A DNA stretch of 26,710 nucleotides from positions 1 through 26,710 of the forward strand of contig JAFEGS010000001.1 in assembly GCA_018239705.1 (NCBI GenBank), read 5' to 3'. Of this stretch, positions 1-26,710 are shown piece after piece. Made by a program: the position numbers and the translations under genes. How positions within the stretch are numbered: the first letter of the stretch is position 1; every line of letters begins with the position of its first letter. Origin of the DNA: Verrucomicrobiota bacterium. GTDB lineage: Bacteria > Chlamydiota > Chlamydiia > Chlamydiales > FEN-1388. Below the pieces are notes generated by a model. That model was not told the DNA's origin and did no database searches. It saw only the letters and a list, made by a program, of their open reading frames with translations.

Positions 1-144
1 GCGGCTAATATTGAACTCATGGTGGGTCTTCTGGTCTACTCCTATTTTATAGGTGTGAGCTATATGAAAGAGAGATCTCTCTGGGTAGCTATGGGGATGC
101 ATGGAACTTTTAACGCGCTGAGCTTATTGTGCATGACTTTTTGA
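1..144 (+). CDS. CPBP (Abi/CAAX protease-like) intramembrane metalloprotease, 3' end only (runs off window start)
   Basis: Manual translation of frame +1: AANIELMVGLLVYSYFIGVSYMKERSLWVAMGMHGTFNALSLLCMTF*. Hydrophobic, with the SLW..M.MH..FN (HxxxN) motif typical of the CPBP C-terminus. Not in the ORF track. Confidence 0.75.
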   Translation, partial: AANIELMVGLLVYSYFIGVSYMKERSLWVAMGMHGTFNALSLLCMTF

Positions 145-908
145 CTGGAAATTTGCGTGTGGAGCCTTCAAAACTAGCTGCCTATGGGCTGTCAGATACT
201 GGTCTTGTCCGTAAAAATAACGAGGACATGTGGAGCTGTGCGCCGGAGCTTGGTCTCTATGTCTTGGCAGATGGTATGGGTGGTCATCAGGCAGGAGAGG
301 TAGCAGCTCGAGAGACAACCTTTTTTTTCCTCTCCCATATGAAGCATCTACTCGAAGAAGAAAAAGGGATTGAAACGGCCGAAGAGGCGGCCGAGCTCAT
401 TCGTCTTGGTATTGAGGAGACAAACCATTTTGTCCATCAGCTGAGCAAGACCCATGAACTGCTTGTTGGCATGGGTACAACCTTTGTGTGTCTCTTCTTT
501 TATCGCGATTCAGTCATCTATGGACACGTTGGAGATTCAAGGATCTATCTACAGCACAAAGAGGGGCTGGAGCAGCTTACCTTCGATCATTCACTTCTCA
601 GAGAACTCCTTGAGCGGGGCTGTCTATCTGAAAAACAGGTAGATGACTCCTATAAAAATATTATTACACGAGCGATTGGCACTGAACCCTTTGTAGAGCC
701 CACTGTAAAAATTGCTCGCGTAAGTTCCGGAGATCTCTATCTTCTCTGCTCTGATGGACTTTCTGACCTGCTCAGTAACGAAGAAATCGGTCAGGTGCTT
801 CGCCTTCCCCTCACCGTTGAAGAAAAAGTGCGCACCTTAATTGCACTTGCGAAGCGAAAAGGCGGCCACGATAACGTTACGGCTGTTCTAGTGGAAGTAA
901 AGGTGTAA
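129..908 (+). CDS. PP2C/PPM-family Ser/Thr protein phosphatase (PrpC/Stp1-like)
   Basis: Motifs SDTGLVRKNNED, VLADGMGGH, MGTT, GHVGDSR, LTFDHS, ITRAIG, LLCSDGL and GGHDNVT. Confidence 0.95.
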   Translation: MHDFLTGNLRVEPSKLAAYGLSDTGLVRKNNEDMWSCAPELGLYVLADGMGGHQAGEVAARETTFFFLSHMKHLLEEEKGIETAEEAAELIRLGIEETNHFVHQLSKTHELLVGMGTTFVCLFFYRDSVIYGHVGDSRIYLQHKEGLEQLTFDHSLLRELLERGCLSEKQVDDSYKNIITRAIGTEPFVEPTVKIARVSSGDLYLLCSDGLSDLLSNEEIGQVLRLPLTVEEKVRTLIALAKRKGGHDNVTAVLVEVKV

Positions 909-909
909 C

Positions 910-2043
910 GTGAGTGCCCGAGTATACCTGGACAACAATGCGACGACGGCATTGGAAGAGGCTACCCTCGAGCTGCTCTCTACGGCGAGCCGCACCTATT
1001 TTGGTAATCCATCAAGTGTTCACCGATCAGGTCAAGAGGCAAAAGCGCAGCTTTTGAAAGCGCGCGAGATGATTGCATCAGCTCTTGGCGTCTCTCCCCA
1101 AGAAATCGTATTTACTGCAACAGCCACAGAGGCGCTCAATATTGTCTTAAGAGGCTATCTTAGCCAGCATCCTCGCGGCCATGTCATTACAAGTAATCTC
1201 GAACATGCTGCCGTCTTTCAAACCCTTACAGCCTTGCAGGCAGCAGGTCAAGATGTGACCTTTCTTCAAGGCGGCATGTATGGTGCTGTAGAGCCGGAGG
1301 CCGTAGCGAAGGCTATACAAAGTACTACAAAGCTGATCTGTCTGATGGCGGTAAATAATGAGACCGGCGTTATGACCGACATTGAGGCTATTGCAGCACT
1401 TGCCCAGTCGCATAATATTCCCTTTGTTGTCGATGCTGTAGCTCTCTTCGGAAAAGAGTGCTTTCAGATCCCTGCAGGAGTCTCTGCTATCTGTTTTAGC
1501 GGCCATAAATTTCATGCACCGAAGGGGATTGGGTTTATGTGGGTGAGAAAAACACTCAAGCTGCAGCCTCTCATTACAGGAGGCGATCAAGAGGGCGGGA
1601 GACGCGCCGGCACGGAAAATCTCCCGGCAATCCTTGCCCTTGCTGAAGCAGTAAGGCGCACGAAGGAGTGCTTGCAGGAGACTGCCACAAAGATGAGAGC
1701 CTTGAGAGATGCTTTTGAGGCACATATTTTCGAGCGCTGCCGAGGTGTGTCTATCAATGGACAAGGTCCAAGAGTCTCAAATACATCTAATCTCTGCTTT
1801 GAGGGCATAGATGGAGAGGCGCTCCTTATGTATCTCGATATGCAGGGGGTTGAGGCGTCGCTCGGCTCAGCCTGCGCTTCCGGCGCACTCGAGCCTTCGA
1901 GAATTCTTCGTAATATGGGCTTGAGCCACAAAGATGCGCTAGCATCTTTGCGCTTTTCGCTAAGCCGCTACACGACACAAGAAGAGATAGTGCGAGCAGT
2001 TGATGTGATCGTGCAAGGAGTCAACCTCCAGAGAAACAAATAG
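910..2043 (+). CDS. nifS: Cysteine desulfurase (NifS/IscS family, PLP-dependent)
   Basis: Motifs YLDNNATT, GNPSS, EH.AV, NNETG, SGHKFHAPKG (PLP lysine), RAGTEN and SLGSACASG (catalytic Cys). Confidence 0.95.
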   Translation: MSARVYLDNNATTALEEATLELLSTASRTYFGNPSSVHRSGQEAKAQLLKAREMIASALGVSPQEIVFTATATEALNIVLRGYLSQHPRGHVITSNLEHAAVFQTLTALQAAGQDVTFLQGGMYGAVEPEAVAKAIQSTTKLICLMAVNNETGVMTDIEAIAALAQSHNIPFVVDAVALFGKECFQIPAGVSAICFSGHKFHAPKGIGFMWVRKTLKLQPLITGGDQEGGRRAGTENLPAILALAEAVRRTKECLQETATKMRALRDAFEAHIFERCRGVSINGQGPRVSNTSNLCFEGIDGEALLMYLDMQGVEASLGSACASGALEPSRILRNMGLSHKDALASLRFSLSRYTTQEEIVRAVDVIVQGVNLQRNK

Positions 2044-2052
2044 AAAATTCCC

Positions 2053-2088
2053 TTGACAACTTTAAAAATTCAGTGAATTTTGAAAGTT
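2053..2088 (+). promoter_or_regulatory. Candidate dps promoter (-35 TTGACA) overlapped by a 15-1-15 palindrome (putative operator)
   Basis: TTGACA at 2053-2058. AACTTTAAAAATTCA-G-TGAATTTTGAAAGTT at 2058-2088 has one mismatch. No good -10 hexamer is visible. Confidence 0.5.
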
Positions 2089-2116
2089 AGGCTTTAAAAA
2101 TTCGGAGAGAGCAATC

Positions 2117-2638
2117 ATGGAGAGACCAGGTCAAAGTATATCAAAGAGTGGGCAAACACCCTCACAGTTTGCAGCAGCAAATAGCCTTGGCTTACCGGCA
2201 AGCGATGCTATTACAAAGGCAATGAACCCTCTCGTGGCCGACGCATTTGCACTCTATGTGAAGACAAAAAATTACCATTGGCATGTGTCTGGGCCATCTT
2301 TTCGCGATTATCATCTCTTATTTGATGAGCAGGCAGAGCAAATTTTTGCCATGATTGACCCTCTTGCAGAACGTGTTCGCAAGCTTGGTGGAACGACAAT
2401 CCGATCGGTGGGCGAAATCCAAAAGCAAACAGCTGTAGCCGATGATAATGATGCATCAGTTGAGCCGCGAGAGATGATAGGGCGCCTCCTGGAGGATAAT
2501 AGACGTTTTGCCGATGCACTTCGCAAGGCACATGATGTCTGCGAGAAGTACAAAGATGTAGCTTCTACCAGTGTCCTGGAAATTTTTCTGGATGAAACAG
2601 AGCGTCGTATCTGGTTCCTAAATAGTGTCATTGTTTAA
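2117..2638 (+). CDS. dps: Dps family DNA starvation/stationary-phase protection protein (ferritin-like)
   Basis: KTKNYHWHVSGPSFRDYHLLFDEQ...IDPLAERVRKLGG signature; RBS-like GGAGAG upstream. Confidence 0.93.
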   Translation: MERPGQSISKSGQTPSQFAAANSLGLPASDAITKAMNPLVADAFALYVKTKNYHWHVSGPSFRDYHLLFDEQAEQIFAMIDPLAERVRKLGGTTIRSVGEIQKQTAVADDNDASVEPREMIGRLLEDNRRFADALRKAHDVCEKYKDVASTSVLEIFLDETERRIWFLNSVIV

Positions 2639-4897
2639 TTTCTTGAAGAATTCCTCGTGATTTCGTTTTGGGAACTCGATACCATACTGCAGGCTTCTCT
2701 GATAGGCTTCCAGTGTCTTTTGAATCACAAACTGTTCATAGCTGCATAGGTCTGCCTGTCTTGTGGCTCTATCGACGATAAAATCTACAATCAGGCAGTT
2801 AAGGGGCTCACTAGCTTGAAGAGAAAAACATTGGCATGGAAGCGTTTTGAAATGGTCGAGAAGATGATTAGAAGCCTCTCGCTGCTTGTCCCCCCCTCCC
2901 CATAGCGCATAAGAGAGTAGATGGAGCAGGACGGTGGTATGAGTATCTGGGTCCTGTACTCCGGAGGTGAACTTGGTCATAGCGACTTGAGTAGGTGCAG
3001 TAATAGAGCCACAGGCATAGAGGTTCGGATTCTCTTCAATTTTTCGTAGTTTGTCTGTAGCCATCTTGAGTATGGGAGAAGTTTCTTCCCACTTGGGTAT
3101 TGTAGCCGGGAATTGCTGCTCTATTTTGGCAAGCTGCACAATGCTTTTGGAATAGCACTGGATAAAGAGATTGTGGCAGCGGCTAGATTCACACACGTCA
3201 ATAAGCTCAAAAAGGGAGACGAGAGAGCTGAGGATGTCATTTCCGAATTGGCGCTGATAGGCACTATAGAGCTCTAAAAAAGAGGGTGTATTCTTACCTA
3301 CTGCATGTATATGGTCCATGTACTGTGCATTCTTACTCAGTGCGTACAGCGCCATATCGAGCTTAAGATACGAGCGGTTCTTTGAAAAATAGAACCATTC
3401 AGTAATCTCTCGTGTAAGGTATTGTATAATGCGGGTGAGGAGCAGGCTTTCGCTTAAACGTTCTATACTCTTTTTTCTATTGCCTTGTACAATAGCAAGC
3501 CATATCTCTTCATCTCTGTTGCACTGGGTAATTACTTGCAAACCAACTCGTGAGAGCAATGTCTCGAGGCTCTTGGTAATTTTGTGATTAAATTGTAGTA
3601 GCTGCTTGTCGTCTTCTACATAGAGTAGAAGTGCCTGTGAGACTGAATGAGCAGCACTGAAGAGGGCTTGGATTTTTTTTGAGGTGTTAATGCTATTGTG
3701 GGGAATAGAAAGAAAATCGCATGTATGCCTTATGGAGGCGATAGTTTTTTCATTTGCTGTGGATATATTGGCAAAAATGTGTGAGAGGTTGAATCGGATG
3801 TCCTGAATGAAGGCTGAAAGCCGAGCTGCGTAATTGAGCCCAGTACTTGTCTGCTGTGAATGCATGATTTGATAAAAGGCTGCTCGAATGTCTTCTAAAG
3901 CCTTTTCGATGATGGAGAGAGGTCCTTCGAAATAGGCACGAAAGAGATCTTCATTTTGTGTAATTTCTGCAAATTCCTTCCCTCGGTTTTCATATAGTCC
4001 TTGTAGGCAGTCCTGCACATCTTCATCGAGGATTTGAAGATCCATTGCCAGTTTTTTCATATAATTGATGAGTGGGGCGGTTAGCTCATTTCCCCAATTT
4101 ATTATAAAATATTCTGTAACGCTTGCGCCTGTTCCAGTGCGAAAGGCAAGATCCTCTCTCAGAGATGCATTGCTGTCCGTAGCTCGCTGTTTTCTCTTCG
4201 TAGTAATATCTGGAAGTGCATCCTGCCTTGTATAATTTCGTTCCTCTGTGCTTTTAATTTCATCCAATTTACTTATAACCAATTCATTATTGATATGTTC
4301 TTTGGCTAGTTTTTCCTCTTGATCGCACTGTTCCATTTGCTCATGAATGCGCTTTATATTCTCTTTCAGGTGAGGGTCTTCCAGAGTGTGGAGGAGCAGC
4401 TTTTGCTCTTTTAATGTAGCTTTAAAAGTGTCTGTTACACGTCCTTTTTTAGCCAGTTTATCATACTCTAAAACAGATACCTTATAGAGTATTACAGCCT
4501 GTGAATAGGCTGGACTATTAAGGAGTAGTGCGAGCTGTTCTACTTTGGTTTTTATCATTTGAAGTTTCAGGCTCAAGGGAAAAAGCTGCTGCATACTTGG
4601 GCAGAGAGCCTGCAGGGGCAAAAAGGGAAGCTGTTCATAGAGTTTGCACATGTCTAAGTTGCAAGTGGTTAAAGTCTCGATGGGTGCCGCAAGTTCAGTT
4701 TTCAGCTCCTCATGCCTTTCAAGTATTCTTTTGGATGGAGCTGCGAAGGAATAGATGCTTGCTGCAATTTCATTTATATTTTTTTCTACAGCTTCTATCA
4801 ACTGATTGATTTCGTTCAACTTATTGAAAAATATTTGTTCATCTGGTGTGTCTATATCTGTTTCATTTGTCAAAAAGTAGCGAGGAGTTATTTGCAT
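2618..4897 (-). CDS. Hypothetical large helical/coiled-coil protein (paralog 2 of tandem pair)
   Basis: 759-aa ORF alignable by eye to 4863..6590; no recognisable domain. Confidence 0.8.
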   Translation of the reverse strand: MQITPRYFLTNETDIDTPDEQIFFNKLNEINQLIEAVEKNINEIAASIYSFAAPSKRILERHEELKTELAAPIETLTTCNLDMCKLYEQLPFLPLQALCPSMQQLFPLSLKLQMIKTKVEQLALLLNSPAYSQAVILYKVSVLEYDKLAKKGRVTDTFKATLKEQKLLLHTLEDPHLKENIKRIHEQMEQCDQEEKLAKEHINNELVISKLDEIKSTEERNYTRQDALPDITTKRKQRATDSNASLREDLAFRTGTGASVTEYFIINWGNELTAPLINYMKKLAMDLQILDEDVQDCLQGLYENRGKEFAEITQNEDLFRAYFEGPLSIIEKALEDIRAAFYQIMHSQQTSTGLNYAARLSAFIQDIRFNLSHIFANISTANEKTIASIRHTCDFLSIPHNSINTSKKIQALFSAAHSVSQALLLYVEDDKQLLQFNHKITKSLETLLSRVGLQVITQCNRDEEIWLAIVQGNRKKSIERLSESLLLTRIIQYLTREITEWFYFSKNRSYLKLDMALYALSKNAQYMDHIHAVGKNTPSFLELYSAYQRQFGNDILSSLVSLFELIDVCESSRCHNLFIQCYSKSIVQLAKIEQQFPATIPKWEETSPILKMATDKLRKIEENPNLYACGSITAPTQVAMTKFTSGVQDPDTHTTVLLHLLSYALWGGGDKQREASNHLLDHFKTLPCQCFSLQASEPLNCLIVDFIVDRATRQADLCSYEQFVIQKTLEAYQRSLQYGIEFPKRNHEEFFKKLNNDTI

Positions 4898-6590
4898 GAT
4901 CTTCTCCCAAATTTAAATTTTCTATTAAGTGGTTAATTTGATCGCTGGTTTCTTCGTGGTTATGTGGATAAGATTGATATAGGGCAGTAAGGGCAGGATG
5001 TTTTTTCAACCGCTTGTCAAGAAGGCTCTGATAGTCTTTTGACTCCTTACTAACCTGAAGTACGTTGTTGAGCTTGCTATTTGATGGCTTGTTTGAAAAA
5101 TAGAGCCACTCTATTATCGATTTTTCGATATATTTGAAGATTTTTCGGGAATTGCCTTTGTTAAAACCGGTTTCTTCAAACATACTCAAGAGATCATCAG
5201 AGGATATTTTTTCAAGTATCTGATTGCCAATGCGAGCGATGACTATTTCAAGGCATGAGGCAACTTTAAAATTGAATTGCGACATGCTTAGGGTATTTTT
5301 TTTATATTTGAGAAGTGCTTGTGCAGTAGCCTGTGCAGCCTGTAGGAGCGCTTTTAGCTGCCTTGAGGAGTTCTTATTTGCTTCTACTTCGGAGAGTAAT
5401 GTGAAGGTATGATTGACCGCTCTGATGACCAGTTGATTCTTTCTGTCAATATTTGAGAAGAAATAACTGGTCATGTAGGAGGTCTCTTGATTGGCGGCCA
5501 GAAGGCGAGCTGCATAGTGGAGGCCTTTTTCGATTTCCCCGCTTTGTATTAAGGTGTAGAGTGATTTGCGGATTTTTATAATGGTACATCGGTTAAAAGC
5601 GAGAGCGGTTTCTAATGGTATTTTGAGCCGCTCTTCAGGATACTCCTCGTCTGGAAAGGCTGTCCAGTTGCCATGATAGAGCATCTGCAGGGTCGCAAGG
5701 CATGTTTGTTGAATGAGCTGTAGCTCTTTTGCCTCCTCTTCCAATTGGCTCACAAGTGTATTGGTAGAATAATTTGCATATTTTGTAAGAATGCTTATAT
5801 TTATGAAATATTGTGTGGGACATAAGGTGAGCTCGTTTTTGAGCGTTATTGCTTTTGCCTCTTGCTTACGCTCATTAATATCATTTTTTATCAAGCCCTG
5901 TAAACCAGCTTTTTTAGTCTTGGAGAGAGTCAATGAAGCGCATTGCTTATCAAGTATGTCGTCGAGAGTGCAGTCTTCGATGGGTATGTCGTTTCCACAG
6001 GCAGCGTGGTAAAATTGTGTAATTTCTTCATGTACAAGCCGTATGTGATACTGTAGTCGTTGATCTAGATTGTGTAGATCTTTTGACTGAAGCGCTACAT
6101 CTTGTTTTGTAGTATTCCAAATTTTAATTAAGTTCTCTTTGTTTGTGCAGCTCTCTTGGCACTGACGGATCGTCCTCCTATATGATACGATGGATCCTGC
6201 GTATACATCACTAGAGAGCAGGAGCATTAGGCGGGTGATTTTCTCTGTTGAGAGCTCTATTTGCAGCTGTATACTGTGGATTTTCGCCATGTGTTTATGT
6301 GCGATCTCAAGAGAGAAGGGAAGAGCGCTATAAAGATTAGTAATAATGCGCGAGCATTTTTCGAGGGTAGATGAGCTATTTTGCAGCTCCTGCAGCCACT
6401 CCTTGTGCGTTGCAAATACGCTCTTTTCCGGAGCTGAGTAGGAATAGATCATCCCCCCGATTATGCCTTGCGTCTCCTTTACAGACTGCAGCTCCTTCTC
6501 AATTTCCAATAGCTGTGCTGCAAATTCGCTCTCTTCAGGCGGTGCGATATCATCTGTGGAGACAAAGTGGTAACGTGTACAGGGGTGCAT
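4863..6590 (-). CDS. Hypothetical large helical/coiled-coil protein (paralog 1 of tandem pair)
   Basis: 575-aa ORF; its start overlaps the LOG stop (TAATG); shares blocks with 2618..4897. Confidence 0.8.
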   Translation of the reverse strand: MHPCTRYHFVSTDDIAPPEESEFAAQLLEIEKELQSVKETQGIIGGMIYSYSAPEKSVFATHKEWLQELQNSSSTLEKCSRIITNLYSALPFSLEIAHKHMAKIHSIQLQIELSTEKITRLMLLLSSDVYAGSIVSYRRTIRQCQESCTNKENLIKIWNTTKQDVALQSKDLHNLDQRLQYHIRLVHEEITQFYHAACGNDIPIEDCTLDDILDKQCASLTLSKTKKAGLQGLIKNDINERKQEAKAITLKNELTLCPTQYFINISILTKYANYSTNTLVSQLEEEAKELQLIQQTCLATLQMLYHGNWTAFPDEEYPEERLKIPLETALAFNRCTIIKIRKSLYTLIQSGEIEKGLHYAARLLAANQETSYMTSYFFSNIDRKNQLVIRAVNHTFTLLSEVEANKNSSRQLKALLQAAQATAQALLKYKKNTLSMSQFNFKVASCLEIVIARIGNQILEKISSDDLLSMFEETGFNKGNSRKIFKYIEKSIIEWLYFSNKPSNSKLNNVLQVSKESKDYQSLLDKRLKKHPALTALYQSYPHNHEETSDQINHLIENLNLGEDHANNSSLLFDK

Positions 6591-7285
6591 TATATTTGTT
6601 GATCCTTTAGTAGTTTAAATCGATCGTGGTATGCGCGCTCAAGTCCATCTGCTACTTCATCTAAATCATCTGTAAGGACAAAAAGATCTAAATCACTTTG
6701 GTCGATGCAAGGTTCTTCGAGCATTGTCTCCTTTAACCATTCCACTAACCCTTGCCAGTAGCGTATCCCAATCAGGTATATTGGTACAGGCTTGATCTTC
6801 TTGGTCTGGATCAGTGTAACAGCCTCAAACAGCTCGTCCAGGGTGCCGTACCCTCCGGGAAGGAAGACAAAGCCTTCTGCATATCGTACAAACATGACCT
6901 TCCGGACAAAAAAATAGCGGAAACGAAGCTTCAACTTAGAATCGATAAAGGTATTAGGCTCTGATTCAAAGGGCAGGTCGATGACAAGCCCGCAAGAGCG
7001 TCCTTGTGCCATTTGAGCACCTTTGTTGGCAGCTTCCATGATGCTGGATCCAGCTCCTGTAATAATGCTAAAGCCCTTTTTAGCTATTTTGTAGGAGATA
7101 TCAAGCCCAATTTTGTAGTACTCATTTGTTGCCGGGAGGCGGGCTGAGCCAAAAATGGAGATGGAAGGGCCGATCATCGATAGCGTTTCAAAGCCATCGA
7201 CAAATTCAGAAATAATTCGAAATAGCCTCCACGCGTCAGTGCCTGAGGGGGGAAGAAATTCATTTGGTTGATTTGTCTCTGTCAT
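6590..7285 (-). CDS. LOG family nucleotide phosphoribohydrolase (TIGR00730-like Rossmann fold)
   Basis: Motifs SIFGSAR, ITGAG..IMEAANKGA, FRYFFVRKVMF and PGGYGTLDELFE. Confidence 0.92.
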   Translation of the reverse strand: MTETNQPNEFLPPSGTDAWRLFRIISEFVDGFETLSMIGPSISIFGSARLPATNEYYKIGLDISYKIAKKGFSIITGAGSSIMEAANKGAQMAQGRSCGLVIDLPFESEPNTFIDSKLKLRFRYFFVRKVMFVRYAEGFVFLPGGYGTLDELFEAVTLIQTKKIKPVPIYLIGIRYWQGLVEWLKETMLEEPCIDQSDLDLFVLTDDLDEVADGLERAYHDRFKLLKDQQI

Positions 7286-7334
7286 GATGGGTAAATCCTT
7301 GATGTATATCTACTATCTTGTGATTATAGCTGTA

Positions 7335-8204
7335 ATGAACTACTACGTATCACCTTTAGCTACTCTTGAGAAACTGGTACTTTTCAGGCAGACCCTTTTT
7401 GGGCTGCCTTGGGTACTGCTCAGCGCTCTTTTGGCCTATTCCCAAGAGAGAACAGTACACCCGACTCTATCTACATGGTTGTACATTATTGGCGCATTTT
7501 GTGCTGCTCGATTTTCAGGAATGTGCCTCAATAGAATAATTGATAGGCATATTGATGCAAAAAATCCGCGTACCTGTCAGCGCGCTTTGCCGAGAGGGGA
7601 GGTATCTCTTCAGACATGCGCTCTCTTAACGGCATTTTTTATGGGGCTTTTCCTCTATTTTACCTATCTTTTAGGCCCACTCTGTTTTCAGCTTTCTTGG
7701 ATCATTGCGCCACTCCTCTGCCTCTATTCCTATACAAAACGCTTTACCTTGCTGTGCCACTTTGTGCTTGGGCTGATCCAGTTTTTTGGCCCTCTGTGTG
7801 CGTGGGTAGCGGTTACTGGTGAGCTCTCTCTTGCGCCGCTACTTTTAGGCTTTGCCCTTTTTTGCGCAATGGCGGCAGGAGATATTATTTATGCCTGCCA
7901 GGATGTGGAGTTTGATAGGAAGACGAAGCTCTATAGCGTTCCCGCAAAGGTTGGAAGGTTTCGAGCCATTGCACTTGCCAAGGTGTTGCATACAGCTGCT
8001 GTGGCGAGCCTCTTTGTGTGCGGATATGTTCTTCATCTTAGCGCCCTCTTTTATCTTAGCGTAGCTCTTGTGGGCGGGCTCTATGTCTACTCATACAGAA
8101 AAGTAAATGATTTTGATAGCCGTTTTGCCTTTACTAATAACGTCTCGGGCATAACGCTCTTGCTTTGTACCTTTGGAGAGTATGTGTGGCGCGTATTGTT
8201 GTAG
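7335..8204 (+). CDS. ubiA: UbiA-family prenyltransferase (MqnP-like, menaquinone pathway)
   Basis: NRIIDRHIDAKNPRT.QRALP and DIIYACQDVEFD motifs; multiple transmembrane stretches. Start moved to ATG 7335 because the track start at 7284 overlaps the divergent LOG start. Confidence 0.92.
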   Translation: MNYYVSPLATLEKLVLFRQTLFGLPWVLLSALLAYSQERTVHPTLSTWLYIIGAFCAARFSGMCLNRIIDRHIDAKNPRTCQRALPRGEVSLQTCALLTAFFMGLFLYFTYLLGPLCFQLSWIIAPLLCLYSYTKRFTLLCHFVLGLIQFFGPLCAWVAVTGELSLAPLLLGFALFCAMAAGDIIYACQDVEFDRKTKLYSVPAKVGRFRAIALAKVLHTAAVASLFVCGYVLHLSALFYLSVALVGGLYVYSYRKVNDFDSRFAFTNNVSGITLLLCTFGEYVWRVLL

Positions 8205-8776
8205 GAGTTTCCGGGGCCTCCGGAACAATTTTGGCACATCGCCTCATCCAGGCGCTTAGTACTCTCGGACACAACGTAGAGCTGATAATAAGCCGTGACG
8301 CCTCTCTTACTATCCTCAAAGAGATGGGGGAGGAGTTTGCAAGTCCTCAAAAGTTTGTCAAAAGCTTTTCAGAAGAGCTTCGAGCACGTATAAGGCTGCA
8401 CCATGCAGATGATTTTAGCGCTCCCATTGCAAGTGGATCGTATCGTTTTGATGCCTGTGTGATTGTGCCGTGCAGTATGGCCACGCTAGCGGCGATTAGT
8501 ACCGGCTTGGCAGATAACCTACTGAGACGGGCAGCTGATGTGGCTTTAAAAGAGAAAAGGCGACTCGTGCTTGTGCCAAGAGAGGCCCCTTTTAATGAGA
8601 TCCACCTCGAAAATATGCTGAAACTTTCCAGGATGGGAGCAGTGGTTTTCCCTCCAATACCGGCCTGGTATATGCTGCCCCAGTCTCTTGAGGAGATGGA
8701 GCAGTTTATGATCAGCCGACTGCTTGACCAGTTGGGGATAGTGGCCGATATCATGCCTCGGTGGGGGGAAAGCTGA
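8186..8776 (+). CDS. ubiX: UbiX/Pad1 flavin prenyltransferase
   Basis: Motifs IVVGVSGASG, APIASGS, PCSMATLA, RAADVALKEKRRLVLVPREAP and IHLENML. GTG at 8186 is preceded by GGAGA. Confidence 0.95.
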   Translation: MARIVVGVSGASGTILAHRLIQALSTLGHNVELIISRDASLTILKEMGEEFASPQKFVKSFSEELRARIRLHHADDFSAPIASGSYRFDACVIVPCSMATLAAISTGLADNLLRRAADVALKEKRRLVLVPREAPFNEIHLENMLKLSRMGAVVFPPIPAWYMLPQSLEEMEQFMISRLLDQLGIVADIMPRWGES

Positions 8777-8781
8777 TGTTT

Positions 8782-9324
8782 TTACATATTTTTGCGAAAA
8801 ATTGATAACTGCTTTCTTTCAACGGCTTTGTGTTTATTGTAAAAATCGATAGCATTCTTATTGTCTTTGGCAACAATAAAAGCAATTCTACAGCACTGAT
8901 TATCTCTGGCTCGCTCTTCAATTTTCTCGAATAGACGTGATCCGATTCCTTTTCGGCGATGCGCTTCTTCGATATATAAATCTTCTAGACAAAGTTCAGG
9001 CTGAGCCTCAAAGCCGCTAAATCCAATGTAATAGATAGCAAAGCCCGCGATCTTTTTCTCGATCTCAGCAAGTATGACTGAAGCCCTTGGTTTTTCTCCA
9101 AATAGGTGTGTGCGGAGGTTTTCGATTTTTATTGTAGAGGGGTCGCGACCGTGAAAAGCTTTAATCTTGCATAGAAGGTCATAGACACTTTGTACATCTT
9201 CAATTGTAGCCTCTCTCAAGACGGTGTTAAGTGGAGTAGAGTTATTTGACGATGAAGAAGAATCAGCAGAAACTAAAAGAGTAGATGTAATTTCTGATGA
9301 ATAGTAAGTTTTTGTTGGCTCCAT
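8782..9324 (-). CDS. GNAT acetyltransferase (diamine/SSAT-like) with a Ser-rich N-terminal extension
   Basis: IAGFAIY, LEDLYI...HRRKGIGSRL (acetyl-CoA motif A) and N..AIDFY.K. Confidence 0.88.
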   Translation of the reverse strand: MEPTKTYYSSEITSTLLVSADSSSSSNNSTPLNTVLREATIEDVQSVYDLLCKIKAFHGRDPSTIKIENLRTHLFGEKPRASVILAEIEKKIAGFAIYYIGFSGFEAQPELCLEDLYIEEAHRRKGIGSRLFEKIEERARDNQCCRIAFIVAKDNKNAIDFYNKHKAVERKQLSIFRKNM

Positions 9325-9346
9325 TTTTATTTCCTTATTATTTAAA

Positions 9347-9372
9347 TGTAAAACGGTAATTACAATTTTACA
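9347..9372. promoter_or_regulatory. 26-bp palindrome between divergent genes (putative operator)
   Basis: TGTAAAA-CG-GTAATTAC-AA-TTTTACA; 22 of 26 positions are symmetric. Confidence 0.4.
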
Positions 9373-9428
9373 CTATAAATTTTTTAAAGTCTATACTGAT
9401 AAATTGGTGTTAAATTAAATTATTATTT

Positions 9429-9450
9429 TGATATAATGAAGAAAGGAGGT
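9429..9450 (+). promoter_or_regulatory. Extended -10 promoter element and strong Shine-Dalgarno
   Basis: TG-A-TATAAT at 9429-9437; AAGGAGGT at 9443-9450, 7 nt before ATG 9458. Confidence 0.6.
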
Positions 9451-9457
9451 GAGAGCT

Positions 9458-9775
9458 ATGTCGATTGTCAATCCCCTTTCATCAAACCCTTTACCCCCTG
9501 TTGATCCGGGTCAGGTTGTGCAGGTGCACGGCCAGGCAGGAGGAAAGCTTAAAACTGACGTCCACTCACCCTCGACGCAGTCGCAAGTCGTGCAGCAGTC
9601 AGCTGCAGTACTTCGTCCTGATGGAATTCTCGAATTCGAGCAAATTTTACCCGAAAAGACTGAAACCGATAAACATAAAGACGAAAAAGATGAAGATTCT
9701 GAGCAAAGGAAACAGAAGCGTCCATCTCAGCGCGCCCAATGGCGCCGCGCTCGTGACCAAGGCCAAAGAATCTAG
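9458..9775 (+). CDS. Small hypothetical protein (105 aa; gene A), S/P/Q-rich N-terminus and acidic-then-basic C-terminus
   Basis: Strong SD and -10 upstream. The 3' half is conserved at protein level in the diverged copy at 11251-11450, with mostly third-position changes, which supports real coding. Confidence 0.8.
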   Translation: MSIVNPLSSNPLPPVDPGQVVQVHGQAGGKLKTDVHSPSTQSQVVQQSAAVLRPDGILEFEQILPEKTETDKHKDEKDEDSEQRKQKRPSQRAQWRRARDQGQRI

Positions 9776-9798
9776 CTCATTGACGTAAATTTTTCTAA
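9599..9798 (+). repeat. Direct repeat A (200 bp), pairs with 11251..11450
   Basis: Ungapped manual alignment, 25 mismatches in 200 bp (about 87%). Confidence 0.95.
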
Positions 9799-9865
9799 AA
9801 TCGTTCAATTTATCCCTGTGATTTTTCTAAAATCCTGGACTTTATCCCTGTGATTTTTCTAAAAT
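9789..9865 (+). repeat. 32-bp-period tandem repeat upstream of the AAA_14 ATPase
   Basis: ATTTTTCTAAAAT at 9789, 9821 and 9853; TTTATCCCTGTG precedes the second and third copies. Confidence 0.9.
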
Positions 9866-9884
9866 TGTGAAAAAAGGGGGGATA

Positions 9885-11195
9885 ATGCGTAGAGATCACT
9901 TGAACTTTCTAAGGCAATGGAGAAATGACCCGATTAGGGTTCCTTTGATGATTCGCGGGGCGAGGCAGGTGGGTAAATCATGGCTCGTTACAGCCTTTGG
10001 GGAAGAGTTTGAACATTTTATATCAATCAATTTTGAAAAGGATAAGAGAGTCCACGCTCTATTTCCAGACCACATCGATATACATAAAACGCTTGAAACC
10101 TTGCGTGCCTATACCAAGATCCCTACTATTTCAGGAAAGACACTTCTTTTCTTAGATGAAATCCAAGAGTGCCCCAATGCGATACGGTACTTACGCTACT
10201 TCAAAGAGGAGCTTCCTGAACTTCATGTGATCGCTGCAGGATCGCTTTTGGAGTTTACATTAGAGAAATTGGGTGTTGCTGTAGGTAGGATCGATTATCT
10301 GTTTCTCTATCCTCTCTCTTTTATGGAATTTTTGACTGCTCTCAATCGAGATGATCTTCGAGAGGCCATTACAAACAAGAACATAGATGCTGCATCACAT
10401 GAGGTGCTTTTAGAGCATCTTAAAAACTATATGTGGCTTGGAGGAATGCCAGCGGTTGTTAGTACCTGGATCCAACATCGCGACTTTATCCTTTGTCAGC
10501 GTATCCAGGATCGCATTATTGGCAATTATGAGGATGATTTCCAAAAGTATGCCAAAAAACATCAGATCGAAACGTTAGGCAAGGTGTTTCGCTCGATTGG
10601 AAAGCAATTGGGAAAAAAATTTCAGTATATCAATGTTGACAATGACATGAAAACCTATCCCATCAAGCAGGGGCTCCATTTATTAATCAGAGCAGGTGTC
10701 GCTCATCTCTGTTACCATACCTCAGGGCATGTCTATCCTTTAGAGGCTGAAAGTAATGAGAAAAAGTTTAAAGTCTATCTCTTTGATATAGGTATTTCAC
10801 ATCGTCTCTTAGGATTAGATTTAGCCGAATGGGTCACCTCTCCGCTGCACATAGACTATTTAGGTGAAAGTGCTGAACAGCTCGTAGCCCAAGAGCTCAT
10901 TGCTTACGGCAACCCTTCAAAACGTGGTGAAATTTACTATTGGCACGTTGAGTCGAAATCAGGCAATGCAGAAGTAGATTTTATTGATGTTAAGGAAAAT
11001 AAGATTGTGCCAATTGAAGTGAAATCTGGAGTCAAAGGTGGGATGAAAAGCCTAAATGTATTTTTTGAAACGCATCCCAAGGCGACCTATGGCGTGAAAA
11101 TTTCTGAAATGCCATTTTCCCGTCATGGTAATTTGGAAGAAATTCCCTTGTATGCAGTAGCCAGTTGGAAAAAAAACCAAAGCTCAGGTTATTAA
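9885..11195 (+). CDS. ATP-binding protein, AAA_14 plus DUF4143-like C-terminal domain
   Basis: Walker A GARQVGKS, Walker B LFLDEIQ, IAAGSLL, YMWLGGMPAVV and C-terminal EVDF...IVPIEVKSG (PD-(D/E)XK-like). ATG 9885 preferred over the track start at 9867. Confidence 0.9.
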   Translation: MRRDHLNFLRQWRNDPIRVPLMIRGARQVGKSWLVTAFGEEFEHFISINFEKDKRVHALFPDHIDIHKTLETLRAYTKIPTISGKTLLFLDEIQECPNAIRYLRYFKEELPELHVIAAGSLLEFTLEKLGVAVGRIDYLFLYPLSFMEFLTALNRDDLREAITNKNIDAASHEVLLEHLKNYMWLGGMPAVVSTWIQHRDFILCQRIQDRIIGNYEDDFQKYAKKHQIETLGKVFRSIGKQLGKKFQYINVDNDMKTYPIKQGLHLLIRAGVAHLCYHTSGHVYPLEAESNEKKFKVYLFDIGISHRLLGLDLAEWVTSPLHIDYLGESAEQLVAQELIAYGNPSKRGEIYYWHVESKSGNAEVDFIDVKENKIVPIEVKSGVKGGMKSLNVFFETHPKATYGVKISEMPFSRHGNLEEIPLYAVASWKKNQSSGY

Positions 11196-11254
11196 GAAGC
11201 GCTCTATTGCCTTGAAGCAAGCATCAGGCTGTTCCACAAAAGGAAAATGGTCAG
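11184..11254 (-). pseudogene. Orphan 3' fragment (B') of an alpha/beta-hydrolase allele; repeat of 12018..12079
   Basis: Translates to HFPFVEQPDACFKAIERFLIT*, versus HFPFVEQPDACFKAIEGFLRIL* in 12006..12860; 58/62 nt identical over 11193-11254. Confidence 0.9.
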
Positions 11255-11450
11255 CTGCTCCACTTCGCCTTGATGGAATTCTCGAATTTGAGCAAATTCT
11301 CCCAGAAAAGACTGAGCCTGAAAAACACGACGAAGAAAAAGACGAAGATTCTGAGCAAAAGAAACAAAAGCGTCCATCGCAGCGCGCCCAATGGCGCCGC
11401 GCTCGCGACCAAGGTCAAAGAATATAGCTCATTGACGCAAATTTTTCTAA
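11251..11450 (+). pseudogene. 5'-truncated copy (A') of the 105-aa gene A
   Basis: Encodes SAAPLRLDGILEFEQILPEKTE...RAQWRRARDQGQRI*; lacks the N-terminal half, promoter and SD. Confidence 0.9.
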
Positions 11451-11483
11451 TTTGGTAGACTGGCCTGTATCAAGGGCTAAGAT

Positions 11484-11777
11484 ATGATATTTCCCCAGAC
11501 GCTTATTTTTCGTGTCCACGCGATCAAACGAATGCTCGAAAGGGATATAGCGGTTGAGGACGTAAAACAAGTATTGCTTGATCCCAAAATACTAAAAGAA
11601 TATGTTGACGACAGGCCCTACCCAAGCTATTTGGTACTGGGTTGGAAGGATCGCCGTCCTATCCACCTAGTTGTTGCTCTAAATAACGAAGCGAATGAGA
11701 CTATAATTGTTACGGCATACGAACCTTCTATCGTAGAATGGAATGAAGGTTTTAACACAAGAAAGGCAAAAGAATGA
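11484..11777 (+). CDS. DUF4258-like putative toxin of a type II TA pair
   Basis: IFRVHAIKRMLERDI...EY.DDRPYPSYLVLG...IHLVVA...IVTAYEP pattern; ATGA overlap with the next gene. Confidence 0.85.
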   Translation: MIFPQTLIFRVHAIKRMLERDIAVEDVKQVLLDPKILKEYVDDRPYPSYLVLGWKDRRPIHLVVALNNEANETIIVTAYEPSIVEWNEGFNTRKAKE

Positions 11778-12001
11778 AATGTGTTATTTGTAAAGATGGC
11801 AATACTGAAAAAGGCTTCACAAGTGTTACGCTAGAGCGTAATGGCATGTTATTTGTGGTAAAACAGGTGCCTGCCCACATCTGCACAAATTGTGGAGAGG
11901 CCTATATTGATGAAAAAATCACTTCAGCGATCCTAGAAATGGCTCAGAGAGCCTTTTTTGGTGGAGTCCAACTTGAAATTTGCTCATATAAAGCTGCATA
12001 A
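11774..12001 (+). CDS. YgiT-type (MqsA N-domain-like) zinc-finger protein, putative antitoxin
   Basis: MKCVICKDG...VKQVPAHICTNCGEAY (two CxxC motifs); 75 aa, no HTH. Confidence 0.88.
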   Translation: MKCVICKDGNTEKGFTSVTLERNGMLFVVKQVPAHICTNCGEAYIDEKITSAILEMAQRAFFGGVQLEICSYKAA

Positions 12002-12005
12002 CTCG

Positions 12006-12860
12006 CTAGAGAATGCGTAAGAAGCCCTCTATTGCCTTGAAGCAAGCATCGGGCTGCTCCACAAAAGGAAAATGGCCAGACTGCTCTATTTTGACAAGAG
12101 TGGAGGAGGGTATCACCGTATGGAGATATTCAACAGAGGCAAGGGGAATGGGGTCTACATCTCCATGGATGATCATCGTAGGACATCGTAAAGCCCGTAG
12201 GCTGTCCGTTACATCATAGGGATTCATAAAAATGGCTTCTTTAAAAATATCCCATACCTTAAAGCCTCTCAGAGCCTCCTGTTGAGACTTCCAAAGATTG
12301 AGCTTATGGACGTTGTCAGGGCTGTGCATGTAGATCTGGTAGACAATGGTAAGCCATTTTTTCACAAGCTCTGGATCGCCCGCTCGATAGAGCTCAGAGG
12401 CTTCGATTTTTTGCAGCTCTTCTTGATAAGGGGTAAGTCTTTTTGCAAGCTCGGAAAAAAAGAGGGGCAAATCATCAGATTTTCCCGGCATAGGTGAGAG
12501 TAAGACCAGCTTGTCAACCGCTTCAGGATAGACACAGGCATAGTGGAAGGCTAAAAAGGCGCCCCAAGAATGGCCAAGCAAAGAAATTTTTTCTAGCCCA
12601 AGAGATGTGCGGATCGCTTCGATATCCTGAAGATAGGTTGAGAGAGTAATCTCTTCAGGGGTGATCTCTCCGGTCGATTTGCCAAGAGCTCTTTGGTCGT
12701 AGAATATGAGCTGGTTATTTTGAGCTAGGCGCTCCATGTGTGGAAGTAAGTACTCATGGGTGATAAAACCGGCTCCTCCATGTACCACAATAAGAGGATC
12801 GCCCTTGCCCATAATGCTACAAAAAAGATCGGCTCCTTTTGCCTTTACAAATGTGTGCAT
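12006..12860 (-). CDS. Alpha/beta hydrolase (proline iminopeptidase-like; gene B)
   Basis: HGGAG oxyanion motif, YDQRALGKS, GHSWG nucleophile, HGDVD acid and SGHFP His. Confidence 0.9.
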   Translation of the reverse strand: MHTFVKAKGADLFCSIMGKGDPLIVVHGGAGFITHEYLLPHMERLAQNNQLIFYDQRALGKSTGEITPEEITLSTYLQDIEAIRTSLGLEKISLLGHSWGAFLAFHYACVYPEAVDKLVLLSPMPGKSDDLPLFFSELAKRLTPYQEELQKIEASELYRAGDPELVKKWLTIVYQIYMHSPDNVHKLNLWKSQQEALRGFKVWDIFKEAIFMNPYDVTDSLRALRCPTMIIHGDVDPIPLASVEYLHTVIPSSTLVKIEQSGHFPFVEQPDACFKAIEGFLRIL

Positions 12861-12875
12861 GGGTAGAAGCTCCCT

Positions 12876-14273
12876 TTAGAATTTTCGGAAGGTGCGCTGG
12901 AAGCCAGATTGTATGACGACGGTAAGGGTGGGAGTGCCCTTTTCTTCTCCGAAGATAATGCTACGGCCCGTTTCGAGGTTGAAGAATCGATTTTCAGATT
13001 CCGGATGGAGCTTGAGCGGCTGCGTTTTCCCGATCGCTACAAGCAGGTCGCTGCCATCGAGATAGACCTGTATGTCATAGATGTCGTTTGGCTCATGTTC
13101 TGTGCCATATCTTCCTGCGTGTCGCGAAAGTGCTGAAACGGCTACTGAGGCTACTTTTTTGGTCTCTACTTTGTAGGTGGGCCAGTTGTAGACATGCGAG
13201 ATGCTGCGAAAGATTTGATCGAGCAGTATAGAGCCATTATCAGCATTGAGCATCACTACAGCACCTTTTTTGAGGTGTGGAAAATAGACGTATCCCGAGG
13301 CAAATCCATCCGTTCTTCCCTTATGGCTTATCTCTACATCGTCTGTTCCTTCGTTGTTCACAACAGGTCCTAACCCATATGGCGGGATGGCTGGCTTCAT
13401 CATGGCAGCAACCATCTTCTTGTCGAGCACCTCTTCAATGCGTAGCAAGAGTGTAGCTAAATCAGAGGGGGTTGTCCAGAGCCCAGCTGCAGCGCTCTCT
13501 GGGTAGGTCTTCCATCTGCCGGCCATCGGTTTTCCATCTCCGGGATGGGCTACTGCTGCAGTTTCGACATATTCTTTTGGCAGTGGGTAGCAAAAGGTAC
13601 TTCTCGTAAGTGCAAGCTTTTTAAAAACTACTTCGTCCATAAAGTGATGAAACGGCTTTCCTGTTACCTCTTCTACAAGCAGCTGCATGACGCAGTAGCC
13701 ACCGCCGGAGTAGGCAAATTTGGAGCCGGGAGTAAACTGTACGAGCACAGGAGGGTTATTTGCCGGCTGCTCTCCATTGAGGATTTGCTGCAAGGTAGGA
13801 AGTGGCGCCTGTTCTTTGTAGCCGTCAAATCCTATGACGTTGTAGCCGGAAGTATGGCTGAGAAGATGGCGAAGAGTAACGTCATTATTTTGCGGTTTCC
13901 ACGATACGAGCTTTTCATCTACCGGTTGGTCGAGATCGAGTAGACCCTTTTGTACAAGCGCAAGAACGCCAATAGCTGCAACCGGCTTACTTACCGATCC
14001 TGCTTGAAAAAGTGACGAGGTCTCTGCTTTTCCCTCACCGTGGGCCTGTAGTGTACCGTAGCTTCTTGCCCACTCGATGGTTCCATTATTGATAACTGCA
14101 ATGCTCACAGCGGGAACGCTGTGCTGCTTCATCGCATCATATATATTCTTTTTTGCAATCGGAGTCCCTTCGATAGCAAGGGCCTCCATAAGGCTATTTT
14201 CAACGTGGTCGATTTGCATAGGGCTGCTCTCGCAAGTAAAGGTAGCTGCAAGAAAGATGAGTAGGTACTTCAC
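12876..14273 (-). CDS. Serine hydrolase, beta-lactamase class C/AmpC-like family, probably exported
   Basis: FQAGSVSK (SxxK), LLSHTSG, FAYSGGGY and HKGRTDG; short hydrophobic N-terminus; GTG start overlaps the YitT stop. Confidence 0.9.
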   Translation of the reverse strand: MKYLLIFLAATFTCESSPMQIDHVENSLMEALAIEGTPIAKKNIYDAMKQHSVPAVSIAVINNGTIEWARSYGTLQAHGEGKAETSSLFQAGSVSKPVAAIGVLALVQKGLLDLDQPVDEKLVSWKPQNNDVTLRHLLSHTSGYNVIGFDGYKEQAPLPTLQQILNGEQPANNPPVLVQFTPGSKFAYSGGGYCVMQLLVEEVTGKPFHHFMDEVVFKKLALTRSTFCYPLPKEYVETAAVAHPGDGKPMAGRWKTYPESAAAGLWTTPSDLATLLLRIEEVLDKKMVAAMMKPAIPPYGLGPVVNNEGTDDVEISHKGRTDGFASGYVYFPHLKKGAVVMLNADNGSILLDQIFRSISHVYNWPTYKVETKKVASVAVSALSRHAGRYGTEHEPNDIYDIQVYLDGSDLLVAIGKTQPLKLHPESENRFFNLETGRSIIFGEEKGTPTLTVVIQSGFQRTFRKF

Positions 14274-15202
14274 TATTTTTGTCCCAGCGCTTTGGTGGCG
14301 ATGGCGGTGATGGGTTTCTTTTTGCGAAAAACCTTGTTCTGCTGTATCCCTGAGGAGACTTCGTGCAGGTTTTCGATAGCGATAAAGGCATTTGGGTCGA
14401 TGTTGTAGATGAGCGATTTGAGGTCGGTCAGCTGCAGACGTTCAATGATGATGTAGAGGATCTCGGTTGAAGCGCCCGAAAATCCGCCCCTTCCATACAT
14501 GATTGTCAGGCCCAGGCCCAGCTCGTGCATGATGGACTGAGAGATCTCATTCGATTTTGGAGATATCACGAGCACCGATTTTGTCTCATCGAGCCCTACG
14601 ATTACCATATCCATGATTTTAGCGACGACGATAAAGGCAATCAGAGAGAGGATCGGCGGATGCCAGTCTTGAAAGACGATGCCGGCTGTCCCAAAAACCA
14701 GGATGTTGCAGCTAAAGACTGTCTGGCCAACGGTAAATCCCATCTTTTTGTTGATGATGATGCCAAGGATTTCGGTGCCATCAAGGCATGCCCCGCCTCG
14801 GATGATCATACCCACTCCCACTCCGAGAATAGCGCCGCCAATCACCACAACTTCAAGGTTTTCTCCAACGAAGGGATGGGCGAAGATTTTTGGCATGAGG
14901 AAGAGAAAAAAGGCAAAGGAGAGTAGGGCGAGAAGGAGCTGAACAACAAAAAGTTTTCCAATAAAGCGGTAGGCGAGGTAGACAAAGGGGAGGTTGAAGA
15001 GAAGCAAAAAGAGCGGAAGCGTATCGCTACCAAACATACGCGCTGCGATCATCGCAAGGCCTACTGTGCCGCCGTCGATCAGGTTATTTGGGAGGAAGAA
15101 GATTTTAATCGCAAAAGCAGCAATGAAGGCACCCAAAAAGGTGAGGGCATAAGGAATGATTTGGGATTTTATGCCTTTGGATTGCTCGCTTGCAGTTTTC
15201 AT
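14273..15202 (-). CDS. YitT family membrane protein
   Basis: LIDGGTVGLAM, GGACLDGTEILGI and GLGLTIMYGRGGFSG. Start moved to ATG 15202 because the track extension overlaps tRNA-Asp. Confidence 0.92.
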   Translation of the reverse strand: MKTASEQSKGIKSQIIPYALTFLGAFIAAFAIKIFFLPNNLIDGGTVGLAMIAARMFGSDTLPLFLLLFNLPFVYLAYRFIGKLFVVQLLLALLSFAFFLFLMPKIFAHPFVGENLEVVVIGGAILGVGVGMIIRGGACLDGTEILGIIINKKMGFTVGQTVFSCNILVFGTAGIVFQDWHPPILSLIAFIVVAKIMDMVIVGLDETKSVLVISPKSNEISQSIMHELGLGLTIMYGRGGFSGASTEILYIIIERLQLTDLKSLIYNIDPNAFIAIENLHEVSSGIQQNKVFRKKKPITAIATKALGQK

Positions 15203-15229
15203 AAGTTGCGTATCCGCAGTGAAAAGATA

Positions 15230-15303
15230 CGCGGGAGACGGGGCTCGAACCCGCAACTTCCGCCGTGACAGGGCGGTGCTCTAACCAATTGAACTACTCC
15301 CGC
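15230..15303 (-). tRNA. tRNA-Asp (GTC)
   Basis: Acceptor GCGGGAG/CTCCCGC, anticodon arm CCGCC-CTGTCAC-GGCGG, T-loop TTCGAGC; CCA not encoded. Confidence 0.97.
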
Positions 15304-15305
15304 AA

Positions 15306-15378
15306 TGGGCGCAACAGGGCTCGAACCTATGACCGCCTGTGTGTAAGACAGGTGCTCTACCAACTGAGCTATACGCCC
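15306..15378 (-). tRNA. tRNA-Val (TAC)
   Basis: Acceptor GGGCGTA/TGCGCCC, anticodon arm CCTGT-CTTACAC-ACAGG, GGTTCGAG T-arm. Confidence 0.97.
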
Positions 15379-15503
15379 TCGTAAAATACGAAGTGCCATA
15401 AGCTTACTCAAGTCAGCGATTTTTCCACAAGAGAAAAAGGCAAATGGCCATAAAATCTCGCAGCATGCTACACTGCGACTTTTATTATTAAGGACTTAAA
15501 TAA

Positions 15504-15914
15504 ATGATCTCTTTAGCATTGCATCTGGTTGTTTGTATCGCACTCTGTGTGGGCTGTAGCACAAAATCGCCTCTCTATTTTCAGACAAAGGGAAGGGTAG
15601 TCACGAGCCAGCTGCTCGAGCATTTGGAGGATGTGCACGATCTGGATGACCTCATCGAGATTTTGCCGAGGCTACAGATGCTCTTTGATCAGCTTGTAGA
15701 CGTGATGATCGAGGCCAGGAAGTGGCAGGTAAAAGAGGGCGTAGAGTGGGGTCCAAGCGAAGAAGATGCTGCCTTAAGCGCGAGGCTATGCAGCGAATTA
15801 AACCGCATTTTTGCCATTCCTGCTGCGCGGGACCTCATTGAAAAAAGCCAGCATCGCGCCCTTGAGCGATTAGACGCTTTTGAAACAAAAGTAAACAAAA
15901 ACGCTCGAAATTAA
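15504..15914 (+). CDS. Hypothetical protein, probable lipoprotein
   Basis: Hydrophobic N-terminus ending in a lipobox-like LCVGC; helical remainder. Confidence 0.75.
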   Translation: MISLALHLVVCIALCVGCSTKSPLYFQTKGRVVTSQLLEHLEDVHDLDDLIEILPRLQMLFDQLVDVMIEARKWQVKEGVEWGPSEEDAALSARLCSELNRIFAIPAARDLIEKSQHRALERLDAFETKVNKNARN

Positions 15915-15991
15915 AAATATTACTTTATATAAATTCAATTGGAGATTATTATGAAGATATAAAAGGGCAGACTTTTTATCTGGAGGTCTGG

Positions 15992-17149
15992 ATGTCATCA
16001 CAGCAACAAGGAGGGGATCAAAAGAGCCATAGCGAGCATCACCTAAATGTGAAACGCATCGAAAAGATATCAAAAAAGAAGGGAGTGTTCTTCTCTCATG
16101 TTAGTAATTTTTTCACTTGGCTTGGAGAATTGATAACTGAAGAGGCAAAAAGTGAAGCCCAGCAGGCCGATCCTCCTATCACTCTAAAAAAATCTCACGT
16201 TATTGCTTTGACGCAGCATCACCCAGAAGAGGTGAAGAAGAGAGCGCAATCGATTTGTGAAAAGCTCAATGAATTCAAAAAGCAGCTGACCGTAAAATTT
16301 GAGGGGAATACAGGTAGTTTCGTAGGTAAATCGGTCGACACCATGATTTCCAAGGCCAGAAATATCGTGGAAAATCTGCACACACGTGATGTTGAATCGG
16401 GAGAGTTTCGCGATTTCCTCGCACAGGCGGTCGTTGAGGTTGACCTCTATTCGCAGCTCAACACCGAGTCAAAAATAAAGAAAAAAATCATCCAAGAAGC
16501 AATGGATTTTATTAAACAGTCCATCGAAAAAGATATTGCTGTTCTTACAAATTATAAATTACACTCCGTTACAGATCTCCAAATTTCTTCGGAAGAAAAA
16601 ACAGTTCATTGTTCTAAATTAGATCAATTTTTAGCTCCTGTTATTAGTGAGTTAAAAGGGATTTGCGAATATCAATTTCATTCTACAGACTTAGAGGCCT
16701 TTTTTAACTGGAAGGTAAATGTTGACGAGAGACGAGGAGCTCTTGTTGAGCTGGGGCTTCTTACGATCGATGCCTTGACTAGTCCCTTTAGAGTGCAGGA
16801 AGTGGTCGTTATAGATCTGGAGAGCGGTATATCGGAGCTCTTAGAAGCAGAGGCTGCAGCAATGGAGACGCAAGTAGAGGACTATTCGCTGTCGCTCAGT
16901 GTTTTAGCGAGCCTCGAGGACAGAGTTACCACCTGTTTTGAGCTGCTTCAGCAGATCTCTTCAGAGGATATGGAGTCCTTAAAGCTACTGCAGCAGCTAT
17001 TTTCAGATCTCAAGGTAGAGAGTGCCGGCCTTGCCGATTTTGAGGCCGAAAGCCCAAGCATCCAGAAGGGCTTTCAATCGCTTCAAGAGTCCATCCAGAA
17101 GGCAGATGACCTGCTTCAAGCTAAAATGAATCCAAATTCCTTCCTCTAG
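15992..17149 (+). CDS. Hypothetical helical/coiled-coil protein
   Basis: 385-aa ORF; GGAGG SD upstream; polar low-complexity N-terminus (MSSQQQGGDQKSHSEHH). Confidence 0.8.
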   Translation: MSSQQQGGDQKSHSEHHLNVKRIEKISKKKGVFFSHVSNFFTWLGELITEEAKSEAQQADPPITLKKSHVIALTQHHPEEVKKRAQSICEKLNEFKKQLTVKFEGNTGSFVGKSVDTMISKARNIVENLHTRDVESGEFRDFLAQAVVEVDLYSQLNTESKIKKKIIQEAMDFIKQSIEKDIAVLTNYKLHSVTDLQISSEEKTVHCSKLDQFLAPVISELKGICEYQFHSTDLEAFFNWKVNVDERRGALVELGLLTIDALTSPFRVQEVVVIDLESGISELLEAEAAAMETQVEDYSLSLSVLASLEDRVTTCFELLQQISSEDMESLKLLQQLFSDLKVESAGLADFEAESPSIQKGFQSLQESIQKADDLLQAKMNPNSFL

Positions 17150-17163
17150 AAATTAATCCTAGC

Positions 17164-17448
17164 ATGCGCTGCACGTTTGTATGCAACATAGTCATCAAAG
17201 TCGAGAGTGTGGTGCATGTCTATCAAGGCAAAACACGAGGGACCATTGTTTCACCCAGGGGAGACTGTTTTGGTTTTGGCAAGTACTTTTTGCTTGATGG
17301 GACAGACAAGACGCTCGGTGAATACATGGATCCAGAGTATAACGCTCGATCGCTTGCTATTCGAAATTTCAAAGAAAAGAAGCCATTTACCACACTGCCT
17401 ATGTTAGCAGTGTGGAATGGTGCGTTTCAGCGGAAGGATTTTGTTTAA
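17164..17448 (+). CDS. Doubtful short ORF or decayed gene remnant
   Basis: 94-aa ORF filling the gap; no SD and no recognisable motif. Confidence 0.25.
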   Translation: MRCTFVCNIVIKVESVVHVYQGKTRGTIVSPRGDCFGFGKYFLLDGTDKTLGEYMDPEYNARSLAIRNFKEKKPFTTLPMLAVWNGAFQRKDFV

Positions 17449-17464
17449 CTCTCCATTGTCCATG

Positions 17465-17497
17465 CCCTTGCCTGACCTATTTGGACTCCGGCAAGGG
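17465..17497. terminator. GC-rich hairpin between convergent ORFs (possible terminator)
   Basis: CCCTTGCC/GGCAAGGG 8-bp stem with a 17-nt loop; no U-tract. Confidence 0.3.
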
Positions 17498-17510
17498 GGT
17501 CGGAGGGAGG

Positions 17511-18968
17511 TTAACAAAATAAATCCTCCAGCACTAGTTCATTATGAATAAGCTCGGTTGAATATTCGTTTTTTTGCAGGCCAAAAGGCGTAATGAACGT
17601 TATAAAGATGGTTTTTGTGGTTTTGGTCACTTCCCGAAAAACTCTAATCTTTGCTTCTATTTCTTTTGCATAGCTCTTTGTAATAGCAAACAAACTATTA
17701 CAAAATTTTATCTCGAATATATTAATGCAATCATCTTTTCTATCAAGAAGTAAATCTATTTGCACACCAATTTCTGATTTATCCTTAGGTTTATAGGCCC
17801 ATTGAGATTCCGTTGTAAGTAATGCAGAAATTCCTAGTGCTTTTTTAATCTGTGGGATATGTTTGAAACAGAGGCTTTCAAAAGCGTATCCAGCCCATGT
17901 TTTCCAGCGTGGTTCGCTTTGCATCTTTAACCAGTACTCGCTGTCATGTCCCATGAGTACACCAGATTTTACTTCTTCAATCCATGAGAGATAAAAATAA
18001 GAATATTCATCCACCAGCCACAGGCGCTTGTTCTTTGCCTTCTTCTGAAATTCAGGATTTATAGCAATAAATCCAGACTCTTCAAGTTCTTCTAATATGG
18101 CTGTAGATTGCCCGCCAGTTGGCATATTGAGCTTTTCATAGAGCTCAAGTTTTGAAACCCCTCCCTTCTTTGCTGCGAGAGCTCTCACGATTTCTATATG
18201 TTTTGAGGGGGAGTCGAATAGAGAGTAATATAAATTAGTAAACTCAGGGACCAAGGGGCCTTGCGAAATAAAACAGAGTCGATTAATGCTTTGGGCTGCC
18301 GATTCTCCAGGGTGCACGTAGGTTAAATACTTAGCAACTCCTCCAAAACACATATAAAGCTCTGCAACCAGCTTATGAGAAAGGGTAACTCCTTGTGATT
18401 GGAGAAATTTCATTGATTCGTCTAGTGTGAATGCATTGAGCTTTATAACTTCTGTTAATCTCCCATATAGGCCACCTTTATTATTGATGATCTTCTTAAT
18501 AATCCAATTTGCGGCAGATCCGCAAACAATTAAAATAACATTGCGAGCTTGAGATAGGTACTGATTCCAAAAATATTCTAACGCTTCTAGAAAGCCTGAA
18601 CATTTTGAAGCAAGCCAGGGAAGTTCATCAAAGAATAAAATTACTTTCTTTGATGGATCGATTTTGCCTACTGCTTCCTGCAGCGTAAAGAGTGCATCGT
18701 CCCAGCTTGTGGGCGGTTTTTCAGTATGAGATATTTCAAATTTTTGCTTTAGCACACGATAAAATTTCTGAATTTGAGAGCGCTTTGTGCCATTTCTTGT
18801 GCCAGTAAAAGAGAAAAAGGTTCCCTTGTCTTTAAAGAACTCTTGAATAAGGTAGGTCTTGCCTACTCGACGCCTGCCATAAATAGCCAGAAATTCGGGA
18901 TTTTCAGACCTAAGGAGTCTCTGAAGCTTTTCTATCTCCCGTTCTCTTCCAAATATTCGAGCTACCAT
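17511..18968 (-). CDS. ATP-binding protein: archaeal-type ATPase, winged helix and C-terminal PD-(D/E)XK-like (DUF234-like) domain
   Basis: IFGREREI, Walker A GRRRVGKT, Walker B LFFDELPW, CGS; central IVRALA...LYEKL...AILEELEESGFI (wHTH-like); GYAFE..C and QIDLLLD...IFEIKF. Confidence 0.9.
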   Translation of the reverse strand: MVARIFGREREIEKLQRLLRSENPEFLAIYGRRRVGKTYLIQEFFKDKGTFFSFTGTRNGTKRSQIQKFYRVLKQKFEISHTEKPPTSWDDALFTLQEAVGKIDPSKKVILFFDELPWLASKCSGFLEALEYFWNQYLSQARNVILIVCGSAANWIIKKIINNKGGLYGRLTEVIKLNAFTLDESMKFLQSQGVTLSHKLVAELYMCFGGVAKYLTYVHPGESAAQSINRLCFISQGPLVPEFTNLYYSLFDSPSKHIEIVRALAAKKGGVSKLELYEKLNMPTGGQSTAILEELEESGFIAINPEFQKKAKNKRLWLVDEYSYFYLSWIEEVKSGVLMGHDSEYWLKMQSEPRWKTWAGYAFESLCFKHIPQIKKALGISALLTTESQWAYKPKDKSEIGVQIDLLLDRKDDCINIFEIKFCNSLFAITKSYAKEIEAKIRVFREVTKTTKTIFITFITPFGLQKNEYSTELIHNELVLEDLFC

Positions 18969-18986
18969 AGCCCTACCCTCTTTTTA

Positions 18987-19084
18987 GAGTTTTAGCCAAA
19001 TCTCATAAAATAAGACACATTCGGCTAAAACTCTTAAGACTTTCAGCCGAATCTTCCATTTTAACCGAGATTCGGCTAAATCTC
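18987..19084. repeat. Array R1: two 15-17-15 inverted-repeat units with a 51-bp period, 19 nt upstream of the ATPase start
   Basis: Half-site consensus GAGTTTTAGCCGAAT: forward at 18987 and 19038, reverse at 19019 and 19070. Confidence 0.9.
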
Positions 19085-19308
19085 AAGCGATTTTTATCGT
19101 TCCAGAGAGTTGGTACATGAGTTCATCGAGGCTTACAAAGGAAACAGAGACTCCATCATATTCTCTACTCTTTCGATCCAGTACTTTCTCTTAATCAGAT
19201 GCTGCTGCATGACAACTCCAGTTTCGTTTAGTAGCACTAAGCGAAACTGTACCTTGCAAATAGTTAAGAGGAGATTGCTTAAAGGCTAAAATGAATCCTC
19301 AGCAACCC

Positions 19309-19385
19309 GAGTTTTAGCCGAATCTCATAAAACAAGACACATTCGGCTAAAACTCTCATGAGTTTCAGCCGAATCTACAATTTTA
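19309..19385. repeat. Array R2: direct copy of 18987..19063
   Basis: 70/77 nt identical by manual alignment; perfect 15-bp inverted repeat at 19309-19323 and 19341-19355, third half-site at 19360. Confidence 0.92.
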
Positions 19386-19564
19386 CGGCTCTCTCGTTTG
19401 CGTACTTCTGTCAATAATCGAATCTCCGAGCCATCGGGTGCAAGATAGTGGTAGGAAATGGGAATATCTCCCTCGCGATACGATTGGGGGATGTGCTCTT
19501 CGGTATGCCCAAAGATAAGGGGTAAGGAGAGGGCTAAACTCGCAAAAAATATTTTCCAATACAT
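19325..19564 (-). pseudogene. 3'-truncated cupin-domain gene with signal peptide, interrupted at array R2
   Basis: YLAPDGSEIRLL matches the N-terminal motif I recall for a small cupin family. The expected His/Glu cupin motifs are absent, and the last about 20 codons are read through R2. Confidence 0.6.
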
Positions 19565-19583
19565 AGAACATCCCCTTAAGTTC

Positions 19584-20606
19584 CTAGTGCAAATTCACAC
19601 AATCAGCAATCACTGGCATGTGGTCAGAAGCAAAAAAGCCATCCACTAAGGCTGGCTGCACGGCATGTAAGAGCACAATCATGTTTCCACCCGCAAAAAT
19701 ATGATCGAGAAAAACGCCTGGGGTGCCTTTACCTTGAAAGGGCAAGAGCGACCCCTCTTTATTGGTATAGGTGGCAAGTGGCCCAAGGGTGCCAATCAGC
19801 GCGGTGTCTCGCGAATTTCTCAAATTTTTACTTGTCAATATCTTGAGAATGTAGTTTCCGTCGTAATAGGGAAGGAAAGAATCGTCTACTCGAGGCATGA
19901 AGGTATTGAAATCGCCGGCCACTAAGCAGGCCTTCTGCTCACAGATGGGCTCGACATGGCCAACAAGAAAGCGCGCCATATATTCACGGGCATCGGGGGA
20001 GCCAAAAGGGGCATGTACGCTGAGGACAGCGAACTCTTTTCCCGTGATCTTATCAAACAGGTGCACTTCAGTAAAGGTCTGTGCTTCGGGGCCCAGTATC
20101 TCCTCAGCATCGCGGATGGTGCAGGCCTGAGCCTCCTTACATGTAAAACGAGATTTGCGGTAGAAGACCCCATGGACTTCATCTGGGTCCTTCTCCTCTT
20201 CTTCTGGAAGGTTGCCGATGAACTCATATTCCTTGCCTACCTGTTCAAGCAGGTCTGTCACCTGCTTTGGATAGAGCTGTTGAGAGCAGATGATATCGGC
20301 ATTCATCTCTTTAAGGAGCTGGACGATTCTCGGCAGGCGCTCTTTCCAGCGTAGATGTGAGGGCAGTATCTCATCGTATCTATTGAACAGCATCTGGTAG
20401 CTCACCACTCGTATGATGCTCCCTTTATGCGATAGGGCGTCGGTGATGGCTTTGTGCTGGTTTTTTGAATATTTCTTTGTCTCAATATTGGCGATAGCGT
20501 GGTAGTGATCCAAGAGAGGGGTAATGGACTCCTCTACTTTAGCAAGGAGGAGCGATGGCATCCAAAGGCTTACCAGAAGTAGAAACAACTTAATAGATAT
20601 ATTCAT
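19584..20606 (-). CDS. Secreted endonuclease/exonuclease/phosphatase (EEP) family protein
   Basis: Signal-peptide-like N-terminus; motifs SVHAPF, AGDFN, LDHIF and SDHMPV. Confidence 0.88.
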   Translation of the reverse strand: MNISIKLFLLLVSLWMPSLLLAKVEESITPLLDHYHAIANIETKKYSKNQHKAITDALSHKGSIIRVVSYQMLFNRYDEILPSHLRWKERLPRIVQLLKEMNADIICSQQLYPKQVTDLLEQVGKEYEFIGNLPEEEEKDPDEVHGVFYRKSRFTCKEAQACTIRDAEEILGPEAQTFTEVHLFDKITGKEFAVLSVHAPFGSPDAREYMARFLVGHVEPICEQKACLVAGDFNTFMPRVDDSFLPYYDGNYILKILTSKNLRNSRDTALIGTLGPLATYTNKEGSLLPFQGKGTPGVFLDHIFAGGNMIVLLHAVQPALVDGFFASDHMPVIADCVNLH

Positions 20607-22428
20607 CAGCTATTTTTCTCTTTTCTCGTCCATCTAGAATATGAAAAGTTCGCAATTTTGAAACTACTTTTTTCGAAAACTGGGTAAGAGGAATAAAAAG
20701 AATCCGTTTACCTTGACGGCTTGCTCGCTGTTTGATCTGCGCACTTGGTGGATGCAGGCCTGCGTAGACAATGACGGGCCGTGTAGAGTAGTCGCAGGCG
20801 GCAGCCAGGAGGATGTCCTGCTTGCGGTCAAACTCACCATAATCGGGATCTGACCAGACATCAAAGAGTCTTTGCGCAGGATAGGAGAGAAAAAATCCTC
20901 CAAACGTGCAGCGGACTATCCCAGGACCAACGATCATATCGGCCATAGAGGTCGAATAAAAAGCCATGTCTGATTCCTGCTCGTGTTCGCCAAGCCAGGT
21001 CATTCGGCAGGGAAATTTTTCAACACTTGCGGGAATGTCCTCTTCATCAAAGATCACCACGCAAGAGCCTACAAGGCCGGGCGGCTTGCCTTTGGCTTTT
21101 ACATAGAGTTTTTTTTCTGGCCAATGACGTATGGTCTCTTTCATGTCGAGCCCATCTTCAAGGCTTGTAGAGAAGGGGATTGTTCGAGCACCCTCTTCCT
21201 GCTGTAGCTGTGTGCCCTTTTTTTTCAGAAAAAGCCCAAACTTCTCGATTACACTGTCTTCAGGAGGGTAGGAACAGATGCCAAAGGGGTTTGGTGGATA
21301 GAGGCGGATGGCAGAGCTATCTTTTCGCAGGCGGCGGTAAAAAAGGCCCTTGTCGGATGGGCTTTTGAGGTGAAAGTGGATTTTTTTCTGGCCTCCCCAT
21401 ATCTCTTCGACAGAGAGGTCAAGCTCCGGCAGGGAATCAACATTTTTGTAGTAGGGATATTCAGTCGCTCGCTTCCACACTTCATAGGCAAAATTATGGT
21501 CCACACACCCCTTTGCGGCACCTATCAGCTGAAAAAGGTCTGGAAGAAGGCTGTCTCGAATCCGTGCCCATTTACCGGCAAATTTGAAGATTGTAGCAAG
21601 GCTTTGAGGCGATAGTGTGGAATAGCTTGCCTGTTCATAGGGAACCTGCGCCTGCTTGAGAAGGTCCCAGATGAGCTGTTTTCTGTCTGGAAGGCGGCTA
21701 CTCTCCGGTAGGAAACCATCTCTCCAGTGTTCGTATGAAAGGCTTATCCAGCCATACTCAGCCATGACTTCGCGCACCCGCTCTTCAGTGTAGGTACAGA
21801 TAGTGACTTCATCGCGCACAGCCGGCAGAAAAGTTGGGTATGAGCTGTCTTTGAGGTGCGTGAGTACCTGGCGAACATGGGCCATCCCTATGCAGACCAG
21901 AATTTTGTCGTAGGAAAAGGAGAGTTCGCGAAGCCGCCTTGCTATATGGAGCTCCCGCTTCCGGTCATGCTCTGAGCGAATGGGAGGGTCCGGCCTCAAA
22001 CAGCCTTCATAGGCTTCATAGTAATTTTTTAAACCGATTCGAGCTATTGAATAGCGGTCCGGAAGTGGCTCAGAGAGCTTTGGATAGCCCTCTATGTCGA
22101 GATCAATGCAAAAGGCCGGGATCTGTCTTTCCTGGGCAGAGCGCAACGCTTCAAAGCTTGCATCACAGGGCTCGACAGGAAAGCAGAGCCGCTCTGTGGG
22201 ACTTGTCGCAGTGATGACAGAGATATCTGGAAGCCGGCTTGCTGCATGCAGAAACGATCCTTGCAGTGTCTCGGGCAGCTCTACCGCTACACAGTCAGGG
22301 TTTAGCTTCAAAAAGGCTCTTCGTACCTCAGCCGCTACCTCCATGTTGTAGTGGACAATAGGGATGATGTAGAGAGGAGGCTTGGCAATTACGTAGTCAG
22401 GATGCATAGGCAAGCGCGTCATCACCAA
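20590..22428 (-). CDS. Conserved hypothetical MoxR partner, N-terminal TraB/DUF5682-like domain
   Basis: IIPIVHY...PDCVAVELP, RELHIARRL and VCIGMAHV resemble the TraB/GumN-like fold; overlaps both the upstream ATPase and the downstream EEP gene. Confidence 0.7.
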   Translation of the reverse strand: MVMTRLPMHPDYVIAKPPLYIIPIVHYNMEVAAEVRRAFLKLNPDCVAVELPETLQGSFLHAASRLPDISVITATSPTERLCFPVEPCDASFEALRSAQERQIPAFCIDLDIEGYPKLSEPLPDRYSIARIGLKNYYEAYEGCLRPDPPIRSEHDRKRELHIARRLRELSFSYDKILVCIGMAHVRQVLTHLKDSSYPTFLPAVRDEVTICTYTEERVREVMAEYGWISLSYEHWRDGFLPESSRLPDRKQLIWDLLKQAQVPYEQASYSTLSPQSLATIFKFAGKWARIRDSLLPDLFQLIGAAKGCVDHNFAYEVWKRATEYPYYKNVDSLPELDLSVEEIWGGQKKIHFHLKSPSDKGLFYRRLRKDSSAIRLYPPNPFGICSYPPEDSVIEKFGLFLKKKGTQLQQEEGARTIPFSTSLEDGLDMKETIRHWPEKKLYVKAKGKPPGLVGSCVVIFDEEDIPASVEKFPCRMTWLGEHEQESDMAFYSTSMADMIVGPGIVRCTFGGFFLSYPAQRLFDVWSDPDYGEFDRKQDILLAAACDYSTRPVIVYAGLHPPSAQIKQRASRQGKRILFIPLTQFSKKVVSKLRTFHILDGREKRKIADEYIY

Positions 22429-23245
22429 GGGTCATGGAGATCGCCTGGCGTAAAAAACCACCCATATCGGCTCCTTGGCTTATAGATTTTAGTCTTTTTG
22501 CAGCGTAGCGGGCAATATTGACGCCATCGCGTACGGTGTAGCGCTCATTTGCAGCGTGAGCGCGCTGTAAAAAGGCAACCACGTAGTCGAGAATTGCCTC
22601 GTCAACAAAGGGCAAGTTTTCCTCCAATATAAGCCGCTCCTCCTTTGCTTCAGGAAAATCGAGATAGATTTGCGGCTGCAGGCGGCTGTGGATATATTCT
22701 GGGATCTCAAAGGTGGAGGCATCTTCGTTTGTGGTGATGCAGATGCGAAAATCGGGATGTGCTGCAATTTTGAGCCCTGCCACAATCGACTCGATGTAGC
22801 GCCGTGAGTCGAGTAGAGGAGCAAGCGATGCCCACGATTTTTCGCCCATACGGTTGCCTTCATCGAGAATGCACACCTGACCTCGAATCATCGCAGTGAC
22901 AAGAGAGGAGGCTACATAGCGAATGCCTCCTGAGCGATCGATGACCGGGGTGATGAGAAGGTCTTCCGGCCTTGTGTCCATGGTGCATTGATAGATGTAG
23001 ACGTCGCGACTAATTGCCTTTGCAGCTGCGTAGGCAAGGGTTGTCTTTCCTACTCCGGGCTTTCCAACAAGTCTTGGGTTGAGGGGAATATCGTGCTCAT
23101 CGATAACGAGCCAAGAGGCGAGAAGCTGTTCGAGAACATCTTTTTGGCCAATCCAGCGAAGCTGGAACTCGTCTGGGCAGGCGAGAGCAAGTTCAATTCC
23201 TTGGATGACGATGCGGCTTTCTTGTTCTGTAGGTGGATTTGACAC
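22397..23245 (-). CDS. MoxR-type AAA+ ATPase (AAA_5; CbbQ/NirQ/GvpN-like)
   Basis: Walker A GKPGVGKT, QCTMDTRPEDL, Walker B CILDEGNR, HPDFRICITTN and IHSRL (arginine finger). Confidence 0.9.
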   Translation of the reverse strand: MSNPPTEQESRIVIQGIELALACPDEFQLRWIGQKDVLEQLLASWLVIDEHDIPLNPRLVGKPGVGKTTLAYAAAKAISRDVYIYQCTMDTRPEDLLITPVIDRSGGIRYVASSLVTAMIRGQVCILDEGNRMGEKSWASLAPLLDSRRYIESIVAGLKIAAHPDFRICITTNEDASTFEIPEYIHSRLQPQIYLDFPEAKEERLILEENLPFVDEAILDYVVAFLQRAHAANERYTVRDGVNIARYAAKRLKSISQGADMGGFLRQAISMTLGDDALAYAS

Positions 23246-23257
23246 AGGTAGTAACCT

Positions 23258-24004
23258 TTACATATGCATTGCTTTATTGGATCCATACATCAGCCCGGCT
23301 GATGCAATGTTGGCTCTTGCGTTGGGATACAGAGTCTCCATGTACTGTAGCATTTCCTCTGTTTTTTTGCGCAGAGAAGCTTGCCCAACCGGACAGCGGC
23401 AGGTCAGCCTGGCAAAGCCATACTGCTTGGCAAACTGTCGGATATCTTCTTCCTCGACGTAGATGAGAGGGCGAATAATCGTGATGTCGTACTGGTGCAT
23501 GAAGAGCTTGGGCAAAAGGCCCGCAAACTCACCCTTGTGGAGAAGGTTCATCAGCAGGGTCTGTGCACTGTCATCGCGATGGTGGCCAAAGGCAATGATG
23601 CTGCATCCGGCCTCTTTTGCCGCTGCAAAGAGAAGCGATCGCCGCTCTCGGGAGCAGCTGTAGCATTCCAGATTATCGAGCGTTTTTGTCGATTTGGCGG
23701 TGATGAGAGGGACCTCTAGCGCATCACAAGTGGCCTTCAAAAAGTCCTCTCCAATGGCTGCTCCGCAGGTAAATTCGCCGCCGACATTGATGGCAGTGAG
23801 CTTGAAAGGGGGAAAACCCCTTCCAGATATTGCCTTGAGAAGGAATAGGAGTGTAAGGCTGTCTTTGCCCCCACTGAGTGCGATGGCTATCGAGGTACTC
23901 TCTTCGACCATGTTGAACTCATGGAGAGCCTTCCTTGTGGCGCTCTCCAATTTTTTTCCTAGACCTGTCCATGGCGGTTGTGCTATAGATATTGTGCTTT
24001 TCAT
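23258..24004 (-). CDS. ttcA: tRNA 2-thiocytidine biosynthesis protein TtcA family (PP-loop ATPase)
   Basis: PP-loop SGGKDS, CYSCSRERR, GHHRDD, IIRPL and C-terminal CRCP. Confidence 0.9.
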   Translation of the reverse strand: MKSTISIAQPPWTGLGKKLESATRKALHEFNMVEESTSIAIALSGGKDSLTLLFLLKAISGRGFPPFKLTAINVGGEFTCGAAIGEDFLKATCDALEVPLITAKSTKTLDNLECYSCSRERRSLLFAAAKEAGCSIIAFGHHRDDSAQTLLMNLLHKGEFAGLLPKLFMHQYDITIIRPLIYVEEEDIRQFAKQYGFARLTCRCPVGQASLRKKTEEMLQYMETLYPNARANIASAGLMYGSNKAMHM

Positions 24005-24051
24005 ACAAAGATAGTACTATTTTAGAATTTTTAAGGAAAGTATACGTAACT

Positions 24052-24285
24052 ATGAGTGAAAAACAAAAGAGAAATGAGCTGTGTCCCTGTGGGTCGCAGA
24101 AAAAATATAAGAAGTGCTGTGGGATGCAGAAAGCGGTGCAAAAGCAAAAAGCTTTTAGCCGGATGATAGGGCCTACAGGAGCTGCTCCCTTTGTGCAGGG
24201 GCTTACCCAGAGAGTTTTTAAGGTTCTTGGAGATGGTTCGCAAGTGAAGCAACCCAAAGATCTAGAGGGACTTAAGAAGATGTGA
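24052..24285 (+). CDS. SEC-C motif protein (77 aa)
   Basis: RNELCPCGSQKKYKKCCG; ATG 24052 avoids overlap with the divergent ttcA. Confidence 0.88.
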   Translation: MSEKQKRNELCPCGSQKKYKKCCGMQKAVQKQKAFSRMIGPTGAAPFVQGLTQRVFKVLGDGSQVKQPKDLEGLKKM

Positions 24286-24296
24286 TAGAAAATCGC

Positions 24297-24326
24297 TTGC
24301 CTGGAATAATGGATATTTGCTATAAG
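24297..24326 (+). promoter_or_regulatory. Candidate sigma70/sigma66-type promoter for tRNA-Thr/Tyr
   Basis: TTGCCT, 18-nt spacer, TATAAG with a TGn extension, 23 nt before tRNA-Thr. Confidence 0.5.
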
Positions 24327-24349
24327 TTTCAGGCGTAGCGTGATAGCAA

Positions 24350-24422
24350 GCTGACATAGCTCAATTGGTAGAGCACCCGATTTGTAATCGGACGGTTGTG
24401 GGTTCAATTCCTACTGTCAGCA
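24350..24422 (+). tRNA. tRNA-Thr (TGT)
   Basis: Acceptor GCTGACA/TGTCAGC, anticodon arm CCGA-TTTGTAA-TCGG, GGTTCAATTCC T-arm. Confidence 0.96.
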
Positions 24423-24437
24423 ATTCTTGACATGTCA

Positions 24438-24519
24438 GGGGGTGTCGCATAGCGGCAATTGCAAGGGACTGTAAATCCCTCGACTTCGGTCTCCGTTGGT
24501 TCGAGTCCAATCGCCCCCA
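24438..24519 (+). tRNA. tRNA-Tyr (GTA)
   Basis: Acceptor GGGGGTG/CGCCCCC, anticodon arm AGGGA-CTGTAAA-TCCCT, long variable arm, GGTTCGAGTCC. Confidence 0.96.
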
Positions 24520-24531
24520 TCACCATCTTTT

Positions 24532-24662
24532 GAGAGCTGTGACCTCGGGTCCAAGTACTAGGCATTAGTTTCGGCCTAGGGCATCAGGACTGCGAGAACC
24601 AAGCAATTAATCCCAAGGTTTGGGAGTGCCGACTAATATGAGGCATGGCTCTCTCTTTTTTT
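24532..24662 (+). ncRNA. Putative structured non-coding RNA of unknown class
   Basis: End-to-end stem GAGAGCTGTG-A-CCTC (24532-24546) / GAGGCATGGCTCTC (24640-24653) followed by a T-run; inner stem ATTAG-TT-TCGGC / GCCGACTAAT; hairpin TCCCAA-GGT-TTGGGA. Confidence 0.45.
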
Positions 24663-24732
24663 CATCATGTTAAATATCTGATTCCTGTACAATGAAAGTT
24701 GAAAGGATCGGGAGTTCCCGATCGGCGTCTTA

Positions 24733-24755
24733 CCTCGGTGTATACCGGGGTTTTT
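24733..24755 (+). terminator. Intrinsic terminator
   Basis: CCTCGGT-GTAT-ACCGGGG stem-loop followed by TTTTT; also lies just past the stop of the convergent gene. Confidence 0.6.
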
Positions 24756-24759
24756 CGCT

Positions 24760-25536
24760 TTAAAGGCCCTCTCTTCGTATCTCTACAACTTTAGTCGGAT
24801 CTTTCCAAAAATCGGTTTCCTCTTCAAAATCTTCCCCGCTAAGCTCTTGGTATGCTTTTTTGAGGGTTTCTCTGTCCAGAAGAATGCCTTGGCGTTGGTA
24901 ACGCTTATCTGAGCGAGTGAATTTTTTGACAGGTATAAACTTTGCGTTTTCTCTTTTTAAAAAGCGCGCAAGGCGGCGATTTATGCTTGAGAGAAATGCC
25001 CAAGTCTGCAGATTGGCGCATGGAAGGCATAGAGCTTTGCCGCCTTCGGTAAATAGATAGCTTTTTACGGGAAGCTTTTTTTCGCAAGCAGTGCACTGCG
25101 AATCTATGGTGGTCTGGATGACAACCTGTTCTGGGGGATTATGTAGTTTATCTTGGATTTTTTGCTCCTTGATTTCAAAAAGTATGGGAGAAATGTAGTG
25201 TGTGCGATAGGACTGTTCGATCTGGGGGTGGCCGCTTTTGCTGAACCGCAGCTCTTGTTTACTTTTTGAAATATATCCCGTAAACTTAGGTTTAAGCCCT
25301 TTTTCTTTTGCCCAGGCGCGAAAACACTTCATATAGAAGGAAATTTTGTTTAAATTCCCGAGAATAACGCGCTCAAGGTAGGGGATTTTTCCTTTTTTCC
25401 AGTCGAGGACTTGTTCTGGCTTAAGAAGCTTCATGCCAAGAAATACGTCGATGGGGCTTACGTAGTTTTGCTGCAACAGGGCTTCTTCAGATGCTTGAAA
25501 GACACGCTGCTGTAAACGTTTTTGGTTGTCGTGCAT
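24760..25536 (-). CDS. Hypothetical zinc-binding protein resembling the N-terminal part of DUF2293-containing proteins
   Basis: YVSPIDVFLGM, LRFSKSGHPQIEQSYRTHYISP, CTAC...CLPC and KRYQRQGILL match my recollection of that family. ATG 25536 preferred over the track start at 25638. Confidence 0.7.
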   Translation of the reverse strand: MHDNQKRLQQRVFQASEEALLQQNYVSPIDVFLGMKLLKPEQVLDWKKGKIPYLERVILGNLNKISFYMKCFRAWAKEKGLKPKFTGYISKSKQELRFSKSGHPQIEQSYRTHYISPILFEIKEQKIQDKLHNPPEQVVIQTTIDSQCTACEKKLPVKSYLFTEGGKALCLPCANLQTWAFLSSINRRLARFLKRENAKFIPVKKFTRSDKRYQRQGILLDRETLKKAYQELSGEDFEEETDFWKDPTKVVEIRREGL

Positions 25537-25651
25537 TTTACTTTCTTCACTAGGGTTAGCAGGGTATTTTACGTTAAACCGTTTGTTGCCGCAAGCTCTG
25601 TTTTCGCCAATGGGGGGATTTACGCAAATTTTACGCACTAGACTGGAATCC

Positions 25652-25710
25652 GTTGCACCAAATATGCTAAATCGGACTTATTGTGGTATAAATGGCATAA
25701 TTGGTGCAGC
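25652..25710. promoter_or_regulatory. 16-bp inverted repeat bracketing a candidate promoter in a divergent intergenic region
   Basis: GTTGCACCAAATATGC (25652-25667) / GCATAATTGGTGCAGC (25695-25710), 14/16 match; the 27-nt spacer contains TG-G-TATAAA. Confidence 0.45.
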
Positions 25711-25814
25711 GTGTCGCGGGAGAGTGTCAAATTATTCAAGGAGAGATCGGAGATAAAATGAAAGACTATACCATACCCATTACAGTACAGGTAGCGCTTG
25801 GAGATTGGGTAAAT

Positions 25815-25869
25815 AAAAGGGGCCGGGGTCTGCGATGTGCGATTCCCATTGCAGACCCTGCCCCCTTTT
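25815..25869. repeat. Long palindromic hairpin (bidirectional terminator-like or REP-like)
   Basis: AAAAGGGG-CC-GGGGTCTGCGAT, 11-nt loop, ATTGCAGACCCT-GC-CCCCTTTT. Confidence 0.6.
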
Positions 25870-26065
25870 ATACTGGTCCCTTTTATTGTTTTTGATATTT
25901 TACATCAATTCAAAAGTTAAATAGATATTTTTGCTTTTGTAATACACAACTTGAGTTAAAATAATTAATTTGATAACATCTAGCATAGATGGATCAAATA
26001 GTATTCTTTATAATCTGACTATGTAATCACCGAGATCTAACATAGCAAAAGAAAATTGAGGGCGC

Positions 26066-26710
26066 ATGTCAATAGATTTTACTTTTACACGTGCGGAAGG
26101 GTCGTACCATGCCTCTTTTGAAGAGACCCATACCCCCACAGAAAAAGAGATCTCTGTTGGGGGAAGAAACTATAAAATTTTGGGGAGTGAAAAGGATATT
26201 GAGTTTCTGCGGTCTCAATTAGCTAACGTAAATGACTTTGAAAGCATGGAACATCTCGAGGCTACGTTGAGTCATGCTGGTCCATATATGAAAACGGAGT
26301 CTATTTTCCAAAAAACTGTGGCCAGGACGATGCCTTCAGGCACTATTATTCAGACTGAGAAAGGTAGTGCGATGCATACACTGCTTCAGGCGTGGGTAAA
26401 AGATCATGATTTCGCTGGTGTTGTCATGGCGATTGATGAGGAAACAGTAATTTTAAAGCAAGGATATGGAAAAGCTAGAGAGGGGGATACTCAGCCCATC
26501 TCTCCAAACACACGATTGCCCATAGGTTCTTTAACTAAACCAATAACCTGTGAAGCAATTTCCCAATTAGTTCAAGAAAAGAAGTTTAGTGGGCAGACCA
26601 ATCCTGCAGAAATCAAGGCACTTCAGTTTCTTCCAGACAATTTCCGAAAGCACATGGACCAAGGGGTACTCCAGCTCTTAAAAGACGTTACTTTACTCGA
26701 TTTAATGAAC
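26066..26710 (+). CDS. Serine hydrolase (beta-lactamase family) with an about 100-aa N-terminal extension, 5' part only (runs off window end)
   Basis: Manual translation, open for 215 codons: MSIDFTFTRAEGSYH...FAGVVMAIDEETVILKQGYG...PNTRLPIGSLTK (SxxK)...VTLLDLMN. GAGG SD and an in-frame stop lie just upstream. Not in the ORF track. Confidence 0.85.
   Translation, partial: MSIDFTFTRAEGSYHASFEETHTPTEKEISVGGRNYKILGSEKDIEFLRSQLANVNDFESMEHLEATLSHAGPYMKTESIFQKTVARTMPSGTIIQTEKGSAMHTLLQAWVKDHDFAGVVMAIDEETVILKQGYGKAREGDTQPISPNTRLPIGSLTKPITCEAISQLVQEKKFSGQTNPAEIKALQFLPDNFRKHMDQGVLQLLKDVTLLDLMN

Follow-up and report, generated by a model that had tools for sequence, protein, structure and literature searches.

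Organization of the A-B interval

In the genome of an uncultured environmental chlamydia (contig JAFEGS010000001.1 of assembly GCA_018239705.1), two alternative accessory inserts lie consecutively between the same two genes, here called A and B, which are convergent and unrelated to each other. Within the whole stretch of DNA that we analyzed (26,710 nucleotides, hereafter the window), gene A is followed by an ATPase gene, a 62-nt stub of B (B'), a 201-nt 3' half of A (A'), a DUF4258/YgiT gene pair and the intact B; the two stubs, placed back to back, separate the ATPase insert (1.4 kb) from the toxin-antitoxin insert (0.6 kb). This order and the positions of its elements, originally proposed from the letters of the sequence, were recovered in full by a repeat search and by Pfam (Table 1).

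Table 1. Features of the A-B interval; positions are those of the window.
Feature	Position	Strand	Description
Gene A	9458..9775	+	105 aa, strong Shine-Dalgarno site, lineage-specific (ORF list, sequence)
Non-coding tail after A	9776..9798	+	first leader unit begins with its final 10 nt
Repeat leader, 32-nt period	9789..9873	+	two full units and a partial unit running into the Shine-Dalgarno site
Cargo 1: AAA_14 and DUF4143 ATPase, intact	9885..11195	+	Pfam E 2e-30 and 3e-24
B' stub	11193..11254	-	last 20 conserved codons of a diverged B allele; aligns to 12018-12079
Novel joint	11250..11258	.	GTCAGCTGC, common to A at 9597-9605
A' stub	11250..11450	+	3' 58 codons, stop and tail of a diverged A allele
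Promoter-like site before toxin-antitoxin pair	11432..11461	+	TTGACG-18-TAGACT, extended TG; consensus match only
Cargo 2a: DUF4258-family putative toxin	11484..11777	+	Pfam E 1e-22
Cargo 2b: YgiT-type zinc-finger antitoxin (putative)	11774..12001	+	TIGR03831 E 9e-14, above cut-off
Hydrolase B, intact	12006..12860	-	proline-iminopeptidase-family alpha/beta hydrolase (Pfam, NCBIfam)

The repeat search aligned A with A' over 201 nt without gaps (9598-9798 vs 11250-11450) at 88% identity (176/201, where 175/200 had been counted before), and returned for B' and B exactly the predicted 58 of 62 identical nucleotides (94%), with the homology beginning at 11193/12018; gapped blastn carries the latter on to 11260/12086. 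Comparison by blastn against the whole 2.4-Mb MAG detected the A/A' and B/B' copies only (E 4e-66 and 2e-20). This MAG is fragmented (652 contigs, 86% complete, 4.3% contamination) and the joint between B' and A' is known from one contig. No relative carrying the A-B neighbourhood was found in the collections searched, so that neither of the parental single-cargo alleles was seen.

Gene A and its half-copy

The product of gene A is predicted to be disordered (Atlas model pLDDT 0.30) and matched no family in Pfam, NCBIfam or PADLOC; among 5.8 billion proteins its only relatives were its own copies, and there were none in JGI metagenome contigs. Of 60 relatives, a single one has a homologue, which is 40% identical and sits elsewhere, with a glycosyltransferase gene and an unknown gene as its neighbours in an unrelated setting; gene A is thus not a conserved core flank.

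The frame of A' is intact and has neither a start codon nor a Shine-Dalgarno site of its own. Over the 58 shared codons, A and A' are separated by 14 synonymous and 10 non-synonymous differences (dN/dS 0.14, dS 0.54), and an average omega of at least 0.55, as expected had A' been dead since the duplication, was rejected (p ~0.008). Since the differences fall mostly at synonymous sites, A' was presumably part of a working gene in a diverged copy until recently; judged from these substitutions, it is not an old decaying duplicate. The same pattern indirectly suggests donor DNA that was diverged and functional at its source, though it may also have been a paralogue. From the stop codon of A to 9798 there is a single difference in 26 nt between the two copies, and the probability of one or no difference over this length is 6e-5 at the synonymous p-distance of 0.385. 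The homology ends at 9798/11450, immediately 3' of the sequence ATTTTTCTAA.

Hydrolase B, its stub and the B'/A' joint

Hydrolase B is encoded last in an operon that also holds a beta-lactamase-fold gene; the closest homologues of the protein share 60-65% identity with it and lie in non-syntenic surroundings. A pattern scan of the JGI contigs gave no relatives of B, and tblastn of the A, GNAT, UbiX and beta-lactamase-fold proteins of the window gave no match in the contigs of B homologues. One genome of the same family (G006) has two paralogues of B in tandem, surrounded by additional B fragments and short duplications.

Proteins homologous to B end at a conserved FL followed by 1-5 variable residues, and the B-side boundary lies just 3' of these last conserved hydrolase residues. 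The frame of B' runs on as a virtual tail (I-T-stop) that reaches 11184 within the 3' end of the ATPase gene, its TGA (11184-11186) lying 12 nt inside the ATPase ORF, of which the stop is at 11193-11195. The position of the B-side boundary, next to the last conserved residues, fits selection on B better than a recombination site.

At the joint itself, register alignments give an overlap of 5 nt that is certain and of 9 nt that is possible, the counterpart in B being a near-match, GCCAGACTGC, at 12075-12084. The locus shows a single novel joint with microhomology in the 3-10 bp range of homology-facilitated illegitimate recombination (HFIR). Exact matches between the copies reach 26 nt at the longest, and no more than 9 nt are shared at the joint, so that a de Bruijn assembler would presumably have had no k-mer path with which to make it.

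The two cargos

The ATPase, for which GTG at 9867 is an alternative start, matches the PADLOC candidate PDC-S01 with both Pfam domains and along the full profile (positions 3-435 of 439; E 1e-131). PDCs are mostly without validated antiviral function, and DUF4143 proteins have been described as ATPase-PD-(D/E)XK fusions (PMC12988326). The antitoxin of the second cargo (75 aa) has the MqsA N-terminal zinc-finger domain only, with no HTH, and stays below the cut-offs of the MqsA models (PF15731, 29.6 against 30; TIGR03830, 27 against 61.8); an MqsRA-type system was rejected, as the antitoxin lacks the HTH and the toxin is DUF4258 and not MqsR. Elsewhere in the order, the toxin and antitoxin genes were found together in just 3 genomes out of 200. 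Both cargos are thus accessory. The proposed absence of a recombinase was borne out, as Pfam found no recombinase or transposase domain in the window ORFs of at least 90 aa.

The leader of the ATPase gene holds a promoter-like site (TGGACT-18-TAAAAT), and the one preceding the toxin-antitoxin pair has its -35 element in the conserved A' tail; the total count of promoter-like sites is not above that of shuffled controls. An array of the form TTTTTTCTAAAAT-N7-TTTATCCC lies upstream of the ATPase in 7/7 of the closest homologues, from other chlamydial genomes of several families. The cassette can occur in as many as 8 copies in one genome, is patchy across families, often lies at contig ends and always comes with its leader; comparison of two genomes (G104 and G038) shows an occupied against an empty site for the single gene. 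Five other PDC-S01 loci show no flank duplications, and their cassettes lack both terminal repeats and any repeat unit 3' of the gene; a fragment between the two leader arrays of a second ATPase has no similarity to that ATPase. In the MAG, blastn placed both the 32-nt unit and the A tail at a single locus; the leader motif was rejected as a genome-wide recombination site, both sequences being confined to this one place.

The original prediction had each cargo beginning right after ATTTTTCTAA at the end of A or A'. The homology of A and A' does stop there; the motif, however, is no shared boundary of a slot, being the first 10 nt of the 32-nt leader and belonging to the ATPase cassette. Its frequency in the genome is ~5e-6 per site, so that chance does not account for its presence where the A' tail ends. 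As the A' tail retains these first 10 nt of the leader, the toxin-antitoxin allele most likely descends from an ATPase-occupied allele.

Origin of the arrangement

The best explanation for the locus is a recombination scar and not a machine. Our preferred reading, to which we give somewhat better than an even chance, is that one-sided homologous plus illegitimate (HFIR-type) recombination stacked a diverged allele beside the resident one with no integrase involved. The toxin-antitoxin allele would first have arisen from an ATPase-occupied allele by cassette replacement; two diverged versions, A-[leader+ATPase]-B and A-[toxin-antitoxin]-B, would later have been joined in one chromosome by HFIR or a closely similar process. 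In that event, one side of the DNA from a related lineage would have undergone homologous pairing, either within B or beyond it, or else within A or upstream of it, while the other end would have been joined illegitimately at the 5-9 nt microhomology, which links the middle of A with a site in B lying 62 nt short of its 3' end. Both cargos would survive in the product, as would B' and A', the two stubs lying back to back. We infer three points here: a partner DNA from another lineage, the side that served as the homologous anchor, and the physical correctness of the contig. The earlier proposal of an exchangeable A-B slot captured here in two versions finds support in the anatomy of two alleles joined head to tail at one microhomology joint, in the signature of purifying selection on A', in the lack of an integrase and in the accessory nature of both cargos, while the slot boundary at ATTTTTCTAA did not survive.

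HFIR is known from naturally transformable Acinetobacter, S. pneumoniae and P. stutzeri, its joins at 3-10 bp are documented by experiment, and homologous recombination is inefficient at 6-12% divergence (PMC6382021). Genes for RecA and a ComEC-family protein are present in the genome; in Chlamydia trachomatis, a ComEC homologue is reported to be important for both the uptake of DNA and lateral gene transfer (PMC6686042). Counting against the HFIR reading are the inefficiency of homologous recombination at such divergence, a homologous crossover whose position cannot be fixed, a joint known from one contig of a fragmented MAG, and the lack of relatives with the A-B neighbourhood in the collections searched. 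To our knowledge, HFIR has not been demonstrated in chlamydiae.

Paralogous tandem modules with a later microhomology deletion fit the same data, which also counts against the HFIR reading. On this account, which we hold to be unlikely, an old tandem duplication of the whole A-cargo-B module would have been followed by retention of both copies under selection, replacement of one cargo and a recent microhomology-mediated deletion extending over the body of the first B and on through the 5' half of the second A. This account explains the microhomology joint and the low dN/dS of A' equally well, microhomology deletions are common, other paralogue pairs of the MAG stand at 82-88% identity, and the tandem B paralogues, B fragments and short duplications of G006 come from the same family. 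It needs more steps, however (a duplication, a swap of cargo, a deletion, and two small redundant genes kept until dS 0.5); no second full A or B was found anywhere in the MAG, and as B is distal in its operon a duplicated B would be without a promoter. A simple microhomology-mediated tandem duplication, from the middle of A to the 3' end of B in one lineage, with later divergence and replacement of one cargo, would produce exactly the topology observed. It would have left A' dead from the start, which the synonymous excess rejects (p 0.008); moreover the A' frame is still intact after dS 0.54 and the two cargos have no mutual similarity by repeat search or blastn, and we regard this course as improbable.

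Slightly less likely than the tandem modules, and ahead of the simple duplication, is an artefact in which the contig is chimeric from two co-occurring strains, one with the ATPase and one with the toxin-antitoxin pair, through a chimeric library molecule or a template switch during amplification. The fragmented state of the MAG and its 4.3% contamination speak for it, and template switching in vitro also favours microhomology. Against it, a k-mer graph should be unable to mis-join sequences that share so little at the joint when their longest exact repeat is 26 nt, and a chimeric molecule would be a low-coverage branch against two true paths. Internally duplicated DNA amounts to only ~12 kb in a MAG of 2.4 Mb. 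Its longest pairs encode large repeat proteins and secreted proteins, with no housekeeping genes among them, and look like paralogues more than a second strain, though the internal duplicates speak neither for nor against a co-binned sister lineage. We also considered that the PDC-S01 ATPase-nuclease gene and its 32-nt iteron-like leader form a mobile unit inserting at sequences like its own repeat (TTTTTCTAA), a very improbable proposal. If it were true, the A-B interval would have been visited repeatedly by integrase-free cassettes with flank stubs as by-products, and a very common, uncharacterised defence candidate would gain a mechanism of mobility. As an account of this locus, in which a cassette that is self-mobile or site-specific would target the A' tail TTTTTCTAATTT and duplicate the flanks as a by-product of its insertion, it is the least probable of all. 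The multi-copy, patchy occurrence of the cassette, often at contig ends and always with the leader, the ATPase-PD-(D/E)XK fusions described for DUF4143 proteins (PMC12988326) and a 12-nt match of the A' tail TTTTTCTAATTT to a leader-unit variant at two other loci (L034 and L036) are in its favour; but five other cassettes show no terminal repeats, downstream repeat unit or flank duplications, the duplicated flanks belong to neighbouring genes, and the joint lies 200 nt from the leader.

Comparison with known systems

Like HFIR, the scar as we read it would combine one homologous anchor with one illegitimate joint at 3-10 bp microhomology, and foreign DNA would be gained with no integrase; HFIR depends on RecA, which is present in the chlamydial MAG together with the ComEC-family gene. 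Unlike HFIR as shown in laboratory transformation, the process is here deduced from one natural scar in an uncultured chlamydia, and the donor would be a diverged allele of the same locus, so that both flanking genes leave stubs. The Vibrio cholerae T6SS effector-immunity arrays and the orphan 3' ends of Rhs/CDI genes also have an alternative module stacked beside the resident one with truncated gene ends, and for the natural stacking of modules in the Vibrio T6SS arrays HFIR has been proposed, with no integrase (PMC5361080). Those arrays are anchored in the conserved 5' portion of the effector gene and stack toxin-immunity modules (PMC5361080), unlike the defence-candidate ATPase and toxin-antitoxin pair found here between convergent, unrelated genes.

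Variable defence-type content between fixed flanks, no clear hallmarks of mobile elements and a suggested exchange by flanking homology would be shared with cDHS1/2 of P. aeruginosa (PMC10250203); unlike those hotspots, described over thousands of strains with 1-224 kb of content, the present locus comes from one genome, its cargos are 1.4 kb and 0.6 kb, and flank A is not core. When compared as a core-flanked hotspot, A occurs in 1/60 relatives and B in 2/22 family genomes, none of the same genus. An integron or other site-specific cassette system was rejected, as the window has no recombinase domain and the right ends have no common site; the left-hand 'site' is the start of the ATPase leader.

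Implications

Defence-type genes turn over fast and the integrase-free movement of small cassettes is rarely visible; environmental chlamydiae have few classical mobile elements. The scar described here retains both parental alleles and the joint, so that the route, with one homologous side and one microhomology joint, is directly readable under the HFIR-type reading. Gain of genes by ordinary recombination with no integrase is known in principle, and the value of the locus is therefore that of a clean example and not of a new mechanism, to which it adds a test of selection on the stub A'. It also illustrates that an apparent 'slot boundary motif' can be the leftover of a previous occupant, and that PDC-S01 ATPases, which are widespread, travel as single genes accompanied by their phased 32-nt repeat leader.

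Layout of the locus and host genome

The window spans the entire contig C111, the longest of the 652 contigs in a fragmented 2.44-Mb MAG (86% complete, 4.3% contamination). For its housekeeping protein cysteine desulfurase, Chlamydiales and Parachlamydiaceae MAGs are among the named relatives, the top match being just 70% identical, which points to a deep-branching environmental chlamydia without close kin in public data as the host; the nearest homologues of the ATPase belong to Parachlamydiales, Rhabdochlamydiaceae and Chlamydiae MAGs. In the same MAG, the contig pairs C119/C572 and C66/C600 (82-88% nucleotide identity) code for paralogues, namely very large proteins rich in repeats and secreted ATP-grasp-like proteins; the pairs represent families internal to the genome or, possibly, pieces of a second lineage.

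A repeat search of the window recovered two direct repeats, which define the 3' stubs A' and B' of diverged copies of gene A and hydrolase B; neither has further copies across the whole MAG (E 4e-66 for the 201 nt repeat and 2e-20 for the 62 nt repeat). Gene order and both repeats agree throughout with the original prediction, as does the absence of a recombinase: no recombinase or transposase domain was detected by domain search in any window ORF of at least 90 aa. The B' reading frame would end at 11184-11186, within the final codons of the ATPase.

Features of the window discussed in the text
Feature	Position	Strand	Remarks
Gene A	9458-9775		105 aa, no family
Direct repeat, 201 nt	9598-9798 / 11250-11450		88% identical, ungapped
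32-nt repeat array	9789-9873		between A and ATPase
AAA_14/DUF4143 ATPase	9885-11195		downstream of repeat array
B' stub, then A' stub			between ATPase and DUF4258 toxin; from the 62-nt and 201-nt repeats
Direct repeat, 62 nt	11193-11254 / 12018-12079		94% identical
DUF4258 toxin (putative)	11484-11777		downstream of A'
YgiT zinc-finger antitoxin	11774-12001		downstream of DUF4258 toxin
Hydrolase B, intact	12006-12860	-	
Ham1/ITPase-like ORF	17164-17448	+	94 aa
Second accessory ATPase	17511-18968	-	
Inverted-repeat arrays	18987-19063 / 19309-19385		upstream of second ATPase

Boundaries of the cargo segments

The 32-nt repeat array of the window recurs as a leader upstream of all seven closest ATPase homologues (69-82% identity, chlamydial genomes), four of them obtained by the order search from four different families and three from named chlamydial MAGs (loci L016, L017, L018, L019, L034, L035 and L036). 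Its unit is TTTTTTCTAAAAT-N7-TTTATCCC, and the homologues have two or three units plus a partial one holding the ribosome-binding site; the more distant gammaproteobacterial homologues (L038, L039) bear analogous arrays of different sequence. The leader probably contains promoter or operator sites for the cassette, arranged in tandem. Within genus g28, leader and gene are present in G104 (L116, G104:C27, 6087-7576) and missing at the syntenic site of G038 (L121, G038:C1, about 2626-3053), the G104 cassette being a single-gene insertion in intergenic space, accompanied by neither additional genes nor flanking repeats.

Since the leader is common to all seven homologues and travels with the ATPase, ATTTTTCTAA, where A/A' homology ends, corresponds to the opening 10 nt of the first leader unit of the cassette, and is not a slot boundary shared by both alleles as had been proposed; that proposal is partly supported, in that the layout fits two diverged versions of one locus joined end to end. 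In the genome this 10-mer turns up at a rate of about 5e-6 per site. The simplest reading would be that the toxin-antitoxin allele descended from an ATPase-occupied allele after cassette replacement; that the cassette first entered via ATTTTTCTAA microhomology is less likely. From the A stop codon to 9798, A and A' show one difference in 26 nt, far above synonymous-site conservation (p 6e-5), and the -35 element of a promoter-like site ahead of the toxin gene sits in this conserved tail; constraint on it is plausible.

On the other side, B homologues terminate in a conserved FL followed by 1-5 variable residues, and both alleles retain FL and then diverge (RIL-stop vs IT-stop); selection on B, rather than a recombination site, seems to have fixed this boundary. 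Related Logan contigs with B homologues (L011, L014) differ just 3' of the gene, one having three small unknown genes and the other a BON domain gene directly next, so that this side varies in other chlamydiae too. The same-family genome G006 (L114, G006:C2:29000-43000, 5085-8975) contains two tandem hydrolase B paralogues, whose 3' ends share about 77% nt identity, together with a 118-aa ORF similar to the N-terminus of B and direct repeats of 154 nt and 44 nt around the second copy; the neighbourhood is prone to rearrangement there too.

Cargo and neighbouring cassettes

In PADLOC, the ATPase corresponds to candidate PDC-S01 (E 1e-131). Within the order, 77 of 201 genomes have PDC-S01 genes, and a single genome may hold as many as 8; copies in same-family genomes are only about 40% identical, which points to lateral spread. 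Of 200 other genomes in the order, 3 have the toxin-antitoxin pair. The second accessory ATPase corresponds to PADLOC PDC-S27 (E 4e-178). The array upstream of it is doubled (77 nt, 91% identical, 322 nt apart), with no similarity to this ATPase in the 220 nt between the arrays, and may be another rearrangement scar. The Ham1/ITPase-like ORF, directly downstream of an unassigned 385-aa ORF, matches only the C-terminal part of the family (positions 110-183 of 186), its N-terminal half apparently missing, and may be a gene clipped beside the PDC-S27 cassette.

Origin of the stubs and their joint

Comparison of A with A' over 58 shared codons, along which the A' frame is unbroken, shows 14 synonymous and 10 non-synonymous changes (dS 0.54, dN 0.076, dN/dS 0.14). 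A simple tandem duplication, with A' dead ever since, would give a pairwise omega of about 0.55 or more, which is rejected (p 0.008); as the two cargos are also unrelated, this origin is improbable. Lacking its own start codon with a Shine-Dalgarno site, A' is unlikely to function at present; the low dN/dS, the intact frame and the rejected omega indicate that until recently A' belonged to a functional gene within a diverged version of this locus. For B' vs B (20 codons), two synonymous and two non-synonymous changes are too few for a selection test. Duplication of the entire module long ago, with selection on both copies and a recent microhomology deletion afterwards, fits the same selection and joint tests and finds some backing in the tandem B paralogues and B fragments of G006; it requires more steps and the long persistence of a B copy without promoter, and we consider it unlikely, if the best of the alternatives.

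In register, B' extends to GGTCAG and A' begins at TCAGCTGC, while A at 9597-9605 reads GTCAGCTGC and intact B at the equivalent place GCCAGACTGC; by gapped blastn the B'/B match reaches 11260/12086. The stubs thus appear fused within 5-9 nt of microhomology, as in illegitimate recombination. Exact identity between the copies extends over at most 26 nt (A/A') and 24 nt (B'/B); we infer that a k-mer graph assembler could not join sequences with only 9 nt in common and that at k > 26 the entire interval is free of repeats, which disfavours a graph mis-join. A chimeric library molecule retained by the assembler is unaffected by this argument, and we hold it to be slightly less probable than the module duplication. 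Least probable of all is a self-mobile ATPase cassette, copies at five other loci being without terminal repeats or flank duplications.

Proposed mechanism

Our preferred explanation, held at somewhat better than even chances, is that one event of the homology-facilitated illegitimate recombination (HFIR) type joined both alleles. DNA of a lineage with the other allele would pair homologously on one side, its other end being joined at the 5-9 nt microhomology. The donor could have been the ATPase allele, anchored upstream of A or inside its 5' part, or else the toxin-antitoxin allele, with B as its anchor; both directions are compatible with the data. The identical product would result if the microhomology served to circularise the fragment and one crossover then took place in the 62-nt B end, though from very short homology. 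Relatives of A were found neither among 5.8 billion proteins (own copies aside) nor in JGI metagenome contigs, and syntenic relatives of B neither in JGI contigs nor in contigs of B protein homologues.

HFIR is RecA-dependent with joints of 3-10 bp (PMC6382021), and has been put forward as a way in which effector-immunity modules become stacked in nature (PMC5361080). The MAG encodes both RecA and a ComEC-family protein; in Chlamydia trachomatis, a ComEC homologue is reported to play an important part in DNA uptake and lateral gene transfer (PMC6686042). Read as HFIR, the locus is a clean example of an already known process.

Follow-up and report, generated by a model that had tools for sequence, protein, structure and literature searches.

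The window, that is the whole stretch of 26,710 nt that was analysed, carries two genes for ATPase-nuclease proteins, each preceded by an array of repeats (Table 1). These arrays had been noticed in a sequence-only reading of the same DNA, and they are real and stand far above chance. The two repeat sequences are mutually unrelated, as that reading had stated.

Table 1. Features of the two loci, with positions in the window
Feature	Position	Strand	Description
Left flank A	9598..9798	.	second copy at 11250-11450, 88% identity; homology stops within the first box
S01 array	9789..9865	+	partial box 9789-9801; two full 25-nt boxes TTTATCCCTGTGATTTTTCTAAAAT at 9809-9833 and 9841-9865; period 32
Gene 1 promoter-like site	9836..9865	+	TGGACT-18-TAAAAT; spacer and -10 element within box 2; consensus match only
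Gene 1	9885..11195	+	436 aa; ATPase, helical lid, winged helix, PD-(D/E)xK nuclease; PDC-S01 (AAA_14 + DUF4143)
Right flank B'	11193..11254	.	copy of 12018-12079 (3' end of hydrolase gene), 94% identity; begins at the gene 1 stop codon
Gene 2	17511..18968	-	485 aa; ATPase, lid, winged helix, PD-(D/E)xK nuclease; PDC-S27 (ATPase_2; DUF234 sub-threshold)
S27 array R1	18987..19084	-	half-sites d 18987-19001, c 19019-19033, b 19038-19052, a 19070-19084
Gene 2 promoter-like site	19058..19086	-	TTGAGA-17-TAAAAT; -35 overlaps half-site a; -10 in the a-b spacer; consensus scan 10/12
R2	19309..19385	-	orphan 77-nt second copy of half-sites b-c-d; 91% identical to R1; 322 bp upstream

Gene 1 corresponds over its full length (residues 1-431) to the PADLOC family PDC-S01 / COG1373 (model PDLC04786, E 2.8e-131), and its Pfam scores for AAA_14 (86 bits) and DUF4143 (106 bits) both exceed the cut-off. 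The AF2 model of the protein has a pLDDT of 95, and Foldseek gave 2qen, 2fna, ORC/Cdc6, CED-4 and Avs3 as best matches. Walker A (G30-K31), Walker B (D91-E92) and E378-x-K380 are invariant among 72 homologues. A C-terminal motif of the form (D/E)xD...(I/V)E(V/I)K had been assigned to both proteins; gene 1 contains it as E363-V-D365 ... E378-V-K380, with E363 and D365 nearly invariant in the same homologues.

Gene 1 stands as a single gene among unrelated neighbours. Together with its array it is a one-gene insert bounded by duplicated flanks, which bears out the earlier description as a single-gene cassette. In relatives, the hydrolase that flanks the cassette has orthologues of 42-45% identity, too distant for defining the empty site; synteny and indel mapping of an S01 cassette from a related genus was limited by a DNA identity of about 70%.

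For the array of gene 1 TRF reports a period of 32, 2.4 copies, 91% matches and a score of 126, and the copies were confirmed by the repeat search. The full box TTATCCCTGTGATTTTTCTAAAAT at 9810-9833 and 9842-9865 is found nowhere else in the genome when up to three mismatches are allowed. The array ends 19 nt before the ATG at 9885. A promoter consensus scan detected one site here, compared with 0.4 expected in shuffles.

Gene 2 likewise matches a PADLOC family end to end, namely PDC-S27 / COG1672 (model PDLC04984, E 4.1e-178, residues 4-484), and its AF2 model has a pLDDT of 91. The Pfam family ATPase_2 is recognised with 69.9 bits against a cut-off of 33.2. The DUF234 label given earlier does not hold at the Pfam threshold: the C-terminal half reaches 18.7 bits (E 0.0024) against 22.5. 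GRRRVGKT, DE and D404...E418-x-K420 are invariant in 30 orthologues. The nuclease motif reads Q-I-D404 ... E418-I-K420; thus the EIK part of the proposed signature is present, and the first motif is xID instead of the expected form.

The R1 array of gene 2 consists of four 15-nt half-sites with the consensus ATTCGGCTAAAACTC, which alternate in orientation and are separated by gaps of 17, 4 and 17 nt. They form two 47-bp units 4 nt apart, each made up of inverted arms around a 17-nt spacer. The arm offset is 32 and the period is 51, and 18 nt separate the array from the ATG. In a genome-wide search, all copies of the half-site with no or one mismatch were located at the gene 2 locus. An orthologue with 84% identity (L314) has conserved the half-site sequence, both units with their 32-bp offset and the TAAAAT-bearing spacer; the order of its units differs from that of gene 2, and its inter-unit gap is 14 instead of 4 nt, a difference of about one helical turn. 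Based on this comparison the b-c palindrome was rejected as the S27 unit, the conserved unit being the two arms around the 17-nt spacer. In the gene 2 lineage the lattice consists of 47-bp units; their two arms, with starts 32 bp from each other, flank the putative promoter spacer. Orthologues with 65-66% identity have the half-site ATTCCGCTGGTTTGAT.

Part of the array is repeated further upstream as R2. The 245-bp piece between R1 and R2 (19086-19308) was considered as a remnant of an S01 or S27 gene and rejected, since tblastn with all ORFs of the genome returned noise only. A truncated ORF at 19328-19564, a putative 'cupin', was not confirmed by Pfam.

The sequence-only reading had regarded the two genes as unrelated. 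They are homologous: hhalign aligns them over 354 columns that begin at the N-terminus and extend as far as the ExK nuclease motif, with 97% probability and an E-value of 1.2e-10, and both AF2 models contain ATPase, helical lid, winged helix and nuclease in the same order. The families of gene 1 and gene 2 are one old superfamily of ORC/STAND-like ATPases with a fused winged helix and PD-(D/E)xK nuclease.

According to Foldseek the fold is similar to that of Orc1/Cdc6 proteins solved on origin DNA (2qby, 2v1u), and phased repeats adjoining an initiator gene resemble iterons and ORB elements. The arrays could be loading sites of this kind, on which the ORC-like ATPase assembles in order to remodel or replicate DNA, as at an origin or a partition-type site. 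We give this very little credence: about 52 copies are present on one 2.4-Mb chromosome, each as a one-gene insert, the proteins carry a fused nuclease domain with intact catalytic residues, and replicon genes are absent around the two genes. An iteron-Rep or ORB-Orc1 origin was rejected on the copy number and on the lack of flanking replicon genes.

Are such arrays a property of the families? Among the approximately 52 ORFs of the two families in the genome, which is probably that of an environmental chlamydia, a repeat score of M>=5 was found for 10/19 S01 and 10/16 S27 genes and for 5.5% of 1774 controls (Mann-Whitney p 4e-8 and 5e-11). Against matched controls with 100 nt or more of intergenic DNA, the figures were 57% for the family genes in this genome and 9.2% for the controls (odds ratio 13, p 1e-9). 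The enrichment that the sequence-only reading had proposed to look for is therefore present, and it is also seen in relatives of both families; taking the own genome, relatives and distant phyla together, private upstream repeats are enriched about 6- to 13-fold in both families, with approximately 30-40% of the family genes lacking a repeat under the 12-mer criterion. More distant S27-like genes have shorter sites, which this criterion misses. The array sequence differs for every paralogue and is private to its own gene, a statement to which the genome-wide uniqueness of paralogue 12-mers at up to one mismatch adds no information, as about ten chance matches are expected. We also considered whether family genes favour contig ends as a result of strain heterogeneity; this was rejected (44% truncated vs 34%, p 0.14), the assembly being simply highly fragmented (median contig 2.5 kb).

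The geometry of the repeats is characteristic for each family. At 79 S01 genome loci from many phyla repeats occur upstream in 61%, downstream in 12% and mid-gene in 0%, and the offset of the direct repeats is 32 or 33 bp in 48/52. A replication with 59 IMG/VR loci gave an offset of 33 in 22 and of 64-66 in 5. For S27, 74 metagenome loci have repeats upstream in 68% and mid-gene in 0%, with offsets of 51-56 in 37/39; all 12 relatives have offsets of 51-55, and all 8 paralogues of the own genome have offsets of 49-55. The 32-bp spacing thought to be common to both genes is accordingly a period for gene 1 and its family, but not for S27: here the family-wide constant is a period of 51-56 bp, and the 32 bp at gene 2 is the arm offset within the 47-bp unit. 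Likewise, the distance of 18-19 nt to the start codon applies to the two genes of the window and varies among relatives. The gene 1 branch has head-to-tail boxes that recur at 32-33 bp, or about three helical turns, and the gene 2 branch an inverted half-site lattice with a period of 51-56 bp, or about five.

Both arrays are specific for their gene and overlap promoter-like hexamers (consensus matches only). In several S27 orthologues the half-sites overlap TTGAYT -35 boxes and come after the -10 element. Since relatives in many phyla carry the same design, each protein probably docks on its sites for self-control. We infer, with good support from the enrichment, the family geometry, the promoter overlap and the S27 co-variation described below, that the arrays are cognate operators, as the sequence-only reading had suggested. 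In our judgement it is probable that they are self-operators which travel with the gene, the protein binding its own array and controlling its own gene. The encoded protein would bind the array via its winged helix, probably with several subunits assembled as an oligomer along a single face of the DNA, and once bound would repress its own promoter; gain, loss and swapping would involve array and ORF as one unit and nothing besides.

If the proteins read their own arrays, box sequence and recognition helix should co-vary, and a test of co-variation with the HTH had been proposed earlier. Once the whole-protein distance is removed, the divergence of the predicted recognition helix (residues 283-297) is correlated with that of the half-sites at 75 S27 loci (partial rho 0.159, permutation p 0.002); five other protein regions gave values between -0.05 and 0.07. 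These are partial Mantel tests, which shared ancestry may inflate. The same test for S01 gave no helix-specific signal (recognition helix 0.031, p 0.21); the best S01 region, the wing, reached 0.084 (p 0.006) and fails the correction for 13 tests. The S01 boxes fall into two themes that divide the family into two clades, with the highest mutual information in the winged helix. As this signal corresponds to a single evolutionary split it carries little weight.

The repeats could also be cis elements read by another factor, be it a host factor, RNA polymerase (UP-like elements, phased A-tracts) or RNA hairpins acting as terminators or attenuators. The AT-rich boxes with their runs of T and A would suit such a reader, as would the b-c palindrome with its T-run, which in the distal copy scores as a terminator-like hairpin at 19374-19341. 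A common host factor could not, however, read a sequence that is different in every paralogue, the direct repeats of S01 are incapable of forming hairpins, the T-run behind the palindrome is missing in the 65-66% orthologues L144-L146, and in S27 the half-sites vary together with the predicted recognition helix of the protein. We regard this explanation as improbable. For gene 2, where 3/4 half-sites would lie downstream of the predicted transcription start, the half-sites may have a role at the RNA level, which we keep in consideration because of the hairpin score of the distal palindrome.

Alternatively, the arrays could serve recombination or mobility in the first place. The site-specific ATPase-nuclease would then behave as a selfish or homing-like element whose own array is where it acts when the one-gene cassette is moved, copied or exchanged, and regulation would be secondary. 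The edges of the gene 1 cassette match the array, as the homology of flank A to its second copy A' stops in the first box (9798) and flank B' begins at the stop codon. The S27 array is duplicated on either side of the 245-bp piece, the unit order is switched in the 84% orthologue, and on contig C430 an S01 gene is preceded by an orphan palindrome of the S27 type that matches the one on contig C639 exactly. Both families are present on viral or proviral contigs of IMG/VR, and anti-phage activity was absent in one published test per family. On the other hand, the window contains no array copies downstream of either gene; with arrays only 5' of the genes there is no two-ended cassette structure in the window. 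The paralogues are old: compared with its closest copy, a paralogue shows 52% identity at the median and never more than 66%, so a recent burst has not taken place. The overlap of the arrays with promoter elements in many lineages is directly explained by regulation. Taken together, we consider a primary function in mobility unlikely. A transposon or insertion sequence was rejected, the arrays being located 5' only and the paralogues being at most 66% identical.

The arrays may conceivably be more than operators, although we think this doubtful. The boxes would then report the private specificity of an ATP-driven oligomerising nuclease, and array plus ORF would be a new kind of minimal gene unit, selfish or portable, whose exchange between hot spots relies on its own sites. 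If this were true, these very abundant 'defence candidates' would be self-propagating or mutually competing cassettes rather than antiviral systems.

If the arrays are self-operators, as we favour, they offer an experimental handle, predicting for each protein its DNA specificity and an oligomer geometry of three and five helical turns. With dozens of natural protein-site pairs in one genome the recognition code becomes testable. The self-operator design also suggests why clones under the native promoter may be silent in heterologous hosts.

The sequence-only reading had seen here a candidate for an undescribed system with a function in defence. The genes are in fact already PADLOC candidates, as PDC-S01 (COG1373; AAA_14 + DUF4143) and PDC-S27 (COG1672; ATPase_2 + DUF234), and match these models end to end. 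Both families are single genes in which an ATPase is fused to a PD-(D/E)xK domain (PMC12988326, PMC3424549). PDC-S01 has been reported as the fourth most common prokaryotic 'defence system', and PDC-S27 belongs to the core set (PMC12988326). One member per family was tested in E. coli B and gave no protection against T7, T5 or T4 (10.1101/2024.09.26.614923). Both genes are thus candidate phage-defence genes; the present analysis lends no support to a defence role, which is unproven. The literature searched treats PDC-S01 and PDC-S27 only as gene families, with no mention of upstream arrays, self-regulation or homology between the families, and we found no published description of the array-plus-gene design in it. 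The shared homology and cis design merge the two catalogue entries into one superfamily.

Compared with known systems, genes 1 and 2 resemble archaeal Orc1/Cdc6 with origin recognition boxes and plasmid Rep-iteron systems in having an AAA+, lid and winged-helix protein and phased repeats beside its own gene. They differ from these by the fused nuclease, by dozens of copies per chromosome, by arrays at their own promoter and by the absence of a replicon context. Autoregulatory operators are also known from the controller (C) proteins of restriction-modification systems, from toxin-antitoxin systems and from AbiE modules. As there, private repeated or palindromic sites lie over the promoter of a potentially toxic mobile module whose product has an HTH. 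In contrast to these systems, genes 1 and 2 place regulator, ATPase and nuclease in one polypeptide, and the candidate sites cover 77-98 bp with spacings of three and five helical turns, a spread that points more to an oligomer than to a simple dimer.

Gene 1 and gene 2, the S01 and S27 genes of the window, are each preceded by a repeat array ending 19 and 18 nt, respectively, before the ATG (see table). For the gene 1 array, Tandem Repeats Finder reported a period of 32 and 2.4 copies with 91% matches. It comprises a partial box and two 24-nt boxes, TTATCCCTGTGATTTTTCTAAAAT, of which no further copy with up to three mismatches was found in the whole 2.44-Mb genome. The gene 2 array, R1, consists of four 15-nt half-sites (a to d, consensus ATTCGGCTAAAACTC) of alternating orientation, with gaps of 17, 4, and 17 nt. 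All genome-wide copies of this half-site with no or one mismatch are situated at the gene 2 locus, where a second array copy, R2 (half-sites b–c–d), adjoins a short truncated ORF.

Coordinates of the features in the window
Feature	Position	Strand	Remarks
Left flank A	9598-9798
Gene 1 array	9789-9865
Partial gene 1 box	9789-9801
Gene 1 boxes	9810-9833; 9842-9865		TTATCCCTGTGATTTTTCTAAAAT
Sigma-70-like site, gene 1	9836-9865		TGGACT-18-TAAAAT
Gene 1	ATG 9885, stop 11193-11195	+	Pfam AAA_14 and DUF4143
B', copy of B	11193-11254		begins at gene 1 stop codon
A', copy of A	11250-11450		88% identity
DUF4258 toxin gene	11484-11777		between A' and B
Probable MqsA-like zinc-ribbon antitoxin	11774-12001		Pfam E 8e-7, 29.6 bits vs 30-bit cut-off
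B	12018-12079		3' end of hydrolase gene
94-aa ORF	17164-17448		matches only Ham1 C-terminal part, positions 110-183 of 186
Gene 2	17511-18968	-	Pfam ATPase_2; PDC-S27 (PADLOC) E 4.1e-178
R1, gene 2 array	19084-18987 (gene strand)
Sigma-70-like site, gene 2	19086-19058		TTGAGA-17-TAAAAT
R1-R2 piece	19086-19308		245 bp
14-nt inverted repeat	19219-19249		just upstream of 25-codon ORF
R2, second array copy	19309-19385		77 nt, 91% identical
b-c palindrome of R2 with GTGTCTTGTT	19341-19374	-	intrinsic-terminator-like hairpin by score

Both arrays overlap sigma-70-like sites, identified by consensus match only. Spacer and -10 element lie inside gene 1 box 2, and in gene 2 the -35 element lies on half-site a and the -10 element in the a–b spacer. 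Several gene 2 orthologues have half-sites that overlap a TTGAYT -35 box and come after the -10 element. The predicted arrangement is typical of classical repression by occlusion. We consider it fairly probable that the arrays are self-operators of their own genes, the encoded winged helix binding the array and most likely repressing its own gene. The hairpin in R2 could terminate transcription of the truncated upstream ORF.

The sequence-only reading had proposed looking for co-variation between the sites and the HTH. For 75 S27 loci, distances between half-site consensuses were compared with protein distances by region, the whole-protein distance being removed. Solely the predicted recognition helix (positions 283-297) stood out, with a partial rho of 0.159 and a permutation p of 0.002. 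The other regions gave 0.072 (p 0.06; first two helices of the winged helix, 251-282), 0.025 (p 0.30; lid, 181-250), 0.015 (p 0.43; wing, 298-322), -0.003 (p 0.49; ATPase, 1-180), and -0.051 (p 0.83; nuclease, 345-484). Because only this predicted helix stands out, the test supports the winged helix as the putative reader of the S27 half-site. In the same test on 77 S01 loci the recognition helix reached 0.031 (p 0.21); the top region was the wing (0.084, p 0.006), which was lost on correction for 13 tests. We consider it improbable that a different factor reads the arrays instead, or that they are read at the level of RNA structure.

The window's own genome (a 652-contig assembly of 2.44 Mb, 86% complete), probably that of an environmental chlamydia as its relatives suggest, contains about 28 S01-type and 24 S27-type ORFs or fragments, about 2% of its ORFs. 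Where the upstream DNA was readable, almost all copies have repeats of their own, which differ from copy to copy. Repeats were scored as the number of 12-mer positions (at most one mismatch) in a direct or inverted repeat between -150 and +20 of the start. Scores of at least 5 were obtained for 10/19 S01 and 10/16 S27 genes versus 5.5% of 1774 other ORFs (p 4e-8 and 5e-11). Restricting the controls to ORFs with 100 nt or more of intergenic DNA gave 57% of the family genes versus 9.2% of the controls (odds ratio 13, p 1e-9). The enrichment over control genes that had been named as a check was thus found. Same-family relatives of this genome have up to 24 DUF4143 matches; no S27 match was found in a 22-genome genus with genomes of 1.0-1.2 Mb. 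An unrelated 445-aa gene (contig C255, 4440-5774, minus strand), which matched neither the S01 nor the S27 profile, also has strong upstream direct repeats (31-bp offset, score 16).

Outside this lineage, 80 loci of gene 1 relatives were collected from Acidobacteriota, Bacteroidota, Firmicutes, Actinobacteria, Planctomycetota, Verrucomicrobia, Legionellaceae, Chlamydiae, and one Methanoplasma archaeon. Among the 79 scorable loci repeats were present upstream in 61%, downstream in 12%, and mid-gene in 0%. The direct-repeat offset was 32 or 33 in 48/52 and 65-66 in two more; 59 non-redundant S01 loci from IMG/VR showed 33 in 22 and 64-66 in five cases. The S01 boxes vary by lineage yet can be grouped under a handful of themes, among them CCyTnnnnTTTnnnnACA, to which the window belongs, and AAAAGTCGTnnGAAAAAGTGT. 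For S27, 74 non-redundant metagenome loci had repeats upstream in 68%, mid-gene in 0%, and downstream in 13%. Here the offsets were 51-56 in 37/39, compared with 51-55 in 12/12 same-order relatives of gene 2 and 49-55 in 8/8 of its own paralogues. IMG/VR contigs carry both families (49 S27 and at least 80 S01 loci). Distant S27-like genes on viral contigs have shorter sites mostly missed by the 12-mer criterion; seven of them (L185, L188, L191, L192, L199, L202, and L204; about 25% identity) have two AAATCACGATT boxes 15 bp apart, directly following a TATAAT -10 element, which is another geometry of the same idea.

The sequence-only reading took a 32-bp spacing as common to both arrays. In the gene 1 branch, head-to-tail boxes do recur every 32-33 bp across the family, a distance of about three helical turns. 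Other sub-branches of S01, in this genome as well as in its relatives, show spacings of 23 bp or a start-codon palindrome. In gene 2, however, 32 bp is the offset between two inverted arms within one 47-bp unit, and what the wider S27 family conserves is a period of 51-56 bp. That both genes show 32 bp is therefore partly dependent on how the spacing is measured. Locus L314, an 84% orthologue of gene 2, keeps the half-site sequence and both 32-bp-offset units including the TAAAAT-bearing spacer; there the units stand in swapped order and lie 14 nt apart, against 4 nt in gene 2, an increase of one helical turn. Likewise, array ends 18-19 nt before the start hold for both window genes, but this distance is not conserved in relatives.

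The homology between A and A' ends inside the first gene 1 box. Since both edges are duplicated and a toxin gene with its probable antitoxin lies between A' and B, the gene 1 array and ORF alone fill the slot held by that pair in the second copy. A and B with their copies thus represent one slot in two versions, fused in tandem. Gene 1 is accordingly a single-gene insert, as had been claimed. Alternatively, the arrays might function in moving or exchanging the cassette, which would account for the cassette edges, the array duplication, and the unit swap. No array is present on the 3' side of the genes in the window, however, and the S01 and S27 copies of the genome, mutually at most 66% identical, are all old, so that we regard this main rival of the self-operator reading as unlikely.

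The 94-aa ORF, which converges on gene 2, is apparently a truncated gene, and none of the genome's ORFs showed similarity to the R1-R2 piece. Elsewhere in the genome, a palindrome, GATCACCAAATC...GATTTGGTGATC, is found twice before the S27 gene on contig C639 (gene end 4362) and, identically, once on contig C430 about 100 nt before an S01 gene (at 373), which additionally has an inverted repeat of its own that differs from the palindrome. The copy on C430 resembles an operator that has been orphaned.

The C-terminal nuclease-like motifs claimed for both ATPases are present (E363-V-D365...E378-V-K380 in gene 1, Q-I-D404...E418-I-K420 in gene 2); DUF234 on the C-terminal half of gene 2 stays below the Pfam cut-off (18.7 vs 22.5 bits). 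The genes had been called unrelated, but comparing profiles of 72 gene 1 and 30 gene 2 homologues gave 97% probability (E 1.2e-10) in an alignment of 354 columns that starts at residue 6 and reaches the ExK motif. In the AlphaFold models (pLDDT 95 and 91) both proteins have a P-loop domain, a helical lid, a winged helix, and an alpha/beta nuclease domain in this order, and Foldseek groups the first three domains with 2qen, 2fna, Orc1/Cdc6, ORC subunits, CED-4/Apaf-1, and Avs3. Common descent, rather than convergence, is therefore the simplest account of the shared design. That the arrays act as iteron- or ORB-like loading sites seems very improbable to us.

The genes had been put forward as a candidate undescribed system but are not one, since both are catalogued by PADLOC as phage defence candidates, PDC-S01 (an end-to-end match to gene 1, E 2.8e-131) and PDC-S27. 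Nothing here supports the suggested defence cassettes. In the single published test that was found, covering eight candidates in E. coli B, four protected against T7, T5 or T4, and the PDC-S01 and PDC-S27 representatives, one each, were not among them (10.1101/2024.09.26.614923). Full-text searches of incomplete coverage found no upstream repeats or self-regulation reported for either family; they are described only as ATPases fused to PD-(D/E)xK domains (PMC12988326; PMC3424549). The full-length homology of the S01 and S27 families, the helix-specific co-variation in S27, the 47-bp unit defined by comparison with the 84% orthologue, and the bringing in of the published negative phage test are new in this analysis.

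Follow-up and report, generated by a model that had tools for sequence, protein, structure and literature searches.

An array of four alternating half-sites stands directly in front of a gene of the PDC-S27 family of ATPase-nuclease proteins and is probably (a probability of about 0.75) the cognate autoregulatory operator of that gene, with which a candidate promoter overlaps. The assignment draws on sequence comparison: symmetric repeats lie over a promoter candidate recognized by consensus match, the sites are specific to their locus, and within the family a base of the half-site tracks a residue of the encoded protein. The same design, in which each gene carries a private array, most likely recurs before nearly every gene of the family. 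The array lies in a 26,710-nucleotide stretch of a chlamydial genome; this whole stretch is called the window below. The initial annotation had described a multi-subsite protein-binding region, either an operator or a res-like recombination site. The private arrays, the overlap with the predicted promoter and the covariation with the protein favor the operator, and the res-like alternative is left doubtful at best. The features of the locus, with positions in the window, are as follows.

17511 to 18968, minus strand: PDC-S27 gene, encoding a protein of 485 aa
18969 to 18986, minus strand: leader between array and ATG; a Shine-Dalgarno-like AGAGGG precedes the start codon by 7 nt
18987 to 19001: half-site 1 (gene-proximal), GAGTTTTAGCCAAAT, plus as a 15-mer and listed as a minus-strand feature; ATTTGGCTAAAACTC on the gene's strand
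19019 to 19033: half-site 2, GAGTTTTAGCCGAAT, minus as a 15-mer and listed as a plus-strand feature; exact consensus in the opposite orientation
19038 to 19052: half-site 3, GACTTTCAGCCGAAT, plus as a 15-mer and listed as a minus-strand feature; 2 mismatches
19070 to 19084: half-site 4 (gene-distal), GAGATTTAGCCGAAT, minus as a 15-mer and listed as a plus-strand feature; 1 mismatch
19058 to 19086, minus strand: candidate sigma-70-like promoter, TTGAGA (19086 to 19081), 17 nt, TAAAAT (19063 to 19058), with 10 of 12 consensus matches
19085 to 19308: stretch of 224 nt between the two arrays, holding broken reading frames only
19309 to 19385: second copy of the array (copy B), 91% identical to the first over 77 nt and 322 bp further upstream

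The PDC-S27 gene and its product

The product of the gene matches the PADLOC PDC-S27 profile PDLC04984 over nearly its whole length (E-value 4.1e-178, residues 4 to 484 on positions 3 to 473 of 474), and by this full-length match the gene is a candidate anti-phage gene of the PDC-S27 family. By prevalence, PDC-S27 is reported to rank in the top ten of prokaryotic defence systems and candidates; one survey counted 3503 archaeal and 4562 bacterial instances, and validation is pending for most PDC candidates (PMC12988326). The DUF234 domain has been classed as a PD-(D/E)XK domain fused to an AAA+ ATPase (PMC3424549). Both papers describe domain make-up and distribution and mention no promoter-proximal or upstream repeat array; likewise, no published description of the arrays was found in the literature on DUF234, PDC-S27, PF01637 and COG1672 or in the PADLOC preprint.

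An ATPase_2 domain (PF01637) covers residues 6 to 217 with 69.9 bits against a Pfam cut-off of 33.2, and the match to DUF234 (PF03008) is weak, with 17.0 bits against a cut-off of 22.5. No NCBIfam family scored above its cut-off for the product. The Walker A motif GRRRVGKT is invariant among the paralogs in the same genome, as are, in 13 of them, D405 and E419 of the nuclease motif D405 plus E419-x-K421, which here reads E419-I-K421. An AlphaFold2 model of the 485-residue protein (mean pLDDT 86, pTM 0.85) consists of a P-loop ATPase, a winged helix and a C-terminal alpha/beta domain that bears D405 and E419-x-K421; the fold of this candidate DUF234 domain is modelled with confidence. The predicted winged helix spans roughly residues 254 to 318, with helices at 254 to 266, 273 to 280 and 286 to 297, the last being the predicted recognition helix, followed by a beta-hairpin wing at 301 to 318 with a strongly basic loop. 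Among solved structures, the archaeal family members 2qen and 2fna come nearest, then CED-4, DNA-bound Orc1/Cdc6, plant NLRs and MalT. The identification of the downstream gene as an ATPase with a winged helix and a nuclease, already made in the initial annotation, agrees with the ATPase_2 match, the weak DUF234 match and the predicted winged helix.

The family is patchily distributed in environmental chlamydiae and strongly expanded in some of them. Copies are present in 24 of the 61 genomes searched and were not found in the other 37 relatives; five of the carriers hold 18 (genome G006), 9, 8, 8 and 8 copies. The PDC-S27 profile also matches four archaeal control genomes. The genome studied here encodes about 24 PDC-S27 paralogs (at least 21 to 24), many of them at contig ends. 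A further accessory ATPase gene in the window, at 9867 to 11195 on the plus strand, combines AAA_14 with DUF4143 and is a full-length PADLOC PDC-S01 candidate (E-value 1e-131).

A four-site array confined to one intergenic region

The four 15-nt half-sites before the minus-strand ORF 17511 to 18968 are separated by spacers of 17, 4 and 17 nt; paired half-sites start 32 bp apart, the unit period is 51 bp, and the array ends 18 nt from the ATG. All four lie where the initial annotation had placed them, at the same spacings and the same distance from the start codon. On the strand of the gene, half-site 1 (ATTTGGCTAAAACTC) is close to the family core TTTGGC that is described below.

When up to three mismatches are allowed, the window contains 8 matches to the 15-mer where 1.01 would be expected, a count that no shuffled sequence out of 100 reached. 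In the whole 2.4-Mb assembly (652 contigs, 86% complete), every match with no or one mismatch falls within the intergenic region of the array, and three of these matches are half-sites of copy B. Elsewhere in the genome, a backwards control pattern yields two-mismatch matches at least as often as the 15-mer does. The genome-wide search that had been proposed as a check thus finds the 15-mer confined rather than scattered. One two-mismatch copy at 10816 to 10830, inside the PDC-S01 gene, looks like a chance occurrence.

A search with positions 18969 to 19420 against 60 related genomes returned no DNA match, so the sequence of the putative operator is not conserved at the DNA level between genera. 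The exact 15-17-15 pattern likewise had 0 matches in a metagenome scan. A relaxed scan of metagenomes with a ten-base palindrome yielded at least 120 loci, 27 of them with a PDC-S27 family gene. In 21 of the 27 the gene was found by tblastn, and in 19 of these 21 the palindrome stood 0 to 200 nt upstream of the start. Some 93 metagenome loci (among L145 to L264) carry the palindrome TTAGCCRAAT-N16-18-ATTYGGCTAA without a family gene, and the ten-base palindrome alone is therefore not diagnostic. The loci without the gene are mostly intergenic clusters of the word (A)TTCGGCTGA from a few metagenome series, for example L156:4070-4200, and these clusters have no flanking gene in common.

Private arrays before the paralogs

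Sixteen of the paralogs in the genome have an intact 5' end. Arrays were scored as the most non-overlapping sites of any 10-mer, with at most one mismatch and both strands required, within 130 nt upstream of the gene. By this score 15 of the 16 paralogs have at least three sites upstream, against 16 of 1500 random genomic windows. Nearly all of the 16 carry their own inverted repeats within about 100 nt of the start, each of a different sequence. In a cross-matrix of the paralog motifs, 59 matches fall on the motif's own upstream region and 9 are spread over the 240 cross-combinations; the array motifs are private to their loci.

A shared geometry in other phyla

Beyond the genome, 80 homolog loci were examined, with one genome taken per species; their proteins are 41 to 50% identical and come from Bacteroidota, Chlamydiota, Verrucomicrobiota, Planctomycetota and other phyla. 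Three or more upstream sites occur in 58 of the 80; of the control windows, none of the 80 placed in the coding sequence and 1 of the 76 placed at -700 reach that number. The 22 other homologs fall below three sites under the strict 10-mer criterion. The 160 nt that precede the start hold 23 cognate sites per kb and the remainder of the loci 0.32 per kb, a 72-fold difference. The comparison of upstream regions of homologs, another check that the initial annotation had suggested, finds private arrays of the same geometry before 15 of 16 paralogs and 58 of 80 homologs.

Once registered, the half-sites share a 17-nt profile with the consensus gTTTTGGC-nnn-aTATAA. Across the 70 loci in which geometry was measured, the median period is 54 bp (interquartile range 52 to 54), 25 bp separate convergent cores and 29 bp divergent ones, and 44 loci have exactly four sites. 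The last core stands a median of 29 nt from the ATG. The window array follows this plan with a period of 51 bp, a last-core distance of 28 nt and, in the family register, core distances of 28, 23 and 28 bp. Its half-site then reads ATT(C/T)GGCTAAAACTC on the strand of the gene. The orientation that reads ATTCGGCT was adopted, as it alone gives the core distances of the family (28, 23) and matches the closest homologs, L121 and L041. The orientation that reads GTTTTAGCC, chosen by the profile, was rejected; its core distances would be 21 and 30.

This register bears on the 15-17-15 pairing proposed at the outset. The 17-nt spacing is common to the window array and its closest homologs, L121 and L041, and in the family register the pairs so defined are the divergent pairs. 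The central pair, with its 4-nt gap, corresponds to the conserved convergent dyad of the family.

The arrays vary in extent and, at times, in placement. Sites are confined to the 5' side in about 90% of homolog loci, and in about 6 of the 58 loci with arrays the cognate array recurs just beyond the stop codon. In L108, L089, L044, L042 and L041 a cognate pair lies 0 to 250 nt past the stop. In L111 the array belongs to a direct repeat of 306 bp that flanks the gene (1129 to 1434 and 2931 to 3220, 88% identical) and begins 3 nt beyond the stop. Upstream of the L042 gene stand at least nine palindrome pairs, spaced at a period of about 151 bp, and L040 has six half-sites.

Covariation of the half-site with the winged helix

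The 17 half-site positions were compared with all columns of the protein alignment by mutual information with average-product correction. Among 59 loci, the top pair joined half-site position 9, the base after GGC, to residue 287, and the third joined position 6 to residue 284. With 70 loci, position 9 and residue 287 lead 3091 scored pairs with a z-score of 8.5, the next pair reaching 4.5, and the winged-helix residues 273, 284 and 290 are also in the top ten. Residue 287 lies in the first turn of the predicted recognition helix.

The correspondence can be read residue by residue. Residue 287 is T or S in 27 of 27 loci with GGC-T and mostly R in those with GGC-C; G, Y or F accompany GGC-G and GGC-A. 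When the winged-helix columns are left out of the tree, eight phylogenetically independent pairs of loci differ in the base, of which 7 to 8 are concordant and none discordant (median sign-test p 0.016). The subclade of the window gene, which includes L119 and L121, is an exception when its half-sites are oriented by geometry, with Q or G at residue 287 and T at position 9. At the level of the family, the sequence of the half-site thus tracks the residues that, by the predicted fold, would read the DNA.

Candidate promoter and leader

The only good sigma-70-like candidate on the strand of the gene is TTGAGA-17-TAAAAT. Its -35 hexamer overlaps half-site 4 and its -10 hexamer falls in the spacer of the distal pair. 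Transcription is predicted to start at about 19051, inside half-site 3, which would give a leader of 83 nt holding the proximal pair. Among homologs outside the Bacteroidota, a promoter-like site occurs in 18 of 33 loci and its -10 lies within the span of the array in 18 of 18, a coincidence that is weak evidence because arrays fill most of the upstream 160 nt.

In Bacteroidota loci (such as L107, L109 and L115, in the 130 nt before the start), the forward half-site takes the form TAnnTTTGGCG. Loci such as these also have a decayed fifth half-site of the same form about 25 to 30 nt before the ATG. The half-site contains TAnnTTTG, the Bacteroidota -7 promoter box, and in these bacteria a single sequence may serve both as operator and as promoter element.

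A second copy of the array and its surroundings

Copy B went unmentioned in the initial annotation. It retains three good half-sites, at 19309, 19341 and 19360, and its fourth has decayed after a 9-nt deletion. A promoter scan found no -35 hexamer in it, and a pattern scan rated its palindrome terminator-like. Similarity between the two copies sets in precisely at the edge of the array that faces the gene. Neither the 224 nt between the arrays nor the broken frame upstream had a homolog by blastn or tblastx in the genome and the fetched loci.

The ATPase gene is flanked by a Ham1-like C-terminal fragment on one side and, on the other, by the broken upstream frame that enters copy B. The fragment is an ORF of 94 aa (17164 to 17448, plus strand) whose match to Ham1/ITPase is confined to the C-terminal part (profile positions 110 to 183 of 186); this apparently truncated gene lies immediately downstream of the ATPase gene and is convergent with it. 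An upstream frame (19325 to 19594, minus strand) is open for 89 codons, has a signal-peptide-like start, runs into copy B and ends there. It looks like a gene truncated by an insertion, and one stretch of its translation is reminiscent of a cupin.

Proposed mechanism and alternative explanations

In the proposed mechanism, the PDC-S27 protein, an AAA+/STAND-like ATPase with a winged helix and a PD-(D/E)XK nuclease, would bind the array through its winged helix. Four winged helices would occupy the four alternating half-sites of 15 to 17 bp, and the subunits would follow one another along a single face of the DNA in a chain of two-fold-related contacts; at about five helical turns, the 51-bp period would place all four subunits there. 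The distal pair would cover the -35 and -10 hexamers, and the proximal pair would fall within the predicted 83-nt leader, shortly ahead of the ribosome-binding site. A filled array would then block initiation and also act as a roadblock, the effect being probably repression rather than activation. A potentially toxic nuclease would thereby be held at a low, self-limited level. Copy B is superfluous to a pure operator, as are the arrays found past the stop codon in about 6 of the 58 loci. Being long repeats, the arrays would now and then be substrates of recombination, and occasional recombination between them would account for both.

A more active part in mobility is quite unlikely. The arrays would then be res-like sites or cassette ends that move a single-gene cassette or resolve its copies. 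Such a role would suit copy B, which lies 322 bp upstream with a similarity that begins exactly at the gene-proximal edge of the array, the position of the gene between a truncated Ham1-like ORF and a broken upstream frame, the direct repeat of 306 bp that includes the array and flanks the gene in L111, the cognate pairs 0 to 250 nt after the stop in L108, L089, L044, L042 and L041, and the PD-(D/E)XK nuclease of the protein itself. However, ordinary homologous recombination between long repeats can also yield flanking repeats, the 3' end of the gene lacks a cognate site in the window, and the sites of about 90% of homolog loci are restricted to the 5' side. A Pfam scan of the gene and the surrounding ORFs of the window detected no serine or tyrosine recombinase or transposase domain. 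The subsites are equal and regularly spaced, their position relative to the start codon is fixed, and their sequences differ between paralogs, unlike the ends of a spreading element. An account in which the palindromes act as RNA hairpins in the 5' leader, affecting translation, stability or termination, is highly improbable. The proximal pair does lie within the predicted 83-nt leader, where it would fold a 15-bp stem, and the palindrome of copy B scored as terminator-like. Against this, arm mismatches in 58 loci show no wobble bias (93 G.T against 106 A.C, p 0.40), conservation is poor in the loops of 13 to 20 nt, the Shine-Dalgarno sequence falls beyond the stem and the distal half-site precedes the predicted start. 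That one sequence recurs in all four half-sites of a locus is something two separate hairpins would not require, and a structure in RNA does not fit a DNA base that covaries with a protein residue. The Rfam matches, hairpin-like, are far below threshold, at 17 to 25 bits against gathering scores of 60 to 230.

The remaining alternative accepts binding by the protein and differs in its purpose. The sites could serve mainly as a platform on which the effector is loaded or parked, control of its own transcription being secondary: an ATP-dependent oligomer would assemble on its private home DNA, in the way of Orc1/Cdc6 on origin boxes or a STAND protein on a scaffold, and infection would release or activate it. 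By fold the protein is nearest to 2qen and 2fna and then to CED-4, DNA-bound Orc1/Cdc6, NLRs and MalT, and four phased sites with a period of five helical turns would suit a higher-order assembly. Some loci hold more units than a promoter needs, with six half-sites in L040 and at least nine pairs in L042, and copy B, which has no promoter, has nevertheless kept three near-perfect half-sites. Yet the last core stands at a tightly fixed distance from the ATG, which an operator needs and a mere parking site does not, and the overlap of the array with promoter-like sites is likewise a need of an operator only. This makes a primary role as a platform unlikely, and the autoregulatory operator is retained as the preferred reading.

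A broader version of the operator reading is put forward as speculation. The roughly 24 PDC-S27 proteins of this 2.4-Mb chlamydial genome and their operators could form mutually insulated pairs that obey a simple code, in which the first residue of the recognition helix sets the base after GGC. The array could in addition be a home site that keeps an ATP-dependent nuclease oligomer inactive until infection, and so be part of an immune switch beyond a repressor site.

The autoregulatory operator has practical consequences of its own. A private four-site operator for each gene would supply each protein with a defined DNA ligand, and the covariation of residue and base amounts to a testable specificity rule. 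With private operators, the coexistence of dozens of paralogous nuclease genes in a small genome, free of cross-regulation, would also be accounted for. Finally, the repeats mark the borders of cassettes and may help to explain how PDC-S27 genes are gained, lost and stacked.

Comparison with known systems

The present gene is a full-length member of PDC-S27, the family that combines ATPase_2 (PF01637) with DUF234 (PF03008) and corresponds to COG1672. The arrangement of its array invites comparison with the res sites of serine resolvases (Tn3/gamma-delta), in which several dyad subsites lie within about 100 bp beside the gene of the protein that binds them. The res site has three subsites with unequal spacing, is bound by a serine recombinase and, in Tn3, doubles as the operator of tnpR. 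The array resembles res in having several dyad subsites within about 100 bp next to the gene of its presumed binder. In contrast to res, its four half-sites are equal and regularly spaced, the protein has no recombinase fold, and the window holds no second site at the other end of the gene.

Binding sites before the gene of an initiator are also familiar from replication, where DnaA boxes stand before dnaA. Archaeal Orc1/Cdc6 (PDB 2qby, 2v1u) is an AAA+ ATPase with a C-terminal winged helix and a fold similar to that predicted here, and its origin boxes are repeated, oppositely oriented and adjoin its own gene. Unlike Orc1/Cdc6, PDC-S27 occurs in about 24 copies per genome with private sites and has an additional nuclease domain, and its loci give no sign of an unwinding element or a replicon. 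The likeness is best considered an analogy of DNA recognition and not one of family membership.

Autoregulation of this kind is known from defence and toxin genes, and no published description of winged-helix autoregulation was found for the PDC-S27 family. The winged-helix antitoxin AbiEi binds inverted repeats in the abiE promoter (PMC7319586, PMC3985639), and BrxR-type regulators adjoin defence systems (PMC9122601). The PDC-S27 locus shares with these a locus-encoded winged helix, several inverted repeats over its own candidate promoter and a negative self-control that is probable here. It departs from them in that the DNA-binding domain is internal to the ATPase-nuclease, a single gene with no separate regulator, and in that the array consists of four alternating half-sites at fixed distances of 25 and 29 bp (23 and 28 bp here), private to each paralog.

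What the first reader, a model, noticed from the sequence alone, without database searches (positions are those of the whole stretch)
24532..24662. Unassigned structured RNA-like element directly after tRNA-Tyr, with two alternative folds
Seen: a 14-bp end-to-end stem (with G-U pairs and one bulge) followed by a T-run, an inner 10-bp stem and a 6-bp hairpin. A mutually exclusive hairpin CTAGGC (24558-24563) / GCCTAG (24574-24579) competes with the inner stem. I do not recognise SRP, RNase P, tmRNA or riboswitch signatures. Inference: a small RNA co-transcribed with the tRNAs; a compact 6S-like RNA is one possibility given the rod with an asymmetric bulge.
Basis: partly seen in the sequence, partly recalled or inferred. 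Interest (0 to 1): 0.65.

Follow-up and report, generated by a model that had tools for sequence, protein, structure and literature searches.

The report
New pseudoknotted RNA behind tRNA genes
The folded stretch after tRNA-Tyr is a real gene for an undescribed, roughly 120-base pseudoknotted RNA that environmental chlamydiae carry directly behind tRNA or tmRNA genes, in at least two genomes as the first gene of a small inserted DNA islet; what the RNA does is unknown.

Summary
Window 24532-24655 plus the U-run 24656-24662 is one member of a conserved, about 120-nt structured RNA family. I found 19 full copies in 18 genomes of 9 families of the window's order, which is Chlamydiae-like. No Rfam family matches any copy.

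The conserved fold has these parts:
- a long closing helix P0 with a bulged A, followed by a U-run (terminator-like);
- helix P2, GGCAU/GUGCC;
- a variable hairpin P2a;
- hairpin P3;
- a 4-bp pseudoknot, GUUC/GAAC (GUCC/GGAC in the window).

Across the 19 sequences, 96.7% of cells pair and 22 of 30 pairs show compensatory changes.

In 13 of 19 copies the RNA lies on the same strand as, and mostly 1-21 nt after, tRNA-Asn, tRNA-Tyr, tRNA-Met, tmRNA or their att-type 3' fragments. In two genomes it is the first gene inside an integrase-less islet bounded by the tRNA and a direct repeat of the tRNA's 3' part, with toxin-antitoxin cargo. Its distribution is patchy.

Co-transcription with the tRNAs is supported by anatomy only. 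The 6S-like reading and the "two alternative folds" are not supported. No expression data could be obtained.

The parts
24282..24310 (+). sigma-70-like promoter candidate of the tRNA-Thr/tRNA-Tyr unit (GTGATA-17-AATAAT, with TG before the second hexamer)
   Evidence: Consensus scan. This is a pattern match only; about 0.9 such sites are expected by chance in this region.
24350..24422 (+). tRNA-Thr (UGU)
   Evidence: ARAGORN; Rfam RF00005 at 71.6 bits.
24438..24519 (+). tRNA-Tyr (GUA). Its 3' part from 24469 onward is an island attachment site in a near-identical strain.
   Evidence: In run X26 a contig matches 24469-24573 with 2 differences and continues upstream into unrelated DNA.
24520..24531 (+). 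12-nt U-rich spacer (UCACCAUCUUUU) between tRNA-Tyr and the RNA; presumed processing site
   Evidence: Sequence. A run of four or more T lies directly 5' of P0 in about 11 of 19 family members. Processing here is inferred.
24532..24547 (+). P0 5' strand: GAGAGCUGUG, bulged A24542, then CCUC(G)
   Evidence: Pairs with 24639-24653. 10 of 11 modelled P0 pairs show compensatory changes in 19 sequences. The bulged A is present in 18 of 19.
24549..24552 (+). Pseudoknot 5' strand: GUCC (GUUC in most relatives)
   Evidence: Pairs with GGAC at 24587-24590. The pairing was not part of the covariance models. 97.4% of cells pair and 3 of 4 pairs show compensatory changes in independent lineages.
24558..24579 (+).
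   Evidence: 5 of 5 modelled pairs covary. It also forms in the MFE fold.
24580..24584 (+). P2 5' strand: GGCAU (near-invariant)
   Evidence: Pairs with GUGCC at 24626-24630. The closing U-G wobble is kept in 16 of 19 sequences, which marks the + strand as the structured strand.
24587..24590 (+). Pseudoknot 3' strand: GGAC (GAAC in most relatives)
24591..24605 (+). P2a variable hairpin: UGC/GCA with loop GAGAACCAA ('long type'; AACCAAGC is conserved in 8 of 19)
   Evidence: Alignment A8. The other members have short hairpins here.
24611..24625 (+).
   Evidence: 3 of 5 modelled pairs covary; UCC/GGA is invariant.
24626..24630 (+). P2 3' strand: GUGCC
24631..24638 (+). Single-stranded joiner (GACUAAUA; family consensus roughly NAYCACAUU)
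   Evidence: Alignment A8. An alternative pairing of this joiner with GGUU is only 79.5% paired and conflicts with the better-supported pseudoknot.
24639..24653 (+). P0 3' strand
24654..24662 (+). UCUUUUUUU: U-tract that together with P0 forms an intrinsic-terminator-like 3' end
   Evidence: Sequence. About 16 of 19 family members have a T-run within 6 nt after P0. The simple scanner cannot report it, because its loop limit is 8 nt.

Best explanation
Window 24532-24662 is a gene for a new family of small structured RNA, about 120 nt long. The proposed mechanism has four steps, each marked as shown or inferred.

1. In the window the gene has no promoter of its own. It is transcribed as the last cistron of the tRNA-Thr/tRNA-Tyr unit (inferred from anatomy).

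2. Its 5' end is set free when the tRNA 3' trailer is cut in the U-rich 12-nt spacer, by RNase Z or an RNase E type cut (inferred).

3. Its 3' end is made by its own closing helix P0 plus the U-run. This acts as the intrinsic terminator of the whole unit and shields the downstream DNA from the strong tRNA promoter. The sequence features are shown; the activity is inferred.

4. Between the two P0 strands sits a compact core: P1, P2, P2a and P3 tied together by the pseudoknot GUUC/GAAC. It carries about 22 invariant or near-invariant bases, mostly in P2, the first pairs of P3 and the pseudoknot (for example GGCAU, AUCC, GGA, GCC). The fold is shown by covariation. I take this core to be a specific binding platform for a still unknown partner, most likely a protein, so that the RNA acts in trans (inferred).

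The gene is not a core gene. It is the tRNA-proximal first gene of small, integrase-less islets that sit in the 3' part of tRNA or tmRNA genes of environmental chlamydiae and carry toxin-antitoxin and other accessory cargo. This is shown in two genomes and inferred for the window. On this reading, integration behind a stable-RNA promoter is what switches the RNA on.
For: It is a real RNA family.
- Covariance-model searches found 19 full copies in 18 genomes of 9 families.
- 96.7% of cells pair, against 39-46% when partners are slid. 22 of 30 pairs show compensatory changes.
- The pseudoknot was not in the models. It is compensated in the window and G079 (U-A to C-G), in G249 (U-A to C-G at the neighbouring pair) and in G096 (G-C to A-U).
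- G-U wobbles are common and A-C mismatches rare. One U-G is kept in 16 of 19 sequences. So the + strand RNA is what is under selection.
- No Rfam family matches at E<=10 in the window or E<=1 in eight homologous loci.

Transcription logic.
- The RNA is always on the same strand as the upstream gene. The gap is 1-8 nt after tRNA-Asn (G115, G127, G136, G278) and 12-13 nt after tRNA-Tyr (window, G205).
- It is 13 nt after tRNA-Met (G220) and 21 nt after tmRNA (G096).
- Where a terminator (G065) or no tRNA (G079) lies upstream, a sigma-70-like promoter precedes it. In G065 this is TTGTTT-17-TATGCT, read. In G079 it is TTGACG-17-TATACT.
- A U-run follows P0 in about 16 of 19 copies.

Islet membership.
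- G205 reads: full tRNA-Tyr, the RNA, an ankyrin protein, DUF3298, HepT/MNT. A 49-nt, 100% identical repeat of the tRNA-Tyr 3' part follows 3.8 kb downstream.
- G065 reads: tRNA-Asn, the RNA, a small ORF, AbiEii/AbiEi. A 43-nt repeat at 97.7% follows 2.4 kb downstream, and the repeat extends over the tRNA's own terminator.
- The same islet right end, GTGTGTGGA..AACCG, abuts the tRNA-Tyr fragment in G205, G255 and G249. It does so too in the X26 contig, which matches the window at 24469-24573.

Patchy distribution.
- 1 of 23 genomes in the window's own family, 8 of 41 in f31, 3 of 8 in f37, 0 of 27 in f35.
- G205 has it and its congener G130 does not. G065 and G096, of one genus, carry it behind tRNA-Asn and behind tmRNA respectively.
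- The RNA tree groups copies by tRNA type rather than by host family. Local supports are 0.65-0.98 on 120 nt.
- The DNA downstream of the RNA is unrelated in nearly all loci. The upstream genes TtcA-like and SEC-C are shared by the window and G205.
Against: - No transcript evidence at all. The runs I could lay contain only the tRNAs and the first 42 nt of the element, and those are DNA contigs.
- No partner protein or ligand is identified. No gene is conserved next to the RNA.
- For the window itself, islet membership cannot be shown, because the contig ends 2 kb downstream.
- In G115, G127, G278 and G220 no repeat of the tRNA 3' part was found within 11-21 kb downstream.
- In G063 an integrase-bearing 9.7-kb island lies between tRNA-Asn and fragment+RNA. 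That fits a native flank as well as tandem accretion of islets.
- The islets hold no integrase, so their mobility is inferred from direct repeats only.
- An 85-nt structured insert inside a terminator hairpin is unusual, and termination there is untested.
Confidence: 0.5

Rival explanations
1. It is a native chromosomal accessory RNA. The RNA is an ordinary, dispensable host gene whose ancestral place is directly behind a tRNA, because it depends on tRNA-type transcription and processing. Islands merely insert into the tRNA between the two. The RNA does not travel with them.
For: - In G063 a complete island with a tyrosine integrase lies between the full tRNA-Asn and the tRNA fragment plus RNA.
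- Seven copies (G063, G103, G261a, G261b, G255, G249, G034) and the X26 contig have the RNA behind a tRNA fragment, as expected for the host flank at attR.
- No repeat bounds the RNA in G115, G127, G278 or G220.
- Upstream synteny is shared by the window and G205 across two families.
Against: - G205 and G065 place the RNA inside the repeat-bounded segment.
- The RNA follows four different stable-RNA genes, and two different ones within a single genus.
- It is missing from 22 of 23 genomes of the window's family although the tRNA pair is conserved there.
- The RNA tree follows tRNA type, not host family.
Confidence: 0.25
2. It is only a cis-acting end module. The element is an elaborate terminator or insulator, and a nuclease-resistant trailer fold, that an inserted islet must supply so that the rebuilt tRNA is still terminated and matured correctly. 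There is no trans-acting function.
For: - P0 plus the U-run is the only terminator-like feature between the tRNA and the next genes.
- A tRNA-integrating element replaces the tRNA's native downstream signals. In G065 the native terminator is part of the repeat, and there the RNA has its own promoter.
Against: - A simple hairpin would do this job.
- About 22 invariant or near-invariant bases, a conserved pseudoknot and three inner helices are kept across 9 families.
- The RNA keeps a promoter of its own in G065 and G079, where it is not needed as a tRNA terminator.
Confidence: 0.1
3. It is a self-cleaving ribozyme of a new class. It cuts at or near its own 5' end and so releases the upstream tRNA or tmRNA from the co-transcript.
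For: The element has a compact pseudoknotted core with invariant junction bases and a position directly behind RNAs that need 3' processing. Small ribozymes typically look like this and are often tied to mobile DNA; that comparison is from my own knowledge.
Against: - No Rfam ribozyme family matches.
- The strand order is: pseudoknot 5' strand, hairpin, P2 5' strand, pseudoknot 3' strand, two hairpins, P2 3' strand. This differs from HDV-like, twister, pistol and hatchet folds as I recall them.
- G065 and G079 copies have their own promoter, so there is nothing upstream to release.
- The spacer before P0 is not conserved.
Confidence: 0.07
4. It is a DNA-level recombination site. The conserved hairpins are folded single-stranded DNA or protein-binding inverted repeats, used by a recombinase to capture cassettes, as with integron attC sites.
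For: - In G034 the 3' 90 nt of the element are repeated at 93% identity, 850 nt downstream, around a toxin-antitoxin cassette.
- A partial copy in the window's own genome lies next to an AbiE pair.
- Cargo behind the element is variable.
Against: - G-U wobbles are kept on one strand only, and one is nearly invariant.
- A U-run follows on that strand.
- The orientation is always co-directional with the upstream RNA gene.
- No recombinase is linked to the element.
- The pseudoknot and single-stranded conserved bases are typical of RNA.
Confidence: 0.05
5. One reading: it is a compact 6S-like RNA that mimics an open promoter and binds RNA polymerase.
For: No RF00013 6S RNA was found in the window's genome or in 30 relatives, so the order lacks a recognised 6S RNA. 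The RNA has a long closing helix.
Against: - It is about 120 nt.
- It has a multi-helix pseudoknotted junction instead of a central bubble.
- It gives no RF00013 score.
- It occurs in only about 6% of the genomes searched, and in none of 27 genomes of family f35.
Confidence: 0.02

Closest known systems
RtT RNA of the E. coli tyrT operon (Rfam RF00391; recalled from Bosl and Kersten 1991, not re-read here)
   Same: It is a small structured RNA encoded directly behind tRNA-Tyr, made from the tRNA primary transcript and released by processing. It has no clear function.
   Different: There is no sequence or structure match; RF00391 is among the 4227 families that gave no hit. RtT comes from tandem repeat units in enterobacteria. 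This RNA is single-copy, pseudoknotted, chlamydial, and also follows tRNA-Asn, tRNA-Met and tmRNA.
tRNA 3' external transcribed spacer RNAs such as 3'ETS-leuZ (own knowledge)
   Same: It is a functional RNA cut out of the trailer of a tRNA operon, and it ends at the operon's terminator.
   Different: 3'ETS-leuZ is a short, Hfq-dependent sponge with a simple terminator hairpin. Here there is a 120-nt fold with five helices and a pseudoknot, and no evidence for base-pairing targets.
Genomic islands and integrase-less cis-mobilisable elements integrated in tRNA/tmRNA genes
   Same: It sits at the 3' end of tRNA and tmRNA genes. Direct repeats of the tRNA 3' part bound the segment in G205 and G065. 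It shows tandem accretion, toxin-antitoxin cargo and patchy distribution.
   Different: These elements are defined by att sites and recombinases, not by an RNA gene. A conserved structured RNA as the att-proximal signature gene is, as far as I know, not described for them. No integrase lies inside the two bounded islets.
tRNA-linked structured RNA elements noted earlier in this scan in Patescibacteria (e1-814276, e1-796408; AI notes)
   Same: They are an undescribed folded RNA element directly behind tRNA and tmRNA genes, and they show compensatory changes.
   Different: Those are reported as wrapped in an inverted and a direct copy of the tRNA's own 3' end. Here P0 has no similarity to the tRNA 3' end (sequences). 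The direct tRNA repeat lies kilobases away, at the far end of an islet. There is no sequence look-alike in the scan's index.
6S RNA (RF00013)
   Same: It is a small stable RNA with a long closing helix.
   Different: Size, fold, model score and distribution all differ.

Membership tests
6S RNA (RF00013) | Match to the family covariance model | tested here: not met
   There is no RF00013 hit at E<=10 on 24300-24800, and none in the whole genome.
6S RNA (RF00013) | Rod of about 180 nt with a large central bubble flanked by closing and terminal stems | tested here: not met
   The covariation-supported fold is about 120 nt, with P0, three inner hairpins, P2 and a pseudoknot.
6S RNA (RF00013) | Housekeeping distribution (one per genome across a lineage) | tested here: not met
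   Found in about 18 of roughly 300 genomes searched, and in 1 of 23 in its own family.
RtT RNA (RF00391) | Match to the family model | tested here: not met
   No hit in the Rfam searches.
RtT RNA (RF00391) | Encoded in the trailer of a tRNA-Tyr transcription unit | tested here: met
   It starts 12 nt after tRNA-Tyr on the same strand. This is context only.
Intrinsic (Rho-independent) terminator | G+C-rich stem directly followed by a U-tract | tested here: met
   The 14-bp P0 is followed by UCUUUUUUU. A U-run follows P0 in about 16 of 19 members.
Intrinsic (Rho-independent) terminator | Short loop (a few nucleotides) | tested here: not met
   The 'loop' is a 92-nt conserved structured core (24548-24639 in the window). 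The consensus scanner does not call it.
Riboswitch / cis-regulatory leader | Lies upstream of, and on the same strand as, the regulated gene | tested here: not met
   The next gene is convergent in the window and in G127, G136 and G096. It is co-directional in G115, G065, G063 and G034.
Riboswitch / cis-regulatory leader | Match to a known aptamer family | tested here: not met
tRNA/tmRNA-integrating islet (att-bounded element) | Segment bounded by an intact tRNA and a direct repeat of the tRNA's 3' part | tested here: inconclusive
   Met in G205 (49 nt at 100%, 3.8 kb apart) and G065 (43 nt at 97.7%, 2.4 kb apart). Not found in G115, G127, G278 or G220. Not testable in the window, because the contig ends 2 kb downstream.
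tRNA/tmRNA-integrating islet (att-bounded element) | Own integrase or recombinase inside the element | tested here: not met
   There is none between the repeats in G205 or G065. In G205 a large serine recombinase gene lies just outside the repeat. Integrase hits in G063, G115, G127 and G065 lie elsewhere, or in the island between the tRNA and the RNA.
Bacterial Y RNA (Ro/Rsr partner) | Genome encodes a TROVE-domain Ro/Rsr protein | tested here: not met
   PF05731 is absent from G000, G063, G115, G127 and G065.
Known self-cleaving ribozyme classes | Match to an Rfam ribozyme model; self-cleavage | tested here: not met
   No model match. Cleavage itself is not testable with these tools.

The most novel reading that the evidence does not exclude
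The RNA is the functional heart of a new kind of protein-poor mobile islet. It is a promoter-less, pseudoknotted RNA placed exactly at the attachment site, so that it is made only after the islet has landed behind a tRNA or tmRNA promoter. It then acts in one of two ways. It could be an RNA switch or RNP that reports or stabilises the integrated state, or controls the cargo. Or it could be a new ribozyme class that re-creates a correct 3' end for the rebuilt tRNA.
Probability: 0.15. Interest if true: 0.85.

Novelty: categorically new. Interest (0 to 1): 0.72.

Why it matters
Environmental chlamydiae have almost no described non-coding RNAs. This would be a new RNA family with a well-supported pseudoknotted fold that no catalogue holds.

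Its strict placement behind tRNA and tmRNA genes, at the boundary of toxin-antitoxin-carrying islets, links an RNA gene to the classic island integration sites. That gives a concrete handle on how accessory DNA is organised, expressed and perhaps moved in these hard-to-study intracellular bacteria.

If the RNA proves to be needed for the islets or for tRNA end formation, it would be a new mechanism. If not, it is still a useful marker for tRNA-linked islets in chlamydial genomes. I rate it 'categorically new' at the level of RNA family and fold only. The function is unknown, and the general kind, a tRNA-trailer RNA, has precedents.

Tried and rejected
1. Rfam at gathering and at permissive thresholds, on the window and on eight homologous loci. 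Only tRNA and tmRNA matched.

2. SRP RNA. The genome has a normal one elsewhere, on contig C618.

3. 6S RNA. It was not found in the genome or in 30 relatives, and the fold does not fit.

4. Pattern scans of genome contigs, metagenome contigs and viral contigs with GCATCAGGACTGC..AAGCAA gave only chance hits. In hindsight the pattern was built on the window's rare GGAC pseudoknot variant.

5. A consensus pattern on viral contigs, and blastn against plasmids and phages, gave nothing.

6. MITE or target-site-duplication idea (TCTTTT on both sides). T-runs flank many copies, but they are low-complexity, and there are only one full and one partial copy in the genome. Not supported.

7. P0 as a copy of the tRNA 3' end (a lead from earlier scan notes). 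No similarity.

8. Helix GGUU with the 3' joiner. It is only 79.5% paired and is displaced by the pseudoknot.

9. Bridge-RNA-like guide idea. The P1 and P2a loops do not vary with the tRNA type.

10. Ro/Y-RNA idea. There is no TROVE gene.

11. A conserved neighbouring protein. There is none. A small ORF is shared only by G065 and G115, and the AbiE pairs of G065 and contig C17 are only 24% identical.

12. Duplex prediction of this RNA and of the neighbouring small RNA with the hctA 5' region. It was no better than shuffles.

13. Expression. No usable run was found.

Full report
**What is at the site.** The window carries tRNA-Thr (24350-24422) and tRNA-Tyr (24438-24519) on the + strand. Twelve U-rich bases later the reported element starts.

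- a 14-bp end-to-end stem, 24532-24546 with 24640-24653, with two G-U pairs and a bulged A24542;
- a U-run, 24654-24662;
- a 6-bp hairpin, 24611-24625;
- the hairpin CTAGGC/GCCTAG, 24558-24579.

Taken alone, the + strand folds moderately better than shuffles: -46.7 kcal/mol, z = -2.69, 4 of 200 shuffles as good. The - strand does not (z = -1.22). Rfam gives nothing but the tRNAs, even at E<=10.

**Finding relatives.**
- BLAST of the locus against 40 relatives matched only the tRNAs. It also matched a 78-nt partial paralog on contig C17 of the same genome, at 79% identity with compensatory differences.
- A covariance model of that core found nothing in the 22 other genomes of the window's family. 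It did find true homologs in other families of the same order.
- Two rounds of full-length models, R2 and R3, brought the set to 19 full copies in 18 genomes of 9 families. There is one copy per genome, except two in G261.
- The genome encodes the chlamydial histone Hc1. The order includes a family of 1.0-1.2 Mb genomes that lack the RNA (0 of 27). So I read the host as an environmental chlamydia; this is an inference.
- None of eight homologous loci matches an Rfam family other than tRNA and tmRNA.

**The fold.** On the 19-sequence alignment 96.7% of cells form standard pairs, against 39-46% when the partners are slid by 1-3 columns. 22 of 30 pairs have compensatory double changes. The helices are:

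| Helix | Description | Support |
|---|---|---|
| P0 | 7-10 bp, a conserved bulged A, then 4-5 bp | 10 of 11 pairs covary |
| P2 | GGCAU/GUGCC, nearly invariant | closing U-G kept in 16 of 19 |
| P2a | variable hairpin | 8 of 19 share a loop with AACCAAGC |
| P3 | UCCCG/CGGGA type, stacked on P2 | 3 of 5 pairs covary |

I also found a 4-bp pseudoknot between GUUC, just after P0, and GAAC, just after the P2 5' strand. It was not in any model used for alignment. It is 97.4% paired. It shows compensatory changes at three of its four pairs in independent lineages:
- GUCC/GGAC in the window and G079;
- GCUC/GAGC in G249;
- AUUC/GAAU in G096.

An alternative helix proposed by RNAalifold for the same bases is only 79.5% paired.

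The many G-U pairs, against few A-C mismatches, show that the + strand RNA is the selected structure. So there is one conserved fold. One caveat applies: except for the pseudoknot, the alignment was fitted to the model.

**Genomic context.** The RNA is always co-directional with what lies upstream. The settings are:
- full tRNA-Asn (G115, G127, G136, G278; 160 nt away in G065);
- tRNA-Thr then tRNA-Tyr (window, G205);
- tRNA-Met (G220);
- tmRNA (G096, confirmed by Rfam at 145.6 bits);
- 3' fragments of tRNA-Asn (G063, G103, G261a, G261b), of tRNA-Tyr (G255, G249) or of a tRNA-Met-like gene (G034);
- nothing recognisable upstream (G079, G247, G250, G265).

The gap to an intact tRNA is mostly 1-21 nt, which leaves no room for a promoter. 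Where a terminator (G065) or no tRNA (G079) precedes the RNA, a sigma-70-like promoter is present. A U-run follows P0 in about 16 of 19 copies.

Together these features argue for a transcribed RNA gene that uses the tRNA or tmRNA promoter when it can, and that ends at its own P0/U-run terminator. Transcription could not be checked. Public runs held only the tRNA part or, in run X26, a DNA contig reaching 24573.

**Link to inserted islets.**
- In G063 the full tRNA-Asn is followed by a tyrosine integrase and a 9.7-kb island, then the tRNA-Asn fragment, then the RNA.
- In G205 the order is: full tRNA-Tyr, the RNA, an ankyrin protein, DUF3298 and a HepT/MNT toxin-antitoxin pair. A perfect 49-nt repeat of the tRNA-Tyr 3' part follows 3.8 kb downstream.
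- In G065 the order is: tRNA-Asn with its own terminator, the RNA with its own promoter, a small ORF and an AbiEii/AbiEi pair. A repeat of the tRNA 3' part plus terminator follows 2.4 kb downstream.

In these last two genomes the RNA is therefore the first gene inside a repeat-bounded segment that has no integrase.

The sequence left of the tRNA-Tyr fragment, GTGTGTGGA..AACCG, recurs in G205, G255 and G249. It recurs too in the X26 contig, which matches the window's tRNA-Tyr 3' half and the first 42 nt of the RNA with two differences. So the same islet family stacks up at tRNA-Tyr in a close relative of the window's organism.

Four further observations fit islet membership:
- Downstream DNA is unrelated among nearly all loci, while the upstream genes of the window and G205 are orthologous.
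- Distribution is patchy down to genus level.
- Two members of one genus carry the RNA at different stable-RNA genes.
- A tree of the RNAs groups them by tRNA type rather than by host family, with modest support. The window's copy is closest to the three other tRNA-Tyr-linked copies, at 63-66% identity.

Four loci show no bounding repeat within 11-21 kb, and the window's contig ends too early to tell. A native-gene reading therefore remains a serious rival.

**Remnants.**
- The partial copy on C17 covers model positions 22-97. It has no P0 and a weakened pseudoknot. It overlaps the stop codon of an orphan ORF and lies next to an AbiE pair.
- In G034 the 3' 90 nt of the RNA, including the U-run, are repeated at 93% identity around a HigB/HigA-like cassette.
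- G103 has a truncated copy.

These show that the gene sits in recombination-prone DNA.

**Explanation and rivals.** My best reading (confidence about 0.5) is as follows. This is a promoter-less small RNA gene at the tRNA-proximal end of integrase-less islets. It is expressed by read-through from the stable-RNA promoter and freed by tRNA 3' processing. It is ended by P0 plus the U-run, which also insulates the cargo. Its pseudoknotted core is a specific binding platform for an unknown partner.

The fold, conservation, context and islet boundaries in two genomes are shown. Transcription, processing, termination, trans action and mobility are inferred.

The rivals are:
- a native accessory RNA (0.25);
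- a purely cis-acting terminator or insulator (0.1);
- a new self-cleaving ribozyme (0.07);
- a DNA recombination site (0.05);
- a 6S-like RNA (0.02).

**Comparison with known systems.** By context it works like RtT RNA and like tRNA 3'ETS RNAs, but it matches neither. Its neighbourhood is that of tRNA/tmRNA-integrating islands, but those are not defined by an RNA gene. It fails the tests for 6S RNA, riboswitches, Y RNAs (no TROVE gene) and known ribozymes.

Earlier notes of this scan describe tRNA-linked structured RNA elements in Patescibacteria. The idea is similar, but there is no sequence relation and the architecture differs.

I found no paper describing this RNA in three full-text searches, which were limited.

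**Verdict.** This is a real, conserved and apparently undescribed RNA family with a pseudoknotted fold and a striking, island-linked placement. Its function is open.

Noticed in passing
window 24669-24760 (+): A second small RNA candidate lies directly downstream. It has a -10-like TACAAT (24688-24693), an 8-bp hairpin (24707-24723) and an intrinsic terminator (24732-24755). It is about 90% identical in two other genera (G017, G006) and 80% identical in another family (G028), where the terminator stem carries compensatory changes. There is no Rfam match. It is not linked to the pseudoknotted RNA in other genomes.
   Followed up: partly
G000:C17:4135-4212 (L022:336-413, - strand): A partial, degenerate second copy of the RNA core is in the same genome. 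It lacks the closing helix, overlaps the stop codon of an orphan 156+ aa ORF, and is convergent with an AbiEi/AbiEii-like pair.
   Followed up: partly
L087 (G034) 1386-1474 and 2236-2325: The 3' 90 nt of the RNA, including its U-run, are directly repeated at 93% identity around a HigB/HigA-like toxin-antitoxin cassette. This looks like cassette insertion or exchange that used the RNA gene as an anchor.
   Followed up: partly
L007, L008, L014, L017, L020 (directly after tRNA-Tyr in relatives): Several relatives that lack the RNA carry long, near-perfect palindromes right after tRNA-Tyr. Their loop is conserved (CCGTAC...GTACTGTC type). This is a different, unexplained tRNA-flank element.
   Followed up: no
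L113 (G130), L012, L019, L021, L017 downstream of tRNA-Tyr: Another insert type at tRNA-Tyr begins with repeated TTACGCAAATTTTACGCAC-like words. These may be arm-type recombinase sites of a further island family.
   Followed up: no
L123 (G205) oriented positions 3967-6809: A 516-aa large serine recombinase gene overlaps the tRNA-Tyr 3' repeat with its own 3' end. A DUF927 protein gene follows it. This is probably a second mobile element stacked at the same tRNA.
   Followed up: partly
L098 (G205) about 1224-1396; about 40 places in G130: A dispersed repeat of about 170 nt, at 70-78% identity, occurs in some 40 copies in the congener G130. One copy lies 100-300 nt downstream of the RNA in G205.
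   Followed up: no
whole order (31 genomes): No genome of the order sampled gives any match to the Rfam 6S RNA model. These bacteria may lack 6S RNA or have an unrecognised form.
   Followed up: no
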